Shown here: positions 1 to 35,677 of the stretch, piece after piece | How the letters are laid out: the number at the start of each line of letters is the position of its first letter | Numbering within the stretch: the stretch's first letter is position 1 | From: an uncultured Clostridium sp. | GTDB lineage: Bacteria > Bacillota_I > Bacilli_A > RF39 > UBA660 | DNA length: 35,677 nucleotides | Direction: 5' to 3' | Assembly: GCA_964589375.1 (NCBI GenBank) | Contig: CAZPSA010000006.1 | Location: forward strand, 1 to 35,677 | Program-made: the position numbers and the translations under genes | Notes under the pieces: model-generated | The model's input: the letters and a program-made list of their open reading frames with translations, nothing else | Told to the model about the DNA's origin: nothing | Databases searched by the model: none

Positions 1-56
1 AACACATCACCTATATAATTCTATTTTCTATCTAATTATATAAATGACCCCCCCGT

Positions 57-115
57 GTCAAGTTAATTTTTATACCTTAAAAAGTCTATGATGTTAACCT
101 CGAAAGTTAACAACC
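57..115. repeat. intergenic palindromic repeat copy
   Basis: GTCAAGTTAATTTT then TATACCTT then AAAAAGTCTATGATGTTAACC, continuing into the palindrome TGTTAACctcgaaaGTTAACA. The same two-part motif is at 19980-20022 and the second half is at 11397-11424. Confidence 0.4.
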
Positions 116-197
116 TTGAAATTTAATCTTGAAGTATAACCATAAAATATGTTATGATGTATTTGTCAAGGAAACTTGCATAAAATAAAAAAGAGAA

Positions 198-285
198 TAC
201 TTAACTGTGCATGCTTGAGTACTCGCTAATTGTGGCAAACACATCAATCTATGCTTTTATTAGATTGAGTGCTTTTTGTTTTTTA
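198..285 (+). ncRNA. candidate small RNA or attenuator ending in an intrinsic terminator
   Basis: TTGTCA (163-168) then a 17-nt spacer then TAAAAA (186-191) as a possible promoter. Hairpin tcaatcta (244-251) / tagattga (261-268) followed by gtgctttttgtttttt. No ORF on this strand. Confidence 0.25.
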
Positions 286-613
286 AACTTTACTTATAAC
301 TTAATAAAAAGTAAAGCGACTAATGAATAGATAATAATAAACAATAATATTGTATGAAAATCTCTTTTATTCATGTTATATCACGCTCCCATCTTTTTTA
401 AGATGGAGCGAGCACTCAATCTGTTAGGTATTTCCTAAAAAGTAATATATTATATTAATTATACTAAGCCAAGAAAAATACGCACATTCTTTCGTAAATA
501 ATATTTGCGATTTTTTAAAATTATTTAACAATTTTGCAGCAAAAAATTACACCCAAAAAACATTATACAATTAAAAAGTATACTTAATTCACCATAAATA
601 TACTTCTCATATT

Positions 614-1381
614 CTAAATATTTTGATAATGTTTTAATTCTTCTTTAGAAGATATTGAAATTGTTTCACTAAGTTTTACTTTTTTATTACCCACTTCATA
701 GATTAATAACTCATCATTATTATATTCCGTTTTTTTAGTATAGGAATTTAACTTTTTAAGTTCTTCTTCAGTTAATTTATCTAAATAAATAATCTTATAC
801 TTATCATTAGTTTTCTGTAATATGCTACTTAAAGCAGCTATATTAAAAGCATTTTCATAGTTTATTTTTTCATTAATTAAAGCAATATATTCCTTTTTCT
901 TACCCTTATATATACTTGTTAACTTTTTCATTGTTATTGAAGTATACTCGCTTAAGTCTACTGCTAATAAAGAACTGTACTCATCATCAGTAAGTTTATT
1001 AATCTTCTTAAAATTTTCGGTATAAGCAACATCTAAAGTTGGAAAATAAGTATTTTCTTTCTTATCAATTGTTAATATAAGTTCTTCTTTATCAAATGAG
1101 GCTATATATGCTTTCTTATTTCCACAACCTAACTTAACTACATTCGAACTACTATTAAAATGATAATTATGACAATTTTCAAATTCTACCATTGCTACAT
1201 TATTCTTTAAATATTCAAAATTATTATCCTTAAATGAAATTTGGTAAACATCTTCGCCTTCTACTGCATACCAACTATTATTAACAATATTATCATCTAA
1301 TTTATCACTAAAATCATAAATAAGTAATCCAAAAACAAAGAGTATTACTAAAATCACTAATAAAATAATATTTTTTTTCAT
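614..1381 (-). CDS. hypothetical protein with N-terminal signal-anchor
   Basis: 255-aa ORF. Hydrophobic N-terminus MKKNIILLVILVILFVFGLLIY. No recognisable motif. Confidence 0.5.
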   Translation of the reverse strand: MKKNIILLVILVILFVFGLLIYDFSDKLDDNIVNNSWYAVEGEDVYQISFKDNNFEYLKNNVAMVEFENCHNYHFNSSSNVVKLGCGNKKAYIASFDKEELILTIDKKENTYFPTLDVAYTENFKKINKLTDDEYSSLLAVDLSEYTSITMKKLTSIYKGKKKEYIALINEKINYENAFNIAALSSILQKTNDKYKIIYLDKLTEEELKKLNSYTKKTEYNNDELLIYEVGNKKVKLSETISISSKEELKHYQNI

Positions 1382-1401
1382 TTACTACTACACAACCTGT
1401 T

Positions 1402-2223
1402 CTATTTTAAAATAAAATATAAAATTACAATAATTCCTAAAATAATTCGATAATAGCCAAATGCTTTAAAATCATTATTCTTAATATACTTTAATAAGAA
1501 TTTTATGGCAATAAGAGATACGATAAAAGCTGTAATCATGCCAACACTTAAAATAATTATCTCATCTATTGTAAAATTAAAACCAAACTTTAAAAGTTTC
1601 AAAAGTGAAGCTCCAGCCATTACTGGAATTGATAAATAAAAGGTAAAATTTGTTGCGACCTTACGATCTAATCCTATCTCTAAACCACCAATAATAGTAG
1701 AACCACTTCTACTTGTTCCTGGAATTATGGAAAGTACTTGAAACACACCTATCTTTAAGGCATCTAAATAACTCAATTCTTTTATATCATTTACGCGAGC
1801 TTTTTTAGTTTTATTTTTATTTTCAACGATTAAAAACCATATACCATATATTATTAAAGTAACTGCTACTGTCCAAGGATTATAGAATTTGGCATTAATA
1901 TAATCATCAAATAATAATCCAATAATTGCACAAGGTACACAACCTATAATTATTTTAAACCATAAGTTAAATGTGTCCTTAGTGTCTTCTTTAGTTTTGT
2001 TAAATCCCCAAGGAAAAAGCACTTTAAAAGCAGTAAATACTACCGCCATAATAGCACCCAGTTGAATAACTACCTCAAACATTTCCCAAAATTTATCAGT
2101 AACATCTAATTTAATAAATTCATTTGCTAATATCATATGACCAGTACTACTTATTGGTAGCCACTCAGTCACACCCTCTATTATACCAATAATAATAGTT
2201 TTAACAATATTTTTTATTAACAT
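1402..2223 (-). CDS. uppP: undecaprenyl-diphosphate phosphatase UppP (BacA)
   Basis: 273 aa. Near-exact UppP N-terminal signature GIIEGVTEWLPISSTGHM plus FEVVIQLG. Multi-pass hydrophobic profile. Confidence 0.9.
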   Translation of the reverse strand: MLIKNIVKTIIIGIIEGVTEWLPISSTGHMILANEFIKLDVTDKFWEMFEVVIQLGAIMAVVFTAFKVLFPWGFNKTKEDTKDTFNLWFKIIIGCVPCAIIGLLFDDYINAKFYNPWTVAVTLIIYGIWFLIVENKNKTKKARVNDIKELSYLDALKIGVFQVLSIIPGTSRSGSTIIGGLEIGLDRKVATNFTFYLSIPVMAGASLLKLLKFGFNFTIDEIIILSVGMITAFIVSLIAIKFLLKYIKNNDFKAFGYYRIILGIIVILYFILK

Positions 2224-2285
2224 ATTTTATCCTCTTTTCATCTTTCTTTACATTTATAGCCTATTAATATATATATAATTACCTA

Positions 2286-3044
2286 TTATTTATTAATAGA
2301 TGTTTTATTTTTTTGAATTTTATATACTATTTTTAGTTGCAATGAATAAGGAATAAATCTAGAAAAGAAAATACCTAGTTTTATTTTTAAAGAAGGAATT
2401 ATAATCATTTTTCCTTTTAAAGTCTTATCTACTGCATATTTAGCTACATAAGTACTAGTTAATGCTTTAGTATTAAACTTTCCTCCAGCTACATTATTAA
2501 AATTTGTATCTACTGGTCCTGGACATAAAGCACTGACTTTAACTTTACTATTTCTAATTTTTAATTCTTCATTTATAGCCATTGATAATTTTAAGACATA
2601 GTTTTTAGATGCATAGTAAGTTCCTAAATATGGTCCTGCTAAGAAACCAGCAGATGATGCAACATTTAAAATTTTACCTTCATTTCTTTTTACCATATCT
2701 TTTAAAAATAATTTAGTTAAAACATGAACGGCCGTTATATTAAGGTTAATCATACTAAGTTCTTTGGCTAAGTCTGTTTCATCAAAATAACCAAATAAAC
2801 CAAAACCAGCATTATTAATTAAAAAATCTATCTTTTCATCTTTAACTTTTTCATATAAATTTAAAACTTCGTCTAAATTATTTAAATCGCATACTATGCT
2901 TTTCGCATTTTTGCACATTTTTTCAACATCTTTTAATTTATCTTTATTGCGGGCTACTAATATTAATTCATAGTTTAGTTCATTTAAATATAATGCGATG
3001 TCTTTGCCAATACCGCTACTAGCTCCTGTAATAAGTGCTTTCAT
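2286..3044 (-). CDS. short-chain dehydrogenase/reductase (SDR) family oxidoreductase
   Basis: TGASSGIGK Rossmann motif at the N-terminus, NNAG motif, and catalytic YxxxK (YYASK). Confidence 0.8.
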   Translation of the reverse strand: MKALITGASSGIGKDIALYLNELNYELILVARNKDKLKDVEKMCKNAKSIVCDLNNLDEVLNLYEKVKDEKIDFLINNAGFGLFGYFDETDLAKELSMINLNITAVHVLTKLFLKDMVKRNEGKILNVASSAGFLAGPYLGTYYASKNYVLKLSMAINEELKIRNSKVKVSALCPGPVDTNFNNVAGGKFNTKALTSTYVAKYAVDKTLKGKMIIIPSLKIKLGIFFSRFIPYSLQLKIVYKIQKNKTSINK

Positions 3045-3652
3045 TCTTTTATCATTTTCCTTTCAATAATTTTATTAATAACTTGTAATACAATAAAACC
3101 TAATATAAATCCACCAACTATATCTGATGCATAATGAACTCCTAAATATATTCTACTTATTCCAATTGATAATATAACAAATGAAAGTAACATCATAATT
3201 AGTAATTTAATATTTTTATTCATTTCACTATTCTTTATTAAATAAATTATTCCTCCATAAAAGCATATACTTCCCATTGCATGACCTGAAGGAAAACTAA
3301 ATCCAGTTTCTTCGATTAATCTTAATATTAAAGGTCGATTTCTTTGAATAATGTTTTTGACAATTAAATTAATTAAAGTTGATACAATCGTAAGTAATAT
3401 GATATATAATCCTCTTTTTTCTTGCCAAATTAAAGGAATAAGAAATAATAAGCAAAATATAATAATAGTTAAAGGATTAGCAAGTACTGTTATCATTTTC
3501 ATAATACTTGTTAAAGTACTACTTTTAAAACTAATAATAAAATTATATATTGTATTATCAAACCAACTAATATTATTAGTAATAATTAGAAATGTCCATA
3601 TAATAAATAAAACTATTAATAAAATGATTTTTATGTCTAAATTCTTCTTCAT
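3041..3652 (-). CDS. PAP2-family phosphatase, BcrC-like candidate undecaprenyl-pyrophosphate phosphatase
   Basis: All three PAP2 motifs are present: K..RNRP, PSGHAMGS and SRIYLGVHYASD. Multi-pass membrane protein whose start overlaps the SDR gene stop (ATGA). Confidence 0.8.
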   Translation of the reverse strand: MKKNLDIKIILLIVLFIIWTFLIITNNISWFDNTIYNFIISFKSSTLTSIMKMITVLANPLTIIIFCLLFLIPLIWQEKRGLYIILLTIVSTLINLIVKNIIQRNRPLILRLIEETGFSFPSGHAMGSICFYGGIIYLIKNSEMNKNIKLLIMMLLSFVILSIGISRIYLGVHYASDIVGGFILGFIVLQVINKIIERKMIKE

Positions 3653-3692
3653 AAAATAATTATATTAAATATTAAAAAAATTTACTAGATAA

Positions 3693-4124
3693 TTAGTAAA
3701 TCTCTTGACATATATTAGTCTCTGGTCGATAAAAGCAATGATTTTTATAGCTTCCAGAATATGGTTGATCATACCAGGTTACTTTACAAGTATTTTTTCC
3801 TGGTGCATAAAACCATAATGCATGAGTAGCAGGATAATAATATTCACCTTTTAAGCATCTTTTTGCTAAATCTTTTTCTTTTGTAGTACTACTTCCATTA
3901 AATAAAGAACTATTAATTCCCGAAAAACCCCCAGGACTTTGATAAACAACATCACTAATTGTTCGAATGTTTTTAAACGTATAGCAAGATGCTAATGCCC
4001 GATTTACAATTACATTACCAACCATAAGCATACCTAAATTTCCTTCATTTAAAGCTTCTGCTCGCATTAATCTGGCCATTAAATCAAGTTCTTTTGTAGT
4101 ATAGTTAATTACCATATATATCAC
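3693..4124 (-). CDS. cwlJ: CwlJ/SleB-family spore cortex-lytic cell wall hydrolase
   Basis: 143 aa. DLMARLMRAEALNEG..GMLMVGNVIVNR and a C-terminal HCFY..E..C segment match the CwlJ layout and length (B. subtilis CwlJ is 142 aa). Confidence 0.8.
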   Translation of the reverse strand: MIYMVINYTTKELDLMARLMRAEALNEGNLGMLMVGNVIVNRALASCYTFKNIRTISDVVYQSPGGFSGINSSLFNGSSTTKEKDLAKRCLKGEYYYPATHALWFYAPGKNTCKVTWYDQPYSGSYKNHCFYRPETNICQEIY

Positions 4125-4308
4125 CTAAAATATTGTATGTTATTAATAAATTTTTGCTAGTTTAACTTTTATTTTAATGCCTTATAATTAATAAGAGGTT
4201 TCACATTGATAAATTACGATATGTTTCAGAAAAAACTTGCTAAGTTAAAGATATATATGCTATAATTTTAAATGTTTACAGATATAAGTGTTTATATTGT
4301 AAATACTT

Positions 4309-4382
4309 AGGGAATTAGTTAAATGGTATAATAATGGTCTCCAAAACCACTGTTGGGAGTTCGATTCTCTCATTCCCTGCCA
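4309..4382 (+). tRNA. trnW: tRNA-Trp (anticodon CCA)
   Basis: 74-nt cloverleaf. Acceptor stem AGGGAAT/ATTCCCT (7 bp). Anticodon loop CT-CCA-AA. T-arm GGGAG-TTCGATT-CTCTC. Discriminator G plus encoded CCA. Confidence 0.85.
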
Positions 4383-4430
4383 TAAATCAGTACCGATTTA
4401 AGCCTTGTTTCTAATGGTTTAAGTCGTTTT

Positions 4431-4904
4431 TTATTTACAAACATAACCAGATGTTTTATAAGAATTAACTGCATTTTCAAAAGTTAAATCAGCCTTTGAA
4501 AAATCAATTCCTAATTTTTTTAACTCGGTCTGTGCTGATGCATTATTAACATCTCCACCATAAGTAACGATTACTTTGTCTTCAACTTCAACTTTAATAT
4601 TAAATCCATCATAAGCTTTATCTTTTTCAAAGCCTAAATTTTTATACATATTATTAATGAATTCCTGTTTTTGTTCTTCAGTTACATTGTCAAGATTATC
4701 GGCACCAAAAACTGATGGTTCATATTTATAAACTGCATCAAATCTTGAGACTTTACCATTAGTGCCACTTAAAGTAATAGTTTCGTGATGTGTACTTTCT
4801 TGTTTTGTACAAGTTGCTGTTTGATCTTCTATTTCAGTTTTTCCACAACCAGTTAATACTCCGACTATTATTACTGCTAATAATAAAGATATCTTCTTTT
4901 TCAT
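4431..4904 (-). CDS. lipoprotein
   Basis: Signal peptide with lipobox LTGC (MKKKISLLLAVIIVGVLTGCGK). Confidence 0.6.
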   Translation of the reverse strand: MKKKISLLLAVIIVGVLTGCGKTEIEDQTATCTKQESTHHETITLSGTNGKVSRFDAVYKYEPSVFGADNLDNVTEEQKQEFINNMYKNLGFEKDKAYDGFNIKVEVEDKVIVTYGGDVNNASAQTELKKLGIDFSKADLTFENAVNSYKTSGYVCK

Positions 4905-5006
4905 TACTGTTCCTCCTTGTATATATAATTATACTATAATTTAATTTATATTAAATATATTGAATAAAAATTCTAAAAAAGAAAGCCAAGTTGACTTTCT
5001 ACGAAG

Positions 5007-5627
5007 TTAATTTTTTTCTAGGTTGATATTTACTTTAGTTACTTCAATACCATATTTGCTTGTAATTGTTGAATTTAAAGCATTTAATTTTTCAGCACCA
5101 AATTCTTTTTCAGTTGATAATTCTGCATAAGTTTTAGAACCCATATTAGCAATGAATATTGCGTTAATTTGAGTATATATTGCGTTTGTCATTTTTTCAG
5201 TAGTTGTATAATTTTCAATAAATGTTTTACTATCAACTATTTTATAAGAATAAGTACCAGTTATTTTTAACTTCATACTTCCTTCGGTTGGATCTCTAAA
5301 TGCAATATTAGATTTACTGCTAAATTCGTTGCCAGTTATTTCATCTTTTTTTACAAAATAACACTTTGAAACTTCGGGTTTATTTTCTTCATTAAATTCT
5401 AATAGTCCATCAGTAAATTCTTTCATTTCAGAATTGCTATCAAAGTATGCAAAACTTTGTTTATCAGTTATATTGACATTAACGTCTTCCTTAAATAAAC
5501 TTACTTGTTCATCAGTACAAGTGTATAATAGATCATTACCATTATAACTTAATTCAGGTGTTTTAGAGCATCCAGTCATAAGACATAGTCCAAAAATACC
5601 AAGCAATATAGAAATTTTCTTCTTCAT
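5007..5627 (-). CDS. lipoprotein; the N-terminus looks like a paralog of the upstream lipoprotein
   Basis: MKKKISILLGIFGLCLMTGCSK lipobox. The first residues are the same as in the 4431..4904 product. Confidence 0.6.
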   Translation of the reverse strand: MKKKISILLGIFGLCLMTGCSKTPELSYNGNDLLYTCTDEQVSLFKEDVNVNITDKQSFAYFDSNSEMKEFTDGLLEFNEENKPEVSKCYFVKKDEITGNEFSSKSNIAFRDPTEGSMKLKITGTYSYKIVDSKTFIENYTTTEKMTNAIYTQINAIFIANMGSKTYAELSTEKEFGAEKLNALNSTITSKYGIEVTKVNINLEKN

Positions 5628-6084
5628 AGCATCCTCCTAATAATAATCACTAAACATTATAACTATAGCATTTTTTATATAAATTGAAAATAGTTCCGCA
5701 ATAAACTTATTCAATATAAAAAGCAAAATAGAAACTTCTGTTAATTATAAATTATTAATTAATTCATTATATTGATTAGATAAAGCAGCAGAATTAAATG
5801 ATATTTTTTCATCATCTATTTTCCATGAAACTTTATTATTTGCTAAAAAGTTAATTACTTTCTCTGAATTTTAGTGGAGAAAAATAATATCATTGATAGG
5901 GTTTTATATTGTTTTATCCTCTTTATCAGTTTCAATATCTTTTACAAATTCATCTTTATAAATACCTATATACACATTTTTGTCATTATTTTCTCAAACG
6001 TTGCCATTTATAAAAACAAAAAAGATGTAGTATAAAATTTGATGGGTGTGACAGACTACGCCCCTAGCATTAAGATTTTAGCGA

Positions 6085-6120
6085 ACTAATCTATTCGTTT
6101 AAGTAAGATTAGTTTTTGTA
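6085..6120 (+). terminator. plus-oriented intrinsic terminator with no upstream ORF
   Basis: Perfect 8-bp stem ACTAATCT (6085-6092) / AGATTAGT (6106-6113) with a 13-nt loop, followed by TTTTTGT. Confidence 0.4.
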
Positions 6121-6148
6121 CCAATTTTTTTATTGAAAAAATATTTAA

Positions 6149-6640
6149 TTAGTAATGGTTATTCTTTTCCTGTTTAATATAATCAATATCATATATATCT
6201 AAATCATTAATAGTTATTACTTTATGCTTTAAAGCCACACTAATAAGTTCTTCCTGACCATTTTCATATATTACAACCATATAATCATTCTTTATACAAC
6301 TCCAATAATATCTATATGTATCATCTTCATAAAATTCTTCTATTGCTTCGGCACAAGCAAAATCATTCATATTTTTAGTTTTATCAATAATATTTACTAT
6401 TTTACCAATATTAAGTTTAACATCAGAACAAGAAAATTTTGTTCCTTTTGCTTTTATTTGAGGAACACTATATTCAGCACAACTATAAGTATCATAAAAA
6501 AATCCTTTATAAACAGTTCCTTCTTCTTTTTGAATAGCAAATATTGGTCTATTTATTGTCAAAATACAAACTAAATCTAATCCAAATAATAAAACTATAA
6601 CTCCAAGTACTCCCAAAGTAATTTTAAATCCTTTTTTCAT
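6149..6640 (-). CDS. hypothetical membrane-anchored protein
   Basis: 163 aa. N-terminal TM segment MKKGFKITLGVLGVIVLLFGL and several Cys. No known motif. Confidence 0.5.
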   Translation of the reverse strand: MKKGFKITLGVLGVIVLLFGLDLVCILTINRPIFAIQKEEGTVYKGFFYDTYSCAEYSVPQIKAKGTKFSCSDVKLNIGKIVNIIDKTKNMNDFACAEAIEEFYEDDTYRYYWSCIKNDYMVVIYENGQEELISVALKHKVITINDLDIYDIDYIKQEKNNHY

Positions 6641-6898
6641 GTTTCCTCCTTTATAATAAATGATAACTTAATAAAAGTATAACACACATCATATTAAATT
6701 AATAATGGTTTAAGGTATTTTTTAACTTTGTCATAGCACAAATTTTAGGATTAGTGAGAATTTCCTTATCTATTATATGTTCCAAGTAAGCATCCTAATA
6801 AAAGTTTTTGTTATTAATTTTTTATATGTAATAATTGATTTTGATTAAAAGTTCATATAATATATTATATATGATTAAAAACGTAAAGGAGCAAATTA

Positions 6899-7407
6899 TG
6901 GAAAAAGACTTTAAAGCTTATGATTTATTTTGGCAACTATATCACGGCAATACTGAATTTCAAAAAGTTATAAAAGAAAATATGAAACTAGGAAAAATTA
7001 GATTTTTTAATGAAACTGAATGGGTTAAAATTAAAAGTCAAAACTATATTCCACCTACTAGCGATCTTCAGGAATTTATTGATATATTTATTAAAGGATA
7101 CAATATTGGTTCTTGTGGTACAACAGCAAGACAACTTAGTTATTCATATAATAATGTCAGCATTGTATCTGGAACATTACCTATTATAAAAGGAAGTAAA
7201 AATGCCGAACTTGAAGGTGGTCATGTTTGGCTAGAAGATGATGAAAATATTATTGATACATCCCTAATGTTAGTTATTGACTTAAGTTTAAAATCACAAA
7301 TTGGTTATCAAGAAGAACAAAGATTAACTCCTCAAATGCTTAGAAAAAGTAATGGATATCAAGCTCGAAAAGAGTTTGTAAGTGATGCTAGTTTAAAAAA
7401 ATCTTAA
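6899..7407 (+). CDS. hypothetical protein with a Cys/His pair that could be catalytic
   Basis: ATG at 6899 lies behind an AGGAG RBS (6886-6890); the track ORF started earlier, at 6835. Contains GSCGTTARQ and GGHVWLEDD segments. Confidence 0.5.
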
Positions 7408-7436
7408 TTAATTTAAGAAGTATTGATAAACTATCT

Positions 7437-7650
7437 ATGTCATTTGGAAAGCAAATTATCTTTGATGATTTAAATGTTAATTTTAAGTAAAATGATAAAT
7501 GTCATATAGTTGGAGTTAATGGAGCTGGTAAAACAACTCTTTTTTAATCTTATTTTAGATAAAAATTCTTCTCATAAAGGCAAAATATTGCCATACAATC
7601 TAGAAATTATAACCTATTACGAAACTATAAATAATCATTATTTTTTAAAT
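7437..7650 (+). pseudogene. ABC-F type ABC ATPase, truncated N-terminal remnant
   Basis: Translation MSFGKQIIFDDLNVNFK*NDKCHIVGVNGAGKTTLF. In the +1 frame it continues FNLILDKNSSHKGKILPYNLEI. Walker A GVNGAGKTT is present. There is an in-frame TAA, a frameshift in a T6 run near 7540, and under 80 codons remain of a protein normally over 500 aa. Confidence 0.6.
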
Positions 7651-7699
7651 AATCATAAATAATATTTGTTTTATTACTCATAATATAATGTGAGATTAA

Positions 7700-9094
7700 A
7701 TGAACCAGTTAAATAAAATATTAAATGAATTACAAGATACTCCTGATTTAATAACTCGTAAAATTAAATATAAATTAGGTTATGTCTATCTTTACTATAT
7801 TGAAACTATTAGTAGCAGTGATCGCGTTAATAGTTTTATTTTAGATAATTTGACAAATCCAATTAATAAGCCCAGCCTTAAAAATTTACTAGCAGCTCCA
7901 AACTTAAAAAAAATAAAAATTGAAGAATTTAAAAAATATCTTTTTAATGGTTTTACCATTATCAATTATTTTAATAAGCTATATGTAGTAGAAACTAGAG
8001 CTGATTTAGATCGTGGTGTATCATCACCTGAAACCGAACAAGATCTTTATGGTGCTAAAGATGCTTTCACGGAAAATTATCAAAAAAATATTGGTTTAAT
8101 TAAAAGAAGAATAAAATCTTCTCATTTAAAGATTAAAAATTTTCAAATTGGTAGATACACTATGACAAATACTGGTATGTTATATATAGATAATATTTGT
8201 AAAATACAACTAGTAAATGAATGTCAGAAAATATTAAATAAAATTGATACTGATGCTATTATAGATGCCGGAGAATTAAAGCAGTATTTAATAAAAGAAG
8301 GTAAAAATGTTTTTCCCTCAGTAAAACTTAGTGAAAGACCAGATATTATTGTAAGATCTTTATTAGAAGGTAAAATAGTAATTATCGTTGATACCTGTCC
8401 TTTTGCCATTATATTACCTATGGTTCTAGCGGACTTTATTAATCCTATTTCAGATAATTATGTTACTAGTTTTAATGCTAATATTTTAAAATTTTTACGA
8501 TTTATTTGTTTATTTATAACAATATTTACTCCGGCTTTATATATTGCCGTAGTTAATTTTAATCAAGAAACAATTCCGGCTACTTTATTAACATCTTTTA
8601 TAACACAAAGTGAAGGAGTGCCATTTCCTGCAACAATTGAAGCTTTTTTTACTTTATTTATATGTGAAATGTTAAGAGAAAGTGATATGCGCTTTCCTAC
8701 TAGTTTTTCCTCTTCCATTTCAATATTAGGGGCTTTAATTTTAGGAGATGCAGCAGTAAGTGCTAATGTTGTTAGTCCAATTATGATTATAGTAATGGCT
8801 TTAACTTTTATATCTTCCATGATTTTTAGTAATGTTGAACTTACAGGGGCAATACGTACTTGGCGGATAATTGCTCTACTATTTGCCTCATTTTATGGTC
8901 TTTTTGGAACAACTATTGCCTTCATATTTCTAATTGTTAGTCTCTCTTCTTATAATTCCTTTAATTTACCTTATACATTTCCCATTGCCCCATTTGACCT
9001 TGCTTATTTGAAAGATACATTAATTAGAGGTAAAAAGAAGAATGACAATAAAAGAAGTAAATACTTAACTAATAATATTAGAAAGCAAGGGTGA
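7700..9094 (+). CDS. spore germination receptor A subunit (GerA/GerKA family)
   Basis: 464 aa. Soluble N-terminal domain then TM segments at the C-terminus. First gene of a three-gene set with the C and B subunits. A-C-B order as in gerK. Confidence 0.8.
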   Translation: MNQLNKILNELQDTPDLITRKIKYKLGYVYLYYIETISSSDRVNSFILDNLTNPINKPSLKNLLAAPNLKKIKIEEFKKYLFNGFTIINYFNKLYVVETRADLDRGVSSPETEQDLYGAKDAFTENYQKNIGLIKRRIKSSHLKIKNFQIGRYTMTNTGMLYIDNICKIQLVNECQKILNKIDTDAIIDAGELKQYLIKEGKNVFPSVKLSERPDIIVRSLLEGKIVIIVDTCPFAIILPMVLADFINPISDNYVTSFNANILKFLRFICLFITIFTPALYIAVVNFNQETIPATLLTSFITQSEGVPFPATIEAFFTLFICEMLRESDMRFPTSFSSSISILGALILGDAAVSANVVSPIMIIVMALTFISSMIFSNVELTGAIRTWRIIALLFASFYGLFGTTIAFIFLIVSLSSYNSFNLPYTFPIAPFDLAYLKDTLIRGKKKNDNKRSKYLTNNIRKQG

Positions 9095-10158
9095 AATATT
9101 TGAAAAAAATAGTTTTAATTATACTGGGATTTTTACTAACTGGTTGCTATAATCATATGGAATTAAATAAAATGGCTATTGTTTCCTTAATCGCGGTCGA
9201 TTATCAAAGTGAAGAATTTATTGTAACAATTGAAGTAAGAGAAAATAAAAAAGAAGATGAAAATTCTTCTGCTATCTATAAAGCAACTGCTTCTTCCTTG
9301 GCAAATGCCCTTCAAGAAATAGCCGTATCTCTTAATAAAGCATTATATTTTATTGATTTAGATACTGTGATCATAACTAAAGAAGCCGCTAATGAAAAAT
9401 TAGACTTTATTATCGATTATTTAACTAGGGAAAGTACAATAAGTGGTAATTTTAATATTCTAATTAATGATGAAATAGATAAAACTATAAATAGTATTAA
9501 GGATAAAGGCGAAGTGGCTGGTAAGTTTTTAAAAGAAACTGTAGTAAGTGAATTTAACAATATTGTTAATATAAAATTTAATGACTACTTAGAAAACTAC
9601 ATATCAAAATATTATGATTTAATCCTTCCTAAAATTGTAAATGAAGATGATGAAATAAAAATAAATAAAGCCGTTATTTTTAGTGATAAAAAAATAATTG
9701 GTGAGCTAGATTTTGATATGGTGCAGTTATACAATCTTTTAATTAACAATAATAATCCAACTCTCTTTAATATTAATTATGAAGAAAAAAATATTATATT
9801 TAAAGTAATTAATTCGAAGGCAAAAATAACATATCAAAATGATAAAATAAATATAAATTTAGACATTACCGGTTCGATTGCGGAAGCTGAAGATGTCGAT
9901 GTAAATAATAAAAAAAATATAGAAAAAATCCGGTTACAAATAGAAAATAATATTAAAGCTAATGTTACAGGCTTTATTCGATTTCTTATTACTAAAAATA
10001 GTGATATCTTAGGATTTAGAAAAGATTATTATAATGCTATGAGAAAAAATATTGATGATATTAATAGCCTTAAAGTAAATATAGAAACTAACGTTAAATT
10101 AGATCGTAATGGCTTAATCTTTGGTCCAATTGGAGAAGAACATGAAAAAAATAACTAA
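9091..10158 (+). CDS. spore germination receptor C subunit, Ger(x)C lipoprotein
   Basis: Lipobox LLTGCY, then MELNKMAIVSLIAVDY, which is typical of Ger(x)C N-termini. Start overlaps the A-subunit stop (ATGA). Confidence 0.8.
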   Translation: MKYLKKIVLIILGFLLTGCYNHMELNKMAIVSLIAVDYQSEEFIVTIEVRENKKEDENSSAIYKATASSLANALQEIAVSLNKALYFIDLDTVIITKEAANEKLDFIIDYLTRESTISGNFNILINDEIDKTINSIKDKGEVAGKFLKETVVSEFNNIVNIKFNDYLENYISKYYDLILPKIVNEDDEIKINKAVIFSDKKIIGELDFDMVQLYNLLINNNNPTLFNINYEEKNIIFKVINSKAKITYQNDKININLDITGSIAEAEDVDVNNKKNIEKIRLQIENNIKANVTGFIRFLITKNSDILGFRKDYYNAMRKNIDDINSLKVNIETNVKLDRNGLIFGPIGEEHEKNN

Positions 10159-11116
10159 TTTTGAAAATTATAGTTTAATTTATTTATTAATCTTTCCTTT
10201 ATTTATGGGAATAGGATTTTCTAAAATTATAAAGAATGTAGGAACTGATGCTTGGATTAGTGCGATTATTGGTAGTATTTTAGGTTTACTTATTAATTTT
10301 CTTATTAAAAAATTACCGAATGAAGATAATAAATTTTTTAAAACCGCGTATAGTATTGGCCTATTAGTTATATCTACTATGTTAATTGGTAAACTAGTTA
10401 GTTCTATTTATTTAAATAGGACGCCGGCTTGGTTTGTCTTAATTCCTGGTGGCATTTTAATTTACTATACTTCGCTTAAAGGAAAAAAAGCCTTATATCA
10501 AAGTGCTAGCTTATTAATAATTATCCATCTGCTCTTATTTTTAATAACTGCATTAACTCTTATTCCAACAATTAATATTGATTACTTTAAGCCTATTTTA
10601 GTAACAAGTTTTTCCAAAATATTTTCTTCGGCTCTAGATTTTGCCTTGATTAGTACTACTCCAATGATATTAGTAGATAATTTTAAAGAAAGATATAATT
10701 ATAAAGTATACTTATTTTCTTCTATTTTATTAATTATTATGATTTTTTGTACTATTGGTAATTTGGGAGTGGAAATATCAAAATTGTATCGTTACCCAGA
10801 ATATATGGTTTTAAAAAAAGTATCAATATTAAATTTTATTGAAAATATTGAAAATATTCTTTTTTCTCTTTGGATTATTAATATTTTTACTATAACGAGT
10901 TTATCATGTATTAATATTAAAGAAGAAACAAATTCTAAAATATTATTTTTAATTTTAATTTTAATGATAATTATTGTTGGGGGGTTTATATTAAATAATT
11001 ATAAAACTTCAAATTTCTTTTTAGACTATTATACTTACATGCTTTTAGGTTTATTTATTTTATTTATATTAAGTAAAATATTTAGAAGGAAGCATAACAA
11101 TTCTATATCCAAATAA
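10121..11116 (+). CDS. spore germination receptor B subunit (GerAB/GerKB family, APC-type permease)
   Basis: 331-aa polytopic membrane protein immediately after the A and C subunits. The true start may be downstream of 10121 (38-nt overlap). Confidence 0.75.
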   Translation: MVQLEKNMKKITNFENYSLIYLLIFPLFMGIGFSKIIKNVGTDAWISAIIGSILGLLINFLIKKLPNEDNKFFKTAYSIGLLVISTMLIGKLVSSIYLNRTPAWFVLIPGGILIYYTSLKGKKALYQSASLLIIIHLLLFLITALTLIPTINIDYFKPILVTSFSKIFSSALDFALISTTPMILVDNFKERYNYKVYLFSSILLIIMIFCTIGNLGVEISKLYRYPEYMVLKKVSILNFIENIENILFSLWIINIFTITSLSCINIKEETNSKILFLILILMIIIVGGFILNNYKTSNFFLDYYTYMLLGLFILFILSKIFRRKHNNSISK

Positions 11117-11395
11117 AAACTAGTAAAAATGAGAAATTACTAGTCTTTTTATTATTCTAAAATTATTAAATTTATTATTTTTTAGCAATAGTTGATATAT
11201 GTTTTTTAACTTCTAACATTGCGGATTATTATTATACCAGCAGAACCAACACTACCAGCAATTCCACCATCACCAGTATTAGATTTTATTTGCTGGTACC
11301 TCTTTTGATAACTTTAACTATGCATTATCACTTACTAATTTTATCATTTTGGTTTCAATTGCTCCAATGATATTTGATGCTAAGTTTTAGACTAG

Positions 11396-11425
11396 CAAAA
11401 AAGTCTATGATATTAACCATAGACC
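11396..11425 (-). terminator. intrinsic terminator of ftsZ, made by a copy of the intergenic palindromic repeat
   Basis: Minus-sense GGTCTATGGTTAATATCATAGAC hairpin (7-bp arms GTCTATG/CATAGAC) followed by TTTTTT, 26 nt downstream of the ftsZ stop. Confidence 0.45.
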
Positions 11426-11450
11426 TTATAAAATCCAAGTATTTTTAGTT

Positions 11451-12503
11451 TTAGAAATTATCTCTATCTCTTAAAAATGGTGGAATATCAAAGTCACTAT
11501 CGTCTTGAATATTCTTAGTATTGGCACTTTCCCTATTAGCTTCGGCTGCTCTTTGTTCATCTTCAAAACCGGTGGCAATAACAGTTACTATTACCTCATC
11601 ATTTAAGTTTTCATTAATAACAGCACCAAAGATGATATTGATATCATTATTAGATGCTTGTCTTACAACCTCAGCGGCATCTTCTGCTTCGAACAAAGTT
11701 AAACTTGTGCCACCGGTAACATTAATTATCGCATCAGTTGCACCATCTATACTTGTTTCTAAAAGTGGACTAGATACAGCTTGTTTAGCAGCTTCAATAG
11801 CTCTATTTTCACCAACACCTAAACCAATACCAATTAAAGCAGAACCTCTTTTTTCCATTACAGTTTTAACATCAGCAAAGTCTAAGTTTACTAATCCTGA
11901 TACGGCAATTAAATCACTAATTGATTGTACTCCACGATGTAAAACATTATCAACTTCTTTAAAGGCATCTATCATCGGTGTTTGTTTATCAATAATTTCT
12001 CTTAATCTATCATTAGGAATAACAATCAAAGTATCAACATGTTTCTTTAACTCTTCAATTCCTAAGATAGCTTGTTCCATTCTCCTTTTACCTTCAAATC
12101 TAAAAGGCTTAGTAACAATACCTACAGTAAGTGCTCCTAAATCTGCGGCAATTTCAGCAATAACGGGAGCTGCACCTGTACCAGTGCCACCACCCATACC
12201 ACAAGTAACAAAAATCATATCAGCACCTTTTAATGCTTCCTTAATTTCCTCCTTGCTCTCTAAAGCTGCTGCTCTACCAACTTCCGGATTAGCCCCAGCT
12301 CCTAGGCCATTAGTAATATTTGCCCCAATCTGAAGTTTATTTTCAGCTTTAGAAACATTTAAAACCTGTAAATCAGTATTTGCTACAATGAACTCTACAC
12401 CTTTAACTCCAGACTCTATCATACGGTTAACGGCATTACAACCACCGCCACCAACACCAATTACTTTTATTTTTGCAATTTGATCCATCTCTAGTCCAAA
12501 CAT
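11451..12503 (-). CDS. ftsZ: cell division GTPase FtsZ
   Basis: [13 protein letters not shown] and [10 protein letters not shown] tubulin-like signatures. 350 aa. Confidence 0.95.
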
Positions 12504-12518
12504 AAAATCTCCTCTTTC

Positions 12519-13760
12519 TTAATTGTCAAAAAAGTAACTTACTACTTTTCCTAATATAGAATCTTCAGCAATTACATTTTTCTTACCAGTATCTGTCATC
12601 TTTTCAATATCGCTTTCTGTAACTGCACTAAAATCCCTATTTCTCAAACTTAACTTTTCATTAAAATAAATGAGCATACCAACATCTACACTATAAGAAT
12701 TATTCCTCACTCCAATATTATTGATATTACCAACTTTGGCAGTACCACCATAAATAGAATTTACAGCATGAGGAAAATCTTTAATTTCCGCTAGTCCTCC
12801 TGTTATAATTATATAACTAATTTCCTTTTTTGTTAAGTGGTTAATAGAATTTTTCACTATTTTTAACATTTCTGCTAGTTTTTTACTTACAACTTGAGTT
12901 AATTCATACTGATTTATCTTAACATTAGTACCATCTTTAGTTATAACCTCACACTTTTCCTTAACATCACAACGTGCCATTACGGCTTTAGCTAAATGTT
13001 CTTTTAAATAAGTGGCTTCTTTCTTACGTAAGTTAAAAGTAAGTGCTATTTCTCTATCAATATCAATTCCACCAATATCAAGAGTTTGATTATTAATATA
13101 TACTCCCTTACTAAAAACACTAATATTAGTCTTAGTATCCCCTAAATTAACTATTACTACATTCTTTTCATCTAATTCAGGTGTTTTAAAATTATAATAG
13201 TCAACTAATCCGGTAGTAGTTATATCTATAACATCTAACCCTACCTCATTTAAAAAATTGATCATATCATAAACTTGTCTTTTACCAGCAGATACAATAA
13301 TACTCTTAAGTCCTAAAGTATTACCTACTTTACCATAAGGACTATCTGTATCATTACCACCAACTTTAAAAACAACAGGAATATTAGCAATCATCTCATC
13401 ATTAGGGTTAATTTCGTTATTAGAAGACTCTTTTAAAACTTTTAAAATATCCTTACTACTTACTACTTTATCTTCACTTTCAACATTCACTTGATATTCT
13501 ACCATCTTAAACTCATTATAATCAGTTGGAATATTCAAAATAACTTTCTTTATTCTAAAAGACAATTTACTTTCAGCTTCATCTAAAAGTAAATTAAGAG
13601 TACTTCTTAAGGCTTCTTTATCAACTATTGTATTATACTTAAAACCATTAGTACTCTTTTTAAGCGCTAATAAAACATGAATTTTATCATTAATAAATTC
13701 AGCCACAACTAATTTAACACTACTTGAACCTATATCTAAAGCACTAAATATCTTCCTCAT
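12519..13760 (-). CDS. ftsA: cell division protein FtsA
   Basis: 413 aa. N-terminal ALDIGSSSVKLVVAE actin-fold motif. Lies immediately upstream of ftsZ. Confidence 0.9.
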   Translation of the reverse strand: MRKIFSALDIGSSSVKLVVAEFINDKIHVLLALKKSTNGFKYNTIVDKEALRSTLNLLLDEAESKLSFRIKKVILNIPTDYNEFKMVEYQVNVESEDKVVSSKDILKVLKESSNNEINPNDEMIANIPVVFKVGGNDTDSPYGKVGNTLGLKSIIVSAGKRQVYDMINFLNEVGLDVIDITTTGLVDYYNFKTPELDEKNVVIVNLGDTKTNISVFSKGVYINNQTLDIGGIDIDREIALTFNLRKKEATYLKEHLAKAVMARCDVKEKCEVITKDGTNVKINQYELTQVVSKKLAEMLKIVKNSINHLTKKEISYIIITGGLAEIKDFPHAVNSIYGGTAKVGNINNIGVRNNSYSVDVGMLIYFNEKLSLRNRDFSAVTESDIEKMTDTGKKNVIAEDSILGKVVSYFFDN

Positions 13761-13887
13761 AAAATCAACCTTTACTTTAAAGAAATTATACTATAAAGTC
13801 ATATATATTTCAAATAAAACAATAAGCCTTGATTTTTCATTTTTTTAAATATATTATAAACAAGTATAGTTATTTAAGGAGGTTAGA

Positions 13888-15060
13888 ATGGTAAATTATC
13901 AAGAAATAATAAAAACATATAAATTATTAATAGTTAGAAATAATATTAGTTATAAAGAATTAAAAAGCAATAATATTTCGCCAAGATGTGTCAAACATAT
14001 GCTTAGTTTACAAATGATTGAAAAGAAACCTAAAACTTCTTTAATAAACCCGATTTATCAAATTAAAGACTTAACAAAACTTTATGAAATAACTTATAAA
14101 TGCGATTTTAAAGATAAAGAAATATTTTTAAGATATTTATATGACTTAAATTATTATACTTATGATTTATATATAGAACTACTTAAAATAGCGTTTAAGA
14201 AAAAAGATTATGATCTTTTATTTGATATTATAGATAAAATAATTTTAAATTATAATAACAATAATTCTATTCAAAATGGAATAACTAGTATCTTGTATAC
14301 CCTATCTTTTATTACTAAAATACCACCTAAATATAATAATAGAATTAAGAAAAATATAAATGAAGATAATATAGATGATAACTTAGCAAGTTTTAAAATA
14401 ACTCTATTAGAAAGTCAAAAAGCTTTAATTCATAAAAGAAATAATACTATCAAACGTTTAATTTCAAATAATGAATTTCAAAATTTAAGTTCTTTTTTAG
14501 AAATAGAAAGTGAAAAAGTAACAAGTTTAGGGACAATATATGAATTAATTAAGTATATTAATGAAACTATTTTAAGACTATTTAAAGGGGAAAAAATATG
14601 GATTAAAAATACCACTGAATTAAATATTTCTACTCTTATTTATAGTAATAATTTTAATATTGCCTTAAAACTATACATAATTATTCAAAATAAACTAAAT
14701 TTAAATGATGATAATTTAAAAGTAATACTAGAAAAAATAGTTTTAATAAGTAAAATGATGAGTAATATTACCGATGATGATTTAAAGCAAATTGCGGATT
14801 TAATAAGTGATGAATTTACGGTTGATAAAGTAGCAAATTTATTTAAATTAAGTTTAGAAGATAAAACTATAGTAACTTTATATGTTATAAGAAAAGCATT
14901 AATTAATGATAATACCAAACTAGCGCAAAGTCTTTTGAATAAGCCATATATAACAAGCTGTGATAGTTCAAATCTAACAATTAAAGGGCTTTTAAGGGAA
15001 ATTTATAAATTAAAAGAAGAACTAGGGCCTAAAAAATTAATAATTGAGAATAATAAGTAA
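13888..15060 (+). CDS. hypothetical protein predicted to be all-helical
   Basis: 390 aa. Good RBS AAGGAGG. No motifs. Transcribed divergently from ftsA. Confidence 0.5.
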   Translation: MVNYQEIIKTYKLLIVRNNISYKELKSNNISPRCVKHMLSLQMIEKKPKTSLINPIYQIKDLTKLYEITYKCDFKDKEIFLRYLYDLNYYTYDLYIELLKIAFKKKDYDLLFDIIDKIILNYNNNNSIQNGITSILYTLSFITKIPPKYNNRIKKNINEDNIDDNLASFKITLLESQKALIHKRNNTIKRLISNNEFQNLSSFLEIESEKVTSLGTIYELIKYINETILRLFKGEKIWIKNTTELNISTLIYSNNFNIALKLYIIIQNKLNLNDDNLKVILEKIVLISKMMSNITDDDLKQIADLISDEFTVDKVANLFKLSLEDKTIVTLYVIRKALINDNTKLAQSLLNKPYITSCDSSNLTIKGLLREIYKLKEELGPKKLIIENNK

Positions 15061-15135
15061 TGAATATACCTAATTTTAACTTAGATAATAATAGTTAGAA
15101 ACTTATCTGATTTTACTATTTTAAAAGGTATTTTC

Positions 15136-15164
15136 TTTAAGTTTTTTGTGAGACATGTTATACT
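15136..15164 (+). promoter_or_regulatory. candidate extended -10 promoter for murT-gatD
   Basis: TGtTATACT at 15156-15164 with a weak -35. RBS GGTGA sits before the ATG at 15182. Confidence 0.3.
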
Positions 15165-15181
15165 CTTATTGGTGATAATAA

Positions 15182-16513
15182 ATGAAAACTACCTTATTAA
15201 TATTAATAAATAAACTTATAACTTTAGTATGTAATATCTTTGGTCGGGATGGAAGTGTCTTTCCGGCAAGTATAGTTAGACCATTTGATAAAAATATCTT
15301 AGAAAAAATAAAATATCCTAAATATGTAGTTGGGGTAACTGGTTCTAGTGGTAAAGGTAGTACAACCTCAATTATTGCTCATATATTAAAAACTAGTGGT
15401 TTAAAAGTATGCTATAACGCTAACGGGTCAAATGTTGTTAATGGGACTTGCACTTTAATTTTAAATAATACAAATGCTTTTACACATAAAATGAAATGTG
15501 ATGTATTGCTACTAGAAATGGATGAATCCTATATTAAAGAAACATTTAAAAATAATACTCTAACTCATATAGTTGTAACAAATATAACCAGAGATCAACC
15601 ATCAAGAAATAAAGAGCCAGAAATAATACTAGATAAAATAAAAAATAGTATTGGAAGTGCTCACATAGTATATAATGCTGATGACGTATTTGTAAATAGA
15701 TTAAGCTTATTGCCTAATGCTAAAACAAGTTATGGAATTGCTAAAACAAAATATAGTATAAAAAAACCAATAAGTAATAATATTGATGCGGCTTACTGCC
15801 CAATATGTCATGAAAAATTAATATATAGTTATTACCACTATGGACATTTAGGAAGCTATAAATGTCCTAATGATGATTTTAAAAGAAATATTGATTATTT
15901 AGCTAAAAATGTTGATTTAAAAAATCGCCAATTCCAAATTAATAATAATGATATAACTTTAAATAAAGATGCTTTCTTTGCGGTTTATTATACTCTAGCC
16001 GCTTATAGTCTATGTAAAGTTTTAAATATTTCAGAAGAAACAATAAATAAAGCCTTAAATGTTAATCCTTTAGAAGCTAAAAGACTAAAAACATTAAAAT
16101 TAGATAATCGTGATGTTGAAATGATTGAATCTAAAAATGAAAATAATTTAAGTTATCTAATGTCTTTGAACTATATTAATGACTATCAAGGGCCTAAAAC
16201 TGTTATTCTAGGATTTGATAATGTTTCAAGGAGATATAAATATAATGATATATCATGGCTATATGATGTTGACTTTGAAATATTAGATATAAATAATATT
16301 GAAAAAATATACTGTATTGGAAGATTTAGATATGATTGTTATAATAGATTAATATTAGCGGGTATAAGTGAAGATAAACTAGTATTAGTTAATGATTTAA
16401 AAGGATTAATAAAAGATGTTAAAAAAGAAACAACTGGTACAATATTTACTATGGTATGTTTTGATATGACAGCAGTTTTAAAAAAATTAATTATGGAGGA
16501 AAACAATGATTAA
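15182..16513 (+). CDS. murT: lipid II isoglutaminyl synthase, Mur-ligase-like subunit MurT
   Basis: Mur ligase P-loop GVTGSSGKGSTT. TNITRDQ motif. Cys4 zinc ribbon CPICHEK..YKCPND. C-terminal DUF1727-like region. Adjacent to and overlapping gatD. Confidence 0.85.
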   Translation: MKTTLLILINKLITLVCNIFGRDGSVFPASIVRPFDKNILEKIKYPKYVVGVTGSSGKGSTTSIIAHILKTSGLKVCYNANGSNVVNGTCTLILNNTNAFTHKMKCDVLLLEMDESYIKETFKNNTLTHIVVTNITRDQPSRNKEPEIILDKIKNSIGSAHIVYNADDVFVNRLSLLPNAKTSYGIAKTKYSIKKPISNNIDAAYCPICHEKLIYSYYHYGHLGSYKCPNDDFKRNIDYLAKNVDLKNRQFQINNNDITLNKDAFFAVYYTLAAYSLCKVLNISEETINKALNVNPLEAKRLKTLKLDNRDVEMIESKNENNLSYLMSLNYINDYQGPKTVILGFDNVSRRYKYNDISWLYDVDFEILDINNIEKIYCIGRFRYDCYNRLILAGISEDKLVLVNDLKGLIKDVKKETTGTIFTMVCFDMTAVLKKLIMEENND

Positions 16514-17219
16514 AATAGCTCATTTATATTATGATTTATTAAATCTATATGGTGAACAAGGAAATATTTTAGCCCTTACATCTTCTTTAAAAAATCAAAA
16601 TATAGATTATACTGTAGACTTATTTTCCTTAAAAGATGATATAGATTTTAAATCTTATGATATTGTTTATATCGGGACAGGGTCTTTAGAAGATTTAAAA
16701 TTGGCTGCTAAAGATATTATAAGATTTAAAAGAAAACTAACAAATTATATCGAAAGTAATAAATACTTAATTGCGACTGGTTCTTCTTATCTTTTATTTG
16801 GAAAATCAATTACTTATAGTGATAATGAAGTTATAGAAGGTCTTAATATATTTGATTATTATGCAAAAAAAGTTCCACAGAGAATTGTATGTCATTCATT
16901 TTTAAGATGGAAAGATAACTATGGACCAATTATTGGTTTTCAAAATAGATCATTTATTGTTCAAATTAATGATAATCACCTTTTTTCTGTTATTAAGGGA
17001 AATGCAGACAATGAAAAAAGTAATTATGAAGGATACCGTTATAAAAATTTTATTGGTACTCATTTAATCGGACCATTTTTAATTAGAAATCCCCACTTTA
17101 CTGATGAAATTATTAAAGATATTTTACAAAAAGAAGGAAAGAAATTTCATAATGACACTAATACGCCAAGTTATAGCGCTTATAATGAATATTTAAAAAA
17201 CTTTTATGAAAACGCATAA
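16506..17219 (+). CDS. gatD: GatD-like CobB/CobQ-type glutamine amidotransferase partner of MurT
   Basis: 237 aa. GatD-like N-terminus IAHLYYDLLNLYGEQGNILAL. Overlaps the murT stop. The expected nucleophile elbow reads ATGSSYLLFGKS, with no Cys. Confidence 0.75.
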   Translation: MIKIAHLYYDLLNLYGEQGNILALTSSLKNQNIDYTVDLFSLKDDIDFKSYDIVYIGTGSLEDLKLAAKDIIRFKRKLTNYIESNKYLIATGSSYLLFGKSITYSDNEVIEGLNIFDYYAKKVPQRIVCHSFLRWKDNYGPIIGFQNRSFIVQINDNHLFSVIKGNADNEKSNYEGYRYKNFIGTHLIGPFLIRNPHFTDEIIKDILQKEGKKFHNDTNTPSYSAYNEYLKNFYENA

Positions 17220-17284
17220 AAGTTTTTTTCAAAACAAAAGACTGTTTAAAATTAATTGCTTAATTTCGTAACAGCCCCTATTAT

Positions 17285-17749
17285 TTAACATACACAATCT
17301 ACATAACAATCATTTAAACATCTAACAATACAACAACAATCTAAGTTCATTGTAAAGAAGCTATTAGTTGCAATATATGGTTGGCTGTTACAACAAGATT
17401 GATCTGGATTTGTTGCTAAAACTCTAAAAGTACAGCAATTTCCTTCTATCTTTTCAACTCTAAATACATTTGAGCAACCTTCACAAGAACTATCAACAGA
17501 TGGTGTTGAGCATGTAGTGCTTAAATCTTTGCTAGTTGGCATACTTAGTGGAACTCCATTACCACAACACATATATATCATAACTGGTCTAGTATTGCAA
17601 ATAAGGCAATTATTTCCCCCACCAAGCATTGGTCTATCACATGAGTCTAAACAATTTTCTGGACAAGCATTTTGTTGTAAAATACAAATAACTTTTAAAG
17701 TTTCACAAATACAATTACCTTCATTTTGATTATTACACATTTTTTTCAC
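17285..17749 (-). CDS. cysteine-rich protein (25 Cys in 154 aa), no signal peptide
   Basis: MKKMCNNQNEGNCICETLKVIC ... DCCCIVRCLNDCYVDCVC. Contains CC and CCC clusters. RBS GGGTGA. Confidence 0.6.
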   Translation of the reverse strand: MKKMCNNQNEGNCICETLKVICILQQNACPENCLDSCDRPMLGGGNNCLICNTRPVMIYMCCGNGVPLSMPTSKDLSTTCSTPSVDSSCEGCSNVFRVEKIEGNCCTFRVLATNPDQSCCNSQPYIATNSFFTMNLDCCCIVRCLNDCYVDCVC

Positions 17750-17839
17750 CCTTTCATTTACTCAATATATTTTATGTGGAAGATAAAAAATAGTGTATTT
17801 TTTTTAAAAATTTGATAAAATGTTAATAGGTGATAAATT

Positions 17840-18151
17840 ATGTGGTGGCAATATTTAATTATTTTTTTTGTTTTATTTCTAATTAGTTTAGTAATCGTAA
17901 AGTTAAATAAGAAAAATTTTACATTTGAAATTAATAAATTAGTTCAATATTTAGGTGGCAAAGATAATATTTTAGATACCGAAGTTAATGTATCAAGATT
18001 AAAAGTTACATTAAAAGATATTACTTTAGTTGATAAAGAGGCAATCCAAAAACTAGGCGCTAAAGGTATCGTTGAAATTGATAATCAATTGAAAATAATT
18101 TTTGGCCCTAACGCTAAAGCATTAAAAAAATACATAAGTGAAATGAAGTAA
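17840..18151 (+). CDS. membrane-anchored PTS EIIB(Glc)-like domain protein lacking the phospho-Cys
   Basis: N-terminal TM helix, then YLGGKDNILDTEVNVSRLKV..LGAKGIVEIDNQLKIIFGPNA. This aligns with E. coli PtsG IIB FGGKENITNLDACITRLRV..LGAAGVV..QAIFG, with the Cys position occupied by Asn. Confidence 0.65.
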   Translation: MWWQYLIIFFVLFLISLVIVKLNKKNFTFEINKLVQYLGGKDNILDTEVNVSRLKVTLKDITLVDKEAIQKLGAKGIVEIDNQLKIIFGPNAKALKKYISEMK

Positions 18152-18339
18152 CTTATGTATTTTTTTTAAGACAACATAATAATAAAGTCATTATTTTAAA
18201 ATATCAGATTATAATTCATCTTTTTCGGGTTGTTTTTTATAAACTTTATATTTCTTTATACTTTTTATTAATTTTTCAACATTATTTTCATCATAGTATA
18301 GTTTTATAAATTCTATTGATTGTTCATATTTTTCGCTCT

Positions 18340-19923
18340 CTAATTTACCACAAATGGAGCAGCTGCTGTTCCGGTTCCACCCGAGTTAATTGTGGTGGTA
18401 CTCTTGAGAGAAAGACTTGGTCGCAAACCATAGTCAGATATCTGCACGCTGGTGCCACCCACTTTACCATCGCCATTCGCTCGCCACATGAGCGCACGGT
18501 TATCATTGTAGAAGTAGTATGGCGACAAAGTCCACCAATAAGTAGTGGAACTTACATTTCCATTTAAATAATTAGATGTTGATACAGTTTCCCAATCTTT
18601 ATATCCAGCATATGCTAATTCATCATATGTTAATAAGCCTATTTTATAATCTAAATTACCATTTCCATTGGTTGTATCACTTACAGTAAATTTAGAAAGT
18701 TTTCCACCTTCATTATCATTTGGACATATTAGACTTGGTGTTCCACTAGTATATCTATTATTTGCACCATAATCTGATCTTGAAGTACTACTTCCTTTTC
18801 CATCTCCCGTTGTACTTTTATCATTACACCAGATAGTATCAGCAAGTTTACTTTCGTATGTAGCAATATTATTTTCATACCATGTTTCTAAATTAGTCAA
18901 GATTGTACTTTTAGTTTCGTTCGCATGAGTTGAGCCATAATCACTTCCGGTTGGTGAACCATACATGAAACCAACATATGCATTACTATTGTAATTTGTA
19001 TTAAAGGCTGTTGTATATGAGGCACCACTGTATCTAGCAAAAGCTAAATTGTTTCCAGTTTGGGTACAATCAGTACTTGAGTAATTATATAGTACTAGTT
19101 TAATTGATCCATCGCCCGTTACTCTGACTATTCGCCAGCACATTCCCGCAAAAGATACAAAATTATTTTGAACATTACCTCTAAAATAATAGCTTATTCC
19201 ATAATCATCTTCAGCTGCTGCCATGACTGCTTCAGTACTTAATGATACTTCTGTTCCTGGGGTTGTTAGGGGTTCTGTTGGATTATTATAATTTGCTTTT
19301 ATTCCAGCTAAGAGTGTTTCACTTGCTGCTTCGCTCCATCCAGATGGGGCAGAATTATATGCTTCTGTTCCAGCACCCTCTATTTCAATATGAGCAGCAA
19401 ACTTAGCTTTTTGATATTTGTTTTGATCTTCGTTATTATCTTTGAAATATATTTTTAATGTATAATTATGTTCTTTGTCTTCTCCTGCTATGAAATAGCC
19501 TTGTCCTAGTTCTTCGGTTGTTGTTCCACTTATTGTTCCATCTGTTATACTAGCTATTACTTTACCATTATCTGATGTGTTTACACTATCTAAGCTATAA
19601 GTTAAACTATCTTCAAATTCGTTATTATCTATGACTAGTTTAACTTTATAATACATTGCTAGTTCCGTAGTATTATTACCTGTTACTTTAAACTTTTTAG
19701 TTATCCATTCTTCATCTCTTGGATATATTTTAGTTGCACTTACATCTAAAGCATTTGAGTTATCACTATAGGTTATTGATAATTCGCCAGCATCCATATA
19801 AATAGTTGATGAGCTTTCACTTCCCGTTATAATGGCACTAAAGTAAGCAAAAGATACGCCCGCAATAACTACTACTAATAATAAAACTATTGCAAGTATC
19901 AAACTTTTCTTATTGTTTTTCAT
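18340..19923 (-). CDS. secreted protein with a TasA/camelysin-type (SipW-cognate) signal peptide and a large Gly/Thr/Ser/Tyr-rich C-terminal region
   Basis: The N-terminus ends in AGVSFAYFSA, like the TasA/CalY FAYFSD signal motif. 527 aa. The 3'-terminal 200 bp are about 48% GC. Confidence 0.6.
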   Translation of the reverse strand: MKNNKKSLILAIVLLLVVVIAGVSFAYFSAIITGSESSSTIYMDAGELSITYSDNSNALDVSATKIYPRDEEWITKKFKVTGNNTTELAMYYKVKLVIDNNEFEDSLTYSLDSVNTSDNGKVIASITDGTISGTTTEELGQGYFIAGEDKEHNYTLKIYFKDNNEDQNKYQKAKFAAHIEIEGAGTEAYNSAPSGWSEAASETLLAGIKANYNNPTEPLTTPGTEVSLSTEAVMAAAEDDYGISYYFRGNVQNNFVSFAGMCWRIVRVTGDGSIKLVLYNYSSTDCTQTGNNLAFARYSGASYTTAFNTNYNSNAYVGFMYGSPTGSDYGSTHANETKSTILTNLETWYENNIATYESKLADTIWCNDKSTTGDGKGSSTSRSDYGANNRYTSGTPSLICPNDNEGGKLSKFTVSDTTNGNGNLDYKIGLLTYDELAYAGYKDWETVSTSNYLNGNVSSTTYWWTLSPYYFYNDNRALMWRANGDGKVGGTSVQISDYGLRPSLSLKSTTTINSGGTGTAAAPFVVN

Positions 19924-19979
19924 ACGCCATTTTTCCTCTACTTTCTTTCCTATATTATACTGATAATAGGTATAACTAT

Positions 19980-20055
19980 GTCAAGTTAATTTTCTATATC
20001 AAAAATGTCTACGATATTAACCAAATAAAAACTTGAACGATTGTCCAAGTTAATT
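19980..20055. repeat. intergenic palindromic repeat copy, includes the likely thyX terminator
   Basis: GTCAAGTTAATTTT then 7 nt then AAAAATGTCTACGATATTAACC. Minus-sense hairpin CTTGGACaatcGTTCAAG followed by TTTTTATTT just after the stop of 20063..21265. Confidence 0.4.
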
Positions 20056-20062
20056 ATTATTA

Positions 20063-21265
20063 TTAGATTTTTCTAACTAATTGTATTCCTTCTGAAAAAT
20101 TACAGCATGAAGAACACTTAAAGTCTGGGAAAGTACATCTAGCTCCATTAGTTCGTTTCTTTATATCTCCTGCTAAAGGACTACCTGAATTTTCTAAAGC
20201 TTCCTTATATTTTAATAAAGTTTCTCTAGTTTGTTGGACTATTTCTAATTGAGCAGCCGTACAAAGTCTTTCCTTACATTTTAAAATGAAATCATCATAT
20301 TTACCAGATTCACAAATTCTGATAAACTCACCTTGAGGATTTACATCTTTAACTACTCTCATATCCTTTAACCATTCATCAACTAACATTTCATCATCAG
20401 CAATTATTGGTGGAACATAATATTCTTTTTCATCTAACATTTCCATTTGATAATCAAGAGTTCTATGACGCAGAGCATGGGCAAGTTGAGCAAAAGAACC
20501 CTTATAAGTTGTAATATAAACCTTACCAAAATAATCATCAGTTTCATCTAAATTGTGACCAAATAATGATAAATGGCGACATTTTTCATTTTGCATTAGC
20601 CTTTTCTCTAAGACATTTACTTCATCTAAAGCAGTTAATAACTCTTGCATAGCTTGAGCTAATTTTCTTTCAAAAGGAATATCATTATTAGCGTTCTTAA
20701 TAAACTCTTGTAACCATGACGCTATATAGTTAATTTGTCTTAAAGATGTAGAATAAATCATCTGTGTTGGCATAAATACAGTAACTAAATATCTTGCATT
20801 TTCTTGAGCTAATTTTTGAATCTTAGCATCATTATAAAAATCACCATATTTTTCTTTGATTTTTAATTTAAAAATATCAATCCACTTATTATAAAGGGTT
20901 TCTTCTGCCTCAGTTATAATTGAACCTTCTTGTCTAATAACTGGAGTATAACGAGCAGATTTTTCACTAGTAGTATATTGATGTTCATTATTAATTACCA
21001 TTGCTAAAATTTTAGGTATATTTTGGAGATTAAAATTAATCGTAATATGATCATACACACTATGATGACCATTATTTAATGTCATATTAACTCTACGCAT
21101 TGTTTTTTCTTCTGGCTCTTGTTCTAAATGGGAAAATCCTTCTTTATCATAACAAATACCAGCAATTTTTCCAGATAATTTTATTGCTTCTTCTTTATCA
21201 AAAGTACCATCTGGTTTTAAATACTTGTTTGGTAAAATACTTACCTTAATCTTTGTTTGTTCCAT
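20063..21265 (-). CDS. ThyX-fold (FAD-dependent thymidylate synthase-like) protein, divergent and unusually long
   Basis: The N-terminal 110 aa align in pattern with T. maritima ThyX (AGICYD / NGHHSVYDH / SARY against ARVSFD / HGHETPFEH / SGRY). The RHR of the ThyX motif is NEH here. There is a 150-aa C-terminal extension ending in CTFPDFKCSSCCNF. Confidence 0.5.
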   Translation of the reverse strand: MEQTKIKVSILPNKYLKPDGTFDKEEAIKLSGKIAGICYDKEGFSHLEQEPEEKTMRRVNMTLNNGHHSVYDHITINFNLQNIPKILAMVINNEHQYTTSEKSARYTPVIRQEGSIITEAEETLYNKWIDIFKLKIKEKYGDFYNDAKIQKLAQENARYLVTVFMPTQMIYSTSLRQINYIASWLQEFIKNANNDIPFERKLAQAMQELLTALDEVNVLEKRLMQNEKCRHLSLFGHNLDETDDYFGKVYITTYKGSFAQLAHALRHRTLDYQMEMLDEKEYYVPPIIADDEMLVDEWLKDMRVVKDVNPQGEFIRICESGKYDDFILKCKERLCTAAQLEIVQQTRETLLKYKEALENSGSPLAGDIKKRTNGARCTFPDFKCSSCCNFSEGIQLVRKI

Positions 21266-21383
21266 AAATCCTCCTTAGTTTTTTACAAATTAATTATATC
21301 ATATAGCAAATTAACCCTGCAACTAAACTAAATGAATTAAATAAAGCTTAATTAAGGAAAAAATATGATCTTTTTGACCATAT

Positions 21384-22546
21384 TTATTTAACTATTACTC
21401 TAATTATATTTTTCTTACCTTTATGTAAAACAAAATCATTTGGGCATTCATAGTTTGGATCAAGTATTTTATCTTGATTAACCATAATTCCCCCTTGAAT
21501 AACTAGTCTTCTAGCTTCACTTTTAGATGGTGCTAATTTACTTTCAACTAAGATATTTAAGATATTATTATCGCTTACAGTAACTTTTGGCATTTCATCA
21601 GTTACTTCACCATTAAATATTTTTTCACTAATCTCCTTAGCTTTTTTAGCTTCATCTACCCCATGTAAATCTTTTACTACTTCATAAGCAAGAGTTTTTT
21701 GGGCTAATCTATTTTCCGGATTATTTTCAACTTCTAAAGCTAGATTTTCAATTTCTTCTTTAGATAAGAAAGTAAATACCTTTAAATATTCAACAACTTT
21801 AGAATCATCAGAATTAAGTAGGTATTGATATATTTTATATGGAGATGTTTTCTCTTTATCTAGCCATAAAGCATTACCTTCACTTTTACCAAACTTTTTT
21901 CCTGTCGCGTCTAAAATAAGTGGCATGGTAAAGCCATAAGCTTCTTTACCTTCTATTTTTCTAATAAGCTCAATACCAGTTGTAATATTTCCCCATTGAT
22001 CTGAACCTGCTGCTTGTAAAACACAGTTTTTATTATTAAATAGATGTAAGAAATCAAATCCTTGTAAAAGAGTATATGAAAATTCAGCATAAGTAATACC
22101 AGTTTCTAAACGTCTTTGAATTATATCTTTTCCTAGCATATAATTAACATTAATATATTTACCTATATCTCTTAAAAAATCTAGAAATGTTATATCCTTA
22201 GTTCAATCATAATTATTAACTATTTCAGCTTTTCCTTCTAAAAGAATGGTTATTTGTTTCTTTAAACCTTCAATGTTTTTTAATACTGTTTCCTTGGATA
22301 TTATTTCTCTTTCGGCTGTTGGTCTTGGATCGCCAATTAGTCCAGTTGCTTCGCCAACCAATATTATAGGGTTATGACCATGTCTAGCTAATCTTTTAGC
22401 AGTTACAAATGAGGCATAATGACCTATATGTAAACTATCCGCGGTTGGATCTGTTCCTAAGTAAAAAGTTATAGTTTTTCTTCTAATTCTGGTGAGCTAA
22501 TGTCTTTAACTACACCTCTCCATTTTAGTTCTTCAAAAAATGTCAT
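21384..22546 (-). pseudogene. tyrS: tyrosyl-tRNA synthetase gene (tyrS) disrupted by a -1 frameshift and an in-frame TGA
   Basis: ATG at 22546 gives MTFFEELKWRGVVKDISSPELEEKL then a stop. A -1 shift in an A5 run (about 22447-22455) restores ITFYLGTDPTADSLHIGHY (HIGH motif). A TGA at 22203-22205 sits exactly at the conserved Trp of NNYDW. The track ORF 21384..22139 carries KFGKS (the KMSKS motif) and a C-terminal S4 domain. Confidence 0.6.
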
Positions 22547-22547
22547 G

Positions 22548-23030
22548 TTAATCCTCCTTATTTGTTGAACCGATACCACCAGCTCTAACATTTGTTATTT
22601 CTTCTTCATCATCTACAGTTAAATATTTCATAAAGACAGCTTGAGCAATTCGATCAAAAGCTTTTACTTCAATATCTTTATCACCATGATTAATTATTTT
22701 AACTTTAAAGTGTCCTTCATTATCTGGATTATTATAAAAATCACTATCTATAACTCCCACACTATTAGCTAAAGTTGCACAATATTTATAACCAAATGAG
22801 CTTCTAGTATAAAGGTATAATACCTCATCATCATTCATACATACTTTTAATCCAGTTGCAAAAACTTTAGCTTCTTTTGGTTTTATTACTTCATCTTTTA
22901 AAGCACAAATATCATAACCAGCAGAATGTTTAGTGCTTCTTTTTGGTAAAGTATATTTTTCATATAATTCTTTATCCTCGGAAATATCTTTTTTAAATTG
23001 TTCAAAACTAATTTTTTCAAATTTTCGCAT
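22548..23030 (-). CDS. dut: dUTP diphosphatase (dUTPase)
   Basis: Motifs AGYDI, RSS, GVIDSDF and RAGGIGSTNK. 160 aa. Its stop lies 2 nt from the tyrS start. Confidence 0.75.
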   Translation of the reverse strand: MRKFEKISFEQFKKDISEDKELYEKYTLPKRSTKHSAGYDICALKDEVIKPKEAKVFATGLKVCMNDDEVLYLYTRSSFGYKYCATLANSVGVIDSDFYNNPDNEGHFKVKIINHGDKDIEVKAFDRIAQAVFMKYLTVDDEEEITNVRAGGIGSTNKED

Positions 23031-23039
23031 TTTTCTTCA

Positions 23040-23310
23040 CTCCATTCCATTAAAAAAAATCATTAATTTAAGGACGACTATATGCCGCGGTACCACCTTA
23101 TTTCATGATTTTCATGCTCTCATCATCTTAACGCGATAAACGATTTAACTCCAGAGGTTGTAAGGCTCTATCTTTGCTAACAAAGTAAGTATAGCAAACT
23201 TAAAATTGTTAGTCAATTAGAGAATTACAACGAACTCTATAAACTATGATTAATTTGTGATAAGATTAATTATTTTTATTATATTCCTTACATTTTTCTT
23301 CTAACAATAT
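23040..23310 (-). promoter_or_regulatory. T-box riboswitch-like leader with a sigma-A-like promoter upstream of dut-tyrS
   Basis: Minus-sense AAATAAGGTGGTACCGCGG (forward 23084-23098) matches the T-box consensus AATTAGGGTGGTACCGCGG. An F-box-like CGTTA is present. A 7-bp-stem stem-loop holds UAC (Tyr) in its loop. TTGTTA (23306-23301) then 18 nt then TATAAT (23282-23277). The A/T run ends at the dut RBS. Confidence 0.45.
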
Positions 23311-23454
23311 AAAATTACAGCATCTTTTTTTATTCTTTCATCTAATTTATTATTTTTATATTTATCATACAAATTAGATGCTTTTCCTTTTCCTTTTTTA
23401 ATATTTTTGTTTAACTACAATAATTGTGTTTTTAATAGATTTTGCCATTTAAGT

Positions 23455-23655
23455 TCATTGGTATCTTTTTGGCACCGCATTTAAATCAAATAATTCATAA
23501 TTATTTTGAGTAACTGGTATCATATTATTGAAGTTAACAATCCCTAAATTTTCTTTAGCAATTTTAACCGTATCCAAGTTATTTTTCATATGTACATGCT
23601 TAACTTTAGGACTTGATAATGGGGCAAAGTATTCACAGCTATCTATAGTAAACAA
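23455..23655 (-). CDS. small hypothetical ORF, possibly a remnant
   Basis: 66 aa, no motif, and it lies in a region showing other signs of decay. Confidence 0.2.
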   Translation of the reverse strand: MFTIDSCEYFAPLSSPKVKHVHMKNNLDTVKIAKENLGIVNFNNMIPVTQNNYELFDLNAVPKRYQ

Positions 23656-23782
23656 AATTCCTATAAATTATACTACTTTATTATCAAATTGTCTTAAATA
23701 ATCATAAACTTTTACTATTTTAAAATTTCTAATCAAGATATATCACTTAAAATAATTATATCCTATTTTTATTCCAAATAAA

Positions 23783-23824
23783 AGATTAGAGTAAGCTCTC
23801 TAATCTAGTAAGCTCTCTAATCTA
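23783..23824. repeat. tandem 17-nt duplication with an embedded inverted repeat
   Basis: AGATTAGAG-TAAGCTCTCTAATCT-AGTAAGCTCTCTAATCT. AGATTAGAG/CTCTAATCT form a 9-bp inverted repeat. CCGCTTTTTTT follows. Confidence 0.5.
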
Positions 23825-24015
23825 TCACCGCTTTTTTTAATTACCATTTTCGGCTGGTTTCACTCGCTTTTTATTGCTATTAAATAGCATTATTATTATA
23901 TACAAAATTGCATAGCATAATCACTCATGCGTTTGTAATATACCATAAATATAGAAATGTCTAGTATTACACGAATAATTTTTAAAAATTAAAAAGATGA
24001 TATTTAATCATCAAT

Positions 24016-24447
24016 TTAATTAGATTTTTTTAAATTCTTACTAGTTTTTTCTAATGATTTTGCTGTGTTTGCAAGTAATTCAGCAGCTTTATCTTTTACT
24101 TCTTTGGCTGCTTTTTCTAAAACTGGAGAACTCTTAGTAACTGCTAAATCATATAATTCTTCCGCTTTATCTTTAATAATAGCAGCTTTTTCCTTAACAA
24201 CACGAGTTGCTTTTTCTTTATCTAGTTCAGCAAGTTCCTTCTTTAAATCTTTAATCTTTAACTCTAATGAACTTTTTACTTCATCATAGTCTAGTTCTTT
24301 AACTTTATTCCATAATTCATCTAATTTTTTAGAAATATCCTTTCTAGTCTCAGAACCCTTTTTAGGAGCAAAAAGCATACCTAAACCAGCACCTACAACT
24401 AAACCAGTAAATAAAGCTCCTCCTTTTTTACTCATAATCTTCATCAT
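24016..24447 (-). CDS. YtxH-like general stress protein
   Basis: GALFTGLVVGAGLGMLFAPKKGSETRKD N-terminal motif, then Lys/Glu-rich coiled coil. Confidence 0.65.
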   Translation of the reverse strand: MMKIMSKKGGALFTGLVVGAGLGMLFAPKKGSETRKDISKKLDELWNKVKELDYDEVKSSLELKIKDLKKELAELDKEKATRVVKEKAAIIKDKAEELYDLAVTKSSPVLEKAAKEVKDKAAELLANTAKSLEKTSKNLKKSN

Positions 24448-24721
24448 CTTCCTTTCTTTTATTAAATATTGGTAATCTACTAATAAGGTCCATTATAAAA
24501 CCACTTATTTTATCTGTAATTAAATTAAATTTGTTATTTACACCATTAATAATCTTAAAAAGACCATCTAAAGCTTCAACCTTTTCTTTTATATCATCTA
24601 CTATATAATTAACCTTATCTATAGTTATTATAAGTTTAATCCCTAAAATAATTCCAATTACTAATAAAACAATTAATAAAATATAAATAATTATTGGTAA
24701 TATGCTTGCTAAAAATTCCAT
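24428..24721 (-). CDS. DUF948/YtxG-like membrane protein
   Basis: N-terminal TM helix then a coiled segment. Lies directly upstream of the YtxH-like gene, as in the ytxG-ytxH arrangement. Confidence 0.55.
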   Translation of the reverse strand: MEFLASILPIIIYILLIVLLVIGIILGIKLIITIDKVNYIVDDIKEKVEALDGLFKIINGVNNKFNLITDKISGFIMDLISRLPIFNKRKEDDEDYE

Positions 24722-24723
24722 TA

Positions 24724-25530
24724 TTATTCCTCCTCTTCATTATTTTTTTCTTCATACATTGAATCAATTAAACTAAATAAGTCATCTTCTAAAGTTGTTT
24801 CTTTCTTTTCATCTGGATATGGTTCATCAGGTAAATAGTCATCTTCTAATTTTATATCTTCAGGGTCTATTACTTTTTCTACATCTTTTTTTACTGTAGG
24901 TAGTTCTTCTTCTTTCTTGACTTTCTTATCCTTACTTATTAATATTTCATCTAATGTTTTTAAAGGCGGTTCTTCAAAATTCTCATCAAATATCTTTTCT
25001 TCTTTTTTCTTAATTCCATGAGCTTTATTTAAAGCATCATCTAAACTAGGATTTTTAACTCCCACATCAGTTTTAACAATTACATCATCTTTAGTGTAAT
25101 TTTGATCTAATATTCCATATACTGGCGAAATAACTGGTGATGGTTTAAATGCTTCTTTCTTATGTTCTTTTTGTAAGATTTTCGAATAATCTGGGGCATC
25201 TTTTCTTCTTGGGGCTGGTTCTTCATAACGTCTTATATCTCTTACTGGTTCTTTTACTGGTTCTCTATAGCTTGTTTTAACCGGAAAATCATCATCAAAT
25301 AAATAATCTTTTTTACTACTACGTAAAGGGGCTGGTTCATCTAAATCAATTGGAAAATTAAATGTTTCTTTCTTTGGTTTAGGTTCTACATACTCTTCTT
25401 TAGGTATTTTAATTTCCTTTATTGGATTTTCCTCTTTTACTACTTCTTTCCTTACTTCTTTTTTTATAACTGGAATTTCCTCTTCTTCTACATCAAAAAG
25501 TACATCTTTTAATTTCTTAAATACTCCCAT
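24724..25530 (-). CDS. Lys/Glu/Pro-rich low-complexity protein with an N-terminal amphipathic helix
   Basis: MGVFKKLKDVLFDVEEEE, then KEE/PKP-rich repeats, then an acidic C-terminus. No catalytic motif. Confidence 0.45.
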   Translation of the reverse strand: MGVFKKLKDVLFDVEEEEIPVIKKEVRKEVVKEENPIKEIKIPKEEYVEPKPKKETFNFPIDLDEPAPLRSSKKDYLFDDDFPVKTSYREPVKEPVRDIRRYEEPAPRRKDAPDYSKILQKEHKKEAFKPSPVISPVYGILDQNYTKDDVIVKTDVGVKNPSLDDALNKAHGIKKKEEKIFDENFEEPPLKTLDEILISKDKKVKKEEELPTVKKDVEKVIDPEDIKLEDDYLPDEPYPDEKKETTLEDDLFSLIDSMYEEKNNEEEE

Positions 25531-25541
25531 AAGCTCTCTCC

Positions 25542-26180
25542 TTAATTAATTAAGTCATAATCTGGTAATTCTTCACCATCATATGTTCCAAATTCTTTTT
25601 CAATTTCTAAAAAATTACTTTCTTCTTGATTGGTATCAAAGATATTAAATTCTTCTTCACTAAAATTTAACAACTCACTACCAAGCATATTTTCAATAAT
25701 ATCTTTATTAAAACTTATAGTAGAAAGCATTACAAGTGAGTTTGTAACTGCCTCATTGATATCACTCTTATCTACCATTACCTCTATTTTAGCATAATTA
25801 TACATTATTTCAATTAAATATTTAGGGTTTTTTTCATTTATTTCTAAATAACCAAATGCTTTATTATCTTTTAAATTAATACTTTTATAACAATTATCTT
25901 TTACTTTATATTCATATTTAGTTTCATTATAATAACTAATCATATCAACATATAAATAATAATTATATTGACCATCTGTTAATACTTCATTTGCTGTTTC
26001 ATAAGATTTAACACTAATATTAGTTGGTAAATAAAACTTATAACCTTTACGGTATTGATTAGATAACTTTAAATCACTATCTTTTATATCGGCAATTATA
26101 TCTTCAATAGTACTATCGTTAATATTTACACACCCACAAAGTGAAAATAATAAGACTAATAATAAAATTACTTTTTTCAT
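25542..26180 (-). CDS. lipoprotein
   Basis: Lipobox LCGC in MKKVILLLVLLFSLCGCVN. Confidence 0.6.
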   Translation of the reverse strand: MKKVILLLVLLFSLCGCVNINDSTIEDIIADIKDSDLKLSNQYRKGYKFYLPTNISVKSYETANEVLTDGQYNYYLYVDMISYYNETKYEYKVKDNCYKSINLKDNKAFGYLEINEKNPKYLIEIMYNYAKIEVMVDKSDINEAVTNSLVMLSTISFNKDIIENMLGSELLNFSEEEFNIFDTNQEESNFLEIEKEFGTYDGEELPDYDLIN

Positions 26181-26231
26181 ATATTCTCCTAAGGTAATTA
26201 TAACATTTAAACATATCTTTGTAAAATTGTT

Positions 26232-26831
26232 TTAATTTACTTTTTTATTAGCGTCTAAATAATTTATAGTAACGCCTTTATTTCTAAATTTCATTTCATA
26301 TTCAGTTAAAATACTTTCAGATATTGGTAAATCTAAGGATATTTTATTAAATTTAAAACCATTATTATTTAAAGTCTCAAGACTATAGGCAAATAAATCT
26401 TTATTATCTGTCTTCATTATAATATGGACATTTTCTCTACTTATTTTATTATATAATTCTAAAAATATTGGACTAGTAAGTCTTCTTTTAGCATGTCTAG
26501 TTTTTGGCCAAGGATCAGAAAAATTTAAATAAATTTCATCTACATTATGATTAAATATTTCATCTAAAGTACTAGCATCACAGCACATAAAACGTAAATT
26601 GGATGGTATTTCAGCTATTTTTTCTAAAGCTCTAACTAAAACTGACTCATACTTTTCTATTCCAATATAGTTAATATCAGGATTACTAGCGGCTAAATTA
26701 ATTATAAAATCCCCTTTACCAGTGCCAATTTCTAAACAAAGTTTTTGCTCAGCAGAAAATATATTTTCTTTTATTACCAAAGGACTATTTTCTACTATTT
26801 CCTTAGCGTTTTTAACATTTCTTAATCTCAT
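26232..26831 (-). CDS. trmB: tRNA (guanine46-N7)-methyltransferase TrmB
   Basis: LEIGTGKGDF SAM motif, NYIGIE, and NFSDPWPK.RH.KRRL. Confidence 0.9.
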   Translation of the reverse strand: MRLRNVKNAKEIVENSPLVIKENIFSAEQKLCLEIGTGKGDFIINLAASNPDINYIGIEKYESVLVRALEKIAEIPSNLRFMCCDASTLDEIFNHNVDEIYLNFSDPWPKTRHAKRRLTSPIFLELYNKISRENVHIIMKTDNKDLFAYSLETLNNNGFKFNKISLDLPISESILTEYEMKFRNKGVTINYLDANKKVN

Positions 26832-26893
26832 CTTTTAAAACTCCTTTATTAAACTTTTTTCCTATATCACATATATTATTATAGAGGTGAAAT

Positions 26894-27208
26894 ATGAAAA
26901 AGGATCGTAATTCTTTCTTTTCAGAGTACGGCTATAATCAAAGTACCGGATATATTCCAAATATGAATAATCAAAATATGAATATGCTTCCTAATCAAAC
27001 TATCGCGGCTAATTCTAACTTCTATGTTGGCCCTACTCCTAATTATAGTAATAATTCAAATGTAAATATGTATAGTGATATTGATGCTAGAATGGCCAAA
27101 ATAGAACGGGAATTAAATCGTTTAGAAACTAGAGTATCAAGATTAGAAGGCGATAGTAAAAATACAATTGATGAGCTAAATCTTGGTTCTAATATGTATA
27201 TGGTTTAA
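26894..27208 (+). CDS. Asn/Tyr-rich low-complexity protein with a C-terminal coiled coil
   Basis: 104 aa. PNMNNQNMNMLPNQ...NYSNNSNVNMY then AKIERELNRLETRVSRLEG. Confidence 0.4.
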   Translation: MKKDRNSFFSEYGYNQSTGYIPNMNNQNMNMLPNQTIAANSNFYVGPTPNYSNNSNVNMYSDIDARMAKIERELNRLETRVSRLEGDSKNTIDELNLGSNMYMV

Positions 27209-27210
27209 TA

Positions 27211-28860
27211 TTAAGAATTCTTAGGGAACTTACCATGAGTAAGTTTTTTTAAGATCTTTTTAATATAATCATTGCCAAAAATATGATCTATTATTCCCAT
27301 TTTATAACTTATAAAGAAGAAAATAGTTGACCCAATAAGAGCATCTAATCCAATTTGAATTAAAGCAGTTATCTTATGATATGGATTTAAATTTATTATT
27401 TTATTTAAAGGTATTAAAACTATTACCATTACAATTACTGGTATTAAAGTTTTAACTATATAAATAAAAGTATCTTTATAATTAAGTTTAAATTCATTGT
27501 TTCCAACTAATTTTAAACCAAGTAATATTGATATTATATAACCAATAGTTGACGCTATAATCGCCCCATAATATGGACCAATATTTAATTTATTACATAA
27601 AAGCATTAAAGGGACATCTAATAAAGCATTAGTTAATAAACCTAAAATATTAGTTAAATAAACAGCTTTAAAACGATTACAACTTTGTAAAGTAGCACTT
27701 ACTATCATACTAATATTACCTAATAAAGCATTAAATATTATTACTTTAAGAATTGCACCTCCATAAGGATTAGTATTATAAAACATTGTCCAAATAGGAA
27801 CACTTAAAATTGAAATACCAACTGCCATTGGTAAAGATATAAATATTACCATTTGAAGAGCCTTATTTAAATTATCATTTAATTCTTTATGTTTTTTAGT
27901 CGCAAAGGCTTCTACGATAGTAGGAATTAAACTAACTGTCATTCCCATCGCAATAGAGTTTACTACCATACTTATTTTGCCACTCCATGTTGATATCGTA
28001 CTAGTTATAAATTCAACATCACTAGCTTCAAATCCTAGTTTTGTTAGTGTTCTTAAAACTAAGACCATATCTGTAAAACTATATATATTATTTACAATAT
28101 TAATAATAATAAAGGGAACAGCATATGAAATAATCTTTTTAATTATTTCCTTATTAGAAATATCATCTTTAGGATATTCTTTATCTAAGTTTAAATCACT
28201 TTTATATTTCTTCATATTTTTCTTTAAATATAAATAAGCAAATAATCCGCCAAAGAAGGCTCCGGAAACGGCAATACCAACGGCGATAGTAAGTTTAGAA
28301 TGAAACACTTTATAAGCTAAAAAAGATCCGGCTAAAATTACAAATATTCTTATTACTTGTTCAAGTAAATTACTAATAGATGATGGGGTAAAGTATTTAT
28401 GGCCTTGAAAATAACCTTTAGTTACGCTTAAATGGGGAATGACTAAAACGGCAAAAGATACACACCTAATTACAAATGAAACATCATAAATAGTATTACC
28501 ACCTGTTAAATCACCAATAATAAGAGTTGCAAATTCTTCAGCAAAAACAAATAATAATATAAACATAATTATAGATATATAACCAATTATTTTTTTACCT
28601 AAAGAAAATACTCTTGTTTTAGCTTCCATATAACCTAAAGCATTATATTCACTAATAATTTTACTTATTGCACTGGGAATACCAGCTGAGGATATTCCTA
28701 AAAATATTAAATATACATTGTAGGCATAACTATATAAAGCTGCACCTTTAGACCCAACAATATCATAAAAAGGAATAACATAAAGCATTCCAAGAATTTT
28801 TACTAAAATAACCGAAGACGTTGCAATAAATGTCCCCATCATAAAACTATTTTTTTTCAA
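27211..28860 (-). CDS. MOP-superfamily flippase, SpoVB/YtgP-like polysaccharide biosynthesis protein
   Basis: 549 aa with about 14 TM segments. N-terminal pattern G.L...G.LY..P.....G..G..LY...F..S..G.P.A.SK matches SpoVB. Confidence 0.65.
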   Translation of the reverse strand: MKKNSFMMGTFIATSSVILVKILGMLYVIPFYDIVGSKGAALYSYAYNVYLIFLGISSAGIPSAISKIISEYNALGYMEAKTRVFSLGKKIIGYISIIMFILLFVFAEEFATLIIGDLTGGNTIYDVSFVIRCVSFAVLVIPHLSVTKGYFQGHKYFTPSSISNLLEQVIRIFVILAGSFLAYKVFHSKLTIAVGIAVSGAFFGGLFAYLYLKKNMKKYKSDLNLDKEYPKDDISNKEIIKKIISYAVPFIIINIVNNIYSFTDMVLVLRTLTKLGFEASDVEFITSTISTWSGKISMVVNSIAMGMTVSLIPTIVEAFATKKHKELNDNLNKALQMVIFISLPMAVGISILSVPIWTMFYNTNPYGGAILKVIIFNALLGNISMIVSATLQSCNRFKAVYLTNILGLLTNALLDVPLMLLCNKLNIGPYYGAIIASTIGYIISILLGLKLVGNNEFKLNYKDTFIYIVKTLIPVIVMVIVLIPLNKIINLNPYHKITALIQIGLDALIGSTIFFFISYKMGIIDHIFGNDYIKKILKKLTHGKFPKNS

Positions 28861-29043
28861 CTATTCATCACTCAAATTTCTATAAATTATCATGGCAGTA
28901 AAACAATATATTTGCTCTTCTTTACAAGCTGTTATTGCCACACTATACTTAATATCTATTAGTTCATCTATGGTTTTTAAAAAAGCATTAACGCTATTTT
29001 CTAAATCTTTTTCATGAGACTCATCAAAAACTTTAACTAGCAT
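28861..29043 (-). CDS. Cse60-family small sporulation protein
   Basis: 60 aa. VKVFDESHEKDLE..DIKYSVA..E.IYCFTAMIIYR matches my recollection of the Cse60 pattern. Its stop abuts the flippase start. Confidence 0.5.
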   Translation of the reverse strand: MLVKVFDESHEKDLENSVNAFLKTIDELIDIKYSVAITACKEEQIYCFTAMIIYRNLSDE

Positions 29044-29112
29044 ATTATCACCATTATTATTTTAAAATAGTAATATGATAATTATTGTCGAATTAAACCA
29101 TTTACTATAATT

Positions 29113-29760
29113 TTATTCTTTTGTTAAGTAATCATAAATAAGAGAATAGATTTCTTCACTTATTTCTTCAATCGTTCTGATTTTCTCTTTTTTAATGCAA
29201 TTAATTATAAGAAAATTATATCTTTCTGAAAGTAAACCATAAACACTTTCAGTATTTTTTAAATGTTTATTATCATCAGTTTGATCATTTCGATATTCAT
29301 ATGGTAAGTACAAACAAATAACTTTATCTGGTCTTGGTAAATCTAAAAGATTAAACTCTAATTGTTCAAGCCATAAAAGCATATTAATTCGATCATATAA
29401 TTCATCAAATTTAGCAGCTTGGTATGCCATATTAGATTCCACATAACGATCTAAAACAACATTAGTTCCCGCTTCTAAAAGAGTATTAATTTTATCAATA
29501 TTATAAGCGCGATCAGCAGCATAATATAAAGCTGCAACTTTAGGTGGTATTTTATTAATTCCTTCGGCAAAAAATGGTTCACTATTTTTACCTAAAAGAC
29601 ACTCTCCTATTATTTTACCAGTGGGACTATCATAATCTGGAAAACGCATTTTAACTGTTTTAAGTCCTTCATTATTTAAACGTTCTACTAAAATATTAGC
29701 TTGAGTTTCTTTACCTGATGAATTGGTACCTTCAATTACAATTAACTTACCTTTTTTCAT
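29113..29760 (-). CDS. tmk: thymidylate kinase (dTMP kinase)
   Basis: P-loop IVIEGTNSSGKETQ. DRY motif VLDRYVESNMAYQAAK. 215 aa. Confidence 0.75.
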   Translation of the reverse strand: MKKGKLIVIEGTNSSGKETQANILVERLNNEGLKTVKMRFPDYDSPTGKIIGECLLGKNSEPFFAEGINKIPPKVAALYYAADRAYNIDKINTLLEAGTNVVLDRYVESNMAYQAAKFDELYDRINMLLWLEQLEFNLLDLPRPDKVICLYLPYEYRNDQTDDNKHLKNTESVYGLLSERYNFLIINCIKKEKIRTIEEISEEIYSLIYDYLTKE

Positions 29761-30292
29761 TAAGTTTCTTCCTTAAACATCTAGAACATAAAGCCATATA
29801 ATTATCATTACCAACTAGGATTTCATTATCTTTTTTGCCATCATAATAAGTATAACAAGCATCACGATTACATTCATTACAAGATGCATATTTAATAACA
29901 ATTTCATCAGCTACAGCTAATATATCTGGCATAATTCCAAAAGGCTTTTGCTCGCTTGTCATATTAAGTCCAGCTAAAAATATATCTATATCTTCTTTAA
30001 CTGATAATTCTAAAAGAACACTTACATCTCCTTTTAAGAAATTAGCTTCATCAATAAATATAGTATTTATTTTATCAGTAAGATGTTTTTTAATATCTTT
30101 AATATCACTAATTAATATAGCAGGTATTTCTCTTCCATTACGAGTTTTAACCATCCCAAAATCTCTAGTATCAATTTTAGGTTTAAATAAAAGTATTTTA
30201 CTTTTATGATATTTACTATCATATACTTTAAGTAGTTCATCTGATTTACCACTAAACATAGGTCCAGTGAAAACTTTAATCATAAATATCAC
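29747..30292 (-). CDS. tdk: thymidine kinase
   Basis: GPMFSGKSDELL P-loop. C-terminal zinc ribbon CNECNRDACYTYYD...CSRCLRK. Confidence 0.9.
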   Translation of the reverse strand: MIFMIKVFTGPMFSGKSDELLKVYDSKYHKSKILLFKPKIDTRDFGMVKTRNGREIPAILISDIKDIKKHLTDKINTIFIDEANFLKGDVSVLLELSVKEDIDIFLAGLNMTSEQKPFGIMPDILAVADEIVIKYASCNECNRDACYTYYDGKKDNEILVGNDNYMALCSRCLRKKLNEKR

Positions 30293-30366
30293 CCACTTTA
30301 ATATTAAACTTTATTTAAGTTTTAGTCAATATTTTAGCTTTAAGCCTATCCATCTTTACGCCAAAA

Positions 30367-30393
30367 TAAAACTATAGATTGCTCTATAGTTTT
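30367..30393 (-). terminator. intrinsic terminator downstream of 30392..31174
   Basis: Perfect 10-bp inverted repeat AAAACTATAG/CTATAGTTTT with a 6-nt loop. In minus-sense, ATTTTGG follows. Confidence 0.5.
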
Positions 30394-31174
30394 ATTCAAG
30401 AATATTACCACATTTAACGCAAACTTTAAAAGCAGCGTTATTTGCATGACCACAGGATTGGCATTTTTTGGTCTGCAGTGGGCTGGCACTTGCTACATCA
30501 CTAGCCATCTTAGGTAACTCTAAAGTATCCTCTAGACTAGTTATTTCAGGTCCATTAACAGGTGCACTTGTTGTTATAGATAATTCGCCTAAAGGATCAG
30601 ATTGCTGATTTTCCTTAGGCATTGGCATATCAAATGCATTAATTTCTGGTTCTGTCTTTGATGAAGTAGGACCCACCTCATCATTAACATTTTCTATCAT
30701 CCCAGATACATCATTTTGAGGTAAAGTATTTAAAGTTTCGATTGGTTCAGGTTGTTCCGTTTCATTTGCCATGGCTTTAAAATCTTCGATAGTATCTGGT
30801 GTAATACTTAGTTCGTTGCCAGTATTAGCTAAAATCTCCACTGATTCGTCACCACGTAAATTTTCCAAATCAGTTTGCGGATCATCAGCCCCACGTATAT
30901 TAACTAAGTTATTACCATTATCAATATTTGTATCAACCAAATCATCACTTGTCAGCATATTGTTTTCTAAGTTTTGATTAACTTCGATCATTTCCCCTAC
31001 ATTTCCGGTACTATTATCATTTATCTCAACTGGTCTTTTCTTAGAAAAAATAATAATTAAAATAATAACTACTATAATTGCTAAACAAAGACCAATAATC
31101 CATATGTTGTCTAAAATAAAATTCATTACTTTACTTAAAGTCTCATTTTCTAGTATCGCTTTCATTTTAACCAC
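30392..31174 (-). CDS. single-pass membrane protein with an acidic disordered region and a C-terminal Cys4 zinc ribbon
   Basis: TM segment IWIIGLCLAIIVVIILIIIF followed by KKR (positive-inside rule). C-terminus CQSCGH...CVKCGN. Confidence 0.5.
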   Translation of the reverse strand: MVKMKAILENETLSKVMNFILDNIWIIGLCLAIIVVIILIIIFSKKRPVEINDNSTGNVGEMIEVNQNLENNMLTSDDLVDTNIDNGNNLVNIRGADDPQTDLENLRGDESVEILANTGNELSITPDTIEDFKAMANETEQPEPIETLNTLPQNDVSGMIENVNDEVGPTSSKTEPEINAFDMPMPKENQQSDPLGELSITTSAPVNGPEITSLEDTLELPKMASDVASASPLQTKKCQSCGHANNAAFKVCVKCGNILE

Positions 31175-31285
31175 CTTTTATCATAGTCATTATAACATAA
31201 TTTTAATAAAGTGCAAAATAAAAAACACTAGTTTTTACATTTATTTATAAAATTAGACGTGATATAATGTTGTTGGAGGTAATTT

Positions 31286-32227
31286 ATGAAGTTAAATGTA
31301 GTTATTCCCTGTTATAATGAAGAAGGAAATATTGCCTTAATGCATGAAAAATTAACTAATACTCTTAAAGATATTAATTATGAACTTATTTTTATTAATG
31401 ATGGTTCTAAAGATAATACATATCAAAAATTAGAAGATATATATAAATTAGATCCTAAACACGTTAAAGTTATAAATTTTAGTCGTAATTTTGGGAAAGA
31501 TGCCGCTATATATGCTGGATTGAGTAACGCTAAAGCTGAATATACGACCATAGTTGATGCTGACTTACAACAAAATCCTAAATACATTATTGAAATGCTT
31601 AACTTTTTAGAAACAAATAAAGATTATGATGCAGTCGCGATGGTTAATCAAAAAAGGCCAAATGAAAAAGTTATTGCGAGAATTTTAAAGGGAGCTTTTT
31701 ATAAATTCATGAATAAACTAAGTGATACTAAATTTCATAATGGTGCATCTGACTTTAGAATGTTTAGAAGTAATGTAGTTAAATCAATTGTTAGTTTAGG
31801 TGAAAACAATCGTTTTTCTAAAGGAATATTTTCTTGGGTTGGATTTAATACTAAATATTTAGAATATGAAGTTGAAGAAAGACATTCTGGCAAATCTAAT
31901 TTTAATTTAATTAAATCTTTTAAATATGCTTGGCACGGAATAGTTAATTTCAGTGTTAAACCTTTAAGACTTGCTACAACATTTGGGGTAATATCTTCCT
32001 TATCGGCATTTATTTATTTAATAGTTACTTTGATTAAAACATTAATAACGGGAAGTGATGTTCCTGGATATCCTTCTTTAATTTGTGTGATGCTTTTATT
32101 AGGAGGACTTAACTTACTAGCAACTGGAATTTTAGGCGAATATATTGCCAAAATGTATTTAGAAATTAAAAAGCGACCTATTTATGTCGCTAAAAATACT
32201 TTAGGTTTTGATGATGACATTTTATAG
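31286..32227 (+). CDS. GT2-family glycosyltransferase, polyprenyl-phosphate sugar transferase (DPM1/GtrB/CsbB-like)
   Basis: VVIPCYNEEGNI and FINDGSKDNT motifs, DAD, and C-terminal TM helices. 313 aa. Confidence 0.85.
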   Translation: MKLNVVIPCYNEEGNIALMHEKLTNTLKDINYELIFINDGSKDNTYQKLEDIYKLDPKHVKVINFSRNFGKDAAIYAGLSNAKAEYTTIVDADLQQNPKYIIEMLNFLETNKDYDAVAMVNQKRPNEKVIARILKGAFYKFMNKLSDTKFHNGASDFRMFRSNVVKSIVSLGENNRFSKGIFSWVGFNTKYLEYEVEERHSGKSNFNLIKSFKYAWHGIVNFSVKPLRLATTFGVISSLSAFIYLIVTLIKTLITGSDVPGYPSLICVMLLLGGLNLLATGILGEYIAKMYLEIKKRPIYVAKNTLGFDDDIL

Positions 32228-32229
32228 TG

Positions 32230-33591
32230 TCATTTTTTAATATTATGAAGAAACTTTATACTTATATCACTACCTATTTCTTTTAAAAATTCTTCATATA
32301 AAGAGATAACCACTTCGTTTTTATATGGATATTTAATAATTGCTTGCTTATCTATCTTAAGTAAGCTTTTTTGTCTTGTTGTAAGAAGCTCTTCACGTTC
32401 TTTAATTGGCATTAAAATTCCGCCGCCGCCACCAATACAACCACCAGGACAATTCATGACTTCAATTAAGTCATAGTCATTTTTTATTTTAAGAATTTTT
32501 TCTAAATTAATCATAGTTTTAACGGCTGCCATTTTGATTATTTTTTTATTAATCTTTACACTATATTCTTGATAATACTCTTTATCTGTAATCAAAATTT
32601 CAGAATTGTCTAAATCTTTTTTTGTCATTTCGTTATATAGACATCTTAAAACTGATAAAGCAACTCCCCCACTTATTCCAAATATTTTGCCTGATGAAGA
32701 ACCAATTATATCATCATATGGTGTATCATTAAGGGCTTTAAAATCAATCCCTTGTTCTTTTATCATAAGGGCTAGTTCACTAGTTGTTAAAGCAAAATCA
32801 CAATCTGAATTTATTATTTCAGCTTTCTTACTAGTACATGGTACAATAGAAACAATAATTAACTTTGTTGGATCAATACCTTCATTTTTAGCAAAGTATT
32901 CTTTAATTATTGTACTAGCCATTCCAATTGGACTTTTACAAGTTGAGATATCTTTTTTTAATTCTGGATGATATATTTGGGCATACTTTACCCAAGATGG
33001 ACAACAACTAGTAAACATTCCTTTTTGTCCTAGATTTATTCGATTTAATAATTCATGAGCTTCTTCAATACTAGTTAAATCAGCGCCAAATGAAACATCA
33101 AAAACATAATCAAATCCAAGTTTTTTAAGAGCACTAACACATTTTCCTTCAACAAATGTTCCCTTAGGTAAACCAAAAGCATCACCTAACGTAACTCTTA
33201 CTGCTGGAGCAGTCATGGCAATTATAGTATGATCTTTATTATTAATTAACGATAATACTTTTTGATAATCATATTTAGGGGTAAGAGCTCCAGTTGGACA
33301 AGTTAGGATACATTGTCCACAATTAATACATATTCCATCGCACTTAGTTTCATCATAAGTTATCCCAACATTATTTTTACAAGTTTTAGAACAAACTCCA
33401 CAATTAATACATTTAAAATTAATTCTATCTATACTTAAATTATCTTCTTTAATATTTACTCTATTATAGACTTTTTCTTCTTTAGTAATTAGCGAAAAAG
33501 ATTGAAGATTACTTCGGCAATAAGGACAAATATATCCATCTATTAATTCTCCATAGTGAAGAAAACCACAATTTTGACATTTATATATCAT
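32230..33591 (-). CDS. [FeFe]-hydrogenase catalytic subunit with an N-terminal rubredoxin-like Cys4 and two ferredoxin-type [4Fe-4S] motifs
   Basis: H-cluster motifs L1 FTSCCPSWV, L2 VPCTSKKAE and L3 EVMNCPGGCIGGGG. CINCGVCSKTC and CINCGQCILTCP. N-terminal CQNCG...CPYC. Confidence 0.85.
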   Translation of the reverse strand: MIYKCQNCGFLHYGELIDGYICPYCRSNLQSFSLITKEEKVYNRVNIKEDNLSIDRINFKCINCGVCSKTCKNNVGITYDETKCDGICINCGQCILTCPTGALTPKYDYQKVLSLINNKDHTIIAMTAPAVRVTLGDAFGLPKGTFVEGKCVSALKKLGFDYVFDVSFGADLTSIEEAHELLNRINLGQKGMFTSCCPSWVKYAQIYHPELKKDISTCKSPIGMASTIIKEYFAKNEGIDPTKLIIVSIVPCTSKKAEIINSDCDFALTTSELALMIKEQGIDFKALNDTPYDDIIGSSSGKIFGISGGVALSVLRCLYNEMTKKDLDNSEILITDKEYYQEYSVKINKKIIKMAAVKTMINLEKILKIKNDYDLIEVMNCPGGCIGGGGGILMPIKEREELLTTRQKSLLKIDKQAIIKYPYKNEVVISLYEEFLKEIGSDISIKFLHNIKK

Positions 33592-33639
33592 ATACTATTC
33601 ACCTATATTAATGATAGCAAAACTAATTAAAAAAAACAA

Positions 33640-34290
33640 TTAAGTCCTTTTAATTGTTTCATAATAAGCATTTACTTTTTTAGCCCAAGAAGGATCTTCA
33701 GCATATTTACTATTCATTAATTCTGCCGTAGTTAAGCCTTGAAGCCAATAATATTTATACACAATATTTAAGTAGCCATTGATACCTTCTTCTAAAGTAT
33801 TATAAGACATATATGCTCCGCCCCCACAAGAAGGCTTGCCTTTTAAACCACCAATATTATTACATTTTTTAACTAGAGCGGAACAACCCCATTTACAACC
33901 TGTTTCTAAATTAACAATTGAAACGGCTAAGTAAGGATCTAAACCATATTCTTTCGTAAAATTAGCAAAATAAATCCCGGTTCCTTTTAAAGTATCATAT
34001 AGATTAGCATCTAATTTTAAAGTTAGTTCTTCTAAAGTTAAACCATCCCATACTAGCATTTTAGTTGGAGTTGTTGTTGTAGTGGTAGTTACTGAAGTGG
34101 TAGTAGTTACTTGTGTTGTGGTTTTAGTAGTTTCATCTACAATATCAGCTAGATTATTATCATCAAAGAAAGCAATTTCTTCTAATTTTCTTGCACTTCG
34201 ATATTCATTAAAAAGAAATAAACTCATAACATTAAATAATCCAATAATAACTATAATAATATATATAAAATAACTAAATTTCGTTTTCAT
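33640..34290 (-). CDS. membrane-anchored GH73-type N-acetylglucosaminidase-like peptidoglycan hydrolase
   Basis: N-terminal TM segment, Thr-rich linker (TTTTSVTTTTTTTPT), then YLAVSIVNLETG..ALVKKCNNIGGLKG, which resembles the glucosaminidase domain. Confidence 0.55.
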   Translation of the reverse strand: MKTKFSYFIYIIIVIIGLFNVMSLFLFNEYRSARKLEEIAFFDDNNLADIVDETTKTTTQVTTTTSVTTTTTTTPTKMLVWDGLTLEELTLKLDANLYDTLKGTGIYFANFTKEYGLDPYLAVSIVNLETGCKWGCSALVKKCNNIGGLKGKPSCGGGAYMSYNTLEEGINGYLNIVYKYYWLQGLTTAELMNSKYAEDPSWAKKVNAYYETIKRT

Positions 34291-34379
34291 AGTTGTATAT
34301 TATAACATACCATCTGCAAAAATGCTCACTTTTTGTCATGATGGATAATTCAATGTTAATCAAAAAAGCAGTATTTCTA

Positions 34380-35677
34380 CTACTTCATTTGTTTCTTAAA
34401 GTATAATACTCCACCAATTAAACCAATTAATGAGATAGCACCAATTATTAAAGTACTATTTATATTATCTAGAGTTTTTGGATTTTCTTCTTCTACTGCT
34501 ACTAAAAAGTTAGTTTCAGCAATACCTCCATCAGTAAATTCTACTTTGAAGGAATGCTTTCCTACTTTTAGGGTATCTAGATAACTTTGATTTAAAACGA
34601 TGATTGTACTACCACTTTCTGATGTATAGTTTTCTTTCTCTACAAGTTTACCATCAACATATATTAAATTATTAAATAAATTATATTCAGCATCTATTCT
34701 AAATCTTAACTCTTTATCTTTAGTTATTGTATATGTTTGATTAGCGCCTTCTAAAAAGTTATATGCTGCCTTTTCAACAATTACTTCAACTTCTATGTTT
34801 TTAGTAATATTGGATATTGTTAATTTATCATTAATTAAATTTTGTTCTTGACCATCAACTAATACCTTAACTAGTTTATAACCAGAATTAGCGGTAATTA
34901 CAAAGTCTTGATTATCACCATAACTAACATTAATAACTCCGTTTGGGGTTATAGTTGCATTTGCATTATCTTTTATTGTAATTGTAAATGGAAGTTTTTT
35001 ATATATTACGACTACATTTTTATCTTCATTCATTGTAAGCTCTAGCTTGTTATTAATTACTGGAGTTTCTACATTATTAACTAGAACTTTATCAATCATA
35101 AAGCCTGTTTCGGAAGTAAAAATTACCGTTTTCTTTGTATTTGCTAAAATATCATTTTCTGAACTAGATACAGTTCCACCAGTACCATTTACACTTGTTG
35201 TTAAATTATATTTAGCATCAGCAATTTCTATGTACTCATAGTTTTCCATTGTATTTGCATAAAGACTAGTTAACATAGCATCATTAGCGCTTGTTGTTCT
35301 ATTAGCTATTTTTATTTTCTTATTTAACGTTTCATTTCCAATATACATAGCTGATGTATTTGGTATTATATCATTAATACTATAATCATTTAAATAACTA
35401 TATTTTTTTAGTAATTGTCCATTTTTGCTTTTAAATGTTAAATCATTAAATTTTAAATCTATATTTAGAGTTGGATTTTCATTGGGAGTACCTGTTTCAA
35501 TTATTCCTCCAAATAAAGCACTTGTTGATAGTGCATTATTATTATAAGTTTCAAAAATAGCATCATTAATCTCAAATGTAAATTTTACGTTATTATGCCA
35601 AGCAGTATTATTACTTTCTACTAAAGCAAAAATACTATCATATACTAAATTATTAGCAGTAAGAATTGATGTTTGAA
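34380..35677 (-). CDS. large surface protein, 3' portion only (5' end lies beyond the window), with a C-terminal TM anchor
   Basis: I checked the reading frame and it has no stops from 35348 to the window end, so the Met at 35348 is internal. Asn/Thr-rich beta-type repeats. The tail LIIGAISLIGLIGGVLYFKKQMK is a TM anchor with no LPXTG. Confidence 0.55.
   Translation of the reverse strand, partial: QTSILTANNLVYDSIFALVESNNTAWHNNVKFTFEINDAIFETYNNNALSTSALFGGIIETGTPNENPTLNIDLKFNDLTFKSKNGQLLKKYSYLNDYSINDIIPNTSAMYIGNETLNKKIKIANRTTSANDAMLTSLYANTMENYEYIEIADAKYNLTTSVNGTGGTVSSSENDILANTKKTVIFTSETGFMIDKVLVNNVETPVINNKLELTMNEDKNVVVIYKKLPFTITIKDNANATITPNGVINVSYGDNQDFVITANSGYKLVKVLVDGQEQNLINDKLTISNITKNIEVEVIVEKAAYNFLEGANQTYTITKDKELRFRIDAEYNLFNNLIYVDGKLVEKENYTSESGSTIIVLNQSYLDTLKVGKHSFKVEFTDGGIAETNFLVAVEEENPKTLDNINSTLIIGAISLIGLIGGVLYFKKQMK

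What the first reader, a model, noticed from the sequence alone, without database searches (positions are those of the whole stretch)
17285..17749. Novel cysteine-rich protein (25 Cys in 154 aa) next to murT-gatD
About 16% cysteine, with CC and CCC clusters and no signal peptide or TM segment. In a genome carrying ger receptor genes, cwlJ and a Cse60-like gene, a cytoplasmically made hyper-Cys protein is most likely a cross-linked spore coat or exosporium component, though it could also be a metal-binding protein. I recognise no family signature. It is convergent with murT-gatD and has its own RBS.
Basis: partly seen in the sequence, partly recalled or inferred. Interest (0 to 1): 0.7.

Follow-up and report, generated by a model that had tools for sequence, protein, structure and literature searches.

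The report
Cysteine-rich CotY/ExsY-type spore surface protein
The cysteine-packed 151-residue protein is not a new family: it is an unusually cysteine-rich member of the known CotY/CotZ/ExsY spore-coat and exosporium family, found in an uncultured, low-GC gut bacterium of the class Bacilli, and it has a conserved late-sporulation (sigma-K type) promoter.

Summary
The ORF is real and has 25 Cys, against a window median of about 1%. The true start is most likely the ATG at 17740, which gives 151 aa (16.6% Cys).

The protein matches Pfam PF10612 (Spore-coat_CotZ) over its full length and above the curated cut-off. It aligns end to end with Bacillus cereus-group ExsY and CotY (26-28% identity; profile-profile probability 99.5%). 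All 120 listed relatives, of 1180 found, carry PF10612. One relative at 74% identity is already named "spore coat protein".

Orthologues occur in hundreds of uncultured gut Bacilli genomes. In 64 of 66 distinct upstream regions they carry the motif AC-N16-CATAnnnTA about 30 nt before the ATG. This is the sigma-K promoter form described for Bacillus exosporium genes.

The most likely function is a protein made late in the mother cell that self-assembles into a disulphide-cross-linked outer spore layer, as ExsY and CotY do.

What is unusual is the cysteine load. The window protein has 16.6% Cys; its subfamily median is 13%; 83 family representatives have a median of 8.4% and a maximum of 13%.

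The adjacency to murT-gatD is only loose synteny.

Verdict: a new member of a known kind, of modest interest.

The parts
17285..17740 (-). Coding sequence of the CotY/CotZ/ExsY-family protein (151 aa, 25 Cys; stop codon included).
   Evidence: ORF listing and translation. Pfam PF10612 at E 1.1e-8, 35.8 bits against a cut-off of 24, covering profile positions 6-159 of 159. Homologues start at MCNN. The identical 151-aa product is called in 5 other contigs.
17746..17754 (-). Ribosome-binding site AAAGGGTGA, 5-6 nt before the ATG
   Evidence: Read from the sequence. GAAAGGGTGAA is conserved in essentially all 72 orthologous upstream regions.
17768..17795 (-). Sigma-K-type promoter candidate: -35 CAC (17795..17793), a 16-nt spacer, and -10 CATAAAATA (17776..17768). 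The -10 element ends 27 nt before the ATG.
   Evidence: AC-N16-CATAnnnTA is found in 64 of 66 distinct orthologous upstream regions, always with a 16-nt spacer and ending 27-33 nt before the ATG. Chance expectation is 0.011 per 95 nt. The column consensus is cACT..(N)..CATAAAaTAT. This is the same form as the mapped SigK promoter of B. thuringiensis bclA, CAC-N16-CATATGTTA (PMC4750369).
17237..17279 (-). Terminator-like hairpin followed by a U-rich tract, in the 65-nt spacer shared with convergent gatD. It may act in both directions.
   Evidence: RNA fold gives -15.7 kcal/mol and z = -2.2 against shuffles. The simple terminator scan missed it because of the long interrupted stem. This is a weak feature and its role is inferred.

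Best explanation
The gene encodes a structural protein of the outermost spore layer (crust or exosporium basal layer) that belongs to the CotY/CotZ/ExsY family.

The proposed mechanism follows the characterised Bacillus members. The gene is transcribed late in the mother cell by sigma-K RNA polymerase. The protein is made in the mother-cell cytoplasm without a signal peptide. It self-assembles around the forespore into ring-shaped oligomers that tile into a two-dimensional lattice, and the lattice is then locked by many cooperative intra- and inter-subunit disulphide bonds.

This lineage roughly doubles the cysteine content. About 9 cysteine positions are shared with ExsY and CotY, about 9 more are conserved in the gut-Bacilli subfamily, and about 7 are variable. 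This should allow a denser cross-link network.

Shown here: family membership, the conserved cysteine framework, the conserved promoter and RBS, and the spore-former context. Inferred: expression timing, self-assembly, disulphide cross-linking and surface location.
For: The protein matches Pfam PF10612 over its full length, above the gathering score.

BLASTP with composition adjustment against proteins named ExsY (P0126; E 8e-12, 26% identity) and CotY (P0141; E 1e-13, 28% identity) aligns end to end. hhalign of the subfamily profile against a Bacillus ExsY/CotY profile gives probability 99.55% and E 2e-23.

The shared motifs are not only cysteines: LQ, C..C..P.LG, NTRP..LY, FRVE, R.L and T.DL.C.C.I.CL.D. 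Cysteines at positions 2, 10, 30, 34, 102, 117, 135, 137 and 141 are shared with all 6 Bacillus sequences compared.

The sigma-K-type promoter is conserved at a fixed position in 64 of 66 distinct orthologous upstream regions while the flanking sequence diverges. exsY and other exosporium genes are SigK-dependent with the same motif form, and cotYZ is described in that paper as transcribed by a similar mechanism (PMC4750369).

ExsY and B. subtilis CotY self-assemble into disulphide-cross-linked hexameric 2D lattices even when expressed in E. coli (PMC5434927; PMC4950064).

The protein has no signal peptide and no transmembrane segment. The window encodes a GerA-type germinant receptor, a CwlJ/SleB-type lytic enzyme and Cse60, so the host has endospore genes.

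A close relative is annotated 'spore coat protein'.
Against: There is no expression, proteomic or microscopy data for this uncultured lineage, so sporulation itself is only predicted from genomes (PMC10868615).

Identity to the characterised members is only 26-28%.

No sigK, cotE or nap (bclA/bxpB) genes were seen in the window, and the rest of the genome could not be inspected.

A CATA-type -10 element is also shared by sigma-E promoters, so the sigma factor assignment rests mainly on the CAC -35 element and the 16-nt spacing.

The host is probably a strict anaerobe (an [FeFe]-hydrogenase gene lies at 32230..33591), so when and how disulphides would form is unclear.

The AlphaFold model is of medium confidence (pLDDT 74) and gives less than 50 for residues 27-47, which include the most conserved motif CDRPMLGGG.
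Confidence: 0.85

Rival explanations
1. It is a CotY/CotZ-family protein by descent but has been repurposed as a cytoplasmic metal-binding or redox-buffering protein, metallothionein-like or holding an Fe-S or Zn cluster. The extra CC and CCC clusters would serve as ligands rather than cross-links.
For: The cysteine content of 16.6% exceeds every one of 83 full-length family representatives (maximum 13.0%). The CC, CCC and C-x-C spacings resemble metal-binding motifs. The host looks anaerobic, and disulphides are disfavoured in such cells.
Against: No metallothionein or metal-binding family was hit in Pfam or NCBIfam at E up to 10. The predicted fold is a helix plus a beta-rich core, not an unstructured Cys thread. 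The conserved sporulation-type promoter and the retention of the whole ExsY/CotY framework argue for the ancestral structural role. Most of the extra cysteines are conserved across the subfamily and sit within the same framework.
Confidence: 0.07
2. It is a spore coat protein of the family but sits in an inner coat layer or acts as a morphogenetic adaptor (CotZ-like) rather than as the lattice-forming surface protein. It might be expressed from a sigma-E rather than a sigma-K promoter.
For: B. subtilis CotZ is described as the morphogenetic protein for the crust (PMC4950064). The -10 element CATAAAATA also partly fits the sigma-E type (CATAcA-T, from general knowledge of Bacillus promoters). 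The window holds only one paralogue, so a single protein may combine roles.
Against: The -35 CAC with a strictly conserved 16-nt spacer is the SigK form reported for bclA. The cwlJ-like gene in the same window carries a distinct CATACAAT element, which suggests the two promoter classes can be told apart in this genome. The sequence aligns end to end with ExsY and B. cereus-group CotY; it was not compared with B. subtilis CotZ.
Confidence: 0.07
3. It is a precursor of a ribosomally made, cysteine-cross-linked peptide (ranthipeptide/SCIFF-like), or it is a spurious or decaying ORF.
For: Only the high cysteine content supports this.
Against: At 151 aa it is far longer than such precursors. No radical-SAM maturase or peptide exporter was identified in the scanned genes from 11451 to 23030; one 390-aa ORF there has no Pfam match. 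The protein is conserved over its full length across hundreds of genomes, with an intact RBS and promoter.
Confidence: 0.01

Closest known systems
ExsY and CotY of the Bacillus cereus/anthracis/thuringiensis group (exosporium basal layer and cap proteins; Pfam PF10612)
   Same: The length is similar (about 150 aa) and it is a single domain aligned end to end. The motifs LQ, C..C..P.LG, NTRP, FRVE and T.DL.C.C.I.CL.D are shared, as are 9 cysteine positions. There is no signal peptide. The promoter is of the SigK type, as mapped for exsY and bclA.
   Different: Identity is only 26-28%. This protein has 25 Cys against 12 in ExsY and 14 in CotY. It has an insert rich in Ser/Thr/Cys at residues 64-90 and lacks the 15-20-residue insert that ExsY carries after RVL. 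The host is an uncultured, probably anaerobic gut Bacilli lineage with 26% GC, not Bacillaceae. No partner genes (bxpB/exsFA, bclA, cotE) were seen nearby, and the window holds a single copy rather than an exsY/cotY pair.
CotY and CotZ of Bacillus subtilis (spore crust; cotVWXYZ cluster)
   Same: They belong to the same Pfam family, which is named after CotZ. They are cysteine-rich, and CotY forms disulphide-linked multimers and 2D crystals (PMC4950064). Transcription of cotYZ is described as similar to that of SigK-dependent exsY (PMC4750369).
   Different: B. subtilis CotY has 15 Cys in 161 residues (9%) against 25 in 151 (16.6%) here. There is no cotV/W/X-like neighbourhood.
CsxA/CsxC of Clostridium sporogenes and CdeC/CdeM of Clostridioides difficile (cysteine-rich exosporium proteins)
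   Same: The physical strategy is the same: cysteine-rich proteins made in the mother cell that self-assemble into ordered, disulphide-stabilised spore surface layers, in anaerobes as well (PMC7333573 and bioRxiv 10.64898/2026.09.03.749163).
   Different: The families and folds are unrelated. CsxA, CsxB and CsxC have no sequence homology to ExsY (PMC5434927), and CsxA and CsxC are built from SPOCS domains. The resemblance is analogy, not membership.

Membership tests
CotY/CotZ/ExsY family (Pfam PF10612 Spore-coat_CotZ) | Full-length match to the family profile above the curated gathering score | tested here: met
   35.8 bits against a cut-off of 24, E 1.1e-8, residues 4-144 on profile positions 6-159 of 159. 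All 120 listed relatives carry PF10612.
CotY/CotZ/ExsY family (Pfam PF10612 Spore-coat_CotZ) | Demonstrable homology to experimentally characterised members (ExsY and CotY of the B. cereus group) | tested here: met
   BLASTP gives E 8e-12 against ExsY P0126 and E 1e-13 against CotY P0141, end to end. hhalign gives 99.55% probability and E 2e-23.
CotY/CotZ/ExsY family (Pfam PF10612 Spore-coat_CotZ) | High cysteine content, with a large share of the cysteines at conserved family positions | tested here: met
   Nine Cys positions (2, 10, 30, 34, 102, 117, 135, 137, 141) are shared with all 6 Bacillus sequences. The feature is described for the family in PMC5434927.
CotY/CotZ/ExsY family (Pfam PF10612 Spore-coat_CotZ) | Small (about 150 aa) protein made in the mother cell, without signal peptide or membrane anchor | tested here: met
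   151 aa; maximum 19-residue hydropathy 1.18; no signal-like N-terminus.
CotY/CotZ/ExsY family (Pfam PF10612 Spore-coat_CotZ) | Late mother-cell, sigma-K-dependent transcription | tested here: inconclusive
   A SigK-consensus motif (CAC-N16-CATAAAATA) is conserved in 64 of 66 distinct orthologous upstream regions at a fixed distance from the ATG, matching the form in PMC4750369. Actual expression and the presence of sigK in this genome could not be tested.
CotY/CotZ/ExsY family (Pfam PF10612 Spore-coat_CotZ) | Self-assembly into hexameric rings and 2D lattices stabilised by disulphide bonds, located in the crust or exosporium | not testable with these tools
Metallothionein / cysteine-rich metal-binding proteins | Match to a metallothionein or metal-binding family; a short, low-complexity Cys-rich chain without a regular fold | tested here: not met
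   No such family appears in Pfam or NCBIfam at E up to 10. The model has a 16-residue helix and 7 beta strands.
Ranthipeptide / SCIFF-type RiPP precursors | Short precursor (tens of residues) next to a radical-SAM maturase | tested here: not met
   The protein is 151 aa. The neighbours are MurT, GatD, an EIIB-like membrane protein, a camelysin-like protein and ThyX, and none is a radical-SAM enzyme.
Clostridial cysteine-rich exosporium proteins (CsxA/CsxC SPOCS-domain proteins; CdeC/CdeM) | Sequence or fold relationship to CsxA/CsxC or CdeC | tested here: not met
   The only Pfam hit is PF10612. The literature states that the Csx proteins share no homology with ExsY (PMC5434927). Similar in how it works, but not a member.

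The most novel reading that the evidence does not exclude
In reduced-genome, uncultured gut Bacilli, whose ability to sporulate is so far only predicted from genomes, this hyper-cysteine CotY/ExsY homologue is the single, highly conserved lattice-forming protein of a simplified outer spore layer. Its roughly doubled cysteine complement would then give an unusually densely cross-linked shell, or one that hardens on exposure to oxygen, adapted to transmission between hosts. It would be both a marker and a handle for showing that these lineages really make spores.
Probability: 0.25. Interest if true: 0.45.

Novelty: new member of a known kind. Interest (0 to 1): 0.25.

Why it matters
The protein family and its mechanism are already known from Bacillus, so nothing here changes that picture.\n\nThe modest value is threefold:\n- It extends the ExsY/CotY family, with a conserved SigK-type promoter, into uncultured small-genome gut Bacilli, where sporulation is so far inferred only from gene content.\n- This subfamily is the most cysteine-rich branch of the family seen in the searches. 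That makes it a natural test case for the idea that cooperative disulphide formation drives spore-surface assembly, including in anaerobes.\n- The very well conserved gene and promoter could serve as a sequence marker for spore formers in gut metagenomes.

Tried and rejected
- NCBIfam gave no hit.
- A PDB sequence search gave only a chance hit at E 0.7.
- Foldseek of the AlphaFold model against the PDB gave nothing at E <= 0.001.
- The AlphaFold database library was not available.
- The sigma-70 and terminator consensus scan found no convincing housekeeping promoter (only 9/12 matches) and no canonical terminator. The hairpin was found only by folding.
- I tested the idea that adjacency to murT-gatD is meaningful and rejected it. 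The pairing is present in about a quarter of related loci and is often interrupted.
- Cluster look-ups gave almost no names, so they did not help place more distant representatives taxonomically.
- A literature search for the genus-level placeholders CAG-582 and CAG-605 did not give the taxonomy. The GTDB order of the host is therefore left open. RF39, RFN20 or ML615J-28-like is my guess from memory only.
- The GTG start proposed by the ORF finder was rejected in favour of the ATG at 17740.

Full report
**Observation.** The minus-strand ORF at 17285..17749 is present and translates to a 154-aa product with 25 cysteines. The window has 26.4% GC. Among its 51 open frames of at least 90 aa the median cysteine fraction is about 1% and the next highest value is 4.8%, so this ORF is a clear outlier. 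CC and CCC clusters are present. No 19-residue window approaches transmembrane hydropathy (maximum 1.18).

The start needs correcting. The GTG lies inside the Shine-Dalgarno sequence AAAGGGTGA, and an ATG follows 9 nt later at 17740. Homologues begin M-C-N-N. The exact 151-aa product has been called independently on five other metagenomic contigs. The gene is therefore 17285..17740 (-), 151 aa, 16.6% Cys.

It is convergent with murT (15182..16513) and gatD (16506..17219). The 65-nt spacer folds into a hairpin followed by a U-rich tract.

**Family.** The score is 35.8 bits against a gathering score of 24, with E 1.1e-8, on profile positions 6-159 of 159.

A database search returned 1180 relatives. 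The best 120 all carry PF10612. One of them, at 74% identity and seen on 684 contigs, is named "spore coat protein [Firmicutes bacterium CAG:582]".

To compare with characterised members I retrieved authentic B. cereus-group proteins named ExsY and CotY. BLASTP with composition adjustment aligns the window protein end to end with ExsY (26% identity, E 8e-12) and CotY (28% identity, E 1e-13). A profile-profile comparison of the gut subfamily with a Bacillus ExsY/CotY alignment gives 99.55% probability and E 2e-23.

The similarity is not just cysteine composition. The shared motifs include LQ, C..C..P.LG, NTRP..LY, FRVE, R.L and T.DL.C.C.I.CL.D. NCBIfam and PDB sequence searches found nothing.

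**Cysteines.** Nine cysteine positions (2, 10, 30, 34, 102, 117, 135, 137, 141) are shared with all six Bacillus sequences compared. About nine more (26, 45, 48, 58, 59, 77, 89, 116, 149) are conserved within the gut subfamily only. The rest vary, and C19 is unique to this sequence.

| Set | Cys count or fraction | Source |
|---|---|---|
| Window protein | 25 of 151 (16.6%) | |
| Gut-Bacilli subfamily | median 20 (13%), range 16-26 | |
| Retrieved Bacillus ExsY/CotY set | median 13 (7.9%), maximum 16 | |
| B. subtilis CotY | 15 of 161 | PMC4950064, |
| 83 full-length representatives, exhaustive profile search of 1.84 billion representative proteins (229 hits at E <= 1e-3) | median 8.4%, maximum 13.0% | |

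The window protein therefore sits at the extreme cysteine-rich end of a known family.

**Regulation.** I extracted the regions upstream of 72 orthologues, which gave 66 distinct sequences. Of these, 64 contain AC-N16-CATAnnnTA, always with a 16-nt spacer and ending 27-33 nt before the ATG. The chance rate in this window is about 0.011 per 95 nt. Anchoring the sequences on the -10 element gives the consensus cACT-(N)-CATAAAaTAT, followed by a conserved leader and the RBS, while sequence further upstream diverges.

The window copy is CAC (17795..17793), a 16-nt spacer, then CATAAAATA (17776..17768). This is the form reported for SigK-dependent exosporium promoters in B. thuringiensis. There, bclA has CAC-N16-CATATGTTA, exsY is SigK-dependent with a start site 33 bp before the ATG, and cotYZ of B. 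subtilis is described as similar (PMC4750369).

No convincing sigma-70 promoter was found. The cwlJ/sleB-like gene in the same window carries a different element, CATACAAT. From general knowledge this is the sigma-E type of -10, which suggests the two mother-cell promoter classes are distinguishable in this genome. The sigma-K assignment is an inference from sequence. Expression could not be tested, and sigK is not in the window.

**Structure.** AlphaFold2 with a 64-sequence alignment gives a medium-confidence model (pLDDT 74, pTM 0.71). It has an N-terminal helix (residues 10-25) and a beta-rich core. Residues 27-47 hold the most conserved motif, CDRPMLGGG, yet have pLDDT below 50. I read this as a segment that becomes ordered only in the assembly; that is an inference.

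**Host and context.** The 80 closest loci come from MAGs labelled uncultured Bacilli, Tenericutes or Erysipelotrichaceae, "Firmicutes bacterium CAG:582" or "Coprobacillus sp. CAG:605". They derive from human (including Hadza), rabbit, goat, deer and other gut samples. A few labels, such as Phocaeicola and Muribaculaceae, are evidently mis-binned. In all, 366 stretches in the species-representative genome set encode a relative.

The window itself encodes a GerA/GerC/GerB germinant receptor, a CwlJ/SleB-type hydrolase and Cse60. It also encodes FtsA/FtsZ, MurT/GatD and an [FeFe]-hydrogenase. This is consistent with an anaerobic, walled endospore former.

A genomic survey predicts that some families of the uncultured orders RF39, RFN20 and ML615J-28 retain sporulation (PMC10868615). 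I could not assign this window to a GTDB order.

Synteny shows that MurT and GatD are near the gene in only 19 and 21 of 80 loci, often with inserts. The most constant neighbour is a divergently transcribed 103-aa membrane protein with a PTS-EIIB-like domain, present in 56 of 80 loci.

**Mechanism.** By homology to ExsY and CotY, the protein is most likely made in the mother cell late in sporulation. It would then assemble on the spore surface into ring oligomers that tile a 2D lattice locked by cooperative disulphide bonds.

Both ExsY and CotY self-assemble into hexameric lattices in E. coli, and these need heat plus reducing agent to dissolve (PMC5434927; PMC4950064). The same physical strategy is used by unrelated cysteine-rich proteins in Clostridia (bioRxiv 10.64898/2026.09.03.749163).

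I put about 0.85 on this protein being a structural outer-layer spore protein of this family. Whether the layer is a crust or a true exosporium is open.

The rivals have little support:
- Metal binding: no family hit and a regular predicted fold.
- An inner-coat or adaptor role.
- A RiPP precursor: the protein is far too long and has no maturase nearby.

**Verdict.** The functional guess was right and the novelty claim was wrong. This is a new and unusually cysteine-rich member of a known kind, already labelled as a spore coat protein in public databases for close relatives, and of modest interest.

Noticed in passing
window 21384..22547 (-): The tyrosyl-tRNA synthetase gene is broken under table 11. 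The ATG at 22545 is followed by a stop after 25 codons, and the conserved ITFYLGTDPTADSLHIGHY continues in another frame. In addition, a TGA at 22203..22201 sits exactly where TyrRS has the Trp of 'NNYDW'. This could be a pseudogene, an assembly error or a TGG-to-TGA change. Other long ORFs are intact, so a general TGA=Trp code seems unlikely.
   Followed up: partly
window 17840..18151 (+): A 103-aa protein with an N-terminal membrane helix and a PTS EIIB-like domain, which appears to lack the usual active-site Cys (NVSRLKV). It is divergently transcribed about 90 nt from the cotY-like gene. It is the most constant neighbour of that gene (56 of 80 related loci, up to 99% identity). Its function is unknown and no link to the spore protein has been shown.
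   Followed up: partly
window 23455..23655 (-): A 66-aa ORF matches the middle of the ToxN toxin of type III toxin-antitoxin systems (PF13958, profile positions 38-102 of 159). It looks like a truncated remnant in a 1-kb gap that otherwise has no genes.
   Followed up: no
window 18340..19923 (-): A 527-aa protein whose N-terminal 180 residues resemble camelysin/TasA-type proteins (Peptidase_M73, E 2e-5) behind a signal-anchor-like N-terminus. Weak relatives recur near the cotY-like gene in about 12 of 80 loci.
   Followed up: no
window 20063..21265 (-): The ThyX-like protein is 400 aa, but only residues 27-178 match the Thy1 domain. It has a long C-terminal extension ending in a Cys-rich stretch (CTFPDFKCSSCC).
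   Followed up: no
window 3693..4124 (-) and upstream to 4145: The CwlJ/SleB-type cell wall hydrolase (PF07486) has CATACAAT about 20 nt upstream of its start. This is the sigma-E type of -10 element and is distinct from the CATAAAATA in front of the cotY-like gene.
   Followed up: no
window 28861..29043 (-): A 60-aa ORF is a clear Cse60 sporulation protein (PF10957, E 2e-25).
   Followed up: yes
L001 (CAVIQT010000068.1) and L032, L034, L043, L046 etc.: Contigs carrying close orthologues are deposited in bins labelled Phocaeicola vulgatus or Muribaculaceae. Since the gene belongs to a low-GC Bacilli spore former, these look like mis-binned contigs in public MAGs.
   Followed up: no

Follow-up and report, generated by a model that had tools for sequence, protein, structure and literature searches.

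Sequence comparison with relatives indicates that the GC-rich 3' end of the gene studied here is very probably not foreign DNA but a hypervariable cassette belonging to a diversity-generating retroelement (DGR). The cassette would lie in the lectin-like tip of the gene product, a secreted surface protein that resembles TasA. The gene lies in a window (the whole stretch of DNA that was analyzed) that is an entire contig of 35,677 bp with a GC content of 26.4%. We observed the domain architecture of the protein, a compositional break in its gene, the confinement of hypervariability to one stretch across the whole family, and, beside homologues, DGR cassettes, complete or decayed, some of which also serve remote targets in trans. 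The adenine-specific differences between template repeat (TR) and variable region (VR) come from relatives, and the homologous position, compositional signature, and family behavior of the window copy suggest the same DGR origin for it.

Base composition of the gene and architecture of its product

The gene, its parts, and a site upstream of it were located as follows.

18340..19923, minus strand: whole gene, encoding a 527-aa secreted or surface protein (ORF list; TAG stop at 18340-18342)
19834..19923, minus strand: N-terminal hydrophobic helix, aa 1-30, ending FAYFSA, a putative TasA/CalY-type signal peptide or membrane anchor (sequence; AF2 helix at aa 3-32)
19381..19884, minus strand: TasA/camelysin-like beta-sandwich domain, aa 14-181 (PF12389)
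18400..19230, minus strand: DUF6273/C-type-lectin-like domain with a large insertion, spanning roughly aa 232-508, of which Pfam matches aa 390-508 (nt 18400-18756)
18343..18552, minus strand: compositionally anomalous segment, aa 458-527 (GC3 0.457; A depleted at codon position 3)
18427..18519, minus strand: hypervariable core, aa 469-499, the putative DGR variable region (alignment entropy; homology to VRs with TR partners)
18418..18429, minus strand: GGTTTGCGACCA (G-L-R-P), conserved and bounding the variable stretch on its 3' side (R501/P502 invariant in alignments)
19975..20002, minus strand: promoter-like site TTGATA-16-TG-CATAGT upstream of the start codon (tentative, from a consensus scan)

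The N-terminus of the ORF product is MKNNKKSLILAIVLLLVVVIAGVSFAYFSA. Pfam scans identified FtsZ/FtsA, GerA, CotZ, MurT/GatD, and ThyX among the neighbors of the gene in the window, and the promoter-like site falls just downstream of a terminator-like hairpin (20030-20051) of the preceding thyX.

Codon-position GC was computed on the 37 non-overlapping ORFs of at least 90 aa in the contig. The segment encoding aa 458-527 had a GC content of 0.486, a GC3 of 0.457, and a GC2 of 0.57, compared with a GC3 of 0.134 +/- 0.043 (maximum, 0.257) in 1,408 sliding 70-codon windows from the 36 other ORFs (z = 7.5). The change is abrupt, GC3 rising from 0.05 to 0.6 over ∼15 codons near nt 18550-18535, and in fifty-codon windows the final ∼75 codons stand out with a GC3 of 0.44 to 0.48. 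The GC-rich end and its sharp switch, first described in a sequence-only reading of this DNA, are therefore real. The same reading called the whole gene GC elevated. This is correct for the total GC of the body, aa 1-457 (0.32), but not for its GC3 (0.153), which is ordinary for the genome; the excess sits in codon positions 1 and 2 (0.39 and 0.43) because it arises from amino acid composition and not from codon usage. Over the entire gene, GC1, GC2, and GC3 were 0.39, 0.45, and 0.195, and the GC3 of other genes ranged from 0.09 to 0.22. When codon usage was windowed, only the last ∼70 codons were anomalous and the remainder of the gene was normal. Third-position A was the depleted base, with a frequency of 0.15 over aa 463-502 versus 0.43 in the gene body.

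On the opposite strand, an 83-aa ORF (18316-18567, plus strand) spans the GC-rich tail. We rejected it as a candidate gene, and it is probably a chance by-product of a stop-poor, GC-rich patch.

The protein appears to consist of three parts: a TasA/CalY-type signal or anchor, a TasA/camelysin-like beta-sandwich, and a C-terminal DUF6273 domain that would bind ligand. Peptidase_M73 (PF12389) matched aa 14-181 on profile positions 14-187 of 196 (24.9 bits versus a curated cut-off of 22.5), and DUF6273 matched aa 390-508 when aa 185-527 were scanned alone (25.1 bits versus a cut-off of 23.5). Both domains are precomputed for exactly this 527-aa protein in a large protein collection. An AF2 model built from a 105-sequence alignment was of moderate quality (pLDDT 76.6, pTM 0.67) and predicted an N-terminal helix (aa 3-32), a beta-sandwich (aa 38-183), and a mixed C-terminal domain whose last strands (aa 462-472, 476-483, and 487-492) form hairpins; an earlier model from a 48-sequence alignment was poor (pLDDT 49.5) and was discarded. 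An NCBIfam scan of the whole protein gave nothing useful, and a PDB sequence search with the protein gave no match. Foldseek returned only low-TM beta-sandwich matches against viral structures and, apart from 9qa6 and TasA, weak matches against the PDB.

The gene had also been read as a TasA/camelysin-type protein with a SipW-cognate signal. The PF12389 score, above its cut-off, supports the first half of that description. The second half falls short: with the cognate_SipW profile TIGR04088, the N-terminus of the window protein reached 14.6 bits (E = 0.028) and that of another family member, P0004, 16.5 bits, below the cut-off of 19. The N-terminus of this gene is the sole FAYFS-type motif in the window. 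Our searches agreed with the earlier statement that no sipW is visible there: Pfam scans found no signal peptidase in ORFs of at least 90 aa, and neither tblastn with a SipW query nor a scan for the SGSMxP motif gave a match in the window. Two genes upstream of a family member, the relative L053 encodes a signal peptidase I of the archaeal type (TIGR02228, 93.9 bits versus a cut-off of 51.85); tblastn of that peptidase against the window gave no match. TasA-type export is therefore a reasonable proposal for the family, plausible there and unproven for the window gene.

The hypervariable stretch and the cassettes beside homologues

The protein belongs to a very large family of paralogues carried by gut Bacilli with small genomes. 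More than 4,297 homologues were found in a 90%-clustered collection, the best of them full length with 50 to 59% identity, and an exhaustive profile-free search returned 5,719 cluster representatives at 50% identity with E <= 1e-3 (3,786 at 1e-10 and 794 at 1e-30). Homologues are almost all unnamed and come from gut MAGs labeled "Bacilli bacterium," on contigs of up to 1.15 Mb that frequently carry several copies. The C-terminal module also occurs in other contexts, e.g., a 4,905-aa protein in which 22 stretches match. Scanning genomes that represent species yielded 79 related loci. At least 10 copies were present in the Hadza-gut MAG CAKOOH and at least 15 in the MAG CAKOOU. Family genes occur singly among housekeeping and sporulation genes, such as those for SMC, SpoIIP, and SpoIVA in L080 to L082, and tblastn against 50,697 phage records found no family match.

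The compositional break recurs at the same place in most of the 79 loci (GC3 of 0.25 to 0.53 in the tail and 0.06 to 0.17 in the body), and a minority of copies lack it. Across 76 loci, the mean frequency of A at codon position 3 was 0.09 in the VR versus 0.46 in the gene bodies and was strongly anticorrelated with GC3 (r = -0.82).

In a 48-sequence alignment, entropy peaked at about aa 469-499 (2.27 bits versus 0.81 overall), with the highest values at aa 476-495. This stretch is flanked by the conserved motifs YW(W)TLSP and LRP, and the remaining protein is highly conserved across the family. R501 and P502 do not vary in either alignment (A1 or A2), and the G+C-rich block at the L/F-R-P codons is conserved in relatives. 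The putative window VR has homologues in L027 and L054 for which TR partners were demonstrated; there, the TR-VR alignments extend through the equivalent ...CGCCC... block and homology stops within the G+C-rich RP codons. In the window sequence, 21 of the 31 core codons are NNY. Three codons in or beside variable columns, M479 (ATG), K487 (AAA), and Q494 (CAG), are not derivable from AAY codons, which hints at a different template codon, a different template, or later point mutation or drift.

We aligned eleven paralogous tails at the nucleotide level, taken from three MAG assemblies of closer relatives (CAKOOH, CAKOOC, and one more). The alignment consists of an invariant scaffold broken by variable dinucleotides. 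None of the 35 invariant VR columns is A, compared with 31 of 83 and 16 of 66 invariant columns in the flanks. On the evidence of this alignment, the A-free invariant scaffold of the paralogues is best interpreted as the footprint of adenine-specific mutagenesis.

A blastn search of every tail against the fetched related loci revealed copies just downstream of several targets. The most complete arrangement is described for L027, a locus of the CAKOOU genome:

9992-11614: target gene, a family member
11727-11856: template repeat, conceptual translation NWWLSSPNNYNGSNANEWNVNGSNGNINTNNVNNTNAFRP
12109-12555: MutS_I-domain ORF (Pfam MutS_I)
12545-12886: bAvd-like ORF (38.9 bits; DivGenRetAVD E 1e-8)
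12870-13868: reverse transcriptase (RVT_1, 71 bits)

This gene order is that of the published "architecture D," which includes an MSL accessory gene (PMC5758913); DGRs, their C-lectin variable proteins, MSL and Avd accessories, and remote targets are established (PMC5758913). The template repeats of relatives encode Asn at every variable codon, and differences between template and target fall almost entirely on template adenines:

L027, adjacent target: A changed at 20/39, non-A at 1/89
L042, on another contig of the L027 genome: A changed at 13/39, non-A at 1/89
L054, adjacent target (CP091726): A changed at 12/31, non-A at 1/70
L064, target 84 kb away on the same chromosome (CP091726): A changed at 15/31, non-A at 2/70

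In the chromosome-level MAG record CP091726, a single TR thus matches two targets, L054 and L064; the RT of L054 is fragmented. L042 and L064 are templated without a neighboring TR or RT; therefore, copies that stand alone, as the window gene does, can be DGR targets. Family copies of the same genome with low-GC3 tails (L026, L034, L038, and L077) had ∼40% non-A mismatches to the TR and, by this comparison, appear not to be templated.

These observations suggest a mechanism for the compositional break. The VR would occupy aa ∼465-500 (nt ∼18420-18535), about 35 residues at the end of the lectin domain. The dedicated RT of a DGR copies the transcript of a noncoding TR and misincorporates opposite template adenines; the cDNA then takes the place of the VR, and only codons that are AAY in the template change. 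As every template adenine is open to mutation, templates avoid A at silent positions and retain it only at the first two positions of AAY codons, where variation is wanted. The intact templates of L027, L045, and L054 have 0.00 to 0.03 A at codon position 3. Silent sites are thereby forced to C, G, or T where 43 to 46% of third positions are normally A, giving the sharp GC3 jump. VRs inherit these A-poor third positions from their templates, and the window tail carries the same signature.

The window gene resembles DGR targets in placing the putative VR at the C-terminal end of a C-type-lectin-like domain and in avoiding A at silent sites; variation at fixed positions on a non-A scaffold is seen at the level of the family, to which the window copy contributes a single sequence.

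Present activity and competing origins

No TR was found in the window by a generic repeat search, by blastn with word size 7, or by a search letting any VR base be A, and no RT was found as RVT_1 in ORFs of at least 90 aa or by tblastn with the L027 RT. Two scaffold patterns searched on metagenome contigs and one on viral contigs returned 0 hits to a matching template. A CAKOOH-type scaffold pattern had 0 hits on viral contigs and, in the fetched loci, matched only known VRs. With neither TR nor RT on its contig, the gene would either receive its variation as a remote target, from a DGR located elsewhere in the genome, or preserve the frozen product of a DGR that has since decayed.

If the origin is a DGR, the VR is about as likely to be a fossil as to be active today. 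The fossil possibility is a sub-case of the DGR explanation that differs on present activity, and we give it an even chance: an ancestral DGR would have written the VR and since decayed, leaving a tail that is now fixed and whose GC3-rich, A3-poor composition has not yet drifted to the AT bias of the genome. Decayed elements do occur in the family. In L020, from the clade nearest the window gene, a 61-aa Avd remnant and a 115-aa RT that has lost its middle part lie downstream of the target, and there is no TR; database homologues of this RT remnant, which come from many assemblies, are all 96 to 119 aa long and share their large contigs with family members. In L033, the TR is frameshifted and a 31-aa remnant is all that is left of the RT. 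Orthologous VRs of the nearest clade are identical across samples, with 0 variable VR columns versus 26 to 37 outside the VR in 90%-identity clusters; one, P0005, is identical on 31 contigs. The frozen VRs of this clade still have a GC3 of 0.24 to 0.47, and the M, K, and Q codons of the window VR are beyond the reach of AAY mutagenesis.

Against fossil status, the GC3 of the window tail matches that of VRs beside intact cassettes (0.41 to 0.44), so the tail shows little decay. The window protein is only 48 to 59% identical to the L020 clade, so the DGR status of the window organism is not readable from theirs. Stability across samples is also not peculiar to decayed elements: in a clade with an intact DGR, VRs are commonly stable, yet the adjacent target has two VR alleles.

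A very unlikely alternative to any DGR origin is that the GC-rich tail is kept without a retroelement, by gene conversion, by selection for amino acids (Gly, Trp, Arg, Ala, and Pro), or by an antisense gene at 18316-18567 on the plus strand. Conversion or strong purifying selection would fit the conservation downstream of the VR, where 66 of 84 columns are invariant between paralogues; G, W, and R codons abound in the tail, as its GC2 reflects; and the antisense ORF does cover it. However, the third-position effect goes beyond amino acid composition, and conversion homogenizes, so that adenine-specific variability on an invariant non-A scaffold is not expected from it. The antisense ORF overlies the least conserved part of the family.

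The explanation favored in the sequence-only reading was horizontal acquisition, with a higher-GC donor for the whole gene or for its 3' end alone, or else a foreign C-terminal cassette brought in by recombination. We consider it the least probable of all. In its favor are the sharp boundary and the GC content of the tail, 0.486 where the contig as a whole has 26%. Against it are a body with native GC3 (0.153 versus 0.134 ± 0.043), the homology of the tail, in sequence and in position, to the tails of hundreds of paralogues that are related by vertical descent in low-GC relatives and have the same jump, an anomaly that is specifically a depletion of A at silent sites mirroring the templates, a junction without mobile-element genes, tRNA boundary, or repeats, and no phage match by tblastn. 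A foreign gene or island was likewise rejected, as codon usage over the whole gene is not foreign and related genomes hold multi-copy homologues. The recurrence of the GC3 break at the same place in relatives was the observation that the earlier reading had itself named as telling against foreign DNA.

Significance and relation to known systems

DGR targets of the lectin type are already known; what appears to be new here is the combination of TasA/camelysin and DUF6273 domains and the expansion of its paralogues. In the literature searched, including the text and supplements of PMC8144416, we did not find a TasA/camelysin domain as the partner of a DGR-diversified lectin; nor did the literature searched contain a chromosomal DGR-target family of such size or a live-to-dead series of cassettes. 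The family is large and unannotated (5,719 representatives, nearly all "hypothetical") and, in gut Bacilli about which little is known, couples a domain of the biofilm-fiber type to a ligand-binding tip that is hypervariable. Its live and decayed retroelements form a natural series for the expansion and death of DGR repertoires.

Metagenomic DGR surveys state that they miss targets whose template and RT are on another contig (PMC8144416). A sharp loss of third-position A at the 3' end of a lectin-domain gene in an AT-rich genome flags a DGR-templated segment even when its TR and RT lie on another contig, and an apparent foreign-DNA signal thereby becomes a recognizable DGR signature.

The function of such a protein is a matter of speculation: the TasA-like domain might polymerize or anchor the protein and so display the variable lectin tip as an adhesin. 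More broadly, small-genome, spore-forming gut Bacilli could each carry 10 to 20 paralogous TasA-like proteins whose tips are rewritten in trans by a single DGR, with the window gene as a live remote member of a variable adhesive fiber system instead of a lone variable receptor; this extended picture is tentative, and we regard it as rather doubtful. Treponema reportedly has seven DGR targets per element, a number that a repertoire of 10 to 20 paralogues would, if real, exceed.

Compared with the C-type-lectin-fold variable proteins of known DGRs (Bordetella phage Mtd, Treponema denticola TvpA, and Legionella LdtA), the window protein has no detectable sequence similarity. Its lectin domain is a DUF6273 domain with an insertion of ∼100 residues, and its partner domain is TasA/camelysin-like, whereas theirs are found in phage-fiber, lipoprotein, or FGE-type contexts. 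DUF6273 itself has been published as a domain that gut-phage DGRs target, the VR lying at its C-terminal end (PMC10743442, PMC11792537). The window protein resembles these targets (tentaclins and Faecalibacterium prophage targets) in having the putative VR at the domain C-terminus in a surface beta-hairpin (PMC10743442, PMC11792537), the hairpin being modeled here. It differs from them in that the gut-phage targets are phage proteins fused to Ig-like or tail-fiber modules, whereas the window family is chromosomal, expanded to 10 to 15 or more copies per genome, and without a match in the 50,697 phage records.

The SipW-exported fiber proteins TasA and CalY are half the size of the window protein and lack its lectin domain; the subthreshold TIGR04088 score and the window without sipW set it further apart from them. 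The structural match 9qa6 comes from the Thomasclavelia ramosa IgA protease, whose N-terminal DUF6273 domain is joined to an M64 peptidase and, as far as is known, is not diversified by a DGR; the identity of that domain to the one in the window protein is 17%.

Decayed retroelement cassettes and the MutS-domain accessory

Remnants of diversity-generating retroelements (DGRs) were found beside homologues of the target protein (family members) in two of the relative loci, L020 and L033.

L020 12085-12631: decayed DGR cassette, downstream of a family member
L033 11703-11864: template repeat (TR), its frame shifted by a 1-nt deletion
L033 12049-12141: reverse transcriptase (RT) remnant of 31 aa, adjoining the TR

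The L020 cassette consists of an Avd-like remnant of 61 aa and an RT of 115 aa, in which the YMDD region is joined straight onto the RT N-terminus, and it contains no TR. The database relatives of this RT remnant are all 96 to 119 aa long and are present on many contigs, which indicates that a truncated RT gene of this type has been inherited and kept open. At L033, nothing more of the RT is left than the 31-aa remnant, and this locus is a second, independent case of DGR decay.

The intact cassette (L027) carries a small additional gene, a homologue of which lies downstream of the remote target (L064) with no adjoining RT.

L027 12109-12555: ORF of 148 aa with MutS domain I, flanked by the TR and avd
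L064 11729-12067: homologue of the L027 MutS domain I ORF

DGR architecture D includes an accessory gene named "MSL", and the 148-aa ORF is this gene.

Signal peptidase, TasA-type leaders, and tandem lectin modules

A signal peptidase gene and a further TasA-type leader were found at two relative loci.

L053 478-4117: operon-like gene row
L020 14650-14844: short ORF, 3 kb away from the family member, with another TasA-type leader (...GVSYAFYAAIINGNETTTT...)

The L053 row encodes a signal peptidase I of the archaeal type (SipW class), a protein of 449 aa without a Pfam match, and a family member in whose tail the sharp rise in third-position GC is missing; the row may represent the ancestral, non-diversified arrangement. 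The short ORF at L020 shows that further proteins with such an N-terminus are encoded in these genomes. The C-terminal lectin module also occurs in many tandem copies in the giant proteins P0398 (4905 aa), P0403 (3528 aa), and P0431 (2534 aa), with up to 22 matched stretches per protein.

Assembly and binning effects

Many contigs of the metagenome-assembled genomes start or stop within a family member (L014, L016, L017, L021, L024, L061, and others; match beginning at contig base 1 to 300). The paralogues therefore fragment assemblies, and family copy numbers per genome are lower bounds. One family member (L074, CAVIQT010000088.1) lies on a contig of 25.7% GC binned as Phocaeicola vulgatus; this contig is almost certainly mis-binned and derived from one of these Bacilli.

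Neighborhood of the target gene

The target gene is flanked by genes for a Cys-rich spore coat protein and an unusually long ThyX, in which the Thy1 domain match is restricted to aa 27 to 178.

17285-17749 (-): CotZ-like spore coat protein, GC2 0.46
20063-21265 (-): ThyX, 400 aa
21384-22139 (-): tyrosyl-tRNA synthetase ORF, profile positions 115 to 291 and C-terminal domains
22203-22361 (-): tyrosyl-tRNA synthetase fragment ORF
22469-22591 (-): tyrosyl-tRNA synthetase N-terminus ORF

The tyrosyl-tRNA synthetase gene (21384-22591, minus strand) is split into at least three ORFs, which could mean that the gene is a pseudogene, that the assembly contains frameshift errors, or that the frameshifting is programmed.

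What the first reader, a model, noticed from the sequence alone, without database searches (positions are those of the whole stretch)
21384..23310. T-box-like leader placed before dut rather than directly before tyrS, and tyrS itself carries two lesions
A near-consensus T-box sequence (AAGGTGGTACCGCGG) with a plausible promoter sits upstream of dut. The dut stop is 2 nt from the tyrS start, so the unit looks like T-box-dut-tyrS, which is an unusual arrangement. tyrS has a -1 frameshift in an A5 run (about 22447-22455) and a TGG-to-TGA change at the conserved Trp of NNYDW (22203-22205). Either tyrS is a decaying pseudogene, in which case a second tyrS/tyrZ must exist elsewhere, or these are sequence errors. 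Other Trp codons in the same gene are TGG, so TGA=Trp recoding is not the explanation.
Basis: seen in the sequence. Interest (0 to 1): 0.65.

Follow-up and report, generated by a model that had tools for sequence, protein, structure and literature searches.

The report
Minimal tyrosine T-box, dut, broken tyrS
A real but unusually stripped-down tRNA-sensing RNA switch (a T-box) controls a two-gene operon, dUTPase then tyrosyl-tRNA synthetase. In this strain the synthetase gene is truly broken, and the switch belongs to a widespread gut-bacterial T-box design that fits none of the four described classes.

Summary
A Tyr-specific T-box leader (window 23183..23052, minus strand) with its own promoter precedes dut, and dut ends 1 nt before the tyrS start codon. 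tyrS is disrupted.

Three corrections apply:
- The frameshift is a 13-nt deletion at 22472|22471, not a 1-nt loss in the A5 run.
- There is a third lesion, G70E in the conserved GGATG motif.
- Rfam scores the leader at 56.7 bits, below its gathering cut-off of 93.

The lesions are not assembly noise. Two independent public assemblies carry the identical sequence, and a 99.1%-identical strain has an intact 391-aa tyrS. TGA=Trp is excluded: 37 ORFs contain no in-frame TGA.

T-box-dut-tyrS is conserved in 10 related species-level genomes besides this species. Other relatives carry deoC, a HAD hydrolase or a non-homologous dUTPase in the same slot.

The unexpected part is the leader itself. It has a K-turn, a 3-4 bp helix, a 9-nt apical loop carrying UAC, a IIA/B pseudoknot, Stem III and an antiterminator. 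It has no elbow-binding platform and no Stem II, yet it has a transcription terminator. Seventy sequences show strong covariation for every helix.

Whether a second tyrS exists could not be tested.

The parts
23188..23216 (-). Sigma-70-type promoter: TTGACT (23216-23211), 17-nt spacer, TG-extended TATACT (23193-23188). The inferred transcription start is about 23181-23183, at the foot of Stem I.
   Evidence: 10 of 12 consensus matches, TG present. In 68 of 70 related leaders a -10-like box ends 2-9 nt upstream of the first helix.
23052..23183 (-). Tyr T-box leader RNA of the minimal architecture, 132 nt.
   Evidence: Rfam RF00230 gives 56.7 bits, E = 9e-12. The class-specific model R1 gives 118 bits, but the window is in R1's seed alignment. 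Covariation was measured on 70 sequences.
23145..23180 (-). Ultrashort Stem I. Basal helix UUAGC/GUUAA (23180-23176 with 23149-23145). K-turn: bulge AAA, then tandem GA/GA at 23172-23171 and 23151-23150. Helix AGAG/CUCU (23169-23166 with 23156-23153). Nine-nt apical loop CCUUACAAC (23165-23157).
   Evidence: Helices 1 and 2 are 100% and 98% paired, with 2 of 5 and 4 of 4 pairs changed on both sides. The parse of 84 unique sequences is.
23160..23162 (-). Specifier codon UAC (Tyr), followed by the usual purine (A23159).
   Evidence: Read from the sequence. Every leader of this type lies upstream of tyrS or of X-tyrS.
23123..23142 (-). Stem IIA/B pseudoknot with F-box. IIA is CGU/GCG (23142-23140 with 23134-23132). 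The F-box CGUUA is at 23133-23129. The IIA loop UUAUC (23139-23135) pairs with GAUGA (23127-23123). There is no Stem II hairpin: only 2 nt separate Stem I from IIA.
   Evidence: In the Rfam alignment the Stem II positions are deleted while IIA and CGUUA are aligned. The three inner IIB pairs show 23-41 compensatory cells each; the outer pair shows 9.
23104..23121 (-). The purine motif GAGAG (RRRNG) followed by Stem III, CAUGA-AAA-UCAUG.
   Evidence: Stem III is 89.6% paired and 4 of 4 pairs change on both sides. The RRRNG-Stem III-AA motif is described in PMC7778990.
23070..23099 (-). Antiterminator. Helix A1 is AAGG/CCUU. The 7-nt T-box bulge UGGUACC lies at 23095-23089; its UGGU would pair with the tRNA 3' ACCA. 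Helix A2 is GCGGC/GUCGU.
   Evidence: helices 6 and 7 are 98-99% paired.
23052..23069 (-). The terminator 3' arm AAAUUAAUGA followed by U8. The arm pairs with the 3' strand of Stem III plus the linker (23111-23100). The terminator and Stem III are therefore mutually exclusive, and the antiterminator hairpin sits at the apex of the terminator.
   Evidence: Minimum-free-energy folds of the window and five relatives. The basal helix is 83.9% paired and 6 of 7 pairs change on both sides.
22548..23030 (-). dut, a trimeric-type dUTPase of 160 aa. It is intact and has GGAG 9 nt upstream of the ATG.
   Evidence: PF00692, E = 1e-21. There are 2 synonymous and 0 non-synonymous differences from strain L001.
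21384..22546 (-). tyrS pseudogene, split into ORFs of 25, 52 and 251 codons. Lesions: a 13-nt deletion at 22472|22471 giving TAA at 22471-22469; G70E at 22351; TGG to TGA at 22205-22203; V123I at 22193.
   Evidence: The repaired translation matches PF00579, PF22421 and S4.
21356..21383 (-). Hairpin AUAUGGUC-AAAAA-GAUCAUAU followed by a U-run, directly after the tyrS stop codon. It is probably the terminator of the operon. thyX (20063-21265) follows with its own TTGCAG-18-TATAAT.
   Evidence: Read from the sequence. It was not listed by the scan because it has fewer than 3 G-C pairs. This is an inference.

Best explanation
The region is one transcription unit: promoter, Tyr-specific T-box leader, dut, tyrS, terminator.

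Mechanism of the leader (inferred). Uncharged tRNA-Tyr pairs its GUA anticodon with UAC in the 9-nt apical loop of a very short Stem I. Its free ACCA end pairs with UGGU in the T-box bulge. This holds Stem III and the antiterminator together, so RNA polymerase reads through the U8 tract into dut-tyrS. Without uncharged tRNA, the arm AAAUUAAUGA displaces the 5' strand of Stem III. The antiterminator hairpin is thereby extended into a long terminator hairpin that ends at the U8 tract.

Architecture (shown). The leader belongs to a widespread design in uncultured low-GC gut Bacilli. It has no elbow-binding distal platform and no Stem II. It keeps the K-turn, the IIA/B pseudoknot, Stem III and the antiterminator.

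dut (shown). dut is a conserved passenger gene in the slot between the leader and tyrS.

tyrS (shown). In this strain tyrS has been inactivated recently by a 13-nt deletion, G70E and W119stop. The leader and dut remain intact. The riboswitch therefore now effectively controls only dut.

Second synthetase (inferred). The strain must obtain TyrRS activity from another gene that was not seen here.
For: T-box identity:
- RF00230 matches at E = 9e-12, with the K-turn, IIA/F-box, Stem III and antiterminator aligned and the distal Stem I and Stem II deleted.

Architecture:
- Thirteen species-level genome loci were found through TyrS homology only, so they were not selected on leader sequence. They share the short Stem I with the (C/A)(C/U)UUAC(A/G)NC loop.
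- A metagenome pattern scan added 96 further matches that also have a T-box core downstream.
- On a sequence-only MAFFT alignment of 70 distinct leaders, 95.8% of cells are paired, against 78.9% after shuffling and 32-46% when partners are slid. Twenty-one of 29 pairs change on both sides, including the pseudoknot.
- The terminator basal helix is 83.9% paired and 6 of 7 pairs change on both sides.
- A -10 box ends 2-9 nt upstream of Stem I in 68 of 70 leaders, which leaves no room for a long Stem I.

Operon:
- dut-tyrS with an upstream T-box occurs in L004, L005, L010, L013, L015, L016, L017, L019, L023 and L028.

Pseudogene:
- L002 and L003 are 100% identical to the window. L001 is 99.08% identical and intact.
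- The lesions are derived on the window lineage and hit residues that are invariant or nearly so among homologues.
- dut shows only synonymous differences.

Genetic code:
- The standard code is in use.
Against: - No experiment supports tRNA binding or antitermination.
- Published work holds that truncated Stem I domains barely bind tRNA without Stem II (PMC7583486). How this leader achieves affinity is therefore unexplained.
- The thermodynamic fold of the window leader is no better than shuffled sequence (z = -0.12), and its terminator basal helix is only about 4 A-U-rich pairs plus A:U-run pairs.
- The metagenome sequences were chosen with a pattern that fixes TTAC, GAG, AAA, CG and CGTTA. 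They were then filtered for Stem I pairing (71 of 84 kept). Conservation of those letters, and part of the pairing in helices 1 and 2, is therefore circular.
- The NCBI contig and the two Logan assemblies may come from one study or host. They show that the lesions are reproducible, but not that they arose in independent lineages.
- A reduced genome with a dead tyrS and no second copy would not be viable, and no second copy has been shown.
Confidence: 0.72

Rival explanations
1. The tyrS lesions are sequencing or assembly errors, and the gene is intact in the organism.
For: The organism appears to have a small genome, so a second TyrRS is not expected a priori. The contig comes from a metagenome bin. 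All three point changes are G to A on the coding strand.
Against: The sequence, lesions included, is identical in Logan assemblies of two other runs. A 13-nt deletion flanked by the near-repeat GAAAAAcTA / GAAAAAtTA is a replication-slippage type of event, not a homopolymer miscall. Three damaging changes fall in one gene, while the adjacent dut has only 2 synonymous differences.
Confidence: 0.07
2. tyrS is still expressed through recoding, by TGA read as Trp and/or a programmed frameshift.
For: The TGA sits exactly at a conserved Trp codon.
Against: Thirty-seven ORFs contain no in-frame TGA, 3 ORFs end in TGA, and only tRNA-Trp(CCA) is seen. The deletion removes 13 nt and five conserved codons, so no single shift can restore the protein. 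The first in-frame start after it (TTG, 22361) lies beyond the HIGH motif. The nearly identical strain encodes TGG.
Confidence: 0.02
3. The leader is a decayed T-box relic that no longer regulates anything. dut-tyrS is expressed constitutively from the promoter.
For: The Rfam score is below the gathering cut-off. Both known affinity elements, the distal platform and Stem II, are missing. The terminator stem in the window is weak.
Against: The same reduced design is kept in 13 species-level genomes and 70 or more distinct sequences, with compensatory changes in every helix, including the pseudoknot and the terminator arm. The specifier is always UAC upstream of tyrS. Relics do not show covariation.
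Confidence: 0.1
4. The switch acts on translation by sequestering the ribosome-binding site, like the short-Stem-I actinobacterial ileS T-boxes, and not on transcription.
For: All short-Stem-I T-boxes described so far are translational (PMC7583486, PMC10482949).
Against: The alternative hairpin ends directly at a run of 4-8 U in all 70 aligned leaders. The GGAG of dut (23043-23040) lies about 9 nt beyond the U-run and is unpaired in the fold. The host is a low-GC Firmicute, where transcriptional control is the rule.
Confidence: 0.08
5. dut sits behind the T-box by accident of gene order and has no functional tie to tyrS.
For: The slot also holds unrelated genes in other species, including an M29 peptidase, CYTH and DUF3800. 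Reduced genomes often fuse operons.
Against: dut-tyrS linkage persists across genomes whose TyrS is only 69-88% identical and across both leader types. A non-homologous dimeric dUTPase (PF08761) occupies the same slot in L044. DeoC, HAD and HD hydrolases, which are plausibly deoxynucleotide enzymes, recur there.
Confidence: 0.4

Closest known systems
Class I T-box (Bacillus subtilis tyrS leader; Rfam RF00230)
   Same: Tyr specifier UAC followed by a purine. K-turn at the base of Stem I. IIA/B pseudoknot with F-box CGUUA. RRRNG-Stem III-AA motif. Antiterminator with a UGGUACC bulge. Intrinsic terminator. Located upstream of tyrS in a Firmicute.
   Different: No distal interdigitated T-loop platform (AG bay and distal loop). 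The specifier sits in a 9-nt apical loop rather than an internal loop. There is no Stem II or S-turn. The terminator is built by extending the antiterminator hairpin with the 3' strand of Stem III, rather than by re-pairing the 3' half of the antiterminator. The Rfam score is 56.7 bits against a cut-off of 93.
Class III 'ultrashort Stem I' T-box (Nocardia farcinica / Mycobacterium ileS; PMC10482949, PMC7583486)
   Same: Short Stem I without an elbow-binding platform. Specifier in an apical loop. K-turn and IIA/B pseudoknot present.
   Different: Class III leaders need Stem II, have a 5-6 nt loop, are Ile-specific and actinobacterial, and sequester the ribosome-binding site. This leader has no Stem II, has a 9-nt loop, is Tyr-specific and Firmicute, and ends in a U-tract terminator.
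Class II T-box (B. subtilis glyQS)
   Same: No Stem II hairpin. Transcriptional control. Small overall size.
   Different: glyQS leaders keep the long Stem I with the tRNA-elbow platform, lack the IIA/B pseudoknot and are glycine-specific.
Redundant tyrS/tyrZ pairs in Firmicutes, of which only one copy is T-box regulated (PMC2494555 reports this for 58% of duplicated ligase genes)
   Same: This would explain how a T-box-regulated tyrS can be lost.
   Different: No second copy has been seen for this organism. Relatives appear to have small genomes.

Membership tests
T-box leader (RF00230) | Score at or above Rfam's gathering threshold | tested here: not met
   56.7 bits against 93. Nothing is reported at the gathering threshold. 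The E-value of 9e-12 is nevertheless highly significant.
T-box leader (RF00230) | T-box sequence forming an antiterminator with a 7-nt bulge that carries UGGN | tested here: met
   AAGG-UGGUACC-GCGGC...GUCGU-CCUU at 23099-23070. Helices A1 and A2 are 98-99% paired with compensatory changes.
T-box leader (RF00230) | Specifier codon matching the regulated gene, followed by a purine | tested here: met
   UAC-A at 23162-23159. All 13 minimal-type leaders in genomes, and 52 of the 54 metagenome leaders with enough downstream sequence to test, precede tyrS or X-tyrS, or the passenger gene at a contig end.
T-box leader (RF00230) | K-turn (GA motif) at the base of Stem I | tested here: met
   A 3-nt bulge plus tandem GA/GA at the expected register in 71 of 84 parsed leaders. 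The flanking helix is 100% paired.
T-box leader (RF00230) | Stem I distal platform (AG bay plus distal loop) that stacks on the tRNA elbow | tested here: not met
   Seventy-six model positions are replaced by 9 nt. The promoter -10 box ends about 7 nt before Stem I. Relatives with a long Stem I do have AGAGA...GGUUGGUG.
T-box leader (RF00230) | Stem II with S-turn | tested here: not met
   The Stem II model positions are deleted. Only 2 nt lie between Stem I and IIA in all 70 leaders.
T-box leader (RF00230) | Stem IIA/B pseudoknot with F-box | tested here: met
   CGU/GCG plus CGUUA. Loop-to-downstream pairing is 86% paired, with 23-41 compensatory cells in each of the three inner pairs.
T-box leader (RF00230) | tRNA-dependent antitermination | not testable with these tools
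   This needs in vitro transcription or reporter assays.
Class III (ultrashort, translational) T-box | Stem II required; ribosome-binding site sequestered; 5-6 nt specifier loop | tested here: not met
   No Stem II. A U8 terminator, with the GGAG outside the switch. The loop is 9 nt.
Class II (glyQS) T-box | Long Stem I with platform; single-stranded linker in place of the Stem II domain; Gly specifier | tested here: not met
   Short Stem I, pseudoknot retained, UAC specifier.
Bacterial tyrosyl-tRNA synthetase gene | Uninterrupted ORF with the class I catalytic domain (HIGH, KFGKS) and the S4-like C-terminal domain | tested here: not met
   The domains are recognisable only after repair. As it stands the ORF is split at 22471 and 22205, and G70E is present. 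The feature is met in strain L001.
Trimeric dUTPase (PF00692) | HMM match above the cut-off, and the five dUTPase motifs | tested here: met
   77.4 bits against a cut-off of 22. AGYDI, TRSS, GVIDSDFY, RIAQ and RAGGIGST are visible in the translation. The motif assignment rests on my own knowledge.
Genetic code 4 (TGA = Trp) | In-frame TGA at Trp positions across genes; TGA not used as a stop | tested here: not met
   0 in-frame TGA and 52 TGG in 37 ORFs, 3 of which end in TGA. The tRNA-Trp gene has anticodon CCA.

The most novel reading that the evidence does not exclude
The leader represents a fifth architectural class of T-box riboswitch.
- It is a transcription-terminating switch of about 130 nt. 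It recognises tRNA-Tyr with neither the elbow-binding platform nor the Stem II S-turn.
- A IIA/B pseudoknot abuts the K-turn directly. It may stand in for Stem II beside the codon-anticodon helix.
- The terminator forms by strand exchange with Stem III rather than by dismantling the antiterminator.
- The class is common in uncultured gut Bacilli and is missed by Rfam's gathering threshold.
- It repeatedly places deoxynucleotide-housekeeping genes under tRNA-Tyr charging control. These genes are two unrelated dUTPases and DeoC, with HAD and HD hydrolases as possible further examples.
Probability: 0.45. Interest if true: 0.75.

Novelty: new variant of a known kind. Interest (0 to 1): 0.6.

Why it matters
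Current structural work states that T-boxes gain tRNA affinity from the Stem I distal platform, from the Stem II S-turn, or from both. It also states that short Stem I domains bind tRNA poorly without Stem II and occur in translational switches (PMC10482949, PMC7583486). A conserved, covarying, terminator-bearing Tyr T-box that lacks both elements contradicts that generalisation. It offers the smallest natural T-box scaffold so far for structural and engineering work.

There is a practical consequence. Such leaders score 52-59 bits with RF00230 and go unannotated, so T-box regulons of many gut Bacilli are under-called.

The strain-level loss of the regulated tyrS, with the leader and dut kept, is a natural experiment. 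It shows the switch being retained for a non-amino-acid gene, and it predicts a second TyrRS in a small genome.

Tried and rejected
- Default Rfam scan of the window: it found only tRNA-Trp and no T-box. An E-value scan was needed.
- A long Stem I built from the upstream 7-nt complement GUUGUAA (23231-23225) and UUACAAC (23163-23157): rejected. The promoter lies between the two, the pairing would bury the specifier, and relatives lack the upstream arm.
- Thermodynamic support: z-scores of single-sequence folds run from -0.1 to -2.0 and are not decisive. The argument rests on covariation instead.
- A canonical terminator, pairing the 3' half of the antiterminator with downstream sequence: no complement exists before the U-run.
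- TGA=Trp or code 4: rejected.
- A second tyrS: none lies in the 35.7-kb window.
- Other minimal T-boxes with non-Tyr specifiers: model R1 found none in 650 kb of tyrS-flanking DNA. That is a small and biased sample.
- Literature: searches for ultrashort or truncated Stem I, and for T-boxes in Mollicutes, found no description of this design. [quoted passage not shown] Sherwood et al. 2015 is not held.
Full report
WHAT THE WINDOW IS

The window has 26.4% G+C and is a chromosomal contig. It carries ftsA/ftsZ-like and spore-germination-like ORFs and one tRNA-Trp(CCA) gene. The closest TyrS relatives come from uncultured gut 'Bacilli', 'Tenericutes' UMGS bins, Clostridium sp. CAG:628 and CAG:524. 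The standard genetic code is in use. Thirty-seven ORFs contain 52 TGG and no in-frame TGA, and three of them end in TGA.

CHECKING THE OBSERVATION

On the minus strand the order of features is as follows:
- a TG-extended promoter, TTGACT-17-TATACT (23216..23188);
- a leader containing AAGGUGGUACCGCGG;
- a U8 tract (23059-23052);
- GGAG;
- dut (23030..22548, 160 aa, PF00692);
- one base further on, the tyrS ATG (22546);
- a hairpin with a U-run after the tyrS stop codon (21383-21356);
- thyX, with its own promoter.

At Rfam's gathering threshold no T-box is reported. With E-value reporting, RF00230 matches 23183..23067 at 56.7 bits and E = 9e-12. In that alignment the K-turn, the IIA hairpin with CGUUA, Stem III and the antiterminator are all aligned. 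Seventy-six model positions of distal Stem I are replaced by 9 nt, and Stem II is deleted.

THE tyrS LESIONS ARE REAL

Exact-protein look-ups found the same locus in Logan assemblies of three runs. L002 (SRR14160761) and L003 (SRR14160767) are 100% identical to the window over 4.1 kb and 3.0 kb. L001 (SRR14160746) is 99.08% identical and encodes an uninterrupted 391-aa TyrS.

Relative to L001, the window shows these changes:
- It lacks 13 nt (AATAATGAAAAAT) between two near-repeats, GAAAAAcTA and GAAAAAtTA. The junction is at 22472|22471, and a TAA stop follows immediately.
- It has A for G at 22351, giving G70E in VGGATGLIGDP.
- It has A for G at 22203, giving W119stop in NNYDW.
- It has A for G at 22193, giving V123I.

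The outgroups L004 and L005 carry the L001 state at all four positions (the deletion, G70E, W119stop and V123I), so the changes arose on the window lineage. Gly70 is found in 115 of 115 matched homologues, and Trp119 in 119 of 120. dut differs by two synonymous sites only. thyX differs by 5 synonymous and 5 non-synonymous sites.

The A5 run is at 22479-22475.

The remaining ORFs have 25, 52 and 251 codons. The first in-frame start after the deletion lies beyond the HIGH motif, so no active enzyme can be made. TyrRS is essential, so a second gene is inferred. I could not search for it.

One caveat applies. The NCBI contig and the Logan runs probably come from a single study. They demonstrate reproducibility, not independent origins.

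T-box-dut-tyrS IS A LINEAGE TRAIT

I fetched 80 loci through TyrS homology alone. Ten species-level genomes have T-box-dut-tyrS with the same spacing: L004, L005, L010, L013, L015, L016 (which is CAG:524), L017, L019, L023 and L028. Sister species have the T-box 57-78 nt upstream of tyrS.

In other genomes the slot between the leader and tyrS holds a variety of genes:
- DeoC aldolase (at least 8 genomes);
- a HAD hydrolase;
- an HD-domain protein;
- a CYTH protein;
- an M29 aminopeptidase;
- DUF3800;
- in L044, a dimeric dUTPase (PF08761) that is not homologous to the trimeric enzyme found here.

Two unrelated dUTPases in the same slot, together with DeoC and the HAD and HD hydrolases, hint at a selected coupling between deoxynucleotide housekeeping and the tyrS leader. 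This is only a hint.

THE LEADER'S ARCHITECTURE

The window species, L004-L008, L020, L027, L030, L034, L040, L042 and L073 share a 130-150 nt leader. These are the 13 species-level loci that score at least 100 bits with model R1. L024 and L025 show the same short Stem I with a different terminator and score lower. The leader is laid out as follows:
- a 5-bp basal helix;
- a K-turn (3-nt bulge, tandem GA/GA);
- a 3-4 bp helix;
- a 9-nt apical loop (C/A)(C/U)UUAC(A/G)NC;
- two nucleotides;
- a 3-bp IIA hairpin followed by CGUUA, with the hairpin loop pairing just downstream (IIB);
- RRRNG, Stem III, AA;
- the antiterminator with UGGUACC;
- a 3' arm and a U-run.

Ninety-six of these have a T-box core downstream. 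Of 84 unique parses, 71 fit the layout exactly. In 68 of 70 leaders a -10 box ends 2-9 nt upstream of the basal helix, so no long Stem I can lie upstream.

COVARIATION

I used a MAFFT alignment (A2; 70 distinct sequences, not fitted to any structure). On it the ON-state structure gives these figures:
- 95.8% of cells paired, against 78.9% after shuffling (0 of 500 shuffles reach the observed value) and 32-46% when partners are slid;
- 21 of 29 pairs changed on both sides;
- 341 compensatory cells, against 96 expected;
- in the pseudoknot, types such as AUC/GAU, CUC/GAG, GAA/UUC, AAG/CUU and CUA/UAG.

The OFF-state helix pairs the 3' strand of Stem III with the arm before the U-run. It is 83.9% paired, and 6 of 7 pairs change on both sides. 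It appears in the minimum-free-energy fold of the window and of five relatives.

Stem III and this helix share four columns, so the two are mutually exclusive. The antiterminator hairpin persists at the apex of the terminator. This differs from the textbook switch.

Caveats: the pattern fixed several 'invariant' letters, and my filter required Stem I pairing. The pseudoknot, Stem III, antiterminator and terminator were not filtered.

RELATIVES WITH A LONG STEM I

L009, L013, L016, L023 and others score 68-85 bits with RF00230. They keep the AG bay and distal loop but also lack Stem II. By my reading of their sequences, their terminators sequester GGUACC with a downstream GGUACC-like arm. Both leader types occur in front of dut-tyrS, so whole leaders have been exchanged during evolution.

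COMPARISON WITH WHAT IS KNOWN

Niu et al. 2023 (PMC10482949) define four classes:
- Class I: long Stem I with platform, plus Stem II.
- Class II: glyQS; long Stem I, a linker in place of the Stem II domain, Gly only.
- Class III: short Stem I, a 5-6 nt apical loop, Stem II required, mostly translational.
- Class IV: intermediate Stem I.

They state that binding is augmented by the platform, the Stem II S-turn, or both. The review PMC7583486 adds two points. Transcriptional T-boxes generally need the platform, and truncated Stem I domains barely bind tRNA without Stem II.

This leader has neither element, yet it carries a terminator. It therefore fits none of the four classes.

I found no description of this design in the searchable literature. 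TBDB notes only unnamed class I hits with a predicted truncated Stem I. Sherwood et al. 2015 could not be read. 'Undescribed' is therefore provisional.

MECHANISM: SHOWN AND INFERRED

Shown:
- the sequence elements;
- their covariation;
- the mutual exclusivity of Stem III and the terminator helix;
- the position of the promoter;
- the gene order;
- the allelic states of tyrS.

Inferred:
- tRNA-Tyr(GUA) pairs with UAC;
- its ACCA end pairs with UGGU (the U matching discriminator base A73);
- bound uncharged tRNA stabilises the Stem III-antiterminator stack against invasion by the 3' arm;
- otherwise transcription ends at the U8 tract.

How affinity is achieved is unknown. The pseudoknot packed against the K-turn, the long variable arm of tRNA-Tyr, or a K-turn-binding protein are candidates.

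VERDICT

The pseudogene reading is supported over the error reading. The arrangement is ordinary for this lineage.

The noteworthy result is a conserved minimal T-box architecture that standard annotation misses. A secondary result is a strain in which that switch now serves only dut.

Noticed in passing
window 23310-23700 (minus strand), with a repeat at 23790-23824: This looks like the remnant of a type III toxin-antitoxin system. A 66-aa ORF (23655..23455) matches ToxN_toxin PF13958 (E = 4e-17, profile positions 38-102). The rest of the gene continues in other frames with stops, for example ...CNFILLEEKCKEY near 23330. Upstream lie 2.1 copies of a 17-nt unit and a hairpin with a T-run (23806..23783), possibly a decayed ToxI-like antitoxin array. 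The roughly 950-bp insert is absent from the closest species, L004, where the YtxH-like gene abuts the T-box promoter.
   Followed up: partly
window 23225-23231 versus 23157-23163: A perfect 7-nt complement (GUUGUAA / UUACAAC) links sequence upstream of the promoter to the specifier loop. If read-through transcripts from upstream exist, this pairing would mask the specifier. Relatives lack it, so it is probably chance.
   Followed up: partly
L044:245-724, compared with window 22548-23030: A dimeric all-alpha dUTPase (PF08761) lies between a Tyr T-box and tyrS in L044. This is the same slot that holds the unrelated trimeric dUTPase here. It is an apparent non-orthologous replacement that keeps the coupling to the leader.
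   Followed up: partly
L053, L057, L063, L068, L072, L074, L082, L083, L088, L104 and others: DeoC-family aldolase, HAD hydrolase, HD-domain, CYTH and M29 aminopeptidase genes recur between the Tyr T-box and tyrS. About 40% of the minimal leaders have such a passenger gene.
   Followed up: partly
L009, L013, L016, L023 (leaders about 3300-3500 in each locus): These are Tyr-specific T-boxes with a full Stem I platform but no Stem II. That layout is described in the literature as glycine-specific (class II). Their terminators appear to sequester the GGUACC bulge with a downstream GGUACC-like arm.
   Followed up: partly
window 20063-21265: The ThyX-like protein has 400 aa, but the Thy1 domain (PF02511) covers only residues 27-178. 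The C-terminal half is Cys-rich (...CTFPDFKCSSCCNF...) and has no Pfam match. It also carries 5 non-synonymous differences between two strains that are 99% identical.
   Followed up: no
L041, L045-L048, L050, L051, L056, L060, L062, L065, L067, L069, L071, L076: Bins labelled Treponema or Spirochaetia encode TyrS 59-65% identical to this Bacilli enzyme, and they have no upstream T-box. This could reflect horizontal transfer of tyrS or mis-binning.
   Followed up: no
P0001 (602 aa): The best-scoring database TyrS has an internal duplication of about 210 residues (NYDWMKNYTF...AEAD occurs twice). It is probably an assembly artefact.
   Followed up: no
window 20005-23878 compared with L001: The strain differences are directionally patterned. 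Upstream of about 21350, all 13 substitutions have A or C in the window where L001 has G or T. Downstream of that point, 11 of the 12 substitutions run the opposite way (G or T in the window where L001 has A or C). This may mark a recombination boundary near the tyrS/thyX junction.
   Followed up: no
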